Part shown: in pieces, positions 1-64,000 of the stretch
Layout of the letters: every line of letters begins with the position of its first letter
Position numbering within the stretch: the first letter of the stretch is position 1
Assembly: GCA_018238545.1 (NCBI GenBank)
Contig: JABCTC010000007.1
Location: 32,087-96,086 of the forward strand
Origin: Candidatus Heimdallarchaeota archaeon
Lineage (GTDB): Archaea; Asgardarchaeota; Heimdallarchaeia; Heimdallarchaeales; Heimdallarchaeaceae
DNA: 64,000 nucleotides
Reading direction: 5' to 3'
Position numbers and translations under genes: made by a program
Notes under the pieces: generated by a model
Databases searched by the model: none
What the model saw: only the letters and a program-made list of their open reading frames with translations
Told to the model about the DNA's origin: nothing

Positions 1-1
1 C

Positions 2-340
2 TAAAGAAGAGATGAGTATTGAAAAAGCTGGTCTCGATTTGCTGCTCTCTTTTCTATATTCTCTGGAAAGTGTTAACCCTCTGATTTTTATGGCAAATGG
101 TAATTCTTTAGGCTTGTCAGTTAAATCATAAATTCTAATAAAATTCGGGTTTCCTTTAACAGAGTGAACTATAACGGCGGTCTCATATCCTTTCATTTTC
201 ATTGCATTAATCGTGTAAACCAGAGTAGCTGACCCTCTTGCTACTCTTGAAGACTGAGGGACAACGCTAACTATGTCATGTATAAATGAACGAGTTTTAT
301 TTGCAGGGGAACGTGATGTAGTGAAACCGATCTTTGTCAT
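2..340 (-). CDS. Brix/Imp4-domain ribosome biogenesis protein (3' end runs off window)
   Basis: Not in ORF track. ATG at 340 translates MTKIGFTTSRSPANKTRSFIHDI...ARG...VHSVKGNP; TTSRxP and KGNP are Brix motifs. Typical position after rpl37ae. Confidence 0.85.
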   Translation of the reverse strand, partial: MTKIGFTTSRSPANKTRSFIHDIVSVVPQSSRVARGSATLVYTINAMKMKGYETAVIVHSVKGNPNFIRIYDLTDKPKELPFAIKIRGLTLSREYRKESSKSRPAFSILISSL

Positions 341-416
341 TTGAGAAAAAAAAGTACATAGTAATTAAAAGGTAAACGTTGTAAACAAAAATAAAATAGT
401 AAAAGTAAGAAAGAGT

Positions 417-698
417 TTAGAAGTCTTCTTTTAATGCTTCAGAAATACGAGTAACTCTTCTTGTGATACTTCTTCCAGCACTTGTGTTTGGTTCCCAGGC
501 TCCACCTGCAAATTTTTCTCCACACTTGGTGCACTCCCAGATCCCTAAACCTGCTCTTTTTAGAGCCTTCATATTACATACTGGGCATTTATAGATGGCT
601 TTGCTTTTTTCCTCTAATTGTCTTACTCTTTTTCTAATAGTACTACCATATCGAGCACCATATCGTCCAGTTGAACCCACTTTTTTTGTTTTACCCAT
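417..698 (-). CDS. rpl37ae: 50S ribosomal protein L37Ae (eL43)
   Basis: KKVGSTGRYGARYG, CPVC...GIWECTKC zinc ribbon, AGGAWEP; start placed at MGKTKK. Confidence 0.97.
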   Translation of the reverse strand: MGKTKKVGSTGRYGARYGSTIRKRVRQLEEKSKAIYKCPVCNMKALKRAGLGIWECTKCGEKFAGGAWEPNTSAGRSITRRVTRISEALKEDF

Positions 699-714
699 GA
701 TTCGCACCTTCTAT

Positions 715-1524
715 TTACGAGAGCGATTTCATCAGCTCTTTCCTTAAAGCTTTCGATACATTCAAAGATTCACGGACTATTTCCATAATCTCTGCAGGTT
801 TGTAAGTTCCTTGATCTCCTTTCTGTAAAGCTACGATTCTATCTTCTTCATCAAAACCAATTGTGATTCTTGAATCACTTACACGATCTTCTTTGAAATT
901 TGGATCATAAATTTTGTACTTATCAATTTTGTAGCAGGTTACAGCAACGGGATAATGATTTATCTTTAGTGGTTCTTTTTCTTCTAATTTCTCTATTGAA
1001 CCATCTTCAAGAACTTTTACTTTTGGTATTTTTGTTGTTGCCAAAGCGGCCATTGCACCTAATGCAGCTGCATCGAATAAATTACCATCATGATTTAATA
1101 CGTAGAAGTCGATGAAAAGAATCCACACATGTTTTTCAGGAACTACACATAATTTTGACAAATCAATACAATGTGATTCTCTTATAGTTCTATCAGTAAC
1201 TCTAGCTAATTCAATGGCTGCATTGCTTGGAGGTCCACTTTCAAAGTAAGGTGAAGCTATTGGTGAAAGTTCAGCGCCAGTTGTTATTACTCCACTTTCA
1301 GGAGAATCTGGATATGGAGTTCCTAATATAGCTTTGACTCCAACAATGATTTTGGTATTTCCGATAGTTATTACTGCTGAACCCTCTGCTTTTTCTACAA
1401 AGTTTGTTTCGATTTTTATTTCTCGAAAACCATCTAATGTTCTTCCATCTATTCTTTTCTTTTGCTCAAGCAATGAAAGGATGTGGTCTTTTTCTATTTC
1501 ATTGATTATGTATTTGTCACCCAT
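715..1524 (-). CDS. rrp42: Exosome complex component Rrp42
   Basis: RIDGR, KAEGSA, PYPDSP, FESGPP, ELARVTDR, DGNLFDA; start at MGDKY (the track's N-terminal extension overlaps rrp41). Confidence 0.96.
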   Translation of the reverse strand: MGDKYIINEIEKDHILSLLEQKKRIDGRTLDGFREIKIETNFVEKAEGSAVITIGNTKIIVGVKAILGTPYPDSPESGVITTGAELSPIASPYFESGPPSNAAIELARVTDRTIRESHCIDLSKLCVVPEKHVWILFIDFYVLNHDGNLFDAAALGAMAALATTKIPKVKVLEDGSIEKLEEKEPLKINHYPVAVTCYKIDKYKIYDPNFKEDRVSDSRITIGFDEEDRIVALQKGDQGTYKPAEIMEIVRESLNVSKALRKELMKSLS

Positions 1525-1525
1525 T

Positions 1526-2404
1526 TTATTCGACCTCTTTTTTATCATCTTTGCTAGGTTTTGGTTCCTCAGTTTTAGGTTTCTCAACTTTCAATACTGG
1601 TTTGGGAGCAACCTTTGGTTCCTCTTTTGGTTCCTCTTTTGGTTCCTCAGTTTTGGGTTTCACGGGAACTTCTACTTCCGCGCGTATGTCTGTATATTTT
1701 TGCTTAAGAGCATCTCTTTGTATTTCATAAAGATCCTTAGCTCCCTTTATTGCAATGTTTAAACAGTCTTCAAATTGTTTAACAGTAAACACACCATCTA
1801 ATTGAAGAAGAGAGATTTCATCTAGTACAGGACAATATCCAAGGGGCAAATCACCTGACCCCTTCTGATCTTCGACATCAAATAGATCAAGAACAGCTTT
1901 ATCATTGATTAAACCAGCTGCTACAGAAGCTATCAATCCCCTCATAGGAATGCCAGCATCAGCTAAGGCTACAGAAGCAGCTGTTAAGCTTGCAGTTCGA
2001 GTTCCTCCATCAGCTTGCAACACTTGCAAGTATACATCAATTGTTGTTCTTGGGTATTTTTCTGTCAGAACAACAGATGCTAATGAATTACTGATAACCA
2101 TAGAAATTTCTTTTTCTCTCCTTGAGGGAGCTGGACTTTTCCTGTCACTTACTGAAAATGTAGACATTCTATAAAAACACTGAATTAATGCTCTATCTGC
2201 AAGTGCTCTGTGTTTTGGATGTAATTCCCTTGGTCCATAAACTGCAGCGATAATGATGTTTTTACCCATTCGTATCTCTGCTGAACCATCTGCGTTTTTA
2301 ATAACACCAATCTTAATATTTACTGGACGTAACTCATCTACTTTGCGTCCATCTAATCTTATTCCTTTCTCATCTATGAGTTTTACACTTCCGTCTCCGG
2401 CCAT
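1526..2404 (-). CDS. rrp41: Exosome complex exonuclease Rrp41 with Lys/Glu/Pro-rich C-terminal tail
   Basis: RLDGRKVDELRP, NADGSA, VYGPRE, SRREKEIS, LQADGGTR RNase PH motifs. Confidence 0.97.
   Translation of the reverse strand: MAGDGSVKLIDEKGIRLDGRKVDELRPVNIKIGVIKNADGSAEIRMGKNIIIAAVYGPRELHPKHRALADRALIQCFYRMSTFSVSDRKSPAPSRREKEISMVISNSLASVVLTEKYPRTTIDVYLQVLQADGGTRTASLTAASVALADAGIPMRGLIASVAAGLINDKAVLDLFDVEDQKGSGDLPLGYCPVLDEISLLQLDGVFTVKQFEDCLNIAIKGAKDLYEIQRDALKQKYTDIRAEVEVPVKPKTEEPKEEPKEEPKVAPKPVLKVEKPKTEEPKPSKDDKKEVE
1561..1661. repeat. Coding 12-bp tandem repeat (tttggttcctct x3, 1614-1649) plus a duplicated KPKTEEPK segment in the Rrp41 tail
   Basis: Seen directly; encodes KPKTEEPKEEPKEEPK...KPKTEEPK. 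Confidence 0.85.
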
Positions 2405-2420
2405 TATAATCACCTTAAAT

Positions 2421-3110
2421 TTATTGTTGATCCTCTGATATCATATCACGAATTCTATCAGTCAAACCTTGTGTATGAGCCTCTAACTCAATTCTTGTTA
2501 TCGCTTGAATTGCTTTCAATTCATCTTCTATCTTCTTTCCATTAACCCATATTTTCCCGTTTTGACCAGTTATTATCTGGGTTCTAGTCAATCTTTTTAT
2601 CATATTGATCATAGTACCCTTTTTGCCAATAACACGGGGAATGTGAGAGGCCTCTATTTGAATCAATCGTCCGCCTCTAAGTTTTCCTAATCCTCTTTCA
2701 TTTGTGATTAGCATGGGATCTCTTGTTCTATCAAAACTCGCAATTTTTGTGAGAATTATATCCCCTAAACTGAAAATTTTTCTGGCGTCATCATTAATTG
2801 GATCGAAGCGTTTTTCTGTTGCATTATTGGCACTAAGTATCGCTGTATATGGCGAACCTATGTCCACTATCCAACTCGTTAAGCCAACTTCTGTGACTTT
2901 TCCTATAACTAAATCACCAGGTCGAGGGAGATATTTCCCTCTGAGTGCTTTAACTTGGATAAAATCACCTTTATCCTGAAATAAACCAACTACTGAGGAA
3001 TAATATTCGCCATTTCTTTTGACAATTCCTTCTCCATAATTAATTGGTCCTTCAGCTAAAAGATCACCTGGTATAACTATTGCATGATTTTTTGCTATAA
3101 CTTTAGACAT
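2421..3110 (-). CDS. rrp4: Exosome complex RNA-binding protein Rrp4 (S1+KH)
   Basis: VIPGDLL, YLPRPGDLVIG, PRVIGKKG (KH GxxG), GQNGKIW, EAHTQGLTDR. Confidence 0.96.
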   Translation of the reverse strand: MSKVIAKNHAIVIPGDLLAEGPINYGEGIVKRNGEYYSSVVGLFQDKGDFIQVKALRGKYLPRPGDLVIGKVTEVGLTSWIVDIGSPYTAILSANNATEKRFDPINDDARKIFSLGDIILTKIASFDRTRDPMLITNERGLGKLRGGRLIQIEASHIPRVIGKKGTMINMIKRLTRTQIITGQNGKIWVNGKKIEDELKAIQAITRIELEAHTQGLTDRIRDMISEDQQ

Positions 3111-3132
3111 GTTATGTCACCGTTTTGTTTCT

Positions 3133-3876
3133 CTATTCCGACATTCTCTCCAAAACTTTAATTTGAGCCTTTCCTTTTGTTCTAGATGTAATTTGCTCTA
3201 AGAAATCAGCTTGAGTTCCTGAAGGGATATTAACAACAACAGCTAAACTACCGTCAGATAACCATTCTTCTTGAACAAGATTTCCAGCAGAAATTAAGAA
3301 ACCATATAGGGCTCCAGTATAACTTGGAGGAATCTTTACAGCTAATTTTACTGATTCAAGCCTAATTGGCATAATTGGTTTCAATAAGTCAATGACTTCT
3401 AATGCCTGACTTTTTACATCATCTTTGTAAGAAATATTGACACCTAAATCTAGAATTGCATTCTCAATTCTGTCTTTTGGAATTGGTGTATTTTCACGTG
3501 GGTTAATACAGTGAATGTGAATAAAATTTACTATCTCAATTCTCTTCTCTTTTTGAATCTCATTTCGTTGGCTTATTGTAAGCTGTAATTTGCCTTCTTT
3601 TAGAATCTTAATAGCTGTTTCTCTCTCGGTTAATCCTTCGAAAGCTACATTCAAGTCATCTTGTGTAGCCTTAACTCCCCGAGAAATGTTCTCATAGACA
3701 ATATAAACTTCAAAGATATCATCTATTTCAACCTCTTCACCTTGGATAAATAACCAGGCGGGTTCAGGATTAACAAGTAATTCATAACGCCTCCCATGTT
3801 TTTCATATCGGACAATAGATTTACCTTTTAAATCAATACGTCTATCTATTGTTACTCCTCTGAAATCTTTGCTCAT
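3133..3876 (-). CDS. Ribosome maturation factor SBDS/Sdo1
   Basis: RYELLVNP, GKLQLT, INPRENTPIPKDRIENA, EEWLSDGS; heads the exosome operon. Confidence 0.93.
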   Translation of the reverse strand: MSKDFRGVTIDRRIDLKGKSIVRYEKHGRRYELLVNPEPAWLFIQGEEVEIDDIFEVYIVYENISRGVKATQDDLNVAFEGLTERETAIKILKEGKLQLTISQRNEIQKEKRIEIVNFIHIHCINPRENTPIPKDRIENAILDLGVNISYKDDVKSQALEVIDLLKPIMPIRLESVKLAVKIPPSYTGALYGFLISAGNLVQEEWLSDGSLAVVVNIPSGTQADFLEQITSRTKGKAQIKVLERMSE

Positions 3877-4015
3877 CTTAATCACACTCAAGTGTCGGAG
3901 TATTGTTTTTAACTTTTGAAAAAAGTAAAAGACCAGATTTATAAGACTTTTTAAGAAGGAGAATAAAGTATCATCTGTAGAAACAAGAATCTTATCTGAT
4001 TTTTTGGGTGATTAT

Positions 4016-4555
4016 ATGACAAATCTTCTTGTGACAGGAGCTCCAAGAGCAGGAAAAACCACTCTTATTTCAACAGTAATATCAAAACTCAATTTTGGTG
4101 TGGTTGGTTTCATTACAACTGAAATAAGAGAAAATAACATTAGAACGGGTTTTACAATTGAAACCTATTCTGGTATTAAGAAAACCCTAGCTTCTAAGAA
4201 AAATCTAGAAAGCAAGTATAGGGTGGGAAGGTATGGTGTTTATTTAGATAATCTAAACTCCATAGTTAGCACACTAGAAAAGGAAATAAATGATAATATG
4301 CCAAAATTGGTTGTTATTGATGAGATTGGGAAAATGGAACTTTTTTCACTTTCCTTCAGGGAATTTGTTATGAAAGCTCTCAATCAGAACAAAGTTTTTG
4401 GAACTATTATGCTTAGGGATAACGATTTTACAAAAAAAATCAAACTAAGAAGCGATACAAAGGTTTTCGAAATTAATCTGCAAAACAGAGAAAATATCAT
4501 GAATAAAATAGAGGAGTTAGTTAGATGCCAGAAGGACCAGAAGTTGAATGTGTAA
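4016..4555 (+). CDS. Nucleoside triphosphatase (NTPase_1/THEP1 family)
   Basis: Walker A GAPRAGKTT, GFITTEIR, VGRYGV, VIDEIGKME. Confidence 0.92.
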   Translation: MTNLLVTGAPRAGKTTLISTVISKLNFGVVGFITTEIRENNIRTGFTIETYSGIKKTLASKKNLESKYRVGRYGVYLDNLNSIVSTLEKEINDNMPKLVVIDEIGKMELFSLSFREFVMKALNQNKVFGTIMLRDNDFTKKIKLRSDTKVFEINLQNRENIMNKIEELVRCQKDQKLNV

Positions 4556-5367
4556 GGCGTTCATTGAAATCAATAATTGGGAAAAAATTACAAAGAATCC
4601 ACTTAACTGAACTCTCCCAGAAATATCATAAATATCAAAACAAACAAACTCAGTTTAATCAATTTAGTGGGCATCAAATAAAGAAAATTGAAAGAATTGG
4701 AAAGTTTCTTATTTTTAAGTTTGATAGGAAAGAAGTTATTTTGAACCATCTAGGAATGTCTGGCAACTGGCTTCTATTAAAAGAGAAAGATCAGATTTTA
4801 CCTTCACACTCGAAGGTGTTAATAGAATTTGAAACGTTACCAAACGTTGTTTTTTATGATATGAGAAATTTAGGTCAGTTCAAAATATATGAAAGTTATA
4901 ACTCTGTGCTTAAGCATCAACCAATTCGTAAAATGGGTATAGATGGACTGTTGAGTACTTTTCCTATGGATGAATTTCTTCTAAGAATAGATAAGAGAAA
5001 TTATGCAAACCGAGAGATAGGTTCTGTTCTTCTTGACCAGAAATTGGTAGCAGGCATAGGAAATATATACAAATCAGAATCTTTAGCATTAGCAAACATT
5101 AATCCTACAAGACTAGTAAAAACATTGAAAAATAAAGAGCGAAGAAGACTAGGTCAAGCTATCTCTAAAACACTCCACAAAGCAGTTGAATCCATGGGTA
5201 GCACATTTAACTCATTTAGAACTCCTGATGGGAGAGAGGGGTCGGCACAGAATTGGCATCAAGTATATGGGAAAAAAGGTGGAAAGTGTAGTAGTTGTGG
5301 GAGTGAAATAAGGAGAGTTGTACAGGACAAAAGAAGTACTTTCTATTGCCCCAATTGTCAGCTGTAA
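4525..5367 (+). CDS. mutM: Fpg/Nei DNA glycosylase/AP lyase
   Basis: N-terminal PEGPEV, RIGKFL, HLGMSG, H2TH LLDQKLVAGIGNIY, C-terminal CxxC...RSTFYCPNCQ zinc finger. Confidence 0.9.
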   Translation: MPEGPEVECVRRSLKSIIGKKLQRIHLTELSQKYHKYQNKQTQFNQFSGHQIKKIERIGKFLIFKFDRKEVILNHLGMSGNWLLLKEKDQILPSHSKVLIEFETLPNVVFYDMRNLGQFKIYESYNSVLKHQPIRKMGIDGLLSTFPMDEFLLRIDKRNYANREIGSVLLDQKLVAGIGNIYKSESLALANINPTRLVKTLKNKERRRLGQAISKTLHKAVESMGSTFNSFRTPDGREGSAQNWHQVYGKKGGKCSSCGSEIRRVVQDKRSTFYCPNCQL

Positions 5368-5387
5368 ATTGATGAAATGGATGATTT

Positions 5388-6218
5388 CTAGAGATTAATA
5401 TTGGCTTTCTTTAGTTTCCTTAGAATAATTGGCTTAAATATCAGTTTTCTAAGTGCAACTTTTATATAAAGACTTTTTTTGAAGTATTTTGCGACCAACT
5501 TATATGAATCAATTACGTCCCAAATTGTTGGATGAGCATCTATCTCATTAACTATTATTTTATTATATCCTCTTTTCTTGATATTCTGCAGAATGTAAGT
5601 AATCGGTAATACACCTGATCCAAAAGAGTAGTGTGAATCTTCACCTTCATTGCAGTCAGAAAAGTGAATTTCTTCTAACTCATTAAATGGCATTTTGTCA
5701 AGTAGGTCTAAATATGTCTCAGAGCCATTTTGAATATATGAATGAGCTACATCAAATAACCATCCTTTCAGTTGCTCCCCCAAATCTTTCTTCAGTCTAT
5801 TGTAATAGTTTAGAAAATCCTCATCTGTTCGACTCATAACATTTTCTACAACTACAGGAATTTTTAGTTGACTGACATTCTTAACTAACGTTTCATATTC
5901 ACCTTGATGTTCAACTGGGTGAAATACAGCAATTATAATGTTTAATTTGTCAACATTTTCATTAACTAATTTAATAACTTCATCAATCTCCTTTTGTTTC
6001 TCAGGAAAAGAAAAATCATATCCATCTATTTCATCGACAGGAAGATGAAAAGTTGTTATCATATCGCCTACAGCTTCTATTACGCTGTCAAGATTATCAA
6101 AATTTACACCTTGTGGATTTAGCTCGCAAGATTCTATGCCCAAAGTTTTAGCAAATTTGATTAAATGCTCACACTCCAACCCTTTGTGAGTTTGAATTGT
6201 TTGACCAATAAGCACCAT
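5388..6218 (-). CDS. Sugar phosphate isomerase/epimerase (AP endonuclease 2) TIM-barrel protein
   Basis: VEN, FDVAH, EIHFSD, DSH...G.G, VNE metal ligands. Confidence 0.8.
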   Translation of the reverse strand: MVLIGQTIQTHKGLECEHLIKFAKTLGIESCELNPQGVNFDNLDSVIEAVGDMITTFHLPVDEIDGYDFSFPEKQKEIDEVIKLVNENVDKLNIIIAVFHPVEHQGEYETLVKNVSQLKIPVVVENVMSRTDEDFLNYYNRLKKDLGEQLKGWLFDVAHSYIQNGSETYLDLLDKMPFNELEEIHFSDCNEGEDSHYSFGSGVLPITYILQNIKKRGYNKIIVNEIDAHPTIWDVIDSYKLVAKYFKKSLYIKVALRKLIFKPIILRKLKKANINL

Positions 6219-6277
6219 ACTTTTTCTATAATGGAGATATATATAAGTTAACCTTCTAATTGAAAAATGATACTTCT

Positions 6278-7033
6278 ATGAAAGCTAAGAGAGCGATAGT
6301 GCGTGAACCTAGTTTGAGTTATACACAGTGTGTTTCTTCACACCCATTGCATCATGCTGTGAGTCTTGAAAAAGCAAAACAACAACATGCGGATTATTGT
6401 GACGTATTAGCGAGTCTTGGTCTCGAATTAATCAAGCTACCACCAAAGAAAGATTACCCTGATTCTTGTTTCGTTGAAGATACCGCAGTTATTTTTGAAA
6501 ATAGAGCCTTTATCACAAGAATGGGTGTTAAAAGTCGTCGTGGCGAAGACAAAGAAGTAGAAGAAGTACTCAGAGAATATTTCACAACTAAACGAGCAAC
6601 AGAACCAGCTACTCTTGAAGGTGGAGATGTTTTACATCTCCCTGATAAATTGATTTGTGGAATAACTCAAAGAACAAATGAATTTGGAACTCAACAAATG
6701 GAGAATTGGTTACAAGTCAAAGTAGCTACAATAACTAACCCTAACATTGTTCATCTCAAAAGTTACATGAAATATCTAGGAAAAAATACGATGATTATCA
6801 ATGAAAAATTTGTTAATCATCCTTTATTACAAAAACTTAATCTTCTAATAATTCCTAATAAAGAAAGTTATTCGGTTAACTGTTTATCAATTGAAAACAC
6901 AGTAATTATGTCTGATAATTTTAAATATGCTCAAAATGCTGTAATTGAAGCAGGATTTGAAGTTATCTCCCTTGAAATGAGTGAATTTGAAAAATGTCAA
7001 GGAGCTTTAACCTGTCTCTCAATCATTTTTTAG
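6278..7033 (+). CDS. Dimethylarginine dimethylaminohydrolase (amidinotransferase fold)
   Basis: PDSCFVEDTA, SRRGE, LEGGDV, RTN, HLKS, EFEKCQGALTCLS. Confidence 0.9.
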   Translation: MKAKRAIVREPSLSYTQCVSSHPLHHAVSLEKAKQQHADYCDVLASLGLELIKLPPKKDYPDSCFVEDTAVIFENRAFITRMGVKSRRGEDKEVEEVLREYFTTKRATEPATLEGGDVLHLPDKLICGITQRTNEFGTQQMENWLQVKVATITNPNIVHLKSYMKYLGKNTMIINEKFVNHPLLQKLNLLIIPNKESYSVNCLSIENTVIMSDNFKYAQNAVIEAGFEVISLEMSEFEKCQGALTCLSIIF

Positions 7034-7118
7034 AATCTTTCATATTTAAGCATAAATGACATTATTGCAGTAAATGCAAACATCTAAATAGTAAAATTGC
7101 TATTTTTTTCTGAGTAAA

Positions 7119-7745
7119 ATGTTCTTCAGACGTATAGTGAAATCTCTTATTGGTTTTGTTACTTGTACGATTGTTGTTCTTCTCTTGATATTAATATTGT
7201 GGCCAACATTTGATCAACCTGGATTAGTGGAGTTTAATCGGCTTATGGTTGAACAATATGGTTCAAGTGGTCATTTTACTGTAGCACTTTTATCTCTCTT
7301 AGTTGTAAATATCTTTTTACCAATAGATTTACCTGACATTTTTAATGTTGCTAATACTCTTTCTGGAAGTCCAGTTCCTGATGGTTTCCCATTTAGTCAT
7401 GTGGGAATGTATATTCTGATTCTTGTAATTTGGTTAATTGGTTCTTTTGCAGGTGGCTTAGCTTCTCGGGGAGGTTTAAGGTCAGGAGCATGGTCTGCTA
7501 TGCTCTCTTTTGTGTTTCTAGATCTGATATTTTCAATTATGGTTGATGCCATGGGTATTTCTGTTGCAGGTTTTACAGGTTCATTCTTTGTTGTTTTCTT
7601 CTTTACTCTAGTTGTAGGTTCATTCATCTTTATACCGATAGTTGGTCTAGCAGGAGGAATAGCAGGAGGAATTTTAGGCAAAATGCTCTTCCGGAAAGGC
7701 AAGGATAAAAGTAGTAAAGATTCTATTAATAGTGATAAAGAGTAA
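7119..7745 (+). CDS. Integral membrane protein, Gly-rich TM helices
   Basis: About 5 hydrophobic segments with GxxxG repeats. Confidence 0.7.
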   Translation: MFFRRIVKSLIGFVTCTIVVLLLILILWPTFDQPGLVEFNRLMVEQYGSSGHFTVALLSLLVVNIFLPIDLPDIFNVANTLSGSPVPDGFPFSHVGMYILILVIWLIGSFAGGLASRGGLRSGAWSAMLSFVFLDLIFSIMVDAMGISVAGFTGSFFVVFFFTLVVGSFIFIPIVGLAGGIAGGILGKMLFRKGKDKSSKDSINSDKE

Positions 7746-7829
7746 TTTTAATTAAGAGAAAAACTCTCTTTTTTTTCCACTGAAGCATATGTTTTTTATA
7801 TTGAAATATAGAACTCATAATTGACTAGG

Positions 7830-9341
7830 ATGGCTTCTCAAACCAACATTCATGCAATACCTTGGGTAGAAAAGTATCGACCAGGTGTTTTTGAAGATTT
7901 TATTGGAAATTCAGACCTAGTTCAAGAACTTGAGAACTGGTTACTAACTTGGAATTCTCAAAAAAAGAAAGTTGTTCTGATTGCAGGTCCTGCTGGTGTA
8001 GGTAAAACTAGTGTTGTATACTATTTGATCAAAAAGTACAATTATGAGTCTGTAGAAGTAAATGCGAGCGACAAAAGAAACAAGGCTGCTGTAGAACGAC
8101 TAGTAGGTCTATCTTCAACAGAAGGGACCGTACTTCAAGGTGCTAGGGTCAGAAAAATAATTTTAGTTGATGAAGCTGATGGGCTTTTTGGAAACAACGA
8201 TCGTGGGGGCGGACCAGCACTAGCAAGAGCTATAGATAAAGCTAAAATTCCAATAATTTGCACAGCTAATGATCCTTCAGCAAAATCTCTGAAAGCTGCA
8301 AAAAGAAAAATGAAAGTTATAACATTTAAAAGTTTAACAGAGCAAGAAATATTGCTACTCTTACAAAGGATTGTAGAAGAAGAGAAACTTGACATAGATG
8401 AAAAAGTATTAGTTGCCATCACAAAAAACTCCGGTGGAGATGCGCGATCAGCTATTAATGATTTACAAGGTGTTGCTTTTAGCGCAAAGGATCTAGAGGT
8501 GATTTTTTCACCAAGAAATCAGAAACACAGTTTAGATACAGCCTTAACAAACATCTTCTCTGCTAAAGATTATGGAGAAGCAAAACGTGCTCTTGATGGA
8601 GTTGATGTAGATTATAGAGAGCTATTAACCTATGTCTATGAACATGCTTGGCAACAAGCCGCAACTTCAATTGAACTTTTTAACATTTATGAGTTAATTG
8701 CTGAAGCCGATATGTACTTATCACAGTGCTATATTAAACAGAACTGGACTTTCTTGAAGTATTTCTTTATACTGATCTCTTCCATTAATCTTGTAAAACA
8801 ATCACCTTTCAAATATACAAAATTTAGTTTTCCAAGTTATTGGGCTTTAATGGGAAGATTGAGGGGAAAGACTGCAAAAATGAAACAATTAGCAGAGAAG
8901 AGTGGAAAAGCACTTCATTGCTCTACTAGAATATTCACTAAAGATATTTATCCCTATCTGAGAATTATTTTTAGTACAGACGCTACTATGGCCACAGGGA
9001 TTGCTGTTTGGTTACAATATAATGAAGACGATGTTGACTTCCTGACTAATGGCTCTTCAAAAATGACAAAACAAATTATGACATATTATGAGGAAGCATA
9101 CATACAGATTACTGAATCTAGATTAGAAAAAGCGAAAGAAATTAAAATTGATTTGATGTTTTTTGCTAACATGAATAAATCAAAAAAGAAAACATCTTCA
9201 AAGATCGTTCAAGAAGACGTTCAAGAAGACGTTCAAGAAGACGTTCAAGAAGACGTTCAAGAAGACGTTCAAGAAGACGTTCAAGAAGACACTAAAAAGA
9301 AATCTTCACAGATTTCTCTAGATGCCTTTTTAGAAAAATAG
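7830..9341 (+). CDS. rfcL: Replication factor C large subunit
   Basis: PWVEKYRP, GPAGVGKT, EVNASD, LVDEAD, GDARSAINDLQ, C-terminal PIP box QISLDAFL. Confidence 0.95.
   Translation: MASQTNIHAIPWVEKYRPGVFEDFIGNSDLVQELENWLLTWNSQKKKVVLIAGPAGVGKTSVVYYLIKKYNYESVEVNASDKRNKAAVERLVGLSSTEGTVLQGARVRKIILVDEADGLFGNNDRGGGPALARAIDKAKIPIICTANDPSAKSLKAAKRKMKVITFKSLTEQEILLLLQRIVEEEKLDIDEKVLVAITKNSGGDARSAINDLQGVAFSAKDLEVIFSPRNQKHSLDTALTNIFSAKDYGEAKRALDGVDVDYRELLTYVYEHAWQQAATSIELFNIYELIAEADMYLSQCYIKQNWTFLKYFFILISSINLVKQSPFKYTKFSFPSYWALMGRLRGKTAKMKQLAEKSGKALHCSTRIFTKDIYPYLRIIFSTDATMATGIAVWLQYNEDDVDFLTNGSSKMTKQIMTYYEEAYIQITESRLEKAKEIKIDLMFFANMNKSKKKTSSKIVQEDVQEDVQEDVQEDVQEDVQEDVQEDTKKKSSQISLDAFLEK
9207..9290 (+). 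repeat. Perfect 12-bp tandem repeat (gttcaagaagac x7) encoding (VQED)7 in the RFC-L linker
   Basis: Seven identical units, no spacers, in frame just before the PIP box. Confidence 0.97.
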
Positions 9342-9351
9342 TTCTGAATTA

Positions 9352-9681
9352 TTAATCATCCATATTCTCTTGTGCTTTTGTAAACTGCTCTCCTAAGGGA
9401 AAAACCATACCTTCAGAGAGAAGATATTGTAGCATTTTCTTGAAATTCGATACTCTATATGTATCAGAACCCATCTTTTTGCGAATCATTCTGTTCTCTA
9501 TCAAATATTCCAGACACTTAGAAACATCTTCCCCACTTATACCAGTAACCTCAGTAAGTTCTTCTAGGTCCATTCCCTCCTCATATAGACTCAAAGATAC
9601 TGCAATCACTCCAACATTCACCCTGTCTATGACTTCGGCGGGAAGGTCAACATCATCTTTCTCGTTATCTTGATTAATCAT
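9352..9681 (-). CDS. Small winged-helix protein
   Basis: GMDLEELTEVTGISGEDVSKCLEYLIENRMIRK wHTH pattern; ATG at 9681 overlaps the upstream PRT stop. Confidence 0.7.
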   Translation of the reverse strand: MINQDNEKDDVDLPAEVIDRVNVGVIAVSLSLYEEGMDLEELTEVTGISGEDVSKCLEYLIENRMIRKKMGSDTYRVSNFKKMLQYLLSEGMVFPLGEQFTKAQENMDD

Positions 9682-10282
9682 TACCACCAATTTTGTTTCT
9701 TTCTTGAGCAAGAATAATTGAGAAATAAGTTTCAACTAATGGGGAGGGGATACCTATGTCCTTTAGTTTTTTGCTAATCTCTTTAACAGACATGCTATCC
9801 CGGAGCTGATTGTATTGGAAAGCTACAAACTCTCCATATTCCCATGGATAAACAACCCACAATTGAGTTTCTTGAATGAAATAATTTGGTCTGATAATAC
9901 TATGTTTTTTGTAATATAGTGTTGCAGATTTTATTTCCTTAGGTTTCTTTAATTTTATGTGTTCGATAGCAGCTTCAAGACTTTTCCCAGAGTCTGCTAC
10001 ATCATCAACAATGAGTACAACTTTACCTTCAACATTGTCTGATATTTCTTGTGTGATGATTGGAACGTCCGTTGCTCTGTTATTATTATCATAAAACTCA
10101 ATCTTAATATTAGCTGTCCTTCGATTGCCGTAGAAATCTGCGAGTAAACGAGCTGGAATCCATCCACCTCTAGCAATTCCAACAATAATCTCAGGAAAGT
10201 ATTCCTTCTCAACCATTTTTTCAAACAAGTAAAATGTCATCTGGTAAGCTTGATCCCATGAGACTATTTCATAATCGGTCAT
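9674..10282 (-). CDS. Purine (hypoxanthine/xanthine/guanine-type) phosphoribosyltransferase
   Basis: GIARGG, PRPP-binding VLIVDDVADSGKSL, WVVYPWE; start at MTDYE. Confidence 0.9.
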   Translation of the reverse strand: MTDYEIVSWDQAYQMTFYLFEKMVEKEYFPEIIVGIARGGWIPARLLADFYGNRRTANIKIEFYDNNNRATDVPIITQEISDNVEGKVVLIVDDVADSGKSLEAAIEHIKLKKPKEIKSATLYYKKHSIIRPNYFIQETQLWVVYPWEYGEFVAFQYNQLRDSMSVKEISKKLKDIGIPSPLVETYFSIILAQERNKIGGND

Positions 10283-10404
10283 ATATCCCCACAACTCCAA
10301 AAACATTTTCTTGTTAAAAAAGATTCTCAATGTATCGTAGCCTTGACCTATCCATAAACTTCTCAATTTATATAGTCATATTAGAATCATGAAGGTGAGT
10401 AATT

Positions 10405-12648
10405 ATGTCCTTTATAGAAAGATTAGAATTAACGCAGGAAGAAAAACAAATTTATCAACTTCTCCTGGGATGTGGGCAGTTAACCTCTTTTGAAACTGCT
10501 CAATTTAGTAACTTGCATTTATCGAAGGTAAATGTTGCTCTAGATGCTTTAATAAACAAAGGTGCTATCGGAGTTTCTGAAGGGTATATTAACAAATATT
10601 ATGTTAAAATCCCATTAGAATATTTAGCTGAAACCAGTGAGAGACTGAGTTCTGATATTAAAACAAACCTTAACGAAACAACTAATTTCATACAAAGTAA
10701 GAAAGAAAGTTTCAATCTGTTAAGAGAAAATCTTACTAGACAGTTGGTAGAAAATGCTAAACAAAAGAAAACAGCTATTGATAGCTCGCTTGCTGAAACC
10801 CATTCGTCTCTAGATGCATCAAGTCAAAAACAAAAACAGACGGTAGCAGAAAAATCTACTGCTTTAATTTCCAGATACAATATGTTAGGAGAAGAAAAGA
10901 AAGCAGTTCTCAATGCAGCAATTAAGGGATACTTAGATGAAAATGTGAACAACTTAAATCAAGCTAAAACTACATTGAATACTGTAGTAGGAAACATAAA
11001 ACAGCAAACTGAAGAATCGGTATCCGTTTCAAATAATGAGATATCTCAGCTTTCACAGAACTCTATAAATACAATCCAATCAGTTTCCGAGACTTTACAA
11101 CCAAAGCTAAACGAATTACATCAAAAATACTTATCTGAAGTTAACGAATTGATGCAGCTAATAGAACAAGGAATTGACGTTTCTAAATTGGATGTTAGAG
11201 CTTTCAATAGAGCACAATCAGAAAAATATCTTGGATATTCTTCTGAAATAACAAGAAATGCTGAAAAGAACATTGATTCTGTTTCTGAAACTGTTTCAAC
11301 AAATCTTCAAAATTTGAGAGAATCACTAGACTTGATACTTAACCGAAAAGTAGAGGAACTTTCATTAAATGTTCGAGAAGCTGTTAACTCACTCAATGAG
11401 AAAATTGAAAACATAAAAATTACTCTTGCAAATGAACTACAACAACAGAAGGACACAACTATTTCTGCAACAGTTTCACAGATTAAGGAGAGTATGACTC
11501 TAAAATATACTGATCTCCAAAACAATGAACAAAATCAGAGAAACAATCTAGTGAGTGAGCGAGATATATTTATGCAAAAATTGGAAAGTCATTTTAACGA
11601 GACAATTCAAAGTTATAACGAAAAACTCAGTGAAGTTAAAGTAGGTGCAACTGAAAGATTCACTTCATTTAACGAAGAATTTAGTGATAAGTTCAATGAA
11701 ATCTCGAATAGTGTTGTTGAGAACTTAAATAGCAACATTCAATCATTTCATACGCTCTCTGAGCAACTTAACACAGTTTTTTCAGATTCATATGTTGCTG
11801 GTTCTAACCAATTAAAAGAAAAATGGTCGGATTTAGTAGGCAAAGCTGAAATATTGATTCAAGAAAGTGAAACAACTATTACACAGCACTTTCAAGAAGT
11901 TTCAAATCTAGTTCAAACAACTACTTCTTCCTTTAAGGAAGAGTTAAACAGCTTTTTACAGCAATCACTAGACTCAGCTGTAAAGGAAATTGGACAAATA
12001 GCAAATACATCCAAAGCAAATATAGACGAAGGTAAACAATTGCTTGCAGGCAGTCTTAATTCAGAACTAGATGATTCAGTTAAATTTATCGACGATAATA
12101 ACCGTAAGATGTCGGATACAGCAAATTACCTTCTGAGCATGACAATGAAATTGAAAAACGATTTCAGAACTCTTGAAGCTACTTCAAAAGAAACAACCAT
12201 TCCTCCTGTCCAAACAACGTCTATTGTTGGTCTAGAAGCTGTAAAAGAGAATATTGCTAGAATAGTTAAAGACACAAAACGAGGAGTTACAATATTATCT
12301 CCACACAAAGAATACATCCCCTTAGATGTAATTCAATTGCTACCAACAACAGCTAAGGTTACTGTAGTAACAAATCTGGATGAACACACAGATGGTGATT
12401 GGATTTCTTCAGCAGTAGAATCTCAAGCTAATGTGGAAATAAGAAAGTTAAGAGATTCTGGTACAGGTGTTGAACTACCAAGATTCATCGGTGTTGAAAG
12501 AGAAAATGAAGAAGTTCTTATTGCAGCACAAGATGAAGCTACTGGAGAAGTTGTGGGGATCTTAAGTAAGTCTACTTACTTTGCAAAGCTAGTTTCTTAC
12601 ATAGTTATTGCTGACTTTGCAAGAGGAAGATCATCTCAAATAAAATAA
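10405..12648 (+). CDS. TrmB-type HTH protein with very long helical insert and C-terminal TrmB/PLD-like domain
   Basis: N-terminal LTQEEKQIYQLLL...ALDALINKG wHTH; ~530 aa Q/N/S/E-rich amphipathic helix; C-terminal alpha/beta domain (GLEAVKENIARIV...VTILSP...ERENEEVLIA). Confidence 0.7.
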   Translation: MSFIERLELTQEEKQIYQLLLGCGQLTSFETAQFSNLHLSKVNVALDALINKGAIGVSEGYINKYYVKIPLEYLAETSERLSSDIKTNLNETTNFIQSKKESFNLLRENLTRQLVENAKQKKTAIDSSLAETHSSLDASSQKQKQTVAEKSTALISRYNMLGEEKKAVLNAAIKGYLDENVNNLNQAKTTLNTVVGNIKQQTEESVSVSNNEISQLSQNSINTIQSVSETLQPKLNELHQKYLSEVNELMQLIEQGIDVSKLDVRAFNRAQSEKYLGYSSEITRNAEKNIDSVSETVSTNLQNLRESLDLILNRKVEELSLNVREAVNSLNEKIENIKITLANELQQQKDTTISATVSQIKESMTLKYTDLQNNEQNQRNNLVSERDIFMQKLESHFNETIQSYNEKLSEVKVGATERFTSFNEEFSDKFNEISNSVVENLNSNIQSFHTLSEQLNTVFSDSYVAGSNQLKEKWSDLVGKAEILIQESETTITQHFQEVSNLVQTTTSSFKEELNSFLQQSLDSAVKEIGQIANTSKANIDEGKQLLAGSLNSELDDSVKFIDDNNRKMSDTANYLLSMTMKLKNDFRTLEATSKETTIPPVQTTSIVGLEAVKENIARIVKDTKRGVTILSPHKEYIPLDVIQLLPTTAKVTVVTNLDEHTDGDWISSAVESQANVEIRKLRDSGTGVELPRFIGVERENEEVLIAAQDEATGEVVGILSKSTYFAKLVSYIVIADFARGRSSQIK

Positions 12649-12790
12649 ATGTAACATCTTTCTTTATTCTTTTTTCTTTTTTATTACATAATTTGAAAAA
12701 TTATGATAAAAGCGAGAATCATATAGAGATTGAGAAGACTTTAAGAAGGTGTTCAAAAAATGAGAATCAAAAATAAGGTGTAAAAGAAAA

Positions 12791-12964
12791 ATGCCAACCG
12801 TAGTAGACGCTGATTGTTGTATAGCTTGTGGTGCTTGTGTAGATATATGTCCCGAAAATGTTTATGATTTAAAGGATGTTGCAGTTACTACAAGAAAAGA
12901 GGATTGTACAGATTGTGGATTGTGTATAGACGAATGTCCAAGTGAATGTATAGACTTTGAGTAA
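12791..12964 (+). CDS. 2[4Fe-4S] ferredoxin (57 aa)
   Basis: Not in track. MPTVVDADCCIACGACVDICPENVYDLKDVAVTTRKEDCTDCGLCIDECPSECIDFE; two CxxCxxCxxxCP motifs; aaggtg SD upstream. Confidence 0.95.
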   Translation: MPTVVDADCCIACGACVDICPENVYDLKDVAVTTRKEDCTDCGLCIDECPSECIDFE

Positions 12965-13076
12965 TCCTTTCTACTAGTTTCTATCTTTTTTTGTTCTTTC
13001 AATTTCCTTTTTTACGATGTTTTTATCATTTTTTACCTACATATTTATTTATTGTATTCTAATTATTTTATTAAGT

Positions 13077-16058
13077 ATGGAATCTCTTACTTGTGTTTAT
13101 TTGAAGACTTTGTCCCAAACGGGAGGAGATAATCCCCGAGTTACTATCTTAGTAGACTCTGAGAATAAGAATTTCATCATTAATCTTTGGTCTCCTTGGC
13201 ATGTTATAGGGGAATACATTCAACCATATACTTTACTTAAATTGTTCAATATTGAAAAAATACAAGATAAGGATTCTGTCTATTTCTCAGCAGGATCAAG
13301 TTCTATAGTTGTTGTGAATCCAGATGTGTTGATTAATGCATCAGCTGTAAACAATGTTTCTTTTTGCCCAAGGAGTTATTATCTTAATGAAATAGTCGGT
13401 GAAACAGCATCACCCTATATAGCAATTCGAGGATCAATCATTCACGATAGTTTTGGCTCTGCAATAGCGAGCGGTACTAAGCCTTCAGAACAACTATCTT
13501 CTGTTATAGATTCTTTTTCCTTACAGTTCGAAAAATTCGGTTACACTAAAGATGGCGTCAACAAGGAATTGAGAGAAATGGCGGAGAGTCTGGATTCTTT
13601 TGTCGAAAGATTGAAGGGTGATTCTATTCCTGAAATATTGTTTCTATCACCCACTTTTGGTATTCGAGGGAGAATAGATCTCTTCAATTCAGGGCATATT
13701 TATGAACTTAAAACTGGGAAAGTTCATGCAGATGACAATATTAGATTTTCTGATTTACTTCAAGTTACACTCTACAAATATGGTCTTGATGATTATTTAG
13801 ATTTGTCAAAACCTGATGATGGTACTGTGATATATGTTGGAACCAACAAAGCTATTCTTAAGAAGGCACAACCTTCTTGGAACCTTCTTAGATATGCGAT
13901 AGAACAGCGAAACATAGCCTACCGAATTTCTTACTTGGGATATAATCCTCCAATTCTGCCTGAAGATAAAATGAATAAATGCAAAAAATGTTCTGTAAAA
14001 CACTTTTGTGCCATGGTTTGTGCAGGTTTAAACCAAGAAAGAAGATGCACAACCTGTCCACATGACTTGCTATGCACACACAATGCTATGCCTGACACAT
14101 ACCAAGAATACTTTAATCGTTTCACAAATTGGATACGTGAAGAAAGGAATGAATCTTCTCAGAATTTTGCAAGTTTGTGGAAGTTAGATATAAAACAGAG
14201 AGTTGCAAAAGGAAAAACAATAGATGGTTTGAAACTTGAAAGTGAGATAAAAGAAAATGGGAACACCAAATTGATTTTTTCATGTAATAATATGTCTGAA
14301 CTGAGAGAAGGAGATATTATCGTTTTAAGTGAGGGAATACTCAAAGGTAGTGTAATTACGGGGGCTGTTTCAAGAATTTCTAAAAATTCACTTGAAATAT
14401 CAACTCGGGCTGTTGCTGGAACTATTTCCGTTGTAGACATCTATTCATTAGATGTAGGATTTAGGAGACAGCAAAGGGGGTTATTCAATTTAGTCTTCAA
14501 GAGAAACAATTTCAGACAGACTATTCTTGATACAACATCTCCAATTATAAAATCAGTTAAGGGTGAGTTTATCAAAAACAACCCCGTACAAAATGAAGGC
14601 ATTGAGAGAATATTAGGGACGAAAAATTTCTCCTTAATTCAAGGACCAGCAGGAACAGGAAAAACATATGTCATTGCAAAGTCTGCTATAATACTAGCAA
14701 AAAAAGGTGAAAAAGTTCTTCTTACTGCTTTCACTAATCGGGCAGTTGATAATATATGCTCTTACCTAATAGCAAATCATTTTACCAATTTTATACGGTT
14801 AGGACGAAAATATTCCACGCAGGATGAAATTAAAGAGTATACTCTTGAAACATATAGAGAAAATAAACCAGATAAATCATATTCTCAATTATTAAATGAG
14901 GTTCCTATTATTGTCGCAACTACATCCACAATATCAAGCCCAAATTTTGAGAAATTAGGAATACAAACAATCATAATTGATGAAGCAAGTCAGATGACAG
15001 AACCAACTGTACTATCGGCTCTAATGGAAGGAGATAGGTTTATTCTTGTAGGGGATCATAAGCAATTGCCCCCAGTTGTACAAAGCAAAAAAGCTCAGGA
15101 CGAGGGGTTAAGTGTTTCATTATTCGAGAGATTGGCTAAAGTTTACCCAGAGTCTATTCATCTATTAACTCATCAGTTTCGTATGAATGAGAAGCTTGTA
15201 GATTTTTCCAATGAAAAATTCTATGAAGGAAAACTGAAATCATTTGATAACTTGGTAAAATTACAAAACCTTCTTGACTTAAGCAATTTTACAGGAGATT
15301 ACTCTCAATTAGACTCTCCAGAAATTTATGACCCAAAAACGCCATTAGTTTATGTTCCTGTAAGAGGAACGTTTTATCATGATAAGAAAATTAACAAAAA
15401 AGAAGCTGAATCAGTTGGGTTGATCGTGAAAAATTTCTTGAAACTTGGTTTGAATATCAATCAAATGGGAATAATTGGTCCTTATAGAGGACAAGTTGGA
15501 GAAATGAGAAGATATCTTCCACCTAATCTCACAACTGATACAGTTGATCGGTTTCAAGGAAGTGATAGGGAACTAATTGTTCTATCCTTAACCGAATCTC
15601 AGTCGAGTGGGAGTAGGGGATTTGGAGATGAACGAAGATTAAACGTAGCCATAACAAGAGCAAAGAAGAAGCTTATTGTTGTAGGGGATCCACAAATCAA
15701 CAAAGGAATTTTGAGTGATTATATAGCTTATCTGAAAACTAATGCCTCTGTTGCTGTTACTGAAAAACAAGATAGAAGCGAATCACCAAAAATTGATGAA
15801 GAAAGCATTGTGGTTGCTGACAATCTTTCCAAAACAGCACGTTTCTTCAAAAAGATCCAGAGCAAAGGAAAACAGCTTATTGAAAGTCAAGAAGCTAAGT
15901 ACAAATGCATGATCTGTTTTCAACAAGTTTACGAAAATGGTTTGGAATGTCCCTTTTGCAAGCATATTTTTCATTATGACCACCTTGTATTATGGATAAG
16001 TGAAAAAGGTAGATGCCCATATTGTAAAACAAAACTAAGTATATTCAAAACTATTTAA
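13077..16058 (+). CDS. Dna2-like Fe-S nuclease/SF1B helicase with C-terminal RING finger
   Basis: FCPR...GRIDL...YELKTG...CKKCSVKHFC (Dna2/Cas4-type nuclease); GPAGTGKT, DEASQ, LVGDHKQLPP, SLFERL, TVDRFQG, RRLNVAITRAK; terminal CMIC...CPFC..FHYDH...W...CPYC. Start placed at MESLT. Confidence 0.88.
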   Translation: MESLTCVYLKTLSQTGGDNPRVTILVDSENKNFIINLWSPWHVIGEYIQPYTLLKLFNIEKIQDKDSVYFSAGSSSIVVVNPDVLINASAVNNVSFCPRSYYLNEIVGETASPYIAIRGSIIHDSFGSAIASGTKPSEQLSSVIDSFSLQFEKFGYTKDGVNKELREMAESLDSFVERLKGDSIPEILFLSPTFGIRGRIDLFNSGHIYELKTGKVHADDNIRFSDLLQVTLYKYGLDDYLDLSKPDDGTVIYVGTNKAILKKAQPSWNLLRYAIEQRNIAYRISYLGYNPPILPEDKMNKCKKCSVKHFCAMVCAGLNQERRCTTCPHDLLCTHNAMPDTYQEYFNRFTNWIREERNESSQNFASLWKLDIKQRVAKGKTIDGLKLESEIKENGNTKLIFSCNNMSELREGDIIVLSEGILKGSVITGAVSRISKNSLEISTRAVAGTISVVDIYSLDVGFRRQQRGLFNLVFKRNNFRQTILDTTSPIIKSVKGEFIKNNPVQNEGIERILGTKNFSLIQGPAGTGKTYVIAKSAIILAKKGEKVLLTAFTNRAVDNICSYLIANHFTNFIRLGRKYSTQDEIKEYTLETYRENKPDKSYSQLLNEVPIIVATTSTISSPNFEKLGIQTIIIDEASQMTEPTVLSALMEGDRFILVGDHKQLPPVVQSKKAQDEGLSVSLFERLAKVYPESIHLLTHQFRMNEKLVDFSNEKFYEGKLKSFDNLVKLQNLLDLSNFTGDYSQLDSPEIYDPKTPLVYVPVRGTFYHDKKINKKEAESVGLIVKNFLKLGLNINQMGIIGPYRGQVGEMRRYLPPNLTTDTVDRFQGSDRELIVLSLTESQSSGSRGFGDERRLNVAITRAKKKLIVVGDPQINKGILSDYIAYLKTNASVAVTEKQDRSESPKIDEESIVVADNLSKTARFFKKIQSKGKQLIESQEAKYKCMICFQQVYENGLECPFCKHIFHYDHLVLWISEKGRCPYCKTKLSIFKTI

Positions 16059-16104
16059 AAACTAAATTAAAATAAAAAGAAAAGAAAAAAGAAAAAAAGT
16101 TTCT

Positions 16105-17913
16105 TTATTTCTTGTATTTTCTAAATCCAACTACTGCTGCTAGTCCTAAGAATGATAGGAACACTAAACCTGCGATACCTGCTGCTGGAGGAATTTCCAC
16201 TTCAACAACGTATCCTGCGGCTTCGATGTAGTCAATTGCCATATCTAAATCATATGCGTAAGGTTCTAGATCTTTGTTGAATCCTACTACTGAATCTGGA
16301 CATGGAATAACACCAGGTGCGCCTAATCCCTCTAGAATTTCGTTTACAATTGTATCACGAGGAACTGCATGACTAATAGCTTTTCTAATGCCTTTTGCTG
16401 CGGCAACTGTACCTACTGGAGTTAATTCTCCGGTTCCCATTATAGGATGTTTGAGGTTTACAGCCATTTCTTGATGAGATGGATCTTTAACTAGAACTCC
16501 TTCAACACCAGTTACGCCTACAAAGTCGGCTAATACTGGGAAGTATTGAGCATCCATAATATCAACAGTACCTGCGATCAATTCGGCAACTGCGCTGTCT
16601 TTACCAGCTACAAAGGTTAGATACCAATCAGTTAAGAGAGGGGCAGTTCCAACATAATGATCGTTGGGTTTCATGTGTATGACGCTATTTACTGAATCAT
16701 ATGCAAATAACTTGAAAGGTCCACAAGATGTAACTAAATCGGCACCAACATCACCAGTTAATGGTACTTCATTGAAGATATCGTAACCATGGTCTACAAT
16801 AGCTTGTGCAACAACAGTTTTTTCAATTATACCAAATGTTAGCAAAGCTTTTGCAAAGTTGAATACTGCTGTTAATTCGAAGCGCAATTCACCACCTGCT
16901 ACGTCTGGACCAACAATTGATATAGAGTTGTTGGTTTCAAACCATTTGGTTAGGTAACCATAACTTGAGGAACCTACTCCAGGTGTCATGTGCAATTCAT
17001 AACTGTATTTAACATCAGATGGTAACACTGGATCACCATTGCTGAATTTTGCATCAGGATCTAAGAACACTGTCATGTTAATTTTGTCAATATCATCAAT
17101 AGGATCATATAGTACATCTGAAATTGTTGAGTTTAGAGCAATTTCTTCAGTGTATTCTGCTGTGACTTGTGCTCTCTTATAGAGAGATCCATAAACAGTT
17201 TGCATCCATTGCATGTCATAGAATGATTCTGCGACATAGATATTTGGTTCTTTTAGATCTGCTGGTACGGCATATTTGATGATATGATCTACTGGATCGT
17301 CCCAGTTTTCTGCTCTGTGATTAGAACTTGCAATCAATAATCCGTCAATTCCAACTAATCCTTCTTTGAAACCAAAGAGTGATCTTGGATAGACTAGACA
17401 AATTGCTGGCAAATCTTCATAGAGAATATCTTGAAGCTCGTGTGCATAACCAGTTCTAGTTGTATCATCAAGTTCTGTTAGATACTGATCTAATTTTGCA
17501 TCATATACAGGATTGATGTATTGATAGAAGTTATCACCGTTTGGAATTAAACTTGCGGTGTCATACAAACCGGTTGGGTCCCAATCAAGTCCCCAGCTCC
17601 ATCCTACAAAGAAGAGGTCGTAACCACCCTCTGAATAGGTTGGAATGTAATCAAAATCAAGTAGTGGATAACTCCATGTACGGGGGGCAATGTTTCCCCA
17701 TCCAGTTGATTCATGGAAGTTTATGCCAATACCAATCTGTGGTAACTGTTGTTCCATCAACAGTGACCATTGATTACGGGCTGCGCTTGTGTTGGGTGAA
17801 AGTAAGTTAACTGAAAAAGCGATTTGTATTTCTGTTTCTTGTGCTTGTGCAAGGTATGTACTCATACTGAACAAGACTATTAGGGTTAAACCCAATAATG
17901 CTTTTTTCTTCAT
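16105..17913 (-). CDS. ABC transporter substrate-binding protein, family 5 (peptide/nickel), C-terminal membrane anchor
   Basis: Signal peptide; AKFSNGDP..DVKYS, GPFKL, RKAISHAVPR; TM plus RKYKK tail. Domain order looks permuted relative to DppA. Confidence 0.85.
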   Translation of the reverse strand: MKKKALLGLTLIVLFSMSTYLAQAQETEIQIAFSVNLLSPNTSAARNQWSLLMEQQLPQIGIGINFHESTGWGNIAPRTWSYPLLDFDYIPTYSEGGYDLFFVGWSWGLDWDPTGLYDTASLIPNGDNFYQYINPVYDAKLDQYLTELDDTTRTGYAHELQDILYEDLPAICLVYPRSLFGFKEGLVGIDGLLIASSNHRAENWDDPVDHIIKYAVPADLKEPNIYVAESFYDMQWMQTVYGSLYKRAQVTAEYTEEIALNSTISDVLYDPIDDIDKINMTVFLDPDAKFSNGDPVLPSDVKYSYELHMTPGVGSSSYGYLTKWFETNNSISIVGPDVAGGELRFELTAVFNFAKALLTFGIIEKTVVAQAIVDHGYDIFNEVPLTGDVGADLVTSCGPFKLFAYDSVNSVIHMKPNDHYVGTAPLLTDWYLTFVAGKDSAVAELIAGTVDIMDAQYFPVLADFVGVTGVEGVLVKDPSHQEMAVNLKHPIMGTGELTPVGTVAAAKGIRKAISHAVPRDTIVNEILEGLGAPGVIPCPDSVVGFNKDLEPYAYDLDMAIDYIEAAGYVVEVEIPPAAGIAGLVFLSFLGLAAVVGFRKYKK

Positions 17914-18118
17914 ATTTTTTTCACCTATAAATTTCCCACTAAAAAGTAAACTTTACAGTGGAAGCATTTCCAAAGTGTTAATACAGCTTAATAAAGGTTT
18001 TGCGTTTCCATTTCAATAGTTGGAATCGATTTTGTATTATATAAGAGAGGTTTGTACTAATCTGTAATGCGGGTGGTTTAAACGTGGATTTACTTCTTGA
18101 AATAATTTAAAGAGAGTT

Positions 18119-18592
18119 TTATCCGAAGTACTCAATAAGCTTCAAAATTTGTATCAGTACCATAAGATAAACTAGGAGCAAAGATGCAGCAATATAGTAC
18201 GTAAAAGAATTGAATGTTGCTTCTCGGAAACTGTCTTTACTCATCGGTGCAGATTTGAAAAGTCTAGCTTTCAAATTTGTAATAGCAATTGATTGCCCGA
18301 AATTACCTACACAAGCTCCAAGAAATACAACGAAACCTACTTCACCAAAGAACAAATATTGCGAAATATCTTGTATTGTTAAGAGGTCATCAAAACCTAA
18401 ACCATAAATAATTATTATCATTATAATGATATTAATAACTGTAAAAATTATCGATGTAATAAATCCCAATAATGTAATGCGTATCCAATTTACCTTTACT
18501 CTTTCTTCTTTTTCCTCAGCTTTTTTTTCATTGTTATTGGCATTTGTGCTCTTTTTTCTTGTTTTTCCCACTTTTTTACTTATTGAGCCCAT
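18119..18592 (-). CDS. Three-TM membrane protein
   Basis: Basic N-terminus and three hydrophobic segments; overlaps the ATPase stop. Confidence 0.7.
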   Translation of the reverse strand: MGSISKKVGKTRKKSTNANNNEKKAEEKEERVKVNWIRITLLGFITSIIFTVINIIIMIIIIYGLGFDDLLTIQDISQYLFFGEVGFVVFLGACVGNFGQSIAITNLKARLFKSAPMSKDSFREATFNSFTYYIAASLLLVYLMVLIQILKLIEYFG

Positions 18593-19613
18593 TATTGTCC
18601 CCTTTGTCAGTTATTGGTGCTCCGCAATTTGAACAGAACTTTATTCCATTCTTAACTTGATTCCCACACATTGTGCATGTTATTACGCTTTTAATATTAT
18701 TGGGCGTGAAATCTGTTTGATGTATGGGGTGCAGGATTATTTTACCATTTTCCATTTCTATTGAAAAATGTTTAGGGTTATCCATTTCTTGTAAAATAGT
18801 TTTGGGGAGAACTATGCGACTTTGTCGATCAATTTCTAATAACCTGCTATCTTCTAGCTTTCTGAGACTTATTTCACTTCCATGCTGACCAATTATTACA
18901 CCATCTCTCAGTTCAAGGATTCTATCAGCTCTAGCTGCAACTTGCTGTGAATGTGTTACAATACAGATAGCTATTCCAAGTTCTTCGTTGATTCTGTCAA
19001 ATAAGTCTAAAATGCTTTCTGCAGTTTCCACATCTAAATCGCCTGTAGGCTCATCTCCTATCAATATTTTGGGATTGGTTATAAGGGTCGTAGCTATGGC
19101 AGCTCTCTTCTTTTCTCCTCCAGAAAGCGTGTCTTCTCGTTTCATTCTTTTATCCCAAATTCCAAGAAATTTTAGTAGAAATTCAGCTCTTTGTTTCACA
19201 ACCTTTGGTTGTACTTTCGCATAATAACCTGCTAACTCTATGTTCTCTTTTACTGTTAGATGAGATAATAGCTTACTGTCTTGAAAAATAACTCCTGCAA
19301 ATCTTCTTCTTGCCTTTATTATTTCTTCATAGGTAGATCTTGTAATATCTTTTGAAAGCTCTTTCCAAAACACTTTGCCTGATGTGGGTTTAGTAATTCC
19401 TGCTACTACATTTACTAGAGTAGTTTTTCCAGATCCACTTGGACCAATTAGAAATAATTTTTCTTGAGGCTTTACTTTGAAAGAAACACCTCTTAATGCC
19501 TGTGTTTCTATTTTTCCAGTTTGGTAAATCTTGATTATATCTTCAGCAACTAATAGTGGTTCTGTATCACTGATTGCTTCAGTTCCATGGGTTGGAGAGC
19601 TAATAGTTGCCAT
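18576..19613 (-). CDS. LolD/MacB-type ABC ATPase with C-terminal AbrB-like domain and zinc ribbon
   Basis: GPSGSGKT, LSGGE, GDEPTGDLD, VTH; IDRQSRIVLP...ENGKIILHP; CTMC...CSNCG. Confidence 0.88.
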   Translation of the reverse strand: MATISSPTHGTEAISDTEPLLVAEDIIKIYQTGKIETQALRGVSFKVKPQEKLFLIGPSGSGKTTLVNVVAGITKPTSGKVFWKELSKDITRSTYEEIIKARRRFAGVIFQDSKLLSHLTVKENIELAGYYAKVQPKVVKQRAEFLLKFLGIWDKRMKREDTLSGGEKKRAAIATTLITNPKILIGDEPTGDLDVETAESILDLFDRINEELGIAICIVTHSQQVAARADRILELRDGVIIGQHGSEISLRKLEDSRLLEIDRQSRIVLPKTILQEMDNPKHFSIEMENGKIILHPIHQTDFTPNNIKSVITCTMCGNQVKNGIKFCSNCGAPITDKGDNNGLNK

Positions 19614-19712
19614 TGTTGTAAATCTCCTCTCTTATACACTAATAAAATTGTTTATTGATAAAAATCCGTTCAAAATAGAAAAGGATAAAGAAAAGAAGGT
19701 GTATTTCTTTAT

Positions 19713-20798
19713 TTAAGTAGGTGTTTCATCAATATGATTCTCATATTCGTCGTTGTCGCTTTTTTCTTGAAAGTCTAGCACCGGAGTTTTTCTAGCTTCA
19801 ATGGCGCCACCAATCTTGCGAACTATGTAACCTCTATTCGCCCATATTTTGTCAATGTTTCCTATTAGTAAAAATATTGCGTATATAACTAAAAATGGTA
19901 TCAAATAAATCAACCATGTTGAAAATGCAACAGCTATTGGATGATATTGTCCTTGCTCATTTGCAAATTCAAAACCATATATTAGGAAGTTATTGGATTT
20001 TCTATCCACAAAGAGAGAGAACAGGATATATCTAAAACTCAAAGTAATATTGCCAGTCATTAAAGACATAGCTGTCCCAGTAATGAGGCTAGCAATAAAA
20101 GATATAAGTAGGAACGATTTAGCGCTTGGTATGTGTTTTTTCTTTTTCTTAACAAGTTTGAACATAATGAAGTTGTATGTTCCAGAAACAACTGCACCAA
20201 GTACTATGGGCATTAGGACAATCCAAATGTACGTATTTGTCCACTTTGGATTAGCTTGATTAATTAGTTGAGATCCCCAGATATCATCCATACTGTAAAA
20301 TCTGTGTGATTGTGCAAAATCTAACTCATCAACTGGAAAGGCACCATTTCTGAAAAAACCACTATCTGCAAATAAGAATAATGATGAACCTAGAATTAAA
20401 GCCACCATTGGTGCGAAAAACCAAACCAGTATTGGTTTTGCAATGATTCTTAAACTCGGATCTTGACCACCATTTAATCCATAAGTAAGAAAAACACTCA
20501 TCCAGTAACTAGGTCCTTCCCAAAAAGTGTGTGTTGGGCCTCTTAATGAATTTGTGATTCCCATAATTAATATACTAATAAGCCAAGTTGAGAAAAGATA
20601 GATGCCCATTGGAGAATGAAACTTTTTCCATAACCATTTCCCAAGCACGACAAACCAATCCCCCCATACGCCAAAAAAGGTTCTTGGACCCATTTCTATT
20701 GAATCTACATTTACCTCTTCTGATTCAGTTTTTTCTGCTTGCATATTAATAGCCACGTTGCATATTTTCTTAGACATTTTAAACCTTTTCTCTTCCAA
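19713..20798 (-). CDS. Polytopic membrane protein of unknown function
   Basis: About 5-6 TM segments; true start uncertain. Confidence 0.7.
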   Translation of the reverse strand: MEEKRFKMSKKICNVAINMQAEKTESEEVNVDSIEMGPRTFFGVWGDWFVVLGKWLWKKFHSPMGIYLFSTWLISILIMGITNSLRGPTHTFWEGPSYWMSVFLTYGLNGGQDPSLRIIAKPILVWFFAPMVALILGSSLFLFADSGFFRNGAFPVDELDFAQSHRFYSMDDIWGSQLINQANPKWTNTYIWIVLMPIVLGAVVSGTYNFIMFKLVKKKKKHIPSAKSFLLISFIASLITGTAMSLMTGNITLSFRYILFSLFVDRKSNNFLIYGFEFANEQGQYHPIAVAFSTWLIYLIPFLVIYAIFLLIGNIDKIWANRGYIVRKIGGAIEARKTPVLDFQEKSDNDEYENHIDETPT

Positions 20799-20880
20799 TT
20801 AGGTTTACGTTAAAAAAAATGATTCAACTAAAATCATTTAAATGTGTTAACTTTTGATTTTTTAACGCTTGAGGATTAAA

Positions 20881-22314
20881 ATGAATGCAGATAAGATATT
20901 GAACTTAGTCAGCGCTGGTATAGATGTTGGAACAACTACTTCACATTTGATTTTTTCTAAACTCAAACTTGAAAAAATATATACTCCAAGAGGAGTAAAA
21001 TTTGAGGTTACTAAGAGAGAGATACTATACAGAGGCAACATTTTACTCACTCCTTTAATAGATGGACAAACTATTGATTATCTCAAACTTGTTGAATTTA
21101 TCAAATCTGAATATGAACTTGCAAATATGTCAATTGATGATATTGATACTGGAGCAGTCATAATTACAGGGGAAAGTGCTAAGAAAGAAAATGCAGAAGA
21201 CCTAGTGAAGGCTCTTGCATACAAAGCAGGTAAATTTGTTTGTGCAGCTGCAGGCCCCAATTTTGAATCAGTAATAGCCGCAATGGGCTCTGGTGCATCT
21301 CAATATTCTAAAGACACAAAGAAAACTGTGATGAACATAGATATTGGTGGTGGTACAAGTAATATCGCTATCGTAAAAGATGGTGAAATCATTGATGCTG
21401 CTTGTGTCAATGTTGGTGGAAGATTACTAGCTTTTGATAAAGAAGACAAAATTGTAAGAATTGAAGACCCTATTAGAAATTTGGAAGGCAAAATAGGAAT
21501 TAAATTCGATTATGGAGCCCATATAACAATTGATCAGAAAAGGAAATTGGCTAGAATTCTAGCTGAAAGTCTCTTTGAAACATTGGATAGGAATTTACAA
21601 ACACAAATCGCTAAAAATCTACTTATGACAAATCCATTGGAATATGATGGAACTATTGATGAATTCATGTTTTCTGGTGGTGTAGCTGAGTATATTTACG
21701 AGCAAACTGATGAATATTTTGGCGATTTGGGTAAATATTTGGGTGAAGAAGTTATAGACATTATCAAGGAAAAGAATATCAGCATCCACAAACCAACAGA
21801 ACTAATTCGCGCAACTGTAATTGGTGCCGGTCAATATACTCTTCAAGTATCAGGTGTTACTACTCATATCTCAGATATCGACATTTTGCCAATTCATAAC
21901 ATCCCCGTTCTTGAACCCAAGATTGACAACAAACAGATAACTGAGGAAAGTGTGAAATTAGCCATTCAAAAGAGTCTTAATATGTTTGATGTAAAGGAAG
22001 GGGAAGAGACGGTTGCATTATCCTTCAAGGGTGCTATTGGTGGTTCATATGCGGGACTTACTACTTTTGCTAAGGGCGTAGTAAGTGCATTACCAAATAC
22101 AATTAGAAAAGAAAAACCTGTTATCTTAGTTTTTAACAATGACATAGGAAATTCTGTTGGAAACGTAATGAAAAGAGAAACATCTGCAAAAAAGAACATT
22201 ATTTCTATTGATGAAATAATTATCCAAGAAGGAGATTTTATTGATATTGATAAACCAAAAGCAGGCGGACAAGTAGTTCCAGTAGTAGTGAAATCCTTAG
22301 TTTTTTCAGCTTAG
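20881..22314 (+). CDS. eutA: Ethanolamine ammonia-lyase reactivating factor EutA
   Basis: SAGIDVGTTTSHLIFS, TGAVIITGE, FVCAAAGPNFESVIA, NIDIGGGTSN, FSGGVA, IRATVIGAG, VVPVVVKSLVF. Confidence 0.9.
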   Translation: MNADKILNLVSAGIDVGTTTSHLIFSKLKLEKIYTPRGVKFEVTKREILYRGNILLTPLIDGQTIDYLKLVEFIKSEYELANMSIDDIDTGAVIITGESAKKENAEDLVKALAYKAGKFVCAAAGPNFESVIAAMGSGASQYSKDTKKTVMNIDIGGGTSNIAIVKDGEIIDAACVNVGGRLLAFDKEDKIVRIEDPIRNLEGKIGIKFDYGAHITIDQKRKLARILAESLFETLDRNLQTQIAKNLLMTNPLEYDGTIDEFMFSGGVAEYIYEQTDEYFGDLGKYLGEEVIDIIKEKNISIHKPTELIRATVIGAGQYTLQVSGVTTHISDIDILPIHNIPVLEPKIDNKQITEESVKLAIQKSLNMFDVKEGEETVALSFKGAIGGSYAGLTTFAKGVVSALPNTIRKEKPVILVFNNDIGNSVGNVMKRETSAKKNIISIDEIIIQEGDFIDIDKPKAGGQVVPVVVKSLVFSA

Positions 22315-22327
22315 AAAAATGTGGTTG

Positions 22328-23935
22328 TTACCACCCTACTACTATTCCATCTGCCCGAGGGCTTGTACCACCACAGAGAACACCACTATTTGGGTCTCTA
22401 TTTATTATCTGACCTCGCCCAAATATCATTCTTGCATATCCTGCGGTCGGTACAACTGAGTGCCCCATTTGACTTAATCTACTCATGACTGCAATATCTA
22501 TCCCTTCTTCTAAAGCAACATCTCCCTTGCTGGTTCCATCTCTTATAGTAAATCTAGGTGCATTAAGAGCTTGCTGGGGGTTCATGCCAAAATCAATCAT
22601 GTTTACCATAACTTGTGCATGTCCTTGAGGTTGATTAAATCCTCCCATTACACCGAAACTAGAAAAGAGTTCACCATCCTTTGTGGCCATTCCCGGAATA
22701 ATTGTATGGTAAGGTCTTTTATTTGGAGCTAATACATTTGGATGATCATGTTGAAGTGAAAAGTTTGTTCCTCGATTTTGCAAGGTAAAACCACAACCTT
22801 TTGGAATTAGTCCTGTACCAAACCCCATATAATTAGAATTAATGAAGCTGCATGCATTCCCTTCTCTATCTACTATGGAAAAGTAAACTGTATCGGAACT
22901 TGAAACAGGTGATCCTTTTTCAACTTCGATAGATGCTTTAGTTGGATCAAATAGTTCTCTTCTTGATTTAGCATATTGTTTTGATAATAACTCATTAATG
23001 GGAACATGGACAACATCAGGGTCGGCTACGTACCATCTAGTATCTGAAAAAGCAATACGCATCGATTCAATCATTGTATGCAAATGTTCAACAGATGAAT
23101 GTTTCATATCGCCAATATCAAACCCTTCGAGCACATTGAGAGCCATCAATGCGGTAATTCCTTGTCCATTTGGTGGTATTTCATATATGTCAACACCTCG
23201 ATAGTTAATAGTAATAGGTTCATCGAAAGTGTTTTTGTGATTTTTCAAGTCATCTAAAGTCATAAACCCTTCAAAGGATTTGATTAATTCAATAATCGAC
23301 TCTGCAATTCGTCCTTCATAAAAACCACTTTTTCCATGTTCTATTAGCTCTTGGAATGTATTAGCTAATGTTGGGTTTTTAATTATTTCCCCCTCTTTAG
23401 GTGCCTCTCCATTAAGTAGCATCTCATCAGCATTTGGACCTAATCGTAATTGTTTTACACCTCTTTGCCAAGATCTTGCGGTTAAAGGCGAGACAGGAAA
23501 CCCCTTTCTTGCTAATTCTATTGCTGGAGATAATATGTCCTTTAAAGACATGCAACCGAATCTCTCGACAGCATCTACCCAACCTGCTGCCGCACCAGGA
23601 ACAGTAATTGTGTGAATACTGAGTGGTGGAAGATTGTCTAGTATGTTTAAATTGTTGAGTTTATCTAAATTTAATTCTGCGGGAGCTCTGCCACTTGCAT
23701 TTAAACCGAATACTTTCTTTTTCTGATTATCATAAAATAAGCAGAAACAATCTCCACCTATTCCAGTAGATGTTGGTTCTGTTAGATTCAACGTTGCTGC
23801 TACAGCAACAGCAGCATCTGCTGCATTCCCTCCTTTTCGTAAAATGCGTAACCCTATCTCTGAAGCAAGAGGTTGACTTGATGCTACCATCCCGTTTCTT
23901 GAGTAAACTGGAGACCTATAAGAATTGAATTTCAT
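22328..23935 (-). CDS. ggt: Gamma-glutamyltransferase
   Basis: GGNAADAAVA, GIGGD, TVPG, PPNGQG, D-T(nucleophile)VYFS, KRPYHTIIP, GVMGG, SPRADG. Confidence 0.95.
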   Translation of the reverse strand: MKFNSYRSPVYSRNGMVASSQPLASEIGLRILRKGGNAADAAVAVAATLNLTEPTSTGIGGDCFCLFYDNQKKKVFGLNASGRAPAELNLDKLNNLNILDNLPPLSIHTITVPGAAAGWVDAVERFGCMSLKDILSPAIELARKGFPVSPLTARSWQRGVKQLRLGPNADEMLLNGEAPKEGEIIKNPTLANTFQELIEHGKSGFYEGRIAESIIELIKSFEGFMTLDDLKNHKNTFDEPITINYRGVDIYEIPPNGQGITALMALNVLEGFDIGDMKHSSVEHLHTMIESMRIAFSDTRWYVADPDVVHVPINELLSKQYAKSRRELFDPTKASIEVEKGSPVSSSDTVYFSIVDREGNACSFINSNYMGFGTGLIPKGCGFTLQNRGTNFSLQHDHPNVLAPNKRPYHTIIPGMATKDGELFSSFGVMGGFNQPQGHAQVMVNMIDFGMNPQQALNAPRFTIRDGTSKGDVALEEGIDIAVMSRLSQMGHSVVPTAGYARMIFGRGQIINRDPNSGVLCGGTSPRADGIVVGW

Positions 23936-23993
23936 AGTTGAGCTAAAATTAGGTTAAAAATAAATCTGTCGGTTTTATGTTTACTTTTACTTA

Positions 23994-24680
23994 TCAGTTC
24001 CTATAAATCCTATGTCCACAATACGAGCAATACTCTTCAACATCAACAACTTTGTTTTTACAATTGGGACAAAACCATCCTTTGGCTTTTGAGGTTTTCT
24101 CAATTTGTAGTTTTTTAGTTTTGGTGATTAAGCCAGTTGAATATTCATTTTTGGATTGCCTTCTCTTTATTAACAAGATAACCGCTAAAGCTGCAATACC
24201 AATTGTAAAAATAATGCCAAAGCTAATTAATGTGATAATTGTTGGAGTACCCTCAAATGTTCCCGATTCTATAGGTGTATCTTGAACAATTATTTCAACA
24301 TCTACTGAATAGGGGCTATCTCTATTATCTAGGATAATATAGTAGTGCTGACCATGATCAACAGAAAAGGCGACTGAATCTTGTTCCGCATTTATTCTTT
24401 CAATAACAGATTCTGAGCTAAAACCGTCGCTCCAGTTTAGATAATTATAACTGTCAAATACGCGTAGTGATATGTCAGATCCGCGTAGTGATATGTCAGA
24501 TCCATTGATAACTAGAAAAGAGATATAAACAGTAGACCCATCATAGGCCGTTATAACCCATCCATTTGAATCATAAGCACTAACTGCACGAGTTTCATCA
24601 ACCCAAATAGTTCCAAGGACTGACTCTGAAGTAAGAAAAACAAGTGCTACTATTATGAATATAACAGGTTTTCTTTTCAT
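23994..24680 (-). CDS. Type I membrane protein: signal peptide, beta-sandwich ectodomain, TM, cytoplasmic zinc ribbon
   Basis: Signal peptide; YYIILDN; TM then KRR; CPNC...CSYCG. Confidence 0.75.
   Translation of the reverse strand: MKRKPVIFIIVALVFLTSESVLGTIWVDETRAVSAYDSNGWVITAYDGSTVYISFLVINGSDISLRGSDISLRVFDSYNYLNWSDGFSSESVIERINAEQDSVAFSVDHGQHYYIILDNRDSPYSVDVEIIVQDTPIESGTFEGTPTIITLISFGIIFTIGIAALAVILLIKRRQSKNEYSTGLITKTKKLQIEKTSKAKGWFCPNCKNKVVDVEEYCSYCGHRIYRN
24461..24502. repeat. Exact 21-bp tandem duplication (GSDISLR x2)
   Basis: cgcgtagtgatatgtcagatc occurs twice in tandem. Confidence 0.95.
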
Positions 24681-24806
24681 CTTATGCCTCTTCTAGTTGT
24701 CCTCTGTTGATCAATTATTATAGTTTCTTTCTTAAATATGTTCTCAAATGAATAGTATATAGTTAAATAAATGTGATATCTGTTCTATCTAACTCGATGT
24801 GATTTT

Positions 24807-25706
24807 ATGGAACCAACTGGAAAAAAGGAAATTCTTAGTCATTTACCTGATCGACCCAAATACATACTTAAATTATATTTACTTCAAGTAATTCTAATTG
24901 CCTTGTTTACATTAACTATTTTATTTATTTTAGATATTCTTCCAATTTTATTACCAACCGTTGAATGGCTTGCAGTTTTGGAACCCTACCTCCCACCCAT
25001 AGGTTCAATGTTAATGATAACTGGGGGGCTAAGTATTGTTCATGTAGTATGGAGAAAAAGAGACAAATTCATTTCTCAGGATAAGAAAAGAGCCTTCCAA
25101 AAATCTGTAAAATATACATTCACAGGTATTCCAGTAGCTATGGCCGGAATCATTCATATGTTTCTACCTGTTGGTTGGCTAGCTGAAAAGATTTTTTCAA
25201 TTACTGTTTTTAGAAACCCTCTAACTGATTTTTTTCAAATACCTATAGGACAACTAGCTGCAGCTGCTGCTGGAAACTCTAATTATAATGACACAATTCC
25301 TAGAATCGTTTTCAGTGTGCTGTTTTTGATAATGGCTTTATTGACTATGTTTAGAACAATTTTCGCATTTGGAATAGATAATGCAGCAATGCTTTATGTT
25401 TATTATCCAGAAGAATCGAAAATAGTGAACCACAAAATTTACTCAATCATTAGACACCCATTATATGTGAGTGTATATTTTCTTATGATTAGCGCTTTAA
25501 TTAGTGTTTTTTCAATATATTCGGTGATTATAACCGTTATTTTTGTTCTTTGTTTCAGTTATCATATCTATTGCATAGAGGAGAAAGAGTTGATAGAACG
25601 ATTCGGAGACGGTTTTAAGGAATATAGAAAAGAAGTACCAGCTCTAGTTATACATCCAAAGAATTGGGGAAAATTCTTTAAATTTTTAATAGGTAAAGAG
25701 ATCTAA
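24807..25706 (+). CDS. Isoprenylcysteine carboxyl methyltransferase / PEMT-family membrane methyltransferase
   Basis: IYSIIRHPLY and EEKELIERFGDGFKEYRKEVP motifs; multiple TMs. Confidence 0.82.
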   Translation: MEPTGKKEILSHLPDRPKYILKLYLLQVILIALFTLTILFILDILPILLPTVEWLAVLEPYLPPIGSMLMITGGLSIVHVVWRKRDKFISQDKKRAFQKSVKYTFTGIPVAMAGIIHMFLPVGWLAEKIFSITVFRNPLTDFFQIPIGQLAAAAAGNSNYNDTIPRIVFSVLFLIMALLTMFRTIFAFGIDNAAMLYVYYPEESKIVNHKIYSIIRHPLYVSVYFLMISALISVFSIYSVIITVIFVLCFSYHIYCIEEKELIERFGDGFKEYRKEVPALVIHPKNWGKFFKFLIGKEI

Positions 25707-25899
25707 TAGAAGCTTATACTCCTCAATCTCTTTGTTTTTTCTGTAGTTTAGAAGAAAGTGCAATTTTTTAAAGCAAAACAAAACCTTCATTTTTTGATTA
25801 CTATACCTATTTAAGTGACTATTCTAATAAGGAGACCTATACTAGAAGAGATGTTCCAATAAGGTAGTATGATTATTTATATTGTGTTTATTTTTTGAA

Positions 25900-26229
25900 T
25901 TAATTACAATATAAGAAGACAATCCTATATAGTTCTAAAATAAGTTGATCTAATCTTATCCAATTTAATCCTGTTACTCCCTCATCCAGTATACATGCTA
26001 TTTCGTGAACTTCAGAATTGGTATCTATACCTTTAATTTCAAGCTGTCCCAATAAAGTGTGCAACAAGTTTCTAATTTTACAAACATGTTTTTTCTTACC
26101 TTCTTTGATTTCTTGTAGTTCATCAAATAATTTTCCTAAAGTAATCAATTCAGTTTCTAGATTTTCGGGCATTTTGTTAATTTCAATCCTTCTTATTGGT
26201 TTCTCCAATCTTTTTATAATCGATAACAT
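25900..26229 (-). CDS. Small helical hypothetical protein
   Basis: 109-aa ORF with aggaga SD; divergent from TetR. Confidence 0.65.
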   Translation of the reverse strand: MLSIIKRLEKPIRRIEINKMPENLETELITLGKLFDELQEIKEGKKKHVCKIRNLLHTLLGQLEIKGIDTNSEVHEIACILDEGVTGLNWIRLDQLILELYRIVFLYCN

Positions 26230-26243
26230 AGATATCTCCTGAC

Positions 26244-26308
26244 TGAACGCTGTTCATTTATCCTTTCTCTCTGTCTTTTTAAACTTTATTAAATGAACGC
26301 TGTTCATT
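26244..26308. promoter_or_regulatory. Twin palindromic operator TGAACGCTGTTCA (26244-26256, 26294-26306)
   Basis: Identical 13-bp inverted repeats 50 bp apart, between TetR and the divergent gene. Confidence 0.8.
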
Positions 26309-26344
26309 AATAACCCTTATTTACTCATTTATCCTTTTTCAATC

Positions 26345-26992
26345 ATGAGTCATTCTAGAGCTCGTTCAAAAGAGGCTAAGCAAAAACAAACTGAATTGAT
26401 CATTAACACTGCAAGGGAATTGTTCTATGAAGCGGGCGCATTTGGTTTCAGTATGCGAATTTTAGCAAAAAGGTTAGATATGTCACAAGGCAATCTTTAC
26501 AACTATTGGACAAGCAAAAGAGATCTTTGGTATAATATACTTGAGCAAGATTTTCAAGAATTTGAGGGTCAAATGCTCAAAATAATAAAGACACATAAAG
26601 GATCTTATATGTCACTTCTGGAGAAATTAGCTGAATACTATTTTATATTTGCCAGAGATGATTATCAAAAATATCAAATGATGTTTGTAACCATTCCGCC
26701 ACCTGCAGAAAAAAAAGGAAGAAAAGAGAGAGACTTTGAACCCAAGACCATCCATATTCTAATGGGAATTGTTCAAGAAGCGGTCGAAAGTGGAGAGTTA
26801 GAACTAGATAACATTCTTCATTTTACACTCTATTTGTGGTCTGTTATACATGGAACTGTTCTGGTTTCCAAATCTATCCTTTTTGATACAAATTCAGAAC
26901 TCTCAACATTCGGTGATGCAGATACCTTTCTTACTTATGTTACTACAATACTAAAAAAACAGATAGCTGCTTATTCAAAATTGGACATTTGA
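26345..26992 (+). CDS. TetR/AcrR family transcriptional regulator
   Basis: ARELFYEAG...SMRILAKRLDMSQGNLYNYWTSKRDL; LWSVIHG C-terminal helix. Confidence 0.93.
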   Translation: MSHSRARSKEAKQKQTELIINTARELFYEAGAFGFSMRILAKRLDMSQGNLYNYWTSKRDLWYNILEQDFQEFEGQMLKIIKTHKGSYMSLLEKLAEYYFIFARDDYQKYQMMFVTIPPPAEKKGRKERDFEPKTIHILMGIVQEAVESGELELDNILHFTLYLWSVIHGTVLVSKSILFDTNSELSTFGDADTFLTYVTTILKKQIAAYSKLDI

Positions 26993-27014
26993 GAATCTTT
27001 CTGAACAAACAAAA

Positions 27015-27200
27015 TGCCCTGATTTTTTCCATATAAGCCCCAAGTTTATTATTGATCCAACTGTGCCAATCTGCAAGGAAGACAACTGTTTCGAATCCAG
27101 CTTTTGCTAAATCTGTATATGTCGTATAAGACGACAATTTTCCATTCTTGAAAATAATCCATTCCAATTATTGGAAAGCATTCTATATAAGTGTGTGTGC
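27015..27200 (-). pseudogene. Remnant of archaeal tyrosyl-tRNA synthetase
   Basis: DLAKAGFETVVFLADWHSWINNKLG..EKIR matches the archaeal TyrRS signature; degraded upstream YIE..P/IG segment in another frame; no full ORF. Confidence 0.75.
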
Positions 27201-27438
27201 GGGGTAGATTAATTGAGGTTAAGGAAGGAATATAAAGATTAGTCCGTCCATTTATCTTGCAGGAATTTTTTTCCGTCCTTCCAAACCCTCAACATTCACC
27301 TTCACTGCTTCTATCTTCTATGAAATTTTCAGTTTTTTCTTGTTTTGAGTATTCTATTAATATTACATAGCATTAATAAATAAATTAAGAAGGTTTTACT
27401 GGTAAGATATAAGTTACCTCTTAAACAAAGGTGATAAA

Positions 27439-27618
27439 ATGAGCTACATTGAGAAAGATGATCTAATCTCATACTTGAAGAATAGTGAAGATTCTAAGAA
27501 AGAAATTGACATGGAAGCGGTAGATTTTGTTCTTTTAAAGCTAAATGAGTTAAGACACGAAATTAGCTTGAAATTCTATGAGAAAAAGATTAGCAATTCC
27601 AAGAAACGTGGAGCTTAA
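27439..27618 (+). CDS. 59-aa hypothetical protein (possible divergent histone fold)
   Basis: Not in track. aaggtgata SD; MSYIEKDDLISYLKNSEDSKKEIDMEAVDFVLLKLNELRHEISLKFYEKKISNSKKRGA. Confidence 0.6.
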   Translation: MSYIEKDDLISYLKNSEDSKKEIDMEAVDFVLLKLNELRHEISLKFYEKKISNSKKRGA

Positions 27619-27686
27619 AATATCTATCTCAGTCCCTTAATGACTCACTATTAAGACTTAAATAAAACTATTTTACAATACTTGCC

Positions 27687-28907
27687 ATGGTTTCATTACT
27701 TGATGAAGTAAAATACATATCTGACAATTTTGGTCCTCGAATTGCCGGTTCAGAATCTGATAAGAAAGCAATTGAATATCTTGAAACGCGTTTTCGTTCA
27801 TTTTCAAATGATGTAAGCACTGAATCCTTTCCAGTTGTTGGAAGGTCTCTTCAACATTTGATTAATTTTCTAGTGTGGGGATATTTTTTGTCTGTTATCG
27901 CCTATGTGTTTCTTGCATCTATAGCATTGGGATTATCCATATTAATGATTATGATTTACTATTTAGCTCGGTTTCAGGATAAGAACCTTATAAATCTCCT
28001 TGTAAAAAAGTCAGAAACTAAAAATGTAATTGCGAAATTTGACTCAAAGAAAGAGAAAAAACTTACTATCATCTTTTCAGGTCATCATGATTCAGCATTT
28101 CACATGCCATTATTTGAGAAAAAATTGAAGCAAATTACTTTGATACAAAATGGTGCTTTACTTGGAATTATAATGTTAATCATAGCAAGTATCTGGAAAA
28201 CAATCTATATGGTAACAGCTGTCGTAGGAATTTTTGAAATAGTCCAATACAGTATTGGTTCATTGCAAATAACATGGTTATTATTTCCAGATTTGTTTTT
28301 CGTTTTAGCCGTTCTAGGGCTTTTTCTTGGTTTCTATTTTCTAGCAAACATGGTTACAAAGACACCATTAATTGGCGCAAATGATAATCTTACATCAGTA
28401 GCAATTTTGCTTGGTTTGGGAGAATATCTAAAAAACAATCCCTCAAATAATCTGGAGATATATCTTGTTTCTTTTGGTGCAGAAGAACCAGGTCTAAATG
28501 GTAGCAAATTCTTTGTCGATAAAAGGTTGGATGAGCTAGTAGGTTCTATCAACATAAACTTCGAAACTGTTGGAAGTGGTTCATTAGGTGTGATTGCAAA
28601 GGAAAAGGACAATAACGTTGTCCATGATTCAAAGATTGTAAAATTTATTCAAGATGTGGGTAAGAAAAATGGGTATGATTTACCCGCTATGAAAATTCAT
28701 TATGGAAACACTGACGCTGGAAGTTTTTCAAAAAGAAAATTGATTGCTACTACTATCTTTGGTTATGGAAAAAATGATGTTTTTGATCTTTGGCATTCGA
28801 CCGATGATGTATATGAGAACCTCAATAGCAAGCTTCTAGATGAAGCATTCAATCTTACTATACATGTTCTAAAAGAATTGGAAAAAATTGAAGAGGATTG
28901 GTTCTGA
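27687..28907 (+). CDS. Membrane-inserted M28 family metallopeptidase
   Basis: GPRIAGS, SGHHDS, GANDN, GAEEPGLNGS, INFE, TDA, WHSTDD; four TM inserts. Confidence 0.88.
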   Translation: MVSLLDEVKYISDNFGPRIAGSESDKKAIEYLETRFRSFSNDVSTESFPVVGRSLQHLINFLVWGYFLSVIAYVFLASIALGLSILMIMIYYLARFQDKNLINLLVKKSETKNVIAKFDSKKEKKLTIIFSGHHDSAFHMPLFEKKLKQITLIQNGALLGIIMLIIASIWKTIYMVTAVVGIFEIVQYSIGSLQITWLLFPDLFFVLAVLGLFLGFYFLANMVTKTPLIGANDNLTSVAILLGLGEYLKNNPSNNLEIYLVSFGAEEPGLNGSKFFVDKRLDELVGSININFETVGSGSLGVIAKEKDNNVVHDSKIVKFIQDVGKKNGYDLPAMKIHYGNTDAGSFSKRKLIATTIFGYGKNDVFDLWHSTDDVYENLNSKLLDEAFNLTIHVLKELEKIEEDWF

Positions 28908-28909
28908 GA

Positions 28910-29975
28910 TTATTCAGTTCCTTTTTCACTCTTATTTTTCTTTACTGACTGAGTAATTTTTCTTGCTAAAGCTCTAATACCTTCAACTAGGAAGAATATT
29001 CCATATAGATATGCAAAAAGAATAATTAATTGAGTACCAAGCATACCGCTTGAATACATATCTTCAAACATTTCTCCAAATTTAATCAAAGGTAGAACTG
29101 CCAAATATCCAGGATTCACTTCATGTTCAATAGGATATGGGGATGGAATCCCATCAAAGATCATTCCTGTTTGTCTTGCTTTTAATTGAGCAAATATAGC
29201 TTCTTCAGTAAATTCTGTGACATTTAGAGTTGACCAAGAATAAACTGGCTCTGGAATGTGCATATCTGTACTAGCAAGCATACCCAGTCCATTATCTAAA
29301 CAGAAATAGTAAGATTCATTATCAAACACTTCTTCGTTTATAACTTCAATATAGTCAATTCCCCAATCAGCTAACTGTTGTCGTGAAGGTTGATTTGAAC
29401 AATAGTCCTCTGACCATGGTATGTGATTAACCATAATAATGCCACCCAATGCCTGAGTTGATGCAATAATTTCTTGAATTTCTTCATCAGTGGGAGTATA
29501 ACTATACGACTTGAATGTTGCCAAAGTCTCATATTGTTCTGCTGTAACTGTAGGTGGGAGTATAACATTCATATGCAAGCGATCAGTTGTCCATTCCATG
29601 CCTGTAAGAACTTTAATCGAGTCATTAAATTCTGTTCTTGCTATCTGTTTTATTTCTTCTATTCCTTCAAATGTATTATGATCTGTTAATACTATCGCAT
29701 TGAATCCCATAGCCATGTGCCAAAGTAGATTTTGTCTAGGAGATAAATCACCATCAGAGTAAAATGTATGAGAGTGAGGATCTAGAATAACATTCCATTC
29801 AGAGTGATTGTATTCTGGAACATAGCTGAAACCCTCCCAATCGGAATCAGTATAGATATAATGAGAAACGGGGTCGTAAATCAAAGGTATAGAGACGCCA
29901 ATTATAGACCAGATTACTAAAGAGAATACAAGAAAATTAACAAAGAGTTTTACTAGTCCCTTATTTTTTTTTCAT
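28910..29975 (-). CDS. PHP-domain phosphoesterase, membrane-anchored; +1 frameshift in an A9 tract after the start codon
   Basis: DPHSHT..SDG, LTDHN, GMEWT, VNH, STDMH. The N-terminal TM segment is in frame, but ATG 29975 is out of frame by 1 nt. Confidence 0.82.
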
Positions 29976-30061
29976 CGGTAAGTGTAGAACATAATAAGTT
30001 GCTTTAAAATTCTTTTGTAATAATATAATTAGAAAAGTCAGGATTAAGGTTGTAAGTAATC

Positions 30062-30463
30062 TCACATGTTTAAATGAGTGACGAAACCATTGCATATAAT
30101 AGTCCAATTACCATAATCACTGAGAATAATGGGGAAAGACAATGTTCCTGAATAAAACGCAGGTAGCAAACATGGATTCATTTCCATATAAATGGAAATT
30201 GCTACTCTTCTAAAATTTTCATTCATATCAACAGTGTAGCCTTGAATTCTATCGCAACATGTTTGTGAAGACAAAGAGATGTTAACAATACAACAGTAAA
30301 CAGTATCTGCTCACGCAACATGATCATACATAACTACAGAGTCAATGATTACAGAATCAACTTTAGCATGATGAGGAAAGACGTTGGAAATAAGGAACAT
30401 AACGAGTATAATCATAAAAAAAACAGAAACAACAAAAATAGGAATTTTATAGCGTTTTTTCAT
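30062..30463 (-). pseudogene. Small exported/membrane-anchored protein with one in-frame TGA (30311-30313)
   Basis: MKKRYKIPIFVVSVFFMIILVMFLIS...HVA*ADTVYCC... continues in frame into the track ORF 30062-30274. Confidence 0.65.
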
Positions 30464-30519
30464 TGAAATATAATCAAAACTAAAAACTACTTAAAGATTT
30501 AGTGCAAATAAAAGATAGT

Positions 30520-30645
30520 TGGTAGCGCCTGATGGACTTGAACCATCGATCTTCGGGTTTCCCAATTGTTGGTTTATGAGCCCGACGGGTTTTCCACGCT
30601 TAAGGACCATATGGAATTCCTCCATACGATTTACCCCAAGGCGCT
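30520..30645 (-). tRNA. Initiator tRNA-Met(CAU) with two introns (14/15, 32 nt; 37/38, 16 nt) and encoded CCA
   Basis: Acceptor AGCGCCT/AGGCGCT (A1:U72), D stem GGGT/ACCC, anticodon stem TCGGG/CCCGA (three G:C), CT-CAT-A, T arm GATGG-TTCAAGT-CCATC, ACCA end. Confidence 0.93.
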
Positions 30646-30728
30646 CTTTCTACTCCATCTTTACTTCCATGTCTTTTAAACCTTTTTTTCTGGCATTTAT
30701 TATCAAAATAGATTTTCGAACATAGTGC

Positions 30729-32072
30729 TTAATTTGTTTCTATCTTTACTGGTATTCCCTTCTTAGTTATATTTCTAAAGAAAAATCTTTCAACAATTGG
30801 ATCCTTTATTATTCTCCCAAAATTAATGTTTAGTTTATCTTTGTAGCTAACCATTGCTGTTCCAACCTTATTTACTGGCACTTGAGCTGGAACAAATTCC
30901 ACATCCTCTATGTGCTTTTCAATCTCTTCAGGTAATTTTACACGCCCAAGGTTGGTTAGAATTCCTGTGTATGCTGGTGTGCCGATGTAATAATATCCCC
31001 TTTGTCCAAAGAATTTCTTTAATGCTAAAGGTGTTAGTCTTAAAAACATTCTACGTTCAATTGTGGTGTTCTTATACATTGTAGAAGTGAATGCCTTAGC
31101 ATGTACTTCTTTTTTCATAAAGTGGTGAACCTGTCTGACTATTTCATCAAAGCTATATCGACCTAATCTAGGATCTATTTCAGGTAAAATGTAAAGAGAA
31201 AAGTTCCTCATTGTTTTTGATGGAAATAAATTACGTAAGTTTACTGGTACCATTATCCTGATTGGTTTGAGATTTTTCTTTAATAGACTAGCTGGGAAAC
31301 TATAAAGCAGTTCCTGCAAGGATTCCATATAATTTGAAACGATATATTCAGTAATACTTATTCCATAACCCTTTGCTTCTTCTAGCACTTTTTTTATGGG
31401 CATTATCCCTTTAGTTACGTGATAAATCCCCACTTTCTCACGTTTGAAGGGTATGATGAATGCTTTTGACAAAAACTCTCTTCCAGTTTTTACTTTCTGA
31501 CTGTATCTCCTGTATGCATCCTCATACTCTTCTAATATTGGGATTTGATTAGGTCTTAGAATGTCACCCCAGTCCTCAGATTTAACTCCTCTAACGCTTA
31601 AATACTCCGCAACTAAAGCTTTCAAAAATGTTAATCCACCAGTCCCATCAGTTAGACAATGACTATATTCGATTGCTATCCTTCTCTTGTATGCTTTTAC
31701 TCTGAAAGGAAATTCGCTCTTATTGGTTATTGGAATAAAATTATTTGGAAACTTTGAATCTGGGTAAATTTTAGGGTAATCTAGATTTGTTTCCCAAAAG
31801 TGCCAGAAGAAACTTGTTTTCATGTTTACTCTGAAGTAAGGAAACCTAACGATTATGTTGTTCAAGGCTTTTTGGAGCTGAGTTATATTGATTGTTTCTT
31901 TCATTGTAGCCGAAAGACGAAAAACTTGTGGTATTTTTGGTGAGGATATTAAACTAAAACCGGTTGCTGCATTTTCTAGTCTGTGCCATTCTTTATCTCT
32001 ATCACTTACTCCCACTAGAAAACGATCGTTTACCTTAAAAGATTCAGAGTATGGGGCATCATTGTTTACCAT
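30729..32072 (-). CDS. CoA-dependent acyltransferase (alcohol acetyltransferase/condensation-like)
   Basis: HxxxDG (HCLTDG), RFPYF, VPVNLR.LFPSKTMRNF, LTNLG. Confidence 0.8.
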   Translation of the reverse strand: MVNNDAPYSESFKVNDRFLVGVSDRDKEWHRLENAATGFSLISSPKIPQVFRLSATMKETINITQLQKALNNIIVRFPYFRVNMKTSFFWHFWETNLDYPKIYPDSKFPNNFIPITNKSEFPFRVKAYKRRIAIEYSHCLTDGTGGLTFLKALVAEYLSVRGVKSEDWGDILRPNQIPILEEYEDAYRRYSQKVKTGREFLSKAFIIPFKREKVGIYHVTKGIMPIKKVLEEAKGYGISITEYIVSNYMESLQELLYSFPASLLKKNLKPIRIMVPVNLRNLFPSKTMRNFSLYILPEIDPRLGRYSFDEIVRQVHHFMKKEVHAKAFTSTMYKNTTIERRMFLRLTPLALKKFFGQRGYYYIGTPAYTGILTNLGRVKLPEEIEKHIEDVEFVPAQVPVNKVGTAMVSYKDKLNINFGRIIKDPIVERFFFRNITKKGIPVKIETN

Positions 32073-32089
32073 TCTTATCCCCTAATAAA

Positions 32090-32848
32090 CTATGTTTTCA
32101 ATTTTTTCTTAATTTCCAGTACTCGCTTCATATCAACAATTCTAGTAAGTCTGTAATGAAGGTATAACAGAAATCCGCCAACAATTGTAAGAGGAATTAT
32201 TACATAGAGTGACCATTTAATTGTTATAGTTTCATGGATATAACTCAAAATAATAAGATCCAGTCCTAAACACATTGTGCTTACACCAAATAATACAAAT
32301 GCTGCAATATTGACACCTTTATTTTTTATCCTAATAGAACTTATTACTACAATACTTGTAACTAATATAGTTAAACCAATAATCGGCAAAGCTAGTTGGT
32401 AATACCAATCTATTGACCCATTATCATAGAAATCTATCAGCACAAGAAAAGCGATTAATGAAAGTGTTTCACCCACCACAATAAGTATAGGTTTTTTAAG
32501 AAGTAATAAAGGCACTGAAATTAATAACCATGCAAGGATAATACCTGTTAATGGGTACTTTCCCCATGTAATAGTAAAACTTCGTTCAATAAACATATTG
32601 ATACCAATAATAATAAGCAAAGGAACACCTGCTGAAACACTCACTGCTTCCCAAGCTACAAATCTTTTTCTTCTACTTGATATCTTTGGTTCATCTTCTG
32701 CTCCTTCTTCTTCAATGATTTCCTCAGGATATTTTTTCTCCTCAAAAATTTGATCAATATTGTCTGACTTCTGAATGTCTGATTGACATAAAGGACATTT
32801 TTCGATAAATGAATCGACTTCAACATTACATTTTATACAATATGACAT
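32090..32848 (-). CDS. Zinc-ribbon + 6-TM membrane protein (DUF6320-like)
   Basis: MSYCIKCNVE...CPLCQ followed by six TMs; co-oriented with the acyltransferase. Confidence 0.7.
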   Translation of the reverse strand: MSYCIKCNVEVDSFIEKCPLCQSDIQKSDNIDQIFEEKKYPEEIIEEEGAEDEPKISSRRKRFVAWEAVSVSAGVPLLIIIGINMFIERSFTITWGKYPLTGIILAWLLISVPLLLLKKPILIVVGETLSLIAFLVLIDFYDNGSIDWYYQLALPIIGLTILVTSIVVISSIRIKNKGVNIAAFVLFGVSTMCLGLDLIILSYIHETITIKWSLYVIIPLTIVGGFLLYLHYRLTRIVDMKRVLEIKKKLKT

Positions 32849-33086
32849 CTATCTCACAAGGCTAAACAATCTTCTTTGTCTCTTGTTTATTTAGTTTTCC
32901 TAGAAACGAACAAGGTCAAGAGAATTTCAACGCAGCTCTTTTTTAAGTTTGTTTTATTTGCAAAACAGTTTGTTTTGATTAAATTCTCTCAAAATACAAT
33001 ACTCCTTATTATCCTTTTACAATATTCTATTGTCATAAATGTTTTAACGAAACATTCATAACTTTTCAAGCCATTCGTGCTATTGA

Positions 33087-33896
33087 ATGTCATATTCTGC
33101 TGATAAATCCAAATTCATGGATAAGGAGCACGTAAGGTTGTCCTCTATTCTTATACTTCTCATAGTGGACGCTTTAGTTTATTTTGTACCTTATCGTAAT
33201 GATGTCTTAATAGGGAATTTATTTGGCATTTCCCTTTGGTTCTACTTTGGTGTTCTTAATGGGATTTTGCTTCTTCTGGTATACATTCTCTTCAGAGGAG
33301 AAGTGGAACTTGACTTTTCTAAAAATGAAGTAATATTTAGAGATTTCAAGAAACTTAAGAAATGGTCATTCGACAAAGTTTTAGGAATTTACCTTCTTGC
33401 ATATGATGGAGAATATTTACTCCGAATTAGACCGAAAAGATTGTTAACTCTTGACCTGAGATTAAACTTTGAAAATGCTTACAGTCTAATTGATAAGTTC
33501 AAAGAATTGGGATTTGAGTTCAAAACTATACGAGATGACAAACACAAACCTCTCTCCTATACTTTTCCAATACTTCTCTCAAAATATGATCGAAAACCAA
33601 GCGGGTATAATCCCGAAATTCCTAACTGGAATAGAGGAGTTACTTTGAGAACAAAATTACTTTCTATTACTTTGTCTCCTTTACTTTACATAATAAGTGC
33701 AACCTTAATTGTTAGAATCCCTCATTTATTAGATGGATTATCAGGAACAAAGGGAATTGTTTCTTTCATATATGGTTTTACAGCTTTTCTATTATTTGAT
33801 GGAGGTTTGTATCTTCTGTTTGGAATCTCATTGCTAGCTCTTTTACTTAAACAGATAACACGTTTCAAATCGTATTTCCATTCAAGTGATAACTGA
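33087..33896 (+). CDS. Membrane protein of unknown function
   Basis: Two TMs, a soluble beta domain, two TMs. Confidence 0.65.
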   Translation: MSYSADKSKFMDKEHVRLSSILILLIVDALVYFVPYRNDVLIGNLFGISLWFYFGVLNGILLLLVYILFRGEVELDFSKNEVIFRDFKKLKKWSFDKVLGIYLLAYDGEYLLRIRPKRLLTLDLRLNFENAYSLIDKFKELGFEFKTIRDDKHKPLSYTFPILLSKYDRKPSGYNPEIPNWNRGVTLRTKLLSITLSPLLYIISATLIVRIPHLLDGLSGTKGIVSFIYGFTAFLLFDGGLYLLFGISLLALLLKQITRFKSYFHSSDN

Positions 33897-33948
33897 AAAA
33901 TGTATTCAGAATGAGAAGATTAATTTGCATTAATTACTTGAGTTTCTT

Positions 33949-34500
33949 ATGAAAGATTGTCCAGGTTTTGTTATTTCCAGTGCTAGAACCCATGAGAAAA
34001 ATGCTTCTAGTGAGATATATTATGTTCTTTCAGAGTTGCTTGAACAAGAAGAAGTTAACGCGTCTCCGGTTTCCGGTATCTCTGGTCTTTCAATAGCTAC
34101 CTTTCAAGGAGATTCTATTCAAATTCTAGAAAAAATTCAGGAAATGATTGAAGATACACCATTTTTTCAATATACTTTGAAAATTGTTCCGTTTCAATAC
34201 AAAGTTAGTACTTCGATTGAAAATCTAAAAGAAGCAGCAATAAAGCTTAGAACAGAAATAGCCGAAGACGATACTTGGAAAATAAATGTACGAAGACGCC
34301 ACACACAAATTCCTAGAACTGAAATAATCAGTGCAATCGCAAATGAAATCAACAGAGGAAAAGTAATGCTTGAATCTCCAGACCAATACATAATAGTCGA
34401 AATCATCGGAAAATGGACCTATTTAGCGGTGTCGTCTATTCCAGAATTGTCAGTATCTGTTTCACAATTTTATGAAGAAGAAGATGATTTCACATTTTAA
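33949..34500 (+). CDS. Stand-alone THUMP-domain RNA-binding protein
   Basis: KIVP, TWKINVRRR, V.LESPD.YIIVEIIG. Confidence 0.85.
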   Translation: MKDCPGFVISSARTHEKNASSEIYYVLSELLEQEEVNASPVSGISGLSIATFQGDSIQILEKIQEMIEDTPFFQYTLKIVPFQYKVSTSIENLKEAAIKLRTEIAEDDTWKINVRRRHTQIPRTEIISAIANEINRGKVMLESPDQYIIVEIIGKWTYLAVSSIPELSVSVSQFYEEEDDFTF

Positions 34501-34580
34501 ATTGATAAAAAAGTAAAAATAAAAAAATAAAGGAAGAAAGATTTTGAACTTTCTTTTTTTCATAGAGGTCTCTGGATTTT

Positions 34581-34751
34581 TTAAAGGTCTCTTGCGGAAA
34601 CAGTCTTACGACCATTTGCTTTAGCTCTGTTAGCTGCTTTCTTAAGTAGTCCAGCTAGAACATCATCTAAAGCTTTGAGTAGGTCTCCACCAACCTTGTA
34701 ATCACCGAGTTCTTTGATATATTCTCTAACTTTTGATTGTACGATCATCAT
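34581..34751 (-). CDS. Histone-fold protein with truncated alpha3 (56 aa)
   Basis: Not in track. MMIVQSKVREYIKELGDYKVGGDLLKALDDVLAGLLKKAANRAKANGRKTVSARDL; RA..NGRKTV..xD histone signature. Confidence 0.92.
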   Translation of the reverse strand: MMIVQSKVREYIKELGDYKVGGDLLKALDDVLAGLLKKAANRAKANGRKTVSARDL

Positions 34752-34817
34752 TTCGATAGCACTTCTGTCGGTTTTTTACTTGCTCTAAAGCAAGCACGTT
34801 ATAAAATAGCTAGAACC

Positions 34818-34835
34818 TATTAAAAACCTTTTCGG
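34818..34835 (-). promoter_or_regulatory. BRE + TATA promoter of the histone gene
   Basis: Minus strand CCGAAAAGG-TTTTTAATA about 70 nt upstream of the ATG. Confidence 0.65.
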
Positions 34836-35028
34836 TTAAGTCGAAAAATAATGGTATTACACCCTCTCTAATAAGCAAACTCGTTAAAAAAATCCTTTTT
34901 AAAGCGTGAAACACAAGATATCTGATGTTACAAGCCAATTTGGCTTTAAACAGCGTTTTTTTGGAGAATCTGCCGGAATCACAAAGGTTAATAAACAAGT
35001 TCAAAAAAATGAAATTTTCAGTGAAAAT

Positions 35029-36315
35029 TTAGCTTTTATCAAGATTTTCATGAAGGAGTTTACCTAATTTTCTCACACCTATGTCTATCATATCTTTTTG
35101 TAGAAATGAGTAACCTATTCGCATACCACCATTAATGATTTTTAGAGGTTCAATATTTCTAGCTTCAGGATCATATGAATGACCATTGGGCGGATAAAAT
35201 GCTTTACTTGGAACTACAAGAACCTCATTTGGCAATAAAACTTCTTGATTAAATTTGTTTACATCAAATGTATAAGCTTTTTCTCCCTTAGGTTGCCACC
35301 AAACAAAGAAACCACCTGTTGGGTTAGTGTGCTCTCCTTCTGGAAAAGTTTCTATTAGCGCATTGAAAGCTGCGTCTTTTCGTTCTTTATATTTATTAAC
35401 GATAATTGGAAGTTGCTCATCAATATATTTGTCATAATAAATCTCTGCTACCCTTTGAGTCAAAGTTGGTGTGCATAAGTCTAAGTAACCTTTGGATTTT
35501 TCAGCTTGACCAAGTAATGTGTCGGGCATTATTGAATAACCTATTCGCAAAGGTGCTGCTTCTTTCGATGAAGAAGAAGTGTATATTACGCGAGTATTGT
35601 CTTTATCCAAAGTTTTCATGGTCGGTATTTTTGGTTCAAATTGTATTTCTTTGTATGCTGCGTCACAAATTACAATTACATCATGTTCTTCTGCAATATT
35701 GAACAATTGCTGTCTTCTTTTGAAAGACAATGTTGTACCCTTAGGATTATCACTATCCTCTACCACATAAAGAATTTTTACCTTTTTTCCAAATTCTTTT
35801 TCTGCCTTTATGATTGTATCTTCAACATATTCAGGAATCAGTCCTTCATTATCTGTGGGAGCCGTTACTGCATGACCTCCAACTTTTACAACAGTTGTAA
35901 TAAAACCCAAATATGCTGGAGATGGTGTAACTACAATATCTCCTGGATTGATCAAAATATCTAATGCAATGTAAATTGCTTGTTGGGAACCTGTTGTGAT
36001 CAAAACCTTTTCCCATTCTTCAGCTCCACTTATTATTCCCGCTCCATCTCTTCGGTGAATTCTTTCTGCTAATACTTTGCGAAGTCCAGTAATTCCAGCT
36101 GTTGGACCATATTGAAATTCTTTGATAACATTTTTCTCATCAGCATCATAATAATCAGCTAATTCTCTTAGAATTTGAGGGAAGATTTTTGTTGGAAGAT
36201 TCCCAGGTAATCCAGCAGCTAAGTAGTACTTTGCCTTGCTTTTAAGAAGTCTTCTTATCTCGCTCTCAGGAATTTCTTGCGTCCAGTTTGCTAGAATGTT
36301 TTTTATTGTATCCAC
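35029..36315 (-). CDS. PLP-dependent aminotransferase class I/II (LysN/ARO8-like)
   Basis: SEIR.LL, QYG.TAG, TTGSQQA, NPKG, DAAY, SSSKEAAPLRIG. Confidence 0.9.
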   Translation of the reverse strand: MDTIKNILANWTQEIPESEIRRLLKSKAKYYLAAGLPGNLPTKIFPQILRELADYYDADEKNVIKEFQYGPTAGITGLRKVLAERIHRRDGAGIISGAEEWEKVLITTGSQQAIYIALDILINPGDIVVTPSPAYLGFITTVVKVGGHAVTAPTDNEGLIPEYVEDTIIKAEKEFGKKVKILYVVEDSDNPKGTTLSFKRRQQLFNIAEEHDVIVICDAAYKEIQFEPKIPTMKTLDKDNTRVIYTSSSSKEAAPLRIGYSIMPDTLLGQAEKSKGYLDLCTPTLTQRVAEIYYDKYIDEQLPIIVNKYKERKDAAFNALIETFPEGEHTNPTGGFFVWWQPKGEKAYTFDVNKFNQEVLLPNEVLVVPSKAFYPPNGHSYDPEARNIEPLKIINGGMRIGYSFLQKDMIDIGVRKLGKLLHENLDKS

Positions 36316-36426
36316 CTCTTACACCAATTAAATATGTGTTCTTGAACTGTATTTCTTTCATTAGAAACCTCTAAAAGATTTTCCATTCCTCTGTGAAGTA
36401 AATGAAATGGAAAAATATTGGCTGTT

Positions 36427-36885
36427 TTACTCGTACAACCAATCTGCATCTATTTTAGTGTATAAAGACATTTCTTCTTCAGTGAAGTAGATTAAAAACT
36501 CGGTTTTAGCATTTTCCGGTGAATCACCTGCATGGATAATGTTACGACCAATTTCTAATGCATAATCGCCTCGAATTGACCCCGGTTCTGCTTCAGCGGG
36601 ATTAGTAGCACCAACAATCTTTCTAGTTATTTTGACAGCGTCTTTTCCTTCAACTACCATTGCTACAACGGGACCACACGTTATGTATTCCAGTAATCCA
36701 TTGTAGAATGGTTTTTCCTTATGGATTGCATAGTGATTTTCAGCTTGTTCTTTAGAAACCTTGAACATTTTCATTGCTATGATTTTTAGTCCAACTTTCT
36801 CTATTCGTGTAATTACTTCTCCAATTAACCCTCTTTGTACACCATCAGGTTTAACCATAATAAATTCGCGTTCCAATTTTGTCAC
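36427..36885 (-). CDS. ndk: Nucleoside diphosphate kinase
   Basis: VKPDGVQRGL, GPVVAMV, PGSIRGDY, NIIHAGDS. Confidence 0.97.
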   Translation of the reverse strand: MTKLEREFIMVKPDGVQRGLIGEVITRIEKVGLKIIAMKMFKVSKEQAENHYAIHKEKPFYNGLLEYITCGPVVAMVVEGKDAVKITRKIVGATNPAEAEPGSIRGDYALEIGRNIIHAGDSPENAKTEFLIYFTEEEMSLYTKIDADWLYE

Positions 36886-37014
36886 CTTGCTATATATTCA
36901 ATTTTTTGACTTGAGAATAAAAATCAATTGATTGGAACATTTCACATGTAAATACTTGAATTTGAATATATAGAATAAATAAAAAATTAAAAAGAATAGT
37001 ATTGGAAAGAGAAA

Positions 37015-37203
37015 TTACATGACTTTTCTTTCGTATCTCTCTGTCCATTTTAGCTTCTTTGGATCACGTTTTAGAACTAATTGAGATTTTTTGCATTTGT
37101 TTGAACAAAAAGTTAGAACTGTTCCTGTTTTTTGAACATAAAGCAGTCCACATCCATGTTCGACATCTTTTCCACAATATGAACACTTTTTTATTTTTGG
37201 CAT
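37015..37203 (-). CDS. rpl24e: 50S ribosomal protein L24e
   Basis: CSYCG, FCSNKC, R.PKKLKWT. Confidence 0.96.
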   Translation of the reverse strand: MPKIKKCSYCGKDVEHGCGLLYVQKTGTVLTFCSNKCKKSQLVLKRDPKKLKWTERYERKVM

Positions 37204-37210
37204 CGTTTCA

Positions 37211-37432
37211 TTACCTCTTACGTATTTTCTTTGCTTCTCTTTCTGTCTCTCGTAGCATAACTACGTCGCCTTTGCGAACAGGACCCTTAAGATTTCGAGT
37301 TAATATTCTGTTCTTATCTCGACCTTCTAAAACCTTGACTCTAGCTTGGATAACTTCGCCAACACTGCCTGTTCTGTCAAGAACTTGAATCACTTCAGCA
37401 GGGATAGCATCATAGTCACTTTTAGCGCTCAT
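37211..37432 (-). CDS. rps28e: 30S ribosomal protein S28e
   Basis: [30 protein letters not shown]. Confidence 0.97.
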
Positions 37433-37446
37433 TTCTTTCACCTAGC

Positions 37447-37806
37447 TTACTTTTTGAGTTCAGCTAATTTGTTGTTCAAACCTTTAATAGATTGCTTAGC
37501 TTCACCTGCATCAACTATTGCAATTGAAGCTGATCCAACCTTGAGTCCAGTTGCTTTTCCTAGTTCATCCTTAGTTGGGACAAATATGTAACTTATTTTG
37601 TGCTCTTCACACAAAAGTGGTAGGTGCATAACAATCTCTGGAGGGTTAACATCCTCTGCGATATAAACCAGAAAAGCTGTTTTTCTCTCAATTGCTTTGG
37701 TTACCTCGTTTGTTCCTTTTCGGATTTTTCCAGTCTTTGAAGAAGACTCTAATATTTTCAAAGACTCTTTAACAATTTCATCGGGAATTTCGAATTTTTT
37801 AAACAT
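37447..37806 (-). CDS. rpl7ae: 50S ribosomal protein L7Ae (eL8)
   Basis: GKIRKGTNEVTKAIER, IAEDVNPPEIVMHLP, LGKA.G; ATG at 37806 after GAGGTGA. Confidence 0.97.
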   Translation of the reverse strand: MFKKFEIPDEIVKESLKILESSSKTGKIRKGTNEVTKAIERKTAFLVYIAEDVNPPEIVMHLPLLCEEHKISYIFVPTKDELGKATGLKVGSASIAIVDAGEAKQSIKGLNNKLAELKK

Positions 37807-37813
37807 ATTTTTC

Positions 37814-37846
37814 ACCTCGGGCACAATAAATGTGCCTTCATTAGGT
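37814..37846 (-). promoter_or_regulatory. K-turn in the rpl7ae 5' leader overlapping the SD (autoregulatory element)
   Basis: mRNA ACC-UAAU-GA-A-GGCACA-UUUAU-UGUGCC-C-GA-GGU: tandem G.A pairs flanked by stems. Confidence 0.75.
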
Positions 37847-37897
37847 ATAGAAAAGAAATTTAGTAGAATTTAAAAGAATTATCTTTGAGTAGACTTT

Positions 37898-38692
37898 TTA
37901 TTTGATTCTTGTACAAACTGTATTCTTCTCTTTGAGGACATTTAATACTCGTTTATTCTTTTGTCCATTTACTATTATTATCTCATTTACTGATTTAAGA
38001 ATAGAAAGAATACTTTCAACTTTTCCTTCCATTGAGCCAGTAACATCTATTGTTTCTTCTGAGATGCCAGAAATAAAGGACAATGATTCTAAATCTTCAA
38101 CAGCTGCGTTTATCAGGCATTCCTTTTGGTTTGTTTCTGGATTTATAACCATTAGACCATCAACATCTGTAATGAAAATAACTCGATTAGCATGAAAATT
38201 ATTTGCAAGAATATCAATTATAACATCACCGCTAATTATGCTGAAATCATCGTCTTTAGCAAAAACTATATCTCCTGAAAGAACCGGAATTATTCCAAGT
38301 TGCACAGCTTTCTGAATTGGATTAAGAAAATATTTGTATTGCATGTCTTCATTTTCTAAGTAGATTAGGGAGCTAGTTTGAAAGTTCATTGCCTTTATAT
38401 TTGCTTTTGTTAGTTCTTCAACAACAATGGAACTTAATTCATACATATCTTTACGAATTTGCATTAAACCTTGGATTTGCGAAGATATTTTAAATCCTGA
38501 AGTTATTTCGTATTCTTTAGCTTTAATGTGTCCAAAGGATCCAGCTCCATGAACAATAATACAAGGATTCCCCCACTCTCCTATCTGCTGACATATCTCT
38601 CTTAATTTAAGCATATTGATTTTCTTATACTTAGTTTTGTCTGTAATAACGGCTCCACCTAATTTGATAATGTCAATGCTATTATTATTCAC
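37898..38692 (-). CDS. ipk: Isopentenyl phosphate kinase
   Basis: IKLGGAVITDK, VHGAGSFGH, PVLSGD, SGD, DVDG, DVTGSMEGK; follows mvk. Confidence 0.93.
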   Translation of the reverse strand: MNNNSIDIIKLGGAVITDKTKYKKINMLKLREICQQIGEWGNPCIIVHGAGSFGHIKAKEYEITSGFKISSQIQGLMQIRKDMYELSSIVVEELTKANIKAMNFQTSSLIYLENEDMQYKYFLNPIQKAVQLGIIPVLSGDIVFAKDDDFSIISGDVIIDILANNFHANRVIFITDVDGLMVINPETNQKECLINAAVEDLESLSFISGISEETIDVTGSMEGKVESILSILKSVNEIIIVNGQKNKRVLNVLKEKNTVCTRIK

Positions 38693-39710
38693 CTTGAACA
38701 CCTCTTTCAGATAAACTGGACATGAATGCTTGGAAACCTCTACTATTCATCTTTTCTATAGCTCTATTTGCTTTTTGGTAATCATCAAACAAACCGATTA
38801 CACACCCCCCTCCTCCGGCTCCTGTTAATTTACTCCCCAATGAACCAAGTTGTACCAGCGAATTAGTAAGATTTGTGAGAATTGGGAGGCTTACTCCTAA
38901 CTTCTCAAGTAGAAGATGATTTTGTGTCATTAAGTTTCCTAGTTTTGAAATGTTGCCTTCCATCAAACTTGATTTGGCAATTGCTGTTAATTCCCCTATT
39001 TCCTCTAGAATCTTCTGGTATTTTGTTGTGTCTTCTTCCAGTGACTTTGCAACCTTCTCAACATACGTTTTTGTGTTTCTTGGGATGCCACTATTTACTA
39101 TTACAACATAGGAAAGAAAATCGGGTATGTTTAATTGAGAGAATTTTTTTTCTTTGTAGAACTGAATCCCACCGTAAGTTGAGATTGTATTGTCAACACC
39201 AGAAGGATTTCCATGAATGATTTTTTCTGCTTCAAAAGCTAATTCATTTAATTCTTCCATAGAGAGCTCAAGTTCCATAAAAGCAGATAAACTTGCTAAA
39301 GAAGCTACTGAGTTGGCTGCGCTAGATCCTAAACCGATACCTGGAGGGATTTCTGAGTTGATATGAATATGGGGGTGTTTGTTAATAGTTGACAGGCTAA
39401 GAACTTTCTCAGTAATGAAATAGTAAGCGGGGTTAACTGGTTGTTCATAATTTGAATCCTGTTCACTGAACTCTTTTTGTTCTTTATTCATTATATATTT
39501 CTTCTTCAATCTTGTTGAGGAAGCATTTAATGAATAGTTTGAAGAAATTGAAAGTAGCACTTCTTTTTGTGATGATTTCGTTACTATACACTTTGTTCTC
39601 AAGTTAATTGCTGTGACGATTGCGGGATGTCCATATACAACTGAATGTTCACCAAAGAGGATAATTTTTCCAGGTGCTGAGAAAATGGTTCTGTTGGCAT
39701 CCATGAACAT
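38685..39710 (-). CDS. mvk: Mevalonate kinase
   Basis: SAPGKIILFGEHSVVYG, PPGIGLGSSAA, HGNPSGVD, KLTGAGGGG. Confidence 0.96.
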   Translation of the reverse strand: MFMDANRTIFSAPGKIILFGEHSVVYGHPAIVTAINLRTKCIVTKSSQKEVLLSISSNYSLNASSTRLKKKYIMNKEQKEFSEQDSNYEQPVNPAYYFITEKVLSLSTINKHPHIHINSEIPPGIGLGSSAANSVASLASLSAFMELELSMEELNELAFEAEKIIHGNPSGVDNTISTYGGIQFYKEKKFSQLNIPDFLSYVVIVNSGIPRNTKTYVEKVAKSLEEDTTKYQKILEEIGELTAIAKSSLMEGNISKLGNLMTQNHLLLEKLGVSLPILTNLTNSLVQLGSLGSKLTGAGGGGCVIGLFDDYQKANRAIEKMNSRGFQAFMSSLSERGVQGE

Positions 39711-39758
39711 ACTTACTTTTTAATAAATAAAATGTTTTGGAAAAGAAGAAGGAAAGAT

Positions 39759-40394
39759 TTATTCCCTTAATAACTTAAATGAGAAATCTTCAACAGATGC
39801 AGGAAGCTCTTCTGTCTCTCCTAGTTCTCCTCTTGCTCGGAGGATTTCTCTTGTTAACAAGAAATAAACTTGAGCTAAAGATTTTCTTCCTTTATTATTT
39901 ACTGGAATGATTAAATCAACATTGTTAGTTAAATTATCTGTATCACACAAAGCTACAACAGGTATTCCCATCAATGAAGCTTCAGTTAGCGCTTGTCTAT
40001 CTGCTCGAGGATCAGTAAGCATGACTACATCTGGTTCAATATACCCTTCATAAGAGGGGTTAGTTAATGTCCCAGGTATAAATCTTCCAGGAATTACTTT
40101 GAAACCTGCCATTCTTGCCATTTTTGTACTAGGCACAGAAGCATATTGTCTTGTAGCAAACACAGCTACTTTCGATGATTCGAAACGACTCAAAAATTTG
40201 GCTGCAATTCGAATGCGTTCATCGGTTGCGTTAACATCTAGTACGTAAATTCCATCGTTACGAACACGATACTTGAATGGTTCCATAAATTTGGTACAAA
40301 CACTTGTCCCAATATGAATACCAGAAACAAGATATATGTCACGTGGAATTAATAGTACCTCTTCTTCGGTTTTTTTGTTCATGTCTTCTGACAT
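39759..40394 (-). CDS. rps2: 30S ribosomal protein S2
   Basis: GIHIGT, R.DG.YVLD, GRFIPGTLTNP, DTDN, IPVNNKGRKS. Confidence 0.97.
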   Translation of the reverse strand: MSEDMNKKTEEEVLLIPRDIYLVSGIHIGTSVCTKFMEPFKYRVRNDGIYVLDVNATDERIRIAAKFLSRFESSKVAVFATRQYASVPSTKMARMAGFKVIPGRFIPGTLTNPSYEGYIEPDVVMLTDPRADRQALTEASLMGIPVVALCDTDNLTNNVDLIIPVNNKGRKSLAQVYFLLTREILRARGELGETEELPASVEDFSFKLLRE

Positions 40395-40507
40395 TTTTAA
40401 TCCTCTTTAATTAAAGCTTTCAATCTCACAATATATGAGCAATAAGCCCTCGAAAATTTTGATTAAAAACTTTCTGTTCTTTAAGTTTGGTAATAATGGA
40501 TGATTAA

Positions 40508-40699
40508 TTAGGTAAAAGGTAAAAATTCATCAATCAAATCAATATGAGAAATGAGCATTCTTCTACAACACCAGCGTTTTACTCCAAGATCATCTAAAAC
40601 TTTATCTGGATTATCTCCATCTACTGTTCTCTTATTAAAATCATCCCACTTATCAGCTATTAAACCACCACAAGTAAAACATCTTACTGGAACAATCAT
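40508..40699 (-). CDS. rpoN: RNA polymerase subunit N (Rpo10)
   Basis: PVRCFTCG...[14 protein letters not shown]. Confidence 0.97.
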
Positions 40700-40754
40700 T
40701 TCAGTCAATTTCTCCATTATACTTCAACATTTAACTATTTTGATTGTTGTGTCT

Positions 40755-41927
40755 TCAAAAACCCCAATCTCTAGCTATCAAGAACCCTCTATATAACCAG
40801 TAGAGACCAATGGGATTGGTCAACAAAGTAGGTCTAAGCAGAATTTTTCTGAGCGTTTTATAAATTTCAGCACCCTCTATTCGGTTTATATATTTATTAT
40901 CGAATACTTCTCCGAGTTTTGCAAGAAATTTATTTGACCTAGAATAGAAGAATCTGTGACATTGAAAATTGATTCTTTTCATGAATTTAAATTGTCTCAA
41001 TTTTTCCTCATATATTCTGTGGTTAAAGTTGACTTGATCAGTTTCCATTTTCAGGATCTCGCTAGCCGCATTTCCTGCGACCCGTCCGCTTGTCATCGCC
41101 ATGCGAATTCCACCGTAAAATATTGGATTTACCATACCTGCTGTATCGCCTGCTAATAAAACCCGATTATGATACAATTTTTTCAACGGACCATGCATGG
41201 GTATCTGCCCACCAATTTTTTTCAGAACACTTCCTGTAATTCCTCTTTTCTTAAGAAAATTATCTAAACGTTGTTTTCTATCTTTGGCTGTTGTAACTAT
41301 GCCTACATTAGTCTCTCCTTCTCTTGGGAAAACCCAACAATAACCAAAAGGAAATTTTTTTGAATCAAAATGAAACTCTAGTTTGTCACTCCATTCTTCT
41401 TTCACCTTATATTCAAAACCTTTAATCATGGGTGAAGGTGTTTGGAAATTTAGTGTTTTTGCAAGTTGTGCATTAGGTCCTTCTGCGAGAATAAGTAGTT
41501 TAGCAAGATATTCGGAATTACTTTCACCTTTTGTCTTTATAACGACCCCATCTGTTTTTCTTTTAATATCTGTAACTTTGGTTGCTGTAAATATTTCTGC
41601 GCCCAAATCCATAGCTTTTTTTGACAAATACTGATCGAACTTATCCCTACGTATCATAGTTGCCCGAATATCTCCGAGAATAGTCTTATTTTCAGGAAAT
41701 ATTAGATGACATGTATCTAGTTCTTTGACACTGAAAGATTTGTCTCCTTTTGGCAGGTTGAAATCATTAAAAGCATGTATGCTTAGCCCCTCACCACATT
41801 GAATAGGTTCACCAATTGTAGAGTGTTCCTCAAAGAGAATTGGTTTAATTCCTTTATTAGCTAGAGTAATTGCAGCTTGCAATCCTGCTGGTCCACCTCC
41901 AACAATCGCTACTCCCACTTCATTCAT
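40755..41927 (-). CDS. Geranylgeranyl reductase family flavoprotein
   Basis: GGGPAG, QCGEG, RDKFD, P.GYCWVFP, GDTAG..NP..GGI. Confidence 0.9.
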   Translation of the reverse strand: MNEVGVAIVGGGPAGLQAAITLANKGIKPILFEEHSTIGEPIQCGEGLSIHAFNDFNLPKGDKSFSVKELDTCHLIFPENKTILGDIRATMIRRDKFDQYLSKKAMDLGAEIFTATKVTDIKRKTDGVVIKTKGESNSEYLAKLLILAEGPNAQLAKTLNFQTPSPMIKGFEYKVKEEWSDKLEFHFDSKKFPFGYCWVFPREGETNVGIVTTAKDRKQRLDNFLKKRGITGSVLKKIGGQIPMHGPLKKLYHNRVLLAGDTAGMVNPIFYGGIRMAMTSGRVAGNAASEILKMETDQVNFNHRIYEEKLRQFKFMKRINFQCHRFFYSRSNKFLAKLGEVFDNKYINRIEGAEIYKTLRKILLRPTLLTNPIGLYWLYRGFLIARDWGF

Positions 41928-42092
41928 AATTATGCTCTTTCTAACTAATTCAAAAATATAACGTATTGAAATTTTATATCTTCAACCAATTTGTTTTTAT
42001 TTTAATTTTGTTGAAGAAGGAATGTTGATATTGACATTTTGAGCTGTAAAAGGGTCATTTAGGAAATTCAATCAAACGGAAAAGTGATTGAA

Positions 42093-43898
42093 ATGTCGAA
42101 AATAATAGATAAAAATACTGGTAAAAGATTAAGAAGTCCAATCGGTGTAATTCTTGGTCATGTAGATTCAGGTAAAACTAGTTTACTTGATAAAGTCAGG
42201 GGAACTGCTGTTCAAGCTAGAGAAGCAGCAGGGATTACTCAACATGTTGGTGCATCTTTTTTCCCATCAGAGACAATTATTGATGTTTGTGGGACTTTGA
42301 TGGAATCGGCAAACATAAAACTAGACATACCTGGCGTTCTAATTGTGGATACGCCTGGACACGCAGCATTCATGAACTTAAGAAAACGCGGAGCATCAGT
42401 TGCAGATATAGCTATCTTGGTAGTTGACGTTACTAGGGGTTTTCAAGCTCAAACGTATGAATCTTTAGACATACTTCGTGCTAGAAAAACCCCATTCATC
42501 ATTGCAGCAAATAAAATTGATAGAATTTCAAGTTGGAAATCAGTTCCGAATGCAACTTTTAGACAAACATATGACAAACAAAATTCAAAGGCTAAAGCTG
42601 ACATGGATGGTCGTATTTATGAAATAATGGGAGAACTATCTGAACTAAACATGGAAGGCGATAGATACGATAGAGTAAAAGATTTCAAAAAGGCTGTCGC
42701 TATTGTTCCAACAAGTGCAAAATCAGGTGAAGGTATCCCTGATCTTTTCTTGGTGTTATCTGGTTTAACGCAACAATTCATGATGAAAAAACTTGAGTAC
42801 AGTGAAGGGCCTGGTGTTGGAACTGTTCTTGAAGTTAAAGAGGAGGAAGGCTTAGGAACCACCATCGATGTTATCCTTTATGAGGGAATGATTAAGAAGA
42901 TTGATCAAATCGTGGTTGGGGGGAGAGAAGAACCCGCTTTGCTGAAAATCCGTGCACTTCTTGAACCTAAAGAACTTGATGAGATGAGAGATCCCAAAGA
43001 CAAGTTCAAAGGTGTAGATGTGATTTATGCATCTGCTGGTATAAAGATAGCTGCACCAGGTTTAGAAGATGCTTTGGCTGGGGCACCTATACGTGTTGCA
43101 CCTAAAGGCATGGAAGATGAAATATTCGATATGGTAGCTGATGAGCTTGAAGGTTTCAGAATAGAGACTAAAACTGATGGTATCATTCTGAAAGTTGATA
43201 CTCTAGGGAGTCTTGAAGCAATAGTTGACATGATAAAAGAAAAAAATATTCCTATACAGAAAGCAGACATTGGAGATGTAAATAAGAAAGATGTAATTGA
43301 TGCCGCGATTGTTGGTGAGAAAACTCCAGAATATTCTGCTATATTGTGTTTCAATGTTAACGTTCTTGACGGTGCTCAAGAAGAAGTGGAAGTAAATGAC
43401 ATCAAAATATTTTCAAGTAATGTTATCTACAATCTTATTGATGACTATGAGCGATGGATGATTGATGTAAAGGAATCTATAAAGACTGATTCTTTGAAAG
43501 ATTTGATGATGCCAGGGAAAATACTACTACTGCCAAATCATACATTTAGGGCCAGTAAACCTGCAATTGTTGGAATAGAGGTCTTAGGGGGGCGAATTGC
43601 TCCTAAACTTATGTTGATTAGAGAAGATAATAAGCGCGTTGGTAGAATACGTCAGCTTCAGGATCAGCAAGAATCTGTTCGTGAAGTTAGAAAGGGAAAG
43701 CAAGTTGCAATGTCTATACGCGGACCTACTGTTGGTAGACAAATAAGAGAAGGTGACATTCTATATGTTGATGTACCCGAAAAACATGCTGTTTTACTTA
43801 TGAAGCGATATCGTGATATGATTACAGCTGATGACATAGAAATTCTTGAAGAGCTAACTAAGATAAAAAGAGAACATGTTAGTAAGTTCTGGGGATGA
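42093..43898 (+). CDS. infB: Translation initiation factor IF-2 (aIF5B), no intein
   Basis: GHVDSGKT, AGITQHVGA, DTPGH, NKID, SAKSGEG, DTLGSLEA. Confidence 0.97.
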   Translation: MSKIIDKNTGKRLRSPIGVILGHVDSGKTSLLDKVRGTAVQAREAAGITQHVGASFFPSETIIDVCGTLMESANIKLDIPGVLIVDTPGHAAFMNLRKRGASVADIAILVVDVTRGFQAQTYESLDILRARKTPFIIAANKIDRISSWKSVPNATFRQTYDKQNSKAKADMDGRIYEIMGELSELNMEGDRYDRVKDFKKAVAIVPTSAKSGEGIPDLFLVLSGLTQQFMMKKLEYSEGPGVGTVLEVKEEEGLGTTIDVILYEGMIKKIDQIVVGGREEPALLKIRALLEPKELDEMRDPKDKFKGVDVIYASAGIKIAAPGLEDALAGAPIRVAPKGMEDEIFDMVADELEGFRIETKTDGIILKVDTLGSLEAIVDMIKEKNIPIQKADIGDVNKKDVIDAAIVGEKTPEYSAILCFNVNVLDGAQEEVEVNDIKIFSSNVIYNLIDDYERWMIDVKESIKTDSLKDLMMPGKILLLPNHTFRASKPAIVGIEVLGGRIAPKLMLIREDNKRVGRIRQLQDQQESVREVRKGKQVAMSIRGPTVGRQIREGDILYVDVPEKHAVLLMKRYRDMITADDIEILEELTKIKREHVSKFWG

Positions 43899-44104
43899 GT
43901 TAATTTCTCCTACATTTTCCAAATAGAAAAAAGTGAGAGCATTTCAAGACTCAGCCTAGACCAGTGTCGTGTAATGAAAAACAAGATTTTCATAGGGATG
44001 TAACTGCACAAAAATGAAAAGGTATACTATCCAATTTGTGACAGAACCGGTCGTCAGGAATCATCTCTTGTACTAGAGGGAACTCATTATCGAACCTATC
44101 AATG

Positions 44105-44430
44105 TTAAGTAAATGACAAGTCCTCTACCTCCGTTTCACTCTCTAATACTTCTTGCATCTTTTCTGCTGTATATTCTCCTCCCCATAGTTCCAATGCTGT
44201 TACTGCTTCCCCACATCTTCCCTCTTTCTCTCCACTCTCTGTTCCTCGTAGAAGTGGTTTATGAAGAATTGTAGATCATCTGCCCCTGTTATTTTGTTTC
44301 TTGCTAATTCTATCTTTTCTTCTCCTTTCCCTTTTGCATAGATTATGAATATCATCTTCCAGTTCATACTTCTTCTGACTTCTTATCCCACAATTGCTTT
44401 ATAAACTGGTAAAATACTTTTTTACCTCCT
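44105..44430 (-). pseudogene. Degraded, purine-rich gene remnant of unknown family
   Basis: AGGAGGT SD (44424-44430), decayed start, 55-aa ORF 44200-44367 and an overlapping second frame ending at 44105. Confidence 0.4.
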
Positions 44431-44531
44431 TTATATAGCAATTTTTCTTATATTTAGTTTAGCTAAGTAAAAAATGTCAACCTCTACTTGGCTTGTTCCT
44501 GAGTTTACCTGGGGGTATTTCTGGCACTAAA

Positions 44532-45875
44532 TTATGTTTTCCACCAATTGTCAATCAGAACAAACGAATTTTTTAGTGGTAAGTTATTTCTTCTGTGGGG
44601 CTTTACTAGATGCCTTTGTGCTTGAGCTGGAGGAATGTATAACCCCCTTGATAGTTTCCTATCAATCGGTTTTCTAACTTTTGTTGACTCTCGATTTTTA
44701 TAACCACATTTTCTACATTTATATCCCTTGTTTAAACCATTGCTTACCATACGGTTATTGCAAGAAGGGCAAAATGGGGATTCTTCTTTGAAATGGTCAG
44801 CTATAGACAAAATCTCACATTTCTCTAGTTGAATTGTAAACCCTTTGAATTCTTTTTTGTATTTTACACCTCCAAAAGCCATAATTCTATCCTCTGGAAG
44901 AAGTTTTTTGATAATGTCTCTGAAACCTTTACTTGGTTCGAAGGCCGCAATATCTACCTTGCTCTTGTTTTTTAGTAATTCTCCGTGAGATATAACATGT
45001 CCACCTGGAATTACTTTTGGTTTCTCTGTGACCTTTATCTCCCCCTTGAATACGTTGAAATTTACTACGTCTGAACTAGCATATTCAAAATGTTGATCAG
45101 TGGCTTGATTTGTACGAAAGATGCAATATGCGCTGATTTGTTCCTTTGTCTTTATTTTCTTCATCATTTCAAGAAGAATTGTTGGTTCCTCTCCTCTGAT
45201 TCCATATAGGACAGGATCTGGACCAGCAGGTGCAATAATAATATTATTAGATTCTTCATCAATATTGTTGAATACTTGAGGTGAGTATTTTTTATCAGCT
45301 TGAATAAGTGATTCGTAATCTATTTCTCTTTTTTTCTTAATGTTTTGAGGTAGTCGATATGTTAAAAGTTCATATGTAAAATCTTCGCACTCTGGTTGCA
45401 AAGTATTACCGATCGCTGCAATGCTTCCAATCAACCCTCTACCATTTCCAATCGTATAATGTTTGAAACAAAATTTTTCTGCAAAATCTTTAGCCGTTTC
45501 AATTGATATGACTTCAGTTAGTGCTTTATATGAAAACTGTTTCAATTCTTGAGGAATTTCTCCCTTGGCAATTACCAAACCAGGATTTGTATTATTATTT
45601 TCTTCAGACATTTCATTTAATATATTTATAGCCCTCTCTACAATTGATTCAATTTTATCCTCTTCAACTTTGAGAGTTAATCCTATAGCACCATTACCTC
45701 TTGTTTTCCATGGTATATTTGGGTTATTACGAATAAGACGGGGATAGTCTAAGAACTCAACATCATTGGATATTCTCTCTACTAATCTCAGAGCTAAAAA
45801 AGTTGTACAGCCACCTCTTAAAGAGTCTGTATCATCAAATCCAATGTGAACAGTTGTTTCCCGTAAATCTGACAA
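44532..45875 (-). CDS. tiaS: tRNA(Ile2) 2-agmatinylcytidine synthetase
   Basis: IGFDDTDS..GGCTT, PRLIR.NPNIPWKTRGNGA, GRGLIG, PDPVLYGIRG, TNQATD.H, zinc ribbon, RHL.KP. Confidence 0.95.
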   Translation of the reverse strand: MSDLRETTVHIGFDDTDSLRGGCTTFLALRLVERISNDVEFLDYPRLIRNNPNIPWKTRGNGAIGLTLKVEEDKIESIVERAINILNEMSEENNNTNPGLVIAKGEIPQELKQFSYKALTEVISIETAKDFAEKFCFKHYTIGNGRGLIGSIAAIGNTLQPECEDFTYELLTYRLPQNIKKKREIDYESLIQADKKYSPQVFNNIDEESNNIIIAPAGPDPVLYGIRGEEPTILLEMMKKIKTKEQISAYCIFRTNQATDQHFEYASSDVVNFNVFKGEIKVTEKPKVIPGGHVISHGELLKNKSKVDIAAFEPSKGFRDIIKKLLPEDRIMAFGGVKYKKEFKGFTIQLEKCEILSIADHFKEESPFCPSCNNRMVSNGLNKGYKCRKCGYKNRESTKVRKPIDRKLSRGLYIPPAQAQRHLVKPHRRNNLPLKNSFVLIDNWWKT

Positions 45876-45915
45876 TTTAATACATAATGTTTTTCAGTTT
45901 TAATATTAAAAAATA

Positions 45916-46671
45916 TTAGATAGAATACCAAATTTCTCCTTGTCGATCTTCTTTAATTATTATACATTCTGTTTGGTTTGCGAGAACTTCAATTCTGTTA
46001 TGTAGTTCTCCTCTCCACATTCTCATCCAACTAGCTAATTCAGAAAGCGATACTCTGTTATCTGATCTGTTAATAATTATCTTGAATATTCTTCGATAAA
46101 TCTCACGATCATGATAATTTGGAACTATTTCTTCAATTATACGATTAAATCTATTATATGCTTCATTGATTTCTTCAACACACACTTGCCTTCTTTCATC
46201 CAGAACTTTTAACTCATTTATCTTCTTTGAAATTAAATCTCGAATTTTCACTGATTCTTGTTTTAACTCCTTCCTAAGTTCTTCTTTTCTTATCTTTAGA
46301 GCCGTTTCTGTTATTTCTAATTTGGTATCTTTTTCTTTTCCTACACTTACACTAGTTGGTAAATATTTTACATTAAAGGTATTCTGTCCTACATCTATTA
46401 TTAATGAAAACGCCTGATTCAGACTTGCGTACTTGCGAAATGGTCCTTTGTCACTTTTTCTTTCTTCAATAGAAACTATGCCCAGTTTCTTCAATTCTTC
46501 AAGATATTTTCCGATAATTCGTGGTGATATATCCATCATTCTGGATATTTGGAATGAATACAAATCCTCATCTGACAGAAGTTCAAGAATTCTCCTCCTT
46601 GTATTATTTGAAAGAAATTCTAGCAATTCGAAAACATCAGTTTCTTCACTTTCATTACCTGTTCCTAGCAT
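45916..46671 (-). CDS. ArsR-family HTH regulator with coiled coil (Phr/HSR1-like heat-shock regulator)
   Basis: LSNNTRRRILELL...ISRMMDIS...L.EL.K.GIV...GPFRKY; in operon with cdc48 and hsp20. Confidence 0.8.
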   Translation of the reverse strand: MLGTGNESEETDVFELLEFLSNNTRRRILELLSDEDLYSFQISRMMDISPRIIGKYLEELKKLGIVSIEERKSDKGPFRKYASLNQAFSLIIDVGQNTFNVKYLPTSVSVGKEKDTKLEITETALKIRKEELRKELKQESVKIRDLISKKINELKVLDERRQVCVEEINEAYNRFNRIIEEIVPNYHDREIYRRIFKIIINRSDNRVSLSELASWMRMWRGELHNRIEVLANQTECIIIKEDRQGEIWYSI

Positions 46672-46702
46672 TTATATCCCCTTTTAGCTGAAGAAGAAGG
46701 GA

Positions 46703-48934
46703 TTAAACAAATCCCAAATCTTTCTTAGTTTCATCTTTTCTCATGTCTTTGCCGATTGAAACAGCTCTGTCTTTGGTTGGTTTCGTTTGTTCTAGGGCTT
46801 CTAGAAGAATTTCTTGAGTGATATTACAATCTAATTTTTCAGCATCAAATTTCTTACTTTCTTCTATTTCATTCCCAAACTTTTCAACATAGTTTTTTAT
46901 TGCAATAAGCTTGCTTTCACTACACAATGCAGCAATGTCTGCTCCATTGAAACCTTCAGTTTCTTTCGATAAAACATCTATATTAACATTTTCTGATAAA
47001 GGTGTTTCCTTAAGGTGTATAGAAAAGATTTGTTTTCTGCTTTCAAAATTTGGTGAATCAACTCGCACTAGACGATCGAACCTACCTGGACGGAGAAGCG
47101 CAGGATCAACCATGTCTGGTCTGTTAGTTGCTGCTATTACCACAACGTTTCTTAGTTCTTCTAATCCATCTAATTCTGTTAATAACTGACTAATAACTCT
47201 CTCAGTGACTCCAGAATCTGTACTTCTTCCTCTGACGGGCGTTATAGAATCCACTTCATCTAAAAAGATAATACATGGTGATGCTTGTCTAGCTTTTCTG
47301 AAAATCTCACGAATAGCTTTCTCACTTTCTCCAACCCACTTCGAGAGAATTTCTGGACCCTTTACTGAGATGAAATTTGCTTCAGATTCATGTGCAACTG
47401 CTTTTGCAATTAGAGTTTTGCCTGTTCCTGGTGGACCATATAATAAAACACCCTTAGGTGATTTGGCATTCATTGCCTTATATATTTCTTTGAATTTAAG
47501 AGGCCACTCAACAATTCTTTGCATCTCTTGTTTTACATTATTTAATCCCCCAATATCTTCCCAAGTGACATTTGGGACTTCAACAAAAACCTCTCTCAAG
47601 GCTGAGGGTTCAATTGTTCGTAAAGCATTGCGAAAGTCCTCATTAATAACATTGATTTTTTGTAAAACTTCCATGGGTACTTCTTCATCTTCAAGATTCA
47701 ATTCAGGAAGCATTCTTCGTAGAGAATGCATTGCTGATTCTTTGACCAATGCAGAAATATCTGCACCAACAAATCCATGAGTCAAATCTGCTAGTCGATT
47801 GAGATCTACATCCTTATCAATTGGCATACCTCTTGTGTGAATCAATAGGACTTCATACCTTCCATCTCTATCTGGGATGCCAATTTCTATCTCTCGATCA
47901 AATCTTCCCGGTCGTCTTAGAGCTGGATCTATCGAATTAACTCGATTAGTTGCACCAATAACAATTACTTGTCCTCTAGATTCTAACCCATCCATAAGAG
48001 CCAACATCTGAGCAACTATTCTTCTTTCAACTTCGCCAGTTACTTCCTCTCTTTTTGGTGCAATAGCATCTAACTCGTCGATGAATAAAATACTTGGGGC
48101 GTTATCTGACGCTTCCTTGAATAAATCTCTAAGTTTTTGCTCTGATTCCCCATAGAATTTTGACATGATTTCAGGACCTGAGAGCACATAAAAATTTGCT
48201 TCAGTTTCATTAGCAACAGCTCGGGCTAAAAGTGTCTTCCCTGTTCCTGGAGGTCCATGTAACAGCACTCCTTTTGGTGGTTCTATCCCTAATCTCTTGA
48301 ATAGTTCTGGGTGACGAAGTGGTAATTCTATCATTTCTCGAATTCTTGATATCTCTTCGGAAAGACCACCGATGTCTTCATATGAAAGCCTCTCAATTTC
48401 TCGAGCCTTGATGTCTTCCCATTGCTTGTCACTAATCTGTATGTTGGTTTCTGATGTCATGATGACAGCATCAGAAGTAGGAGTGACAGACGCTACACCA
48501 AGATAGAGTTTACGGGACATTCCAAGACCTATCGGTATAATATCACCAGTTGTTATCACTCTATCCTCTAATGTTTGCTTCAACCACTTTTCTAAACCTT
48601 GAACATGAATTTTTTCAGTAGGTGCAAACACTATTTTTCTGCCTTTTTGAGCTGATGATTTTGTAATTGTCACTCTTTCATCAATACCTATTTCAGCATT
48701 CATTCTTATCATACGATCAAGCCGAACTACATTTTTTCCAAAATCTTCTGGATCCCCTCTCCATGCTCTAGCATAAGTCTTCTTTGCTCCTTCGATGCAG
48801 ACTATATCTCCAGTACCAATTTTCAGTTCATCTGCTACATCTTGAGATATTCTTATTATTCCTCGCCCTACATCTCGTTGAAGAGCCTCTTTTACTCTTA
48901 GTTGTTTTTCTTTATCTTCACTATTTATTGACAT
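46703..48934 (-). CDS. cdc48: CDC48/VCP family AAA+ ATPase
   Basis: N domain DVGRGIIR; two GPPGTGKT motifs; [12 protein letters not shown]; [12 protein letters not shown]. Confidence 0.96.
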
Positions 48935-48961
48935 AATTTATCACCATAATTACAAAAAAAA

Positions 48962-49627
48962 TCAGTTAATGGAAATGTTTTTCTCACCATCACTAACTTC
49001 ACTGATTATTTTTAATTTGATTTCTAGTATTCCATTTCTCATCGTTGCTTCTATCTTCTGTTTTTTATCAATTTCTTGCAGAATTGGTATTTTTGTATCA
49101 ATTTGCTTCTTACCATTTTCAGCAATCAATTCCAGATGATTTTTCACGAGCTTCAATTTTACTTGTTCTTTGGTAAAACCAGGAAGTTCAACAATTAAGT
49201 AGAGTTGGTTCTTATCCTTATCAAATTGTAAATCATAATCAATTTGATGTTGATTTTTTGCTTCTTGATCTGATTTTATTGGGGTTTTTTCCCCGCCTGA
49301 AGTGAGTTGAGGGGTCATTAGACCCTTGAACATTTTTTCGAAGTTTGGAAATATTTCCGCAAAACGCTCAAAAGAGCGCAAAAGAGGATTAGTGTCCCCG
49401 TCCAGCGATCTGTTCAGGTTCAAGATTCTTTCAATATAATCTGCACCAATTTCTTCAGGTATCTCTCCTATCTCACGATAGTTTTCATTACCATCAGAAT
49501 CTCGATTGTAATCATAACCATATTCTCTCTTTTCACCATTGAAATTTGTATAGAACCTTACACTTCTAAATTCATTGTTGAACATTTTACGGAATATGTC
49601 TCTGTCTTTTTCATTATTATCGTTCAT
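48962..49627 (-). CDS. Small heat shock protein Hsp20
   Basis: VELPGF.KE...ATMRNGILEI alpha-crystallin motifs. Confidence 0.88.
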   Translation of the reverse strand: MNDNNEKDRDIFRKMFNNEFRSVRFYTNFNGEKREYGYDYNRDSDGNENYREIGEIPEEIGADYIERILNLNRSLDGDTNPLLRSFERFAEIFPNFEKMFKGLMTPQLTSGGEKTPIKSDQEAKNQHQIDYDLQFDKDKNQLYLIVELPGFTKEQVKLKLVKNHLELIAENGKKQIDTKIPILQEIDKKQKIEATMRNGILEIKLKIISEVSDGEKNISIN

Positions 49628-49651
49628 AATATCTCGCCTCAATCCCTTTTT

Positions 49652-49719
49652 CAGTATAATACTGTCGGTATTGAACTACTTGTATAATACTCTCTTATGC
49701 TGATATATAAATATTTCGG
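49652..49719 (-). promoter_or_regulatory. hsp20 operon promoter (BRE/TATA 49704-49719) with repeated GTATAATAC palindromes (49652-49664, 49682-49690)
   Basis: Minus strand CCGAAA-TA-TTTATATA; CAGTATAATACTG inverted repeat plus a second core copy. Confidence 0.65.
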
Positions 49720-49765
49720 CTTCAATGCTTTTGCCGTTGCTAAACTAAATGTTGGAAAAATAGAG

Positions 49766-50449
49766 TTAATCCTTATCAAGTGCTTCTTTCAATTGCCCAT
49801 AAAGTGTATTGATCCTATCATAGAACCCCTTAGTATGATAAGTATTCACCAAACTCAAAACGTGTCTGTCATAGTGATGTCCCCATTCGTGAATCAATGT
49901 TCGAAGAAATGTTTTCGGGAAAACATATTTCTGTTTTTTAGCTGTTCTACTAAATACTGAAATGGAGTACTTTTTCTGGGTGTCACCTCTTGTTCGGTAT
50001 AATCCATAGTATTGACCCCCAGATCTAGTTAAGCGCCTCTTACCACCTGTATGCACTGTTAAATGTGGTAGATTGTACATAGAATTTAACTCAGAAAGAA
50101 GGAGATTAGAATATTTTTTGATGGCTTCATCATCACCCAGTTTTAAAGAATCACCCAACATCATGGTTGTCTTATGTAAAAGCTTGACCGACGATTTAGC
50201 GAGAGGCTTCATTGCAGCTGTTTTTGATCTTTCATAATCTTTAGATTGGGTAGCTGACCATTTCTTCTTAGCATTCCTATTTGTTGAAGTTGGTTTAGGA
50301 GGCTTTAATTTTGGTGTAGATAGTGAGTAAGGTACTCGAAATTTCAGCGTGCCTGTTTCAACTGTAACAGTTTTTCTGTTGAATCTCTTTACCACACCTG
50401 TAAGAATTTCACCTTTATAGGGAAAACTTATCCTAATTTCTTCACTCAT
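49766..50449 (-). CDS. Basic zinc metalloprotease-like protein (SprT/WLM-like) with N-terminal SH3/KOW-like domain
   Basis: TLIHEWGHH...HTKGFY; N-terminal GVVKRFNRKTVTVET. Confidence 0.7.
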   Translation of the reverse strand: MSEEIRISFPYKGEILTGVVKRFNRKTVTVETGTLKFRVPYSLSTPKLKPPKPTSTNRNAKKKWSATQSKDYERSKTAAMKPLAKSSVKLLHKTTMMLGDSLKLGDDEAIKKYSNLLLSELNSMYNLPHLTVHTGGKRRLTRSGGQYYGLYRTRGDTQKKYSISVFSRTAKKQKYVFPKTFLRTLIHEWGHHYDRHVLSLVNTYHTKGFYDRINTLYGQLKEALDKD

Positions 50450-50524
50450 ACTAATCCCCTTATTAATTTTGGAGAGAAACTGCATTTTTACTTTTTGTAA
50501 TTCTCTGATGATATTTCCAAATCA

Positions 50525-51586
50525 TCAGTGTTTTAGTTCGTCTAGCATTTTTTCTATCTCTGGAATTGATAAACCTATTTTTTCATTTAGTGATAAAAGT
50601 AAATTTTTGATGTGAAAAGCTGTTTTCTTTATCTGTTCTTTCGCTTCCTCTCTAAAACCCATTTCCTCTGGACCAAATTTAATGGTTAGAATTACTTCAA
50701 GCAATCGATAACAGATTGAAAGAATTACAAAGTAATTTATCTCTGCTGGAATTTTTCCAGATAATTGTTCATAGAATTTAAGGAATGCTTCCTTTACTTC
50801 CCTTGAAGTATACGCTTCCATAAGCATCAAAGTCCATCCCAAATCCTCTCGATAATCTCCTATATAGGCACCAGGCCAATCAATAACGAATCCCTTTCCA
50901 CTCACATCTAGAATGATATTGTGGGGATGAAAATCACTGTGTATTATGGCTACTTTTTCTAAAGAAGCTTTGTTTCTGTTTTCTTTCAACCATTTTAACA
51001 AAGGCAATAGCTCTATGACTTCATGATCTAATATCTGTTTTTCAAGTTTGTTTAATGATTTATCAATAAAGAAATACTGGTTCTCTTCTTCAGTATATTT
51101 TGTTTTATTTGCTAATATTTTCCAATTTAGCTCATGTAGTTGTATAAACAAGCTGGCAAAGGGTGGTAGAATCTTCTCAGATATGGTTTTATGATCCTTT
51201 TCTTCTAAGGCTCTTGCAAAAATTCCTCCCATATCTTTTCCTAGAATCCTTTCCATAATTATGAATGGATGTCCAAGCACTTCTTTATTAAGTTCAAGAA
51301 TATGCGTTTTGGGAACGGGATATCCTGATTCAAAGAGGTTTTGTAACACTTCAAATTCATGTTTAGTTCTTGATGCCATTTTTTTTCCTGGATACATTCT
51401 TAGAATTAGCTGTTCTATACTCTCTTCATTGTTGCTTTTTCGATAGAGCTTAAAGGCAAATAATTCCGTCTGCCAACCTTTCGCTAATGACTGAATGTCT
51501 TTAACTACGAACTTATCTTCTGAATTGTAATGCTCTTTGAAGTAATTTTCAAGAATCTTGCCTATACGTAACGCTGATAAGGTCAT
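50525..51586 (-). CDS. APH/choline kinase-like phosphotransferase
   Basis: LILRMYP, PVPK, IMERI.G, HSDFHPHN, IDW. Confidence 0.88.
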   Translation of the reverse strand: MTLSALRIGKILENYFKEHYNSEDKFVVKDIQSLAKGWQTELFAFKLYRKSNNEESIEQLILRMYPGKKMASRTKHEFEVLQNLFESGYPVPKTHILELNKEVLGHPFIIMERILGKDMGGIFARALEEKDHKTISEKILPPFASLFIQLHELNWKILANKTKYTEEENQYFFIDKSLNKLEKQILDHEVIELLPLLKWLKENRNKASLEKVAIIHSDFHPHNIILDVSGKGFVIDWPGAYIGDYREDLGWTLMLMEAYTSREVKEAFLKFYEQLSGKIPAEINYFVILSICYRLLEVILTIKFGPEEMGFREEAKEQIKKTAFHIKNLLLSLNEKIGLSIPEIEKMLDELKH

Positions 51587-51647
51587 TTGCAATCAACTAC
51601 TTGTTAATACTTTAAATAGTGAAAAAGTAGAAAAGGCTTGTGATAAA

Positions 51648-52157
51648 ATGAAGATTGTCATTTCTAAACACAATGATGGATGGACCGGTATCTTGTTGAA
51701 CAATGAGAAGCTGTTCTATACACATTATTCTTTTAAGAGCAAGGATGAATCTATTAATTATCTCTACAAAATCGCGGGTGGAGAGGTCACAGTAGAAGAA
51801 AAACACCATCCAATTATTGGTGTTATAAATGGTATAGTTGATGGAACATCGTTTGACCTTCCAGAAATAGATTTTGATTTCAGTGGATATACTGACAAAG
51901 AAGTTAGTGTGCTAAAAGCACTCCTAAAAATTCCAGCTGGAGAAGTTGTATCCTATGCAGAGTTAGGGAAACGAGCAGGAATCACAAATGCTGCGAGATT
52001 TGTAGGAAACGTTATGGCAAAAAACAGATTTGGTCCCATTGTACCCTGCCATAGAGTTATTCTGTCAGATGGACGTATGGGTAAATTTTCAGGGAAGAAA
52101 AATCATCCAATGAAAATAAAAATGTTGACACAGGAAAAAGCTGAATTTAGACTTTAA
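51648..52157 (+). CDS. ogt: Methylated-DNA--protein-cysteine methyltransferase
   Basis: IPAGEVVSYAEL, ARFVG, VPCHRV. Confidence 0.93.
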   Translation: MKIVISKHNDGWTGILLNNEKLFYTHYSFKSKDESINYLYKIAGGEVTVEEKHHPIIGVINGIVDGTSFDLPEIDFDFSGYTDKEVSVLKALLKIPAGEVVSYAELGKRAGITNAARFVGNVMAKNRFGPIVPCHRVILSDGRMGKFSGKKNHPMKIKMLTQEKAEFRL

Positions 52158-52216
52158 CTTTTTCTCTGAAAAAAATTGCTCATGGAAAGAGAGTGAATTC
52201 TCATCAATAAGAAAAT

Positions 52217-53029
52217 TCACTTACTTCCTAATTTTGTTAGTATATTTTCTACTATTTTATCAAAAGAATCTTTTGCGATCTCACTAGATAATACTGCGGG
52301 CTTTCCTATATCTCCAGCTTCACAAATAGCTGATACAAGAGGAATGCTACCCAAGAAGTTTAAAGAAAGTTGTTCTGCAAAGTTCTTTCCACCATCTTTT
52401 TTAAAGATATTAGTTACTTCTCCACAATGTGGGCAAACGAAACCAGACATATTTTCAACTATACCTATTATTGGGACTTTTGTAACCTCTGCAAAATTAA
52501 CAGATTTGCTGACATCCAATAGTGATACATCTTGAGGTGTAGTAACCACTATCATTCCATCAAGATCCTTAATTGTTTGTACAATTGATAATGGTTCATC
52601 ACTACTGCCTGGAGGTAAATCAACTATAAGAAAATCTAATTCTCCCCAATTTACTTCTGCAAGTAGCTGTTTAAGTGCCTTAATCTTCATAGGACCTCTA
52701 AAGATGATTGCTTTGCTCTTGTCTTCTAATAGAAACTCCATAGATACAACTTTCACTTTTCCTGCTTGGACTGGTACAATTCTATTATCTTCTGTTCCAG
52801 TTATTTTATCATCCTCAACTCCAAACATCAGAGGAATATTTGGTCCTGTAATATCTGCATCTAATACACCAACTTTGTATCCTTTATCAGATAGGGCCTG
52901 TGCAATATTGACTGTAACAGTTGTCTTTCCTGTTCCACCTTTGCCTGATAATACAGCTATTTTGTATTTAATTTTCGACAGCGTTTCCTCAATTTTCTTA
53001 TCTTCTTCACTTTTAACATCTAATTGCAT
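52217..53029 (-). CDS. Mrp/NBP35 Fe-S cluster carrier ATPase
   Basis: SGKGGTGKT, DADITGP, DLPPG, VTTPQ, ENMS.F.CPHC. Confidence 0.95.
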   Translation of the reverse strand: MQLDVKSEEDKKIEETLSKIKYKIAVLSGKGGTGKTTVTVNIAQALSDKGYKVGVLDADITGPNIPLMFGVEDDKITGTEDNRIVPVQAGKVKVVSMEFLLEDKSKAIIFRGPMKIKALKQLLAEVNWGELDFLIVDLPPGSSDEPLSIVQTIKDLDGMIVVTTPQDVSLLDVSKSVNFAEVTKVPIIGIVENMSGFVCPHCGEVTNIFKKDGGKNFAEQLSLNFLGSIPLVSAICEAGDIGKPAVLSSEIAKDSFDKIVENILTKLGSK

Positions 53030-53175
53030 TTGTATCCCTTTAATCTAAATCCACATTTTCTCAGATTATTTAAAAACTCAATGATATAACAATAGATTTT
53101 CCCATGTATAATCTTTTAAACCCCCATAAAACTTTGACTTGGAATAACTCTATTCCTCTTTCAAAGTGAGTGAAA

Positions 53176-54516
53176 ATGACAGAAACGAAACATGACGTTG
53201 TAATCATCGGCGCAGGAATATTTGGAATGGCTACGGCTTACCACATACTAAAAAATAATGAGAACCTGAAAGTCATGGTTGTAGACAAAGCTGCTTCTGC
53301 TGGTTCTGGTAACACAGCCCAATCAGCAGCAATGTATAGAGATACTTTTTCCTCGGAAGTAAATCTTGTTCTTAGTAGTACTACACGAGATTTCTTCAGA
53401 TATGTGCAAAATGAGTTAGGAGTGAATCTATCCTTAAAAGGCATTACTTATCTGTGGTTAATGGATAGAGTTCAGTTTGAAAGTAACAAACACGCCGTTG
53501 AATCAATGCTTGACAAAAACGTTCGTATAGAGATTCTAGATAAAGATGATATCAAGAAAAAAATACCAGATTTAGTTACAGATTTTGATAATGAAAATGT
53601 AGAATTACTAGGCTTGAAGAATATCGATTATGGCATTCTTGGACGTGATTGTGGGGAACTAGATTCTGACAAAATAACAAGAGATTTTTATGAAAATGAA
53701 TTCAAAAAACTAGGGGGAGAAACACTTTACTCAATAAGGATCAAAAATCTTGTTTTAGAACCCATTGGGGAGAAGCTAGGTATTCCAGGAGAACCTGTAG
53801 GATGGCAAGATAAGAAAATTGGATCAATTGAAACACAAGACGGTAAAAAAATTACATCAGAAATATTCATCCTTGCAACTGGTCCTTGGGCTAATGAATT
53901 ACTTCTACCAATTGGTGTCGATAGCCACTCACTGCCATTAAAGAAATCACTATTCAGAGTTCAAACACCAAGATTGGCTAGTCTTCTGGATAATAAAAAC
54001 TTCAATGAAGAGGAAACAATTCCATTTATCATATTCCCAATCCATGGGATTTATGTCAAGCCTGTGAAATATAACAACAGTGTATGGATTGGTGGAGGTT
54101 CAACAATTGGTCACCCTTATGTTATCTCTCATCCAGATACATTCGAGAAAGAAGAAAATCCATTGGATGATACACAGGCTAATCCCCGAGTTTATGAATA
54201 TGATCAATATCTTGTTCTTTCAGAATATTTACCCGTTCTAAAAAATCAACCATTAACAAACCAGTGGGCTGGTTATTATGCTATGAATACAATGGACAAA
54301 AACCCCGTAGTCTTCAAACCCAATGGTATAAAGGGTTTGATTGTCGTTACTTCTGGATCAGGTAGTGGGATAATGAAAGCAGATGCTGTGGGTAGGATTG
54401 CTGCTGCTCTTTACTGTGGAGAAGAATATGCAAAACTCTTCGGTGGTAAGGAATTCAAAGTTTCAAGACTTGGATTAAAAGCAAGAGATGTGGACAAAGA
54501 GGATTTCGTAATTTAG
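53176..54516 (+). CDS. FAD-dependent oxidoreductase (DAO/sarcosine oxidase beta-like)
   Basis: IIGAGIFG, ATGPW, WAGYY, SGSGIMKADAVG. Confidence 0.87.
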   Translation: MTETKHDVVIIGAGIFGMATAYHILKNNENLKVMVVDKAASAGSGNTAQSAAMYRDTFSSEVNLVLSSTTRDFFRYVQNELGVNLSLKGITYLWLMDRVQFESNKHAVESMLDKNVRIEILDKDDIKKKIPDLVTDFDNENVELLGLKNIDYGILGRDCGELDSDKITRDFYENEFKKLGGETLYSIRIKNLVLEPIGEKLGIPGEPVGWQDKKIGSIETQDGKKITSEIFILATGPWANELLLPIGVDSHSLPLKKSLFRVQTPRLASLLDNKNFNEEETIPFIIFPIHGIYVKPVKYNNSVWIGGGSTIGHPYVISHPDTFEKEENPLDDTQANPRVYEYDQYLVLSEYLPVLKNQPLTNQWAGYYAMNTMDKNPVVFKPNGIKGLIVVTSGSGSGIMKADAVGRIAAALYCGEEYAKLFGGKEFKVSRLGLKARDVDKEDFVI

Positions 54517-54532
54517 AATCTTCTACCTCTTT

Positions 54533-55336
54533 TCATATCTGGGGAATTTCAAAATCACATTCACTTCTAAGATTTGCTTTAAATCTGTTAACTTTGCGTT
54601 TAATCTTTTCTTCTCCTTCCTCCGTTATTTTTTCTAAATAATTCCAAAAGAGATTTTTCTCTTCTTTTTTAGTAAAATAGGTGGAAATTTGAGAACCTAT
54701 TACTACTGCAGCAGATTTTAGAACATCTATCTTAGGAACCGATTTCGAGTGAACTAAACCATAACCCTCTATTTCCATAACCTGCAATTTCTCTTTATGT
54801 TGAGGATAAACTGAGATCATATGATTAACTGTTTGACAATAGGTATCTTTTAGCTTGAGAGTATATCCAAGTTTCCTAATTTTTAAGATGTAACCTTTTT
54901 GGATTAACTCAATCTGTTTTTTTTTCATTTCATTATAACTGAATGATTTTCCTATGCTCAACCCCTCCATATTGTCTTTCATGATTTCAAAATGATTTTG
55001 GGATAATCTCTCATGAATTAATGCAAGTAGGTTATCAAGAATTGCAAGAAAATAGATTGCTATCTGATTACGCGTAAAATGTTTGTTTTCGTTAATCCTA
55101 TTCACAATTAGTAATAATTGTAAATTCTCGAACTGTGTTACTGCTTGAATAAGAAATTCTTGCGGGATATGATCTTGTAGAATTGAATTTATTTCATCTA
55201 TACAACGTTGAACACGCTCTTCTTGTCTTTCTAAAGCCTTCAAGAATTTTTCTTTAACGTTGACTTGTACATTAATTAGAGAAGAGATTAAATCCTTTTT
55301 TAATGTCTTGTTTTCTTCTCTAATGACATCTACCAT
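54533..55336 (-). CDS. Hypothetical helical protein
   Basis: 267-aa ORF with gagga SD; no recognised motif. Confidence 0.65.
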   Translation of the reverse strand: MVDVIREENKTLKKDLISSLINVQVNVKEKFLKALERQEERVQRCIDEINSILQDHIPQEFLIQAVTQFENLQLLLIVNRINENKHFTRNQIAIYFLAILDNLLALIHERLSQNHFEIMKDNMEGLSIGKSFSYNEMKKKQIELIQKGYILKIRKLGYTLKLKDTYCQTVNHMISVYPQHKEKLQVMEIEGYGLVHSKSVPKIDVLKSAAVVIGSQISTYFTKKEEKNLFWNYLEKITEEGEEKIKRKVNRFKANLRSECDFEIPQI

Positions 55337-55537
55337 TCTATATCCTCAAACACTAATCCGCAATTTCATTTATATACGCGTAAAATATTTGAAGAAAAAA
55401 TGTTGATTATGCTTATTTAAAAATGTGATTTATCAATTTTCATTCAGAATGGTTTCTAGTAAATGGAAAAACAGAAATGTGAGAAGGAGAATGAAAAAAC
55501 CTCCAACTTCACTCAAGATAATGCTCTTAACACTATT

Positions 55538-56995
55538 TTATACTAATCCTACCTTTTCGTTGAATGATTCTATTAATTCATCAATAGCAGCTGTATGTTG
55601 TTGAATCTGTTTCCAATAATTTGGATCATACCATTGTCGATTTAACTCATCAACGTGTTTTCCTTGTTGTTCTATCCAAGTATAGTACTTCAAATGATGA
55701 ATTCTTTTTCGTTGTAAGTAATTCAATTCCAGCATATTGTCCATTTTTTGCCCTTCTAGTTTTGAGTAATACGCCTTTATTGCATTATCTCGCGAAAAAT
55801 CACCTAGTTTATTTCTTGCTTCAATTAACCTCGATTGATAAAGCTCCATTGAATCTGTAAATACTGTAAAAACTACGTCATCTTCTGTTAATTCATGATA
55901 TTTGGCAAATTTGATGGCCATTAACATATTAGCAATACTTGATATTCCCAGGAGTTGGAGTTTATCAATCACATCTTCATGAATGCCAATTTCCCTTAGA
56001 TATTTGTGTCCACTAGGTTCGTTAAATAATCTCATAAGTTGGAATGTGTCATTATCATCTATAGCTATTACCATATCTGTATTCTTAACATTGTGAATCC
56101 AAGGAATATGTTTATCACCAATTCCTTCAATAGTGTGAGCGCCATAACCATTCAATAACATAGTAGGACATTGTAAAGCTTCACCAGCAGCAATCTTCAA
56201 ATGTGGATGAATTTGTTTAAGATAGTCTCCACAACCTAGAGTTCCAGCTGATCCAGAGGTTAAAACAAGACCTGCAAAGTTCTTTGAGTTATATTTTGTT
56301 TGATACACCTCATCGATTGCATGCCCTGTTATTTCATAATGCCAAAGATAATTACCAAACTCGTCGAACTGGTTAAAAACAAAAATATTCTCTCTGGTTT
56401 TTTTTAATTCCCAAACTTTGTCAAAAATTTCTTTGACATTACTCTCACTACCTGGGGTTTTAATAATCTCTCCAGCAACGGATTGAAGCCATTTAAACCT
56501 CTCTTCTGACATTTCTTCTGGAAGGATTGCAATAGATTCACATGAGAGTAATGTCGCATCATATGCTCCTCCTCGACAGTAATTTCCAGTACTGGGCCAT
56601 ACAGCCTTATGTAATATAGGATTAAATTGTCCTGTAATTAGACTAGGAACTAGACAACCAAAGGTTGCTCCAACTTTGTGTGCTCCTGTCGGGAAAAATT
56701 TTCCAACAAGTGCAATGATTCGAGCTTTTACACCAGTTAATTCAGAAGGAAGTTCAAAATAATTAACACCGTTAAATCCCCCTCCCTTTTCTACTGGCTC
56801 ATTTTTCCAGGTGATTCTAAATAGGTTTCTGGGATGAAAATCCCATAAACCTACATCTTTCAACTCTTCTAAAATGGTTGAAGATATTTTAGTTGGATCT
56901 TTTTGCTGTTCAAACGTTGGAATAATTATATTTCTATCACGCGCTCTTTTAATAGAATCTTCCAGATTTTTATCATTAATAACAAGGTCTATCAT
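55538..56995 (-). CDS. Fold-type II PLP enzyme (cysteine/threonine synthase-like)
   Basis: PTGAHKVG (PLP Lys), PSTGNY, NQF, GSAGT, IEGIG. Confidence 0.85.
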   Translation of the reverse strand: MIDLVINDKNLEDSIKRARDRNIIIPTFEQQKDPTKISSTILEELKDVGLWDFHPRNLFRITWKNEPVEKGGGFNGVNYFELPSELTGVKARIIALVGKFFPTGAHKVGATFGCLVPSLITGQFNPILHKAVWPSTGNYCRGGAYDATLLSCESIAILPEEMSEERFKWLQSVAGEIIKTPGSESNVKEIFDKVWELKKTRENIFVFNQFDEFGNYLWHYEITGHAIDEVYQTKYNSKNFAGLVLTSGSAGTLGCGDYLKQIHPHLKIAAGEALQCPTMLLNGYGAHTIEGIGDKHIPWIHNVKNTDMVIAIDDNDTFQLMRLFNEPSGHKYLREIGIHEDVIDKLQLLGISSIANMLMAIKFAKYHELTEDDVVFTVFTDSMELYQSRLIEARNKLGDFSRDNAIKAYYSKLEGQKMDNMLELNYLQRKRIHHLKYYTWIEQQGKHVDELNRQWYDPNYWKQIQQHTAAIDELIESFNEKVGLV

Positions 56996-57144
56996 TAGCA
57001 GCAATAAATATCTAACAATCTTTAATTTTTCGAAATAAGGGAAAAAAGTGAAAATAGTATTAAAACCTAGAATAAATATTTAGAAAAGTCTTTAATTTAC
57101 TGTTTTCCTTTAAGTTATCCATTTGAGATACGAGCTGAAAAAGA

Positions 57145-58902
57145 ATGTCTATTAGTAAACAAAGTCAAGACAATATTTGGATGAATTTGGAGAGACTTAA
57201 ATCTGATATCGTTAAGAAATATGAATCAAAAACTCCTACTTCAAAGAAACATTTTGAAGAAGCTAAGAAGTGGCTTCCTGGAGGAGGCACAAGAAATGTT
57301 GCCCATTTTTTCCCTTATCCTTTTTTCGTTGTTAAAGGCGAAGGTTGTTATCTTTTCGATGCTGATGGCAATGAGTATATTGATGTTCTGAACAGCATGA
57401 CTGTTAATATTCATGGTCATGCTCATCCTGAAATAGTGAAAGCTATGCAGAAACAAGCAAGTAAAGGAACTGCACACGCAGCACCTATGGAACTCCAATA
57501 TGAACTTGCAAAGATTATTTGTGATAGAACTCCTTCTATTGAATTGATGAGATTTTGCAACTCAGGTACAGAAGCAACTATGTTCGCAATTAGAGCAGCA
57601 AGAGAATATACTGGGAAAGACAAAATAATCAAAACTGAAGGAGGTTATCACGGTTCTCACGATTACGTTGAAGTTAATATTACGCCCAATCTTACGGCTG
57701 AAGATATTCCGATAAAATCTGTGGAAAAAGGTGTACCTGAAACAATTCTCCAAGATGTTTTCATTGTACCCTACAATGATTTGAAAACTACTGAGAAAAT
57801 AATGAAAAAACACCATAAGAAAATCGCGGCAATGATTCTTGAACCTATGCTGGGATCGGGTGGAGGCGCAATCGCTACTAAAGAATATCTTCAAGGTTTA
57901 CGTAAATTGACAAAGAAATATAATATATTACTCATTTTCGATGAGGTCATTACTTTCCGTATCTCTACAGGTGGTATTCAGAAATATTATGGTGTAACTC
58001 CTGATCTAACAGCTCTTGGAAAGACAATAGGTGGGGGATTACCTGTCGGAGCTTTTGGTGGAAAACATGAAATAATCGATCAATTTAATCCAACTAAGAA
58101 GGAATTTATCACTCATTCTGGAACATTTAGTGGAAATGCAATGACCATGGTAGCTGGTAAAGCAGCAATGGAATTGTACACTGAATCTGAAGTTGAAAGA
58201 TTGACAAAATTAGGTGATCGATTAAAAAAGGGTTTACGAAAAGTACTGGATGAACTTGAAATCAAAGGTCAAGTTAGTGGATTACAATCTCTAGTTTATG
58301 TATACCTATTTGATGAACCAGTAGTAAATGCACGACAAACTGTTTTCAAACTTATTCCAACGCTAAATTTCTCAAAGTACTTAACTCTTGCATTAGCAAT
58401 AAATGGCATTTATGCAGTTTCTAGGGGAATAACAGCTTTTATTTTATCAACTCCCATGGATGAGAGAGTTGTTGATGAAATAATTTCCAGATACAAGAAA
58501 GCAATGCTAATGGTGTTACCATTGTATAATCAAAGTAAGGTTTACGAAGGCTTCGCATCTATCATTTTTGCTATGCTTAAATCTTTAAACACCAATCCTG
58601 AGTTTCTTAAAAAGCATAAGAATGATAATTACTCTTTGCTTCTAGTGGCTAAAGAAGACCCTAAGGCTATTAAACTGAAAATACAAAACGGTCTTATAGC
58701 TTTTGAGCAAATTGAAAATTCCAAGACAAACATCAAACAAGCTAAAAAAGAATGTGAAGGCGCTATAATAACAACTACCGCTACTTTTATCGGATTTGGA
58801 TCAGGACAAGTGAATCCAATTGGAGCTATCCTAACTGGAAAACTGAAGATAAAGGGATTAAAGTACATTCAAATGTTTACAAAATACTTCAAACTACTTT
58901 GA
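57145..58902 (+). CDS. Class III aminotransferase (GSA-mutase-like) fused to a C-terminal SCP2 lipid-binding domain
   Basis: DADGNEYID, FCNSGTEA, GGYHG, FDEVIT, LGKTIGGGLPVGAFGG; tail GQVNPIGAILTGKLKIKG. Confidence 0.85.
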   Translation: MSISKQSQDNIWMNLERLKSDIVKKYESKTPTSKKHFEEAKKWLPGGGTRNVAHFFPYPFFVVKGEGCYLFDADGNEYIDVLNSMTVNIHGHAHPEIVKAMQKQASKGTAHAAPMELQYELAKIICDRTPSIELMRFCNSGTEATMFAIRAAREYTGKDKIIKTEGGYHGSHDYVEVNITPNLTAEDIPIKSVEKGVPETILQDVFIVPYNDLKTTEKIMKKHHKKIAAMILEPMLGSGGGAIATKEYLQGLRKLTKKYNILLIFDEVITFRISTGGIQKYYGVTPDLTALGKTIGGGLPVGAFGGKHEIIDQFNPTKKEFITHSGTFSGNAMTMVAGKAAMELYTESEVERLTKLGDRLKKGLRKVLDELEIKGQVSGLQSLVYVYLFDEPVVNARQTVFKLIPTLNFSKYLTLALAINGIYAVSRGITAFILSTPMDERVVDEIISRYKKAMLMVLPLYNQSKVYEGFASIIFAMLKSLNTNPEFLKKHKNDNYSLLLVAKEDPKAIKLKIQNGLIAFEQIENSKTNIKQAKKECEGAIITTTATFIGFGSGQVNPIGAILTGKLKIKGLKYIQMFTKYFKLL

Positions 58903-58976
58903 TAAACATTTTTTCTCTTTTGTTTTGAAAAATATACTAGTAATTTATTTAATAGTATTTTTCTTCAATGTTTATC

Positions 58977-59877
58977 ATGGTTAGTTTTATGTGCTAGATT
59001 CTTTGTTGGAATAATGAAAATGATGAAGATGAAAAAATATGGTCCTATTGATGTAAAAAAAAGTCGGAAGGATCTTGAAGGACAAGTTTTTCTTTTTAAA
59101 ACACCCAGAAACGTAGAAGTTAAACCAGTTTCTATTGAGGGAATACCTGCAGAATGGTTACTACCAAAAGGATGTCATACTGATCGTGTGATAATCTATC
59201 TTCATGGGGGCTCTTATCATGCTGGATCTTTAAGAACACATCGAGGACTAGCCGCACGTATTGGTATTAATTCAAGCTCCTCAGTTTTGTAATTAGACTA
59301 TCGACTTGCTCCTGAAAACCCTTTTCCTGCTGCAATAGAAGACGTGGTTTCAGTATACAAATGGTTGCTTGAAGTTAAAGGTTTTAATTCAAAGAAAATA
59401 ATTATTTCTGGAGATTCAGCAGGAGGTGGATTGACGCTAACTTCTTTGTTAAAATTGAAGGAAGAAAATCTATCCTTACCTGCCGCAGCAATATGTCTTT
59501 CTCCTGTAACTGATTTTGCCATTACAGGTGAATCCATCAAGACAAAAGCCAAAGAAGATATTATGCTTACGGAAAATGAAATAAGACAATCATTTGAGAT
59601 ATATGCAAAGGGTCAAAGTGTAAAACATCACTTAATTTCTCCTTTGTACGCAGATTTGTCAGGTTTACCTCCTTTGTTGATTCAAACGGGAACTGCAGAG
59701 ATTCTCCTTGATGATTCAACTAGTTTTGCTCAAAAAGCTGTAGAACAAGGTGTAACTGTGGATTTGGATTTGTGGGAAAACATGTTTCATGTTTTTCAGA
59801 TATTTGGTAACCTGATACCAGAAAGCAAAAAAGCTTTGAAGAAGATTGGAGAATTTGCTGAATCTCATTTTTCTTAA
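58977..59877 (+). pseudogene. HSL-family alpha/beta hydrolase interrupted by in-frame TAA (59290-59292)
   Basis: YLHGGSY...SVL*LDYRLAPENPFPAA...GDSAGG...EILLDD...HVFQ in one frame; ATG 58977 is also 1 nt out of frame. Confidence 0.85.
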
Positions 59878-59887
59878 TCAGCTTTTT

Positions 59888-59965
59888 TTATTTTAATATG
59901 CCAATTCTAACGTCTTCAAATCTAGTAGGGGCAATTCCATGACCAACATAAGCTGCTATGATGAT
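59888..59965 (-). pseudogene. Isolated 3' fragment resembling a TldD C-terminus
   Basis: IIIAAYVGHGIAPTRFEDVRIGILK*; resembles the TldD terminal VGHG.P.RF..VR.G pattern (from memory); no upstream gene body. Confidence 0.5.
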
Positions 59966-60000
59966 TCAGATCTCATGTTGTAACTTTTTTTACAATGAAT

Positions 60001-60993
60001 TTATTTATTTTCTAGTTCATCTAATCTTTCTTTAATTTCGGTTTTCCAGATTTTTATACTATAAAGCCATGAAGACATAATCGCCTTTATCCCTCTCTTT
60101 ATCTCAGCAGATGATAGATCGTGAGCTTCATGAGCATTTCTATGTCTTTCTTTAAACGCAACCCTCAAATTAGTCATCATAGGATTTTGTTTAGACCAAA
60201 AATCTCTATCTGTCTTTTTAAGACCATTAGGTTCAACTTTAAATATTTCTCTAATTAGATCATTCAAACTAAGTTTGAAATCCTTTTTTAAAACGTATAA
60301 AATTAGTTTAAGAAAAATTTCAAAACGTAAAGAAAAAAGTAATAGAGATCCGAAGTCATGTGCAGATGAAAGATGCGAATCCCATCCTTTAAAAACATGC
60401 TTTCTAAAGCCTTTTAAAGAACTTTCATTAATCTGTAATCTTACTAACTTCAAAAAAAGATCACATATTTCCTCTTTCTCAACAACTTCTTCAATAATTG
60501 AGTTATCGTAAGGGTTCCTAAATGGCATGCATTCTTTAAGCATAAAGGCTTTTATCGATTCTTCCGAAGTTATTAAGTTAATTCCTTTAAGATTTATTTG
60601 AAAGGTTATTACTGAATATTCAATAAAATCGTATTCATGATCAGTGTTTTCTGGGAGAAATAATTCAAAAATTGCTTTTCTTGAATAAGCTGGAAAAAAC
60701 TTAAATCGAAGATTTATGCACCGTGTCAAATGCTCAAAAGGAACTAAACTCTCATTTAAGTATAGTTCGGAGGAGTTTTGTGTTGTTCGATACTCATCAT
60801 ATAGAAAATGGGGGATCTTAATTCCAATCTGTAAATTTTCTATTTCTCTGTGAGATTTATTGCTAACCTCTAGAAATATTCTTATTTGCTTTTTTGTCAC
60901 TCTTATTCTGTTAGGATAAAGAATCTTGATGAAAACATCTGGTTTCTCAATTTTTTTCGTTTTAAAGAACAAATTTCCAAGATTCCTTATCAT
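60001..60993 (-). CDS. Ig-like beta-sandwich + HEPN-like domain protein
   Basis: N-terminal IFLEVSNKS.REIENLQIGI strands; C-terminal RFEIFLK helix and RHRNAH (Rx4H). Confidence 0.65.
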   Translation of the reverse strand: MIRNLGNLFFKTKKIEKPDVFIKILYPNRIRVTKKQIRIFLEVSNKSHREIENLQIGIKIPHFLYDEYRTTQNSSELYLNESLVPFEHLTRCINLRFKFFPAYSRKAIFELFLPENTDHEYDFIEYSVITFQINLKGINLITSEESIKAFMLKECMPFRNPYDNSIIEEVVEKEEICDLFLKLVRLQINESSLKGFRKHVFKGWDSHLSSAHDFGSLLLFSLRFEIFLKLILYVLKKDFKLSLNDLIREIFKVEPNGLKKTDRDFWSKQNPMMTNLRVAFKERHRNAHEAHDLSSAEIKRGIKAIMSSWLYSIKIWKTEIKERLDELENK

Positions 60994-61011
60994 CGAAACA
61001 TACCTTCCAAA

Positions 61012-61731
61012 TTAATCCAAATATTCCTTTATCGTTTTTTGCCTATTTTTTGGAATCAGGGGAAATACAGTTTCAAAAAATTCTATCAATTCACTAGGGG
61101 ATAAGTTCCTTCGAATTGAAAGATAGTTCTTCTTAAGAGAAAAAGGCACCGTAAATCTATCAAGATCTACTGCCAATGTAATATTCTTTATATCTGAATC
61201 AGAAAAAGCATGTCTGCTATTCATTTCTGTAAATAGTCTATTCATAGCAAAATCCCCTGAAAATGAAATTCGAGATGGTCTACTTCCATCTCTTTGAACA
61301 AAATAAATGCTTCTTACACTTATCCCTTTTTGAAGTTCTTGATTAAAAATTAAAGGTTCAAGATCAAAATTAAACTGTGAAATTGTCTCTAACTGAAGTG
61401 TTTCGCTAACAAGATTCATATATCTATTGGAAATCCAAGCAATTTTCTCGATGTAGTTAATATAAAAAGGTAGGTTTAATAATGGTTTATATTTTATTTC
61501 TCCTTCAAAGGTTTGAATAACTTTACGTCGCTTCATTTCTGTGATAATATACCCACAAATCCATTCGCCAAAATTTTTTAGGTATTGTAATTCATATCTT
61601 TGATTACCAAATTCTCCTGTTTTAACTCTATCTGTTTCTGAATATGAGATTAGTTTTACTAATGAGAAATCTTTCTCATACTGGTTAAAAGGCCAATCTA
61701 CATTCTCTTTTCTAGAGTTCATGTCATTCAC
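61012..61731 (-). CDS. Hypothetical protein with C-terminal PIP-box-like motif
   Basis: 239-aa alpha/beta ORF ending RQKTIKEYLD; 18 bp upstream of the HEPN gene. Confidence 0.65.
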   Translation of the reverse strand: MNDMNSRKENVDWPFNQYEKDFSLVKLISYSETDRVKTGEFGNQRYELQYLKNFGEWICGYIITEMKRRKVIQTFEGEIKYKPLLNLPFYINYIEKIAWISNRYMNLVSETLQLETISQFNFDLEPLIFNQELQKGISVRSIYFVQRDGSRPSRISFSGDFAMNRLFTEMNSRHAFSDSDIKNITLAVDLDRFTVPFSLKKNYLSIRRNLSPSELIEFFETVFPLIPKNRQKTIKEYLD

Positions 61732-61898
61732 TTCTCTTCTTTGTATAAAACTGTTTTTAATTTTGGAATACTCTATTGTAGGTGCGATTTACTTTGCAAA
61801 TACATAGTTTGAAAACGTATGCGTGGAATATTTAGATTAGAAATGTGAAAGTAACGATTTCTATCATTTTAAGATCCTTCCTTATTAACAGAATATCA

Positions 61899-64000
61899 TT
61901 AAGGATGCATTACGTATTTTAATTGTAGATAGTTATTAGCTGGTAAACCAACATATTCGATTGGTACTAGCGTTATTACACTGTTATATTGATTCATTTC
62001 ATCTGAGAATACATTTTCTAACTCATTGAACGAATGGGGTAGATTGTAGCCTGTATAAGCTGCTTGTCATTTAAATAGAAAATGCGATATAAACAGTTTT
62101 CAATATTCGAATGATTTTCCTCCCCAAATGGCGCCCAAACGATTCAGTATTCTCATAAACCAAATCTTATTTTCTTTATTATAGTATGGTCCCTTATCTT
62201 TTGAGTTTATATATTCATAATCATCAGCTGGTTCATTCCATTTTATAATTGCTCTTTCGATTTCATCTTCTAGTATAGATGCTGAAGAAGAATCAGTTTC
62301 TAATGTAATTAAATCAGTAAAAACAGCAAAGGGGGTAAAAACTTTCATAGACATTAGAGTTTCAGCAATTCTGTTACCAAGTGGCGTTCCAAATCCTTCA
62401 CTTCCTTTATAGTTCCCTGGTGTTAGTTGAATGCACCATTCTCCTGTTTTAACTTCTGTTAAGTCGAATTGAATATATTTAATAGCAGCTCCAACATACG
62501 AATTTTCTAAAAATCCAAAATTGTTTCTCAAGGATGTGTCAACTCCTAGTTTATTCAATCTTTCTTCCACACTATAGACAGAGTAATATTTCATTTCAAA
62601 AAAAGCAATCATAGGAATAGCTTTGAACCAAATATTATCTGTAATCTCAGTGTGTTTAAGAAATCTAACATGAGGATTCTTTTGAGCTTTTACACCACTT
62701 AATTCTTTACCAATAGCGTTTCCAAAGATGTCAAACAATACACGATAGGCAGAAACTTTTTCTTGTCCAAGCTCCTCCATAAGTGGATTCAGAAACAGAC
62801 TACTATCTTTATCAATCCACAAGATTTTTGCACCACTATTTTTTTTATCATAAATCATACGTCCTCCAAGTTCTTTTACGAAGATTTGAAAACGATAAAG
62901 GTTTATCAAAGGATTTTCTCCTAATGTAGAAAAAAGTTTGGAGCTCTCCCAAGTGGTAATTATTTGATTTCCTACAGAGTCTCTCATGTATGATTTGAAC
63001 TCCGTTGTCGTATCCATAAAAATGAGTCTTATTTTTATTTTGTCTTCACTAGTTTTGGGTTCATTATATTCAATTATACCAAGCATTTTCTCTTTTAACA
63101 AGTTGGAAAGAGTTTCCTCTGTGCTGAGTAAATTTGATAAATGTGTTGAAAATTTATCAAAAGCTTGTCGTTTATTTAAAGCATGAATTTTCATTGTTGA
63201 AATTTCATCAATCCCTTGAATATAATTAATCAGTTTATCTTGATAAATAAATCCAAATAATTCTTTATAAGTTTCCTTTAGATATTCAGCTCTTAAGGGG
63301 TAAATCGTGGGTTTTGATTTAAGACCTCTTTTAAACTGACTTGTTAGTAAATCAATTATTGATTCAGTTGTTTCTCCAAAATTGATAAAACTCTTTTGCA
63401 TTAATTCTATGTCTGTTACTAAGAAACTACGAAAGATATCAATTGAATCTATTGCATTTGTGCGATAATAATTATATCCTCTTGCAGGATATTTACTATG
63501 AAATGCATGATGCCATAGATAGTATCCATCTCCACCTTGTACAATTTTTCTGGTAGACATTTGTTGAAAATATCCATTGAATAATCTATCAAACGCATAA
63601 TCTAGTGATTGAACTGAATCTCTCAACCCTCTTTCTTGCAACATTGTGAAAAATAAGAAACCACTAAAAAGTGGATCAAATGATAATTCTTTAACACCTA
63701 GATGTCCTAAAGTGTCAATGATTTGGCAAAAAGCATCTATTTTTGGATATGATAGCAACTTAATATAATATTTTATTGTATCTTCCAATTTCTCTATTAA
63801 ATGTAATTGTTTATTTTGCATATCACTATTATGAAGAGCACCTACTTCTCTTAAGAAATTATATAAATTTGAAATAATTTCTTCTCTCTCTGAAACAGAT
63901 AAAACAGAGTCATGTCCAACTTCTTTGAGTTGTATAGTTAGATAAGTGATTGCATTTTCCAATGGTACCCATATATATCTTGCTTGATATTCCCGTTAAT
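61899..64000 (-). pseudogene. Large hypothetical gene with in-frame stops (TAA 63996-63998, TGA 62100-62102, TGA 62067-62069)
   Basis: The 620-aa track ORF continues in frame for 67 more codons to TAA-TGA at 61901-61896, and upstream to the window edge. Confidence 0.55.

Follow-up and report, generated by a model that had tools for sequence, protein, structure and literature searches.

Gene organisation and the Dna2 core

The window, the whole 64,000-nucleotide stretch of Candidatus Heimdallarchaeota DNA analysed here, encodes on its forward strand a protein (P0001) in which a Dna2-type nuclease-helicase is followed by a C-terminal RING finger. The frame from 13077 to 16055 translates into 993 aa without an internal stop, and the stop codon ends at 16058. 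An in-frame ATG further upstream, at 13017, was considered as the start and rejected; the nearest homologues begin at the methionine encoded at 13077. The top named database matches are Candidatus Heimdallarchaeaceae proteins (92% identity), and the Heimdallarchaeum aukensis protein matches at 56%. Promoter and terminator scans at the gene, made with bacterial-type models on an archaeal host, gave results at chance level. The features of the locus are as follows:

12791–12964, + strand: 2[4Fe-4S] ferredoxin gene (Pfam Fer4), upstream of the Dna2-RING gene
13077–16058, + strand: Dna2-RING gene P0001, 993 aa, a single uninterrupted open reading frame
13077–13316, + strand: all-beta OB-type N-terminal domain, aa 1–80 (only strands in the model, from residue 2; superposition with Dna2)
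13317–14111, + strand: PD-(D/E)xK nuclease with Fe-S staple (Pfam Dna2 and PDDEXK_1; residues kept in homologues)
14019–14075, + strand: second cysteine set, C315-x8-C324-x2-C327-x5-C333, directly after the Fe-S staple
14112–14546, + strand: helical stalk plus beta-barrel, lying between the nuclease and the helicase (secondary structure of the model; Foldseek alignment to Dna2)
14559–15746, + strand: SF1B (Upf1-like) helicase (Pfam AAA_11/AAA_12, phmmer, motif positions)
14643, 14979 and 15633, + strand: Walker A, Walker B and motif VI, within the SF1B helicase
15747–15896, + strand: variable, partly disordered linker, aa 891–940 (low identity, low pLDDT)
15906–16028, + strand: RING finger of the C4-H-H-C2 type (profile, ligand, structure and selection evidence), with the finger proper, C944–C983, at 15906–16025

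As judged from its sequence and predicted structure, the product is a complete Dna2. The original prediction of a Dna2-like nuclease-helicase is borne out by Pfam families, motifs and whole-chain fold alike, and every motif that it named was found where it had been placed (FCPR at aa 96–99, CKKC..HFC at 302–311, Walker A at 523, DEASQ at 635 and motif VI at 853). Pfam Dna2 (PF08696) scores 56.1 bits against a cut-off of 22.4, PDDEXK_1 also passes its cut-off with 49.2, and AAA_11 and AAA_12 match the helicase part past their cut-offs, with E-values of 1e-38 and 1e-41. Among solved structures, mouse Dna2 is the closest by sequence (phmmer, E 2e-58). The AlphaFold2 model of the full protein (mean pLDDT 88, pTM 0.89) retrieves the same enzyme as its top Foldseek matches (5eax, 5ean and 5eaw; E 1e-55, TM 0.72 over about 1035 columns).

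Each part of the core that had been proposed is present. The putative OB-like N-terminus corresponds to a strand-only domain in the model. The Cas4/Dna2-type nuclease has its catalytic residues, H123, D201, E210, K212 and Q229, which are essentially invariant over 121 homologues and match by motif the catalytic set H164, D278, E299, K301 and Q314 of mouse Dna2 (PMC4716839). It also has the four cysteines of a 1+3 staple (C97, C302, C305 and C311, again essentially invariant over 121 homologues), which are predicted to hold an Fe-S cluster, and the SF1B helicase motifs are all intact. Because structure and motifs match mouse Dna2 in full, the protein would be expected to thread onto single-stranded 5′ flaps or ends, which the Fe-S nuclease would cut while the helicase translocates 5′–3′ with ATP. 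The gene is single-copy, and no other Upf1-like helicase was found in the genome. Assignment to the IGHMBP2 helicase family was rejected, with 307 bits for TIGR00376 against a curated cut-off of 348.9 and a Dna2 nuclease in the chain, as was identity with CRISPR Cas4, which matches at fold level only. A pattern search of the protein found no PIP-box. The RPA-recruiting N-terminal alpha1 helix is absent from the model, which opens directly with OB strands at residue 2, and we infer that this helix is a eukaryotic add-on rather than a Dna2-family-wide feature.

The second cysteine set, C315/C324/C327/C333, had been overlooked in the original prediction. It is present in all 32 Heimdallarchaeaceae-like proteins, in the families designated f2 and f3 and in some Sericytochromatia bacteria, and alignments of homologues show it to be absent from Hodarchaeales-like and haloarchaeal Dna2. 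The set probably forms an extra metal site, Zn or Fe-S; model pLDDT across it is just 57–74.

The C-terminal RING finger and its fusion to Dna2

Beyond the helicase the model loses order in the linker (pLDDT below 50 at 899–905 and 930–936) and regains it in the terminal finger, whose limits agree exactly with those first proposed. Its ligands are C944, C947, C958, C961, H966, H969, C980 and C983. The isolated tail matches Pfam zf-RING_2 with 30.5 bits (cut-off 27.3, E 4e-7), whereas a full-length scan gives 23.9, under the cut-off. Across 59 homologous tails, which share a mean identity of 36%, none of the eight ligands varies. Since the zf-RING_2 cut-off is passed and the ligands are invariant across so many diverged tails, the finger is not a chance pattern. 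In addition, 56 of the 59 tails match zf-RING_2, and a profile built from the tails finds RING-H2 E3 ligases first (Arkadia at E 3.5e-11, AMFR, synoviolin and RNF165). The tail model reaches pLDDT 84–90 in its core, and the full model has a central helix at 967–977 whose tryptophan is found in at least 90% of the 59 tails. The best structural matches of the tail model, which was folded without zinc, are RING/U-box domains, at a modest Z of 6.7 (rmsd 2.6 over 60 residues); Foldseek with this small domain alone returned nothing at E ≤ 0.001.

Profiles and structure prediction thus agree with the proposed RING and lend no support to a non-RING finger. Of the type expected, the RING fold stood and the canonical RING-H2 class did not: the tail is, on its sequence and predicted structure, a RING fold of variant type, C4-H-H-C2. 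RING-H2 (C3H2C3) was rejected, as ligand 6 is His in all copies and not Cys. H963, at the canonical place of the fourth ligand, occurs in just 19 of 34 close homologues and is Gln in the Hodarchaeales-like copies. A PHD or RING-CH finger (C4HC3) was also rejected, with H969 as ligand 6 in place of Cys, W973 seven residues before C980 where a PHD has its Trp two residues ahead of ligand 7, and weak PHD matches in 3 of the 59 tails.

The fusion is real. A search across genomes found it encoded in a single frame in some 45 genomes from four Heimdallarchaeia families, each assembled independently and three of them in a single contig (G053, G054 and G063). This rules out its absence from relatives, and 80 database proteins carry it. 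Dna2 was detected in all 29 other genomes of the same family, with the fusion in nearly all that have an unbroken contig. The fusion also occurs in f2, most f3 genomes and half of the 22 Hodarchaeales-like genomes; no Dna2 was detected in the other 11. We give negligible probability to an artefact of assembly or frame, or to a tail that is a neutral remnant. Genome G033, where one TAG cuts off the C-terminal 238 aa, would fit such an explanation, which the conservation data have already refuted, both through the shared frame and through constraint on the tail: crude dN/dS is 0.07–0.12 for the RING vs 0.21–0.26 for the linker. Within-family mean identity is 62.6% for the RING and 62.0% for the nuclease (domains span 57–68%) and 33% for the linker. 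These values indicate that the RING is under purifying selection.

Outside these families, none of the Dna2 proteins sampled from haloarchaea, bacteria and eukaryotes has the RING, including the 63 eukaryote-clade Dna2s in our tree, in line with the earlier statement that eukaryotic Dna2 has no RING. Two Bathyarchaeota-labelled proteins and longer Dna2-like proteins of other Asgard families lack it as well. A Dna2 domain is detectable in only 58 of 399 Asgard genomes. RINGs of the same type are found in 294 of the 399; this genome has 12 matches, and 8–15 are usual in the genus. The type ends about 11 other proteins here and mostly sits at the C-terminus of membrane or scaffold proteins. By these profile matches, the tail is a common module of the Heimdall lineage, carried by many unrelated proteins, not a one-off invention. 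Its gain by Dna2 is less surprising because RINGs of this type are so common in Asgard genomes; that selection has retained it still calls for a function.

Possible roles of the RING: ubiquitin ligase or interaction module

The genome was checked for the partners that a ligase would need, and ubiquitin, E1s, two catalytic E2s and JAB proteases are all encoded. One locus holds a ubiquitin ending in GG-Y with a UEV-Vps23-Vps28 protein and an E1 beside it; a second cluster comprises a ubiquitin-like protein, an E1, a JAB protein, an E2 and two RING-type proteins; and another E2 with a catalytic Cys lies elsewhere. Ubiquitin is at C21:30277, the E1s are at C21:30651 and C114:22386, and the two E2s at C71:43169 and C114:27666. 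An E2-family match was found in 40 of 40 relatives.

The Dna2-RING protein carries the residues that are hallmarks of E3 ligases, I946, W973 and P981 on the E2 face and K984 at the linchpin position. The characterised RING E3 of Caldiarchaeum requires I30, W58 and R69 (PMC5654768), of which I946, W973 and K984 are the counterparts, by position and not by direct alignment of the two sequences. In Heimdallarchaeaceae-like copies the hydrophobic residue, the Trp, the Pro and the K/R are each kept in 32 of 32, and f3 copies keep them in 13/13, 11/13, 13/13 and 13/13, respectively. Hodarchaeales-like copies retain the eight ligands and the Trp, with the Pro in none of 32 and Gln at the linchpin in 30 of 32, and family f2 has lost the Trp. 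These losses, together with the non-canonical ligands and the position of the gene away from every ubiquitin gene cluster, count against the E3 reading, as do the facts that haloarchaeal and eukaryotic Dna2 work without a RING and that Dna2 went undetected in half of the Hodarchaeales-like genomes. Families that keep the linchpin and families that lack it form a natural contrast with a built-in control.

A complex model of the RING with the C71 E2 gave weak support for docking, scoring 0.38, compared with 0.00 for the best control and with one of three runs at 0.00; agreement between runs was at least 0% of contacts, and the partner pLDDT was at least 62. That mark is reached by 58 of 80 solved pairs and 2 of 110 mismatched pairs, and at scores of 0.60 or less, where this one falls, there are just 7 solved pairs and both mismatches. 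RING and E2 are moreover a textbook pair, which a complex model may pass by likeness.

A different role for the tail would be that of a non-catalytic interaction module, serving dimerisation, RING–RING pairing or partner recruitment as in Slx1, HOPS and GATOR2. There is precedent in Slx1, whose C-terminal RING serves homodimerisation and Slx4 binding (PMC4407285), and in HOPS, whose RINGs mediate subunit contacts (PMC11513930). The Hodarchaeales-like copies, in which the fold is kept and the linchpin and Pro are not, favour this role; the tail profile also matches WDR24/WDR59 weakly (E about 1e-3), 22 of the 59 tails match zf-RING_16, and the roughly 11 other RING proteins of the genome could act as RING partners. 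However, the surface positions that two families have kept are those of the E2 face and the linchpin, and active E3 RINGs outscore the GATOR2 RINGs by about eight orders of magnitude with the tail profile. We regard a purely non-catalytic tail as the main rival to the E3 reading, and as the less likely of the two.

A foreign-DNA sensor or defence enzyme was also considered, whose ligase would be switched on when the SF1B helicase binds nucleic acid, as in ZNFX1, a helicase whose E3 activity is stimulated by RNA binding (10.1101/2025.09.05.674436). PADLOC MkoA models do match Dna2-RING at E 4e-61, but the best MkoA stretch spans the helicase half alone (aa 602–876), and the gene is a single-copy one, found in all 29 other genomes of its family. 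Its surroundings also speak against such a role, as it sits among housekeeping genes without a defence partner: its neighbours are a ferredoxin, a TrmB-HTH coiled-coil protein, the RFC large subunit and a solute-binding protein, with a phosphoribosyltransferase nearby. A defence function thus seems quite unlikely. The ferredoxin lies upstream in many f1 loci, sometimes with a gene between; loci of f2, f3 and f5 showed none within about 1.5 kb. An operon link was rejected, the neighbour being restricted to one family, and the ferredoxin is probably not part of the Dna2-RING system.

On balance we lean towards reading the protein as a housekeeping Dna2 that carries an E3 module, its activities, E2 partner and substrates being those predicted from sequence and models. 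In such an enzyme the C-terminal RING, on its flexible linker, would dock a ubiquitin-loaded E2 and promote ubiquitin transfer. The likeliest targets would be Dna2 itself, limiting the active time of a hazardous nuclease, or else RPA, PCNA or other proteins bound to the same DNA. Eukaryotic Dna2 is controlled in trans, by TRAF6 ubiquitylation and SUMO-dependent turnover (PMC6943134), and one chain would here hold a control that eukaryotes exert with separate enzymes. ZNFX1 offers a precedent for a helicase bearing a ligase that nucleic acid stimulates. A more specific version, an active, DNA-stimulated ligase marking itself or RPA/PCNA at flaps and breaks, is tentative and in our estimate less likely than not. 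For the original interpretation, that one polypeptide may couple DNA end resection or flap processing to ubiquitin signalling, the Dna2, the RING, the relatives and the ubiquitin, E1 and E2 genes are in place; the coupling itself we infer, and the E3 residues have decayed in the Hodarchaeales-like copies. In sum, the fusion suggests that DNA processing may be tied to ubiquitin tagging in these close relatives of eukaryotes.

Relation to eukaryotic Dna2 and to known systems

In our trees eukaryotic Dna2 forms one clade with support 100. A constraint grouping the eukaryotes with the RING clade was not rejected (p-AU 0.69) and scored 9.5 lnL higher, but a quick-search tree that included further Asgard sequences and was given a helicase-only outgroup placed them with haloarchaeal and bacterial Dna2 (SH-aLRT 95). 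Monophyly of the RING carriers is weak, with support 70 in one tree and a split in the tree with more Asgard sequences. The trees do not show the RING clade to be ancestral to eukaryotic Dna2, and they do not justify saying that eukaryotes lost the RING.

The main text of Feng et al. 2025 (PMC12680538), which never mentions a RING, reports that the eukaryotic enzyme seems to be related to some of the Asgard Dna2 homologues. The main text of Liu et al. (bioRxiv 2020.10.19.343400) mentions neither Dna2 nor RING, and Dna2 is absent from a 2026 structural-clustering preprint. Among the titles and abstracts retrieved from open-access literature, none described a Dna2-RING fusion, which agrees with the original impression that the architecture was undescribed; both parts are of known kinds, and their combination appears to be new to the literature. 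The Asgard ubiquitin papers that we found deal mostly with ESCRT and membranes.

A reconstituted archaeal E1/E2/RING cascade has been tested on foreign Rad50, with no physiological substrate known (PMC5654768). With a RING attached to a central enzyme of DNA processing, there is both a pathway and a likely substrate to name; ubiquitin, E1, two E2s, JAB and Dna2-RING are all encoded in one genome. If the reading as a DNA-stimulated ligase is true, it would be the first case in which the ubiquitin system is linked directly to genome maintenance in a prokaryote, here one of the archaeal class that stands closest to eukaryotes, and RING-less eukaryotic Dna2 may have descended from this state. E3 activity would mean that ubiquitin control of DNA metabolism predates the origin of eukaryotes; an inactive RING would mean that non-catalytic RINGs were already in use.

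Among known systems, mouse DNA2 (5EAN/5EAW/5EAX; PMC4716839) shares with the Heimdall protein the order of OB domain, Fe-S nuclease, stalk/barrel and SF1B helicase, as well as the catalytic residues and the fold (TM 0.72). In contrast to mouse DNA2, the Heimdall protein has no alpha1 RPA-binding helix and adds the four-Cys set, the linker and the RING. Dna2 of Haloferax volcanii and other haloarchaea has about 30–32% core identity and the same nuclease and helicase motifs, but it ends right after the helicase, with neither the RING nor the second Cys set; its deletion in H. volcanii is viable and gives more G-quadruplex staining (PMC12873603).

For the tail, one parallel is the srfp E3 of Caldiarchaeum subterraneum (PMC5654768), an archaeal RING that works with Ub, E1 and E2 and, like the Heimdall RING, has shifted third and fourth ligands and an extra Cys, a likeness that does not come from direct alignment. 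The srfp protein is stand-alone, lies in a ubiquitin operon and is classed as RING-H2, whereas the Heimdall RING is fused to an enzyme, lies outside ubiquitin operons and has His as its sixth ligand. ZNFX1, an SF1 RNA helicase, resembles Dna2-RING in joining an Upf1-like helicase and a ubiquitin ligase in one chain; it is an RNA sensor of animal immunity with another RING-like module and no Dna2 nuclease, and the two architectures presumably arose independently. Slx1 is likewise a DNA-processing nuclease with a RING at its C-terminal end, but it has an unrelated nuclease fold, GIY-YIG, and no helicase, and its partner-binding RING is packed against the nuclease (PMC4407285).

Second cysteine set and RING-less Dna2-like proteins

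Within the Dna2-RING protein, a second four-cysteine set (window 14019-14075) lies after the Fe-S staple, and it is shared with the Dna2 of two other Asgard families, f2 and f3, and of Sericytochromatia bacteria (P0123, P0161). The Hodarchaeales-like and haloarchaeal Dna2 compared are without this second set. In one f3 genome (G033, contig C90:10062-12977), the gene is cut by a single TAG into 753 and 238 aa, which reflects either a sequencing error or a gene that is truly split. The Dna2-like proteins at loci L068-L077, from other Asgard families, are longer (~1100-1220 aa), lack the RING and group as a separate clade. Those from family f7 among them showed no recognisable Fe-S or nuclease motifs by pattern, and from sequence they may be nuclease-dead.

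Other genes of the window

7821-9341, large subunit of RFC; it carries a QEDV repeat of low complexity and, at the C-terminus, a PIP-box-like motif
10405-12648, 747-aa protein: TrmB-type HTH, then a long coiled coil, then a globular C-terminal domain
20869-22314, 481-aa ORF, possibly similar to ethanolamine-utilisation EutA

The RFC gene also adjoins Dna2 in the family's two single-contig genomes (L064, L065). The 747-aa gene lies upstream of the ferredoxin gene in many family members; matches to its protein were only weak, of the coiled-coil type (ZorA/apolipoprotein-like).

RING-ended proteins and ubiquitin loci of the genome

Further proteins of the genome carry the same or a related terminal RING:

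C7:25550-27622
C41:25041
C62:65918
C109:64527
C48:73989
C100:26180
C101:28065
C119:82313

Several are membrane-anchored, and in several a zinc ribbon immediately precedes the RING. Two loci with ubiquitin-system genes were also noted in the genome:

L039, C114:21000-33000, cluster of E1, ubiquitin-like protein, degenerate-RING membrane protein, JAB, catalytic E2, gelsolin-like ORF and second RING protein
L040, C21:29000-36000, locus with ubiquitin and E1, a fused UEV-Vps23-Vps28 and genes resembling those of ESCRT-II

The ubiquitin-like protein of L039 ends C-terminally in TAG, not GG; the gelsolin-like ORF was so called by eye. L040 is of the already-known Asgard ubiquitin-ESCRT locus type.

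Follow-up and report, generated by a model that had tools for sequence, protein, structure and literature searches.

The locus considered here raises the question of whether a tRNA gene interrupted twice, once inside its D-loop and so placed that common gene finders pass over it, can be the gene on which translation initiation depends, and what machinery would then be needed to make the tRNA. The window (the whole 64,000-nt stretch of Heimdall-group Asgard archaeal DNA analyzed) carries on its minus strand, at 30520-30645, an archaeal initiator tRNA-Met gene with two introns, recognized by reading of the sequence and by ARAGORN on the spliced form. In order on that strand, AGCGCCUUGGGGUA is followed by a 32-nt insert, then GCGUGGAAAACCCGUCGGGCUCAUA, a 16-nt insert, and ACCCGAAG...AGGCGCUACCA. 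Taken as a whole, the splicing account included, it is very probable that this is the working and apparently the only initiator tRNA-Met gene of the organism. Its parts, in the direction of the gene, are as follows.

30681-30690, minus strand: purine-rich BRE-like element GAAAAAAAGG, immediately upstream of the TATA box.
30673-30680, minus strand: TATA-like box TTTAAAAG, at 29-36 nt upstream of where the mature tRNA begins.
30632-30645, minus strand: exon 1, tRNA positions 1-14, AGCGCCUUGGGGUA, identical or nearly so in all orthologues.
30600-30631, minus strand: intron 1, of 32 nt, separating A14 from G15 in the D-loop (minimum free energy (MFE) fold, covariation, precise absence in relatives).
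30575-30599, minus strand: exon 2, positions 15-37, with the anticodon CAU (spliced cloverleaf, orthologue alignment).
30559-30574, minus strand: intron 2, 16 nt long, in the canonical 37/38 position (MFE fold; UGGG kept in mini-intron relatives, the remainder variable).
30520-30558, minus strand: exon 3, positions 38-73 plus an encoded CCA at 30520-30522 (spliced cloverleaf, orthologue alignment).
30506-30515, minus strand: T-rich stretch UCUUUUAUUU after the CCA (sequence reading).

Removal of 30600-30631 and 30559-30574 leaves 78 nt, in which ARAGORN recognizes a tRNA-Met(CAU) with complete pairing in all four arms, the normal initiator cloverleaf described in the initial annotation of this DNA. 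The spliced product has A1:U72, three G:C pairs in the anticodon stem (G29-31:C39-41, giving GGG/CCC), G11:C24, and the anticodon CAU. An A1:U72 pair marks archaeal and eukaryotic initiators, elongators having G1:C72. The two other CAU tRNA genes of the genome (C49:45294-45424, which itself carries two introns, and C106:12461-12585) have G1:C72 and C11:G24 and lack the GGG/CCC stem; the CCA end is encoded in all three. These marks point to an initiator, with a predicted role in initiation (Met charging, aIF2 binding).

Upstream, a block reading AAAcAAAGryTTTAAAAGA lies at a constant distance from the tRNA 5′ end at 20 of 20 loci in the genus, although the genes beyond it differ. Within it the TATA core TTAAAAGA is near-invariant and preceded by T or C, and it keeps its spacing to the tRNA 5′ end in every orthologue of the genus. 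By the usual architecture of archaeal promoters, this BRE/TATA block would be the promoter of the initiator gene. T-rich tails are found downstream of the gene in all orthologues, and the stretch after the CCA is likely to be a transcription stop.

Both inserts were compared with the geometry expected of archaeal splicing motifs (a 4-bp exon/intron helix and bulges of 3 nt, each cut behind its second base, as marked below by an arrow). In intron 1, which occupies the coordinates given for it in the initial annotation, the inner helix is a 10-bp hairpin (AUCGUAUGGA/UCCAUAUGGU, loop GGAAU). The central helix, GGGG/CCUU, is formed between exon bases G9-G12 and CCUU of the intron, includes two G-U pairs, and leaves the cut-site triplets UA↓A and AA↓G; this pairing too had been proposed, and is seen both in the sequence and in the MFE fold. 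There is no outer exon helix (h), only the 10-bp h′, so the motif is of the HBh′ type. Since the pairing of G9-G12 with the intron excludes the D-stem, intron 1 would have to be removed before the D-arm can form.

Intron 2 has a central helix between C32-A35 (CUCA) and UGGG, with triplets UA↓A on the 5′ side and AA↓A on the 3′ side. Its outer helix is the 5-bp anticodon stem, while its inner helix is a single base pair; this places the 5′ cut site in a loop of 12 nt with no true bulge, and the motif is a bulge-helix-loop (BHL). The earlier description of this insert is thus retained for its position, its UGGG/CUCA pairing and its triplets, and corrected for the 5′ UA↓A, which it had called a bulge. 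Both introns fall within the relaxed bulge-helix-bulge (BHB) definition of a 4-bp central helix with at least one flanking helix (h or h′).

The precursor has an MFE fold of −43.5 kcal/mol (z = −3.1; none of 200 shuffled sequences was as stable), and both motifs are recovered in it without constraints. Over 10 distinct orthologous sequences, the intron-1 helices have 95.7% of their cells paired, where controls with slid partners reach 38-59%, and compensatory changes on both sides are found at four pairs. Coming from 10 related sequences, this gives moderate covariation support for the intron-1 structure.

Comparison of intron positions among relatives, suggested in the initial annotation as a check, bears directly on the boundaries. 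The genus set comprises 24 genomes, the source genome included. Eight have both introns, three the D-loop intron only, and eight the 37/38 intron only; one (G024) has the 37/38 intron together with a D-loop intron at a different place; and four, all incomplete assemblies, gave no match. The D-loop intron is thus precisely absent in eight genomes and the anticodon intron in three. A search for transcripts, run with the fully spliced sequence against a metagenome collection, returned two genomic contigs rather than RNA, which carry the same promoter, with flanks, and a wholly intron-free allele. All intron-lacking alleles are the exact predicted splice product, apart from a 1-nt sliding ambiguity, which confirms the intron boundaries at the level of DNA.

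Searching 185,579 species genomes for an exon pattern with a D-loop gap gave matches in 10 contigs; Candidatus Heimdallarchaeota archaeon is the title of nine, and “uncultured archaeon” that of the remaining one. Among them is a contig of the congeneric Heimdallarchaeota AB_125 (MEHH01000013), which has the same D-loop intron. The likeness to Thermoproteales drawn in the initial annotation accordingly fits the kind of motif and not the host, which belongs to the Heimdall group of Asgard archaea.

It might be argued that the locus is a decaying pseudogene, and that the functional initiator gene sits in the unassembled 8% of the genome. The assembly is indeed incomplete (a draft of 128 contigs, 91.8% complete and with ~4% contamination), and standard tools do not recognize the gene. 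However, a regular-expression scan and a BLAST search with the spliced sequence found no second initiator-type gene in the 3.63-Mb, 128-contig assembly, so this alternative is unsupported; an intact initiator gene elsewhere was what the initial annotation had named as the sign of a pseudogene here. The exons have no defect of any kind. In some 20 genomes the promoter and exons are kept, the intron helices covary, and the locus is again the sole initiator-like match; no genus genome has a full-length second copy, additional matches being only ~30-nt repeats of the 3′ end. A pseudogene is, on this evidence, very improbable.

The failure of standard tools had been foreseen for this gene, and has a simple relation to its introns. 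Neither ARAGORN in its default mode nor the Rfam tRNA model at its gathering score finds any tRNA in the window, and allowing introns in the anticodon loop does not lead ARAGORN to the unspliced gene. With a relaxed Rfam search it scores 26.1 bits, below the cut-off of 29, and is given a wrong 5′ end. An intron-free allele scores 63.5 bits, an allele with only the 37/38 intron 52.1 bits, and one with only the D-loop intron 39.4 bits, again with a wrong 5′ end; the 5′ end of this last allele is misplaced by ARAGORN as well, and ARAGORN gave no match for the initiator gene of G024. Over the whole genome, ARAGORN with anticodon introns allowed lists 43 candidates, among which Ile, Lys, Tyr, several Pro, Gln and Ala species and the initiator are missing; the Rfam tRNA model likewise gives 43 matches. 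Neither ARAGORN nor Rfam at gathering score picks up the initiator of this genome, nor that of roughly half the genus (the much-used AB_125 among them), and checks of tRNA complement or genome completeness in these eukaryote-related archaea will wrongly call it missing.

If the introns are to be removed, a suitable endonuclease is needed, and the initial annotation had reasoned that this lineage has one of broad specificity. The genome encodes two full-length EndA paralogues, an alpha on contig C109 and a beta on contig C102, both with PF01974 and PF02778. The alpha protein (198 aa; best match the Aeropyrum pernix alpha subunit, E = 5e-38) keeps the Tyr/His/Lys triad and aligns unbroken through the Crenarchaea-specific loop of the A. 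pernix EndA (GFYGKPIGVRKPQLGDEF vs. GYYGQPLDVEKPR-GADF), with a Lys on the Lys equivalent to K44 and a Gln at R46; the 3ajv chain has an Ala at the position aligned with the catalytic His. The beta protein (182 aa) is shorter by ~10 residues at the loop and has an Asn in place of the catalytic His, and is therefore taken as the structural beta subunit. In A. pernix, the Crenarchaea-specific loop and K44 enable cutting of BHB introns in the D-loop and of BHL introns, and the A. fulgidus EndA removes a BHL-type substrate only when the crenarchaeal loop is grafted into it (PMC3241643). Asgard EndAs are described as (alpha-beta)2 enzymes with this loop, also called L1, in PMC5829648. The subunit types and the loop with its lysine support the presence of the broad-specificity enzyme, as had been supposed, with a predicted heterotetrameric form and substrate range. 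Intron 1, with two G-U pairs and no outer helix, and intron 2, with almost no inner helix, would both depend on that range.

The gene for EndA beta on contig C102 is divergent from, and 40 nt distant from, a gene of the TRM5/TYW2 tRNA methyltransferase family (PF02475, PF25133), the pair occupying L002:366-1226 on the minus strand and L002:1267-1812 on the plus strand. The beta protein also resembles eukaryotic Sen54 weakly: it scores 22.9 bits with the Sen54 N-terminal family (PF12928; cut-off 24) and matches Sen54 chains in the PDB at E ~0.002-0.003.

For ligation there are two full-length RtcB genes (C65:3630-4958 and C21:352-1680; 491 aa each; 560 and 552 bits). They may be a true duplication, or may reflect contamination of the assembly (~4%) or mixing of strains.

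Motifs, covariation, the junctions in intron-free alleles, and the enzyme genes are all observed, and from them a pathway of cutting and joining can be proposed. Transcription from the gene's own BRE/TATA promoter would give a precursor of ~130 nt. Before the D-arm folds, G9-G12 would pair with CCUU near the 3′ end of intron 1 and, with the 10-bp hairpin, make up the HBh′ motif; in the anticodon arm, C32-A35 and the UGGG of the 16-nt intron would form a bulge-helix-loop stacked on the anticodon stem. An (alpha-beta)2 EndA, its alpha subunit bearing the specificity-broadening loop, would then make its cuts between the second and third bases of every bulge or loop triplet. RtcB would ligate the three exons into a 78-nt tRNA already ending in CCA, and would probably circularize the introns. 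Initiation of translation in this lineage would in this way depend on the splicing of two relaxed motifs, with the endonuclease and ligase central to it.

Alternatively, the 32-nt D-loop insert might stay in the mature tRNA as an expansion, with the 37/38 intron alone being removed. According to a preprint on Asgard tRNA genes (Goswami et al., 2026; 10.64898/2026.10.13.758758), D-arm splicing has not yet been shown in any Asgard cell, and some inserts may not be introns. In G039, from another family of the same order (locus L100, G039:C165), the initiator gene has a 32-nt 37/38 intron and an unrelated 33-nt D-loop insert near 15/16; a scan of that D-loop insert found no canonical motif of a 4-bp helix with bulges. 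The insert studied here, however, splits A14 from G15 and occupies G10-G12, so that with it in place neither the universal D-arm nor the tertiary core is possible; it has an exact bulge-helix geometry, maintained by compensatory change; sister genomes lack it precisely at the predicted cut sites; and the genome encodes the type of endonuclease for which cutting of D-loop introns was shown in vitro in A. pernix (PMC3241643). Retention in the mature tRNA is scarcely credible against these points, and removal of both introns is the reading followed below.

The distribution of alleles also bears on the history of the introns. Ten distinct D-loop introns are clearly homologous, and each of the genus's two exon lineages contains such introns. 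Loci that are close by upstream identity differ in intron state (L004/L006, 94%; L010/L012, 89%; L013/L020, 95%). From this flank identity and intron homology, the simplest history would be an ancestral two-intron gene in the genus, with the D-loop intron precisely lost several times. Initiator genes without any interruption are found in two other families of the order.

The initiator gene is also not alone in being interrupted at unusual positions. A genome-wide motif scan with in-silico splicing, which gives a partial census, found at least six further tRNA genes with non-canonical introns of the same hairpin layout: T-loop introns in Ala-TGC, Pro-TGG, Phe-GAA, and Gln-TTG, a D-arm intron in Lys-CTT, and an intron at 25/26 in the CAU tRNA on contig C49. 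The T-loop introns of tRNA-Pro(TGG) and tRNA-Phe(GAA) (C49:28173-28204 and C49:176-208) have in common the core TTCAGATGCG(C/T)TCTG and a position at ~59/60, which suggests one intron family in two tRNAs.

These observations allow a different view of how the D-loop intron arose, namely as a copy of a mobile class of ~31-32-nt hairpin mini-introns, moving between and within tRNA genes, with the four pairing bases setting the landing site. All seven non-canonical introns identified in this genome are built to one plan: 1 nt, a stem of ~6-11 bp, a loop of 3-5 nt, four pairing bases, and 2 nt, for a total of 30-33 nt. The allele of G024 (L013) is the most suggestive. Its 32-nt intron stands after GCGUGGAA instead of before GCGUGG, 8 nt further 3′, and it shares with intron 1 of the window an identical 17-nt core, TATGGAGGAATTCCATA, the changes being limited to the four pairing bases and the stem base. 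The pairing bases of G024, CGAC, fit the upstream exon sequence GUGG at three of four positions, where those of the window intron are CCUU against GGGG. Among 30 genomes of the family, the exact 17-mer is confined to the initiator genes of three, G000, G025, and G024; with up to two mismatches, matches outside the initiator gene are no more than background. The nearest relatives of G024 (~95% flank identity) have no D-loop intron.

The G024 intron looks like a relocation or re-insertion of the same mini-intron, to judge from these sequences; it could also belong to an allele imported by recombination from an unsampled strain, and the wider idea of a mobile class is weakened to that extent. The 14/15 intron also looks vertically inherited in the genus, with repeated loss, and the preprint cited above did not identify any general way in which introns arrive. 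A whole-genome BLAST search with the two introns turned up no paralogue of either, so the narrower idea of recent copying from another of its tRNA genes was dropped. A mobile class is a tentative reading, somewhat less likely than not, beside vertical descent with repeated loss. If it were true, G024 would directly capture a protein-spliced intron as it changes place inside a gene by retargeting its short “guide”, and would bear on how archaeal tRNA introns arrive.

The 3′ flank of the gene shows variation of another sort. Directly 3′ of the tRNA, at 30040-30519 on the minus strand of the window, is a ~477-nt insert absent from the relative L006. It contains a broken small ORF, in pieces at 30463-30311 and 30226-30062, whose intact homologues in relatives are 131-141 aa long, with a hydrophobic segment at the N terminus and the motif G[ND]WT[IV]xCN at the C terminus. 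Variable cassettes are found at the initiator 3′ end in the window and in L004, L007, L013, L018, L019, L020, and L030; in several relatives the last ~29 nt of the tRNA are repeated exactly at the end of each cassette, and G024 has at least three such repeats in series. The first cassette in G024 (L013, G024:C10, ~67-453 nt downstream of the initiator) encodes a different protein of 128 aa, MLSKREGLMLYWCEGDKY..., and is bounded by the repeat of the tRNA 3′ end. The pattern suggests that cassettes were inserted one after another, site-specifically, into the tRNA gene's 3′ end.

Interrupted Asgard tRNA genes are in themselves not new. The Goswami et al. (2026) preprint reports them together with D-arm introns overlooked by tRNAscan-SE, inserts enriched at splicing motifs, repeated gains and losses, and widespread two-subunit EndA; some of the same features are covered in PMC5829648 (2018) and PMC11291895 (Valentin-Alvarado et al., 2024), and AB_125 was among the genomes with tRNAs predicted in the former. 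The published genes resemble the present one in having several short protein-spliced introns per gene, with non-canonical positions in the D-arm and T-arm, in D-arm introns missed by the tools, in an (alpha-beta)2 EndA with the L1 loop, and in gain and loss among close relatives. The published work centers on Atabeyarchaeia, Jordiarchaeia, and Freyrarchaeaceae, with Heimdallarchaeia comparatively intron-poor there. We found no paper describing this particular gene, and no description of it, its four allelic states, or the relocated copy in the available parts of those three sources. Interrupted Asgard tRNA genes, missed D-arm introns, and this type of EndA are thus already published, and this gene is one more case of them.

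The multi-intron tRNA genes of Thermoproteales and other Crenarchaeota (PMC4090602) are alike in having relaxed HBh′ and BHL motifs at non-canonical positions. They are also alike in needing a loop-bearing heterotetrameric EndA, as for the D-loop intron of the A. pernix pre-tRNA-Thr (PMC3241643), an enzyme known here from its genes, and in having intron families that apparently transpose (Fujishima et al., 2010, as cited in PMC4090602). Unlike the crenarchaeal hosts, this one belongs to another phylum and is a sediment Asgard archaeon with a 3.6-Mb genome of 34% G+C, not a hyperthermophile; and its non-canonical introns, unlike theirs, are stereotyped 30-33-nt hairpins. The euryarchaeal 37/38 intron (strict hBHBh′, with an alpha4 or alpha′2 EndA) is like intron 2 in position, in its 4-bp helix of anticodon-loop bases with the intron, and in the cut after the second bulge base, but intron 2 has an inner helix of one base pair and its 5′ site in a loop. 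Set beside these systems, the present case does not overturn current understanding; within one genus it brings together all four intron states and a relocated copy, a small, naturally occurring set of alleles in which the loss, gain, and movement of protein-spliced introns can be studied.
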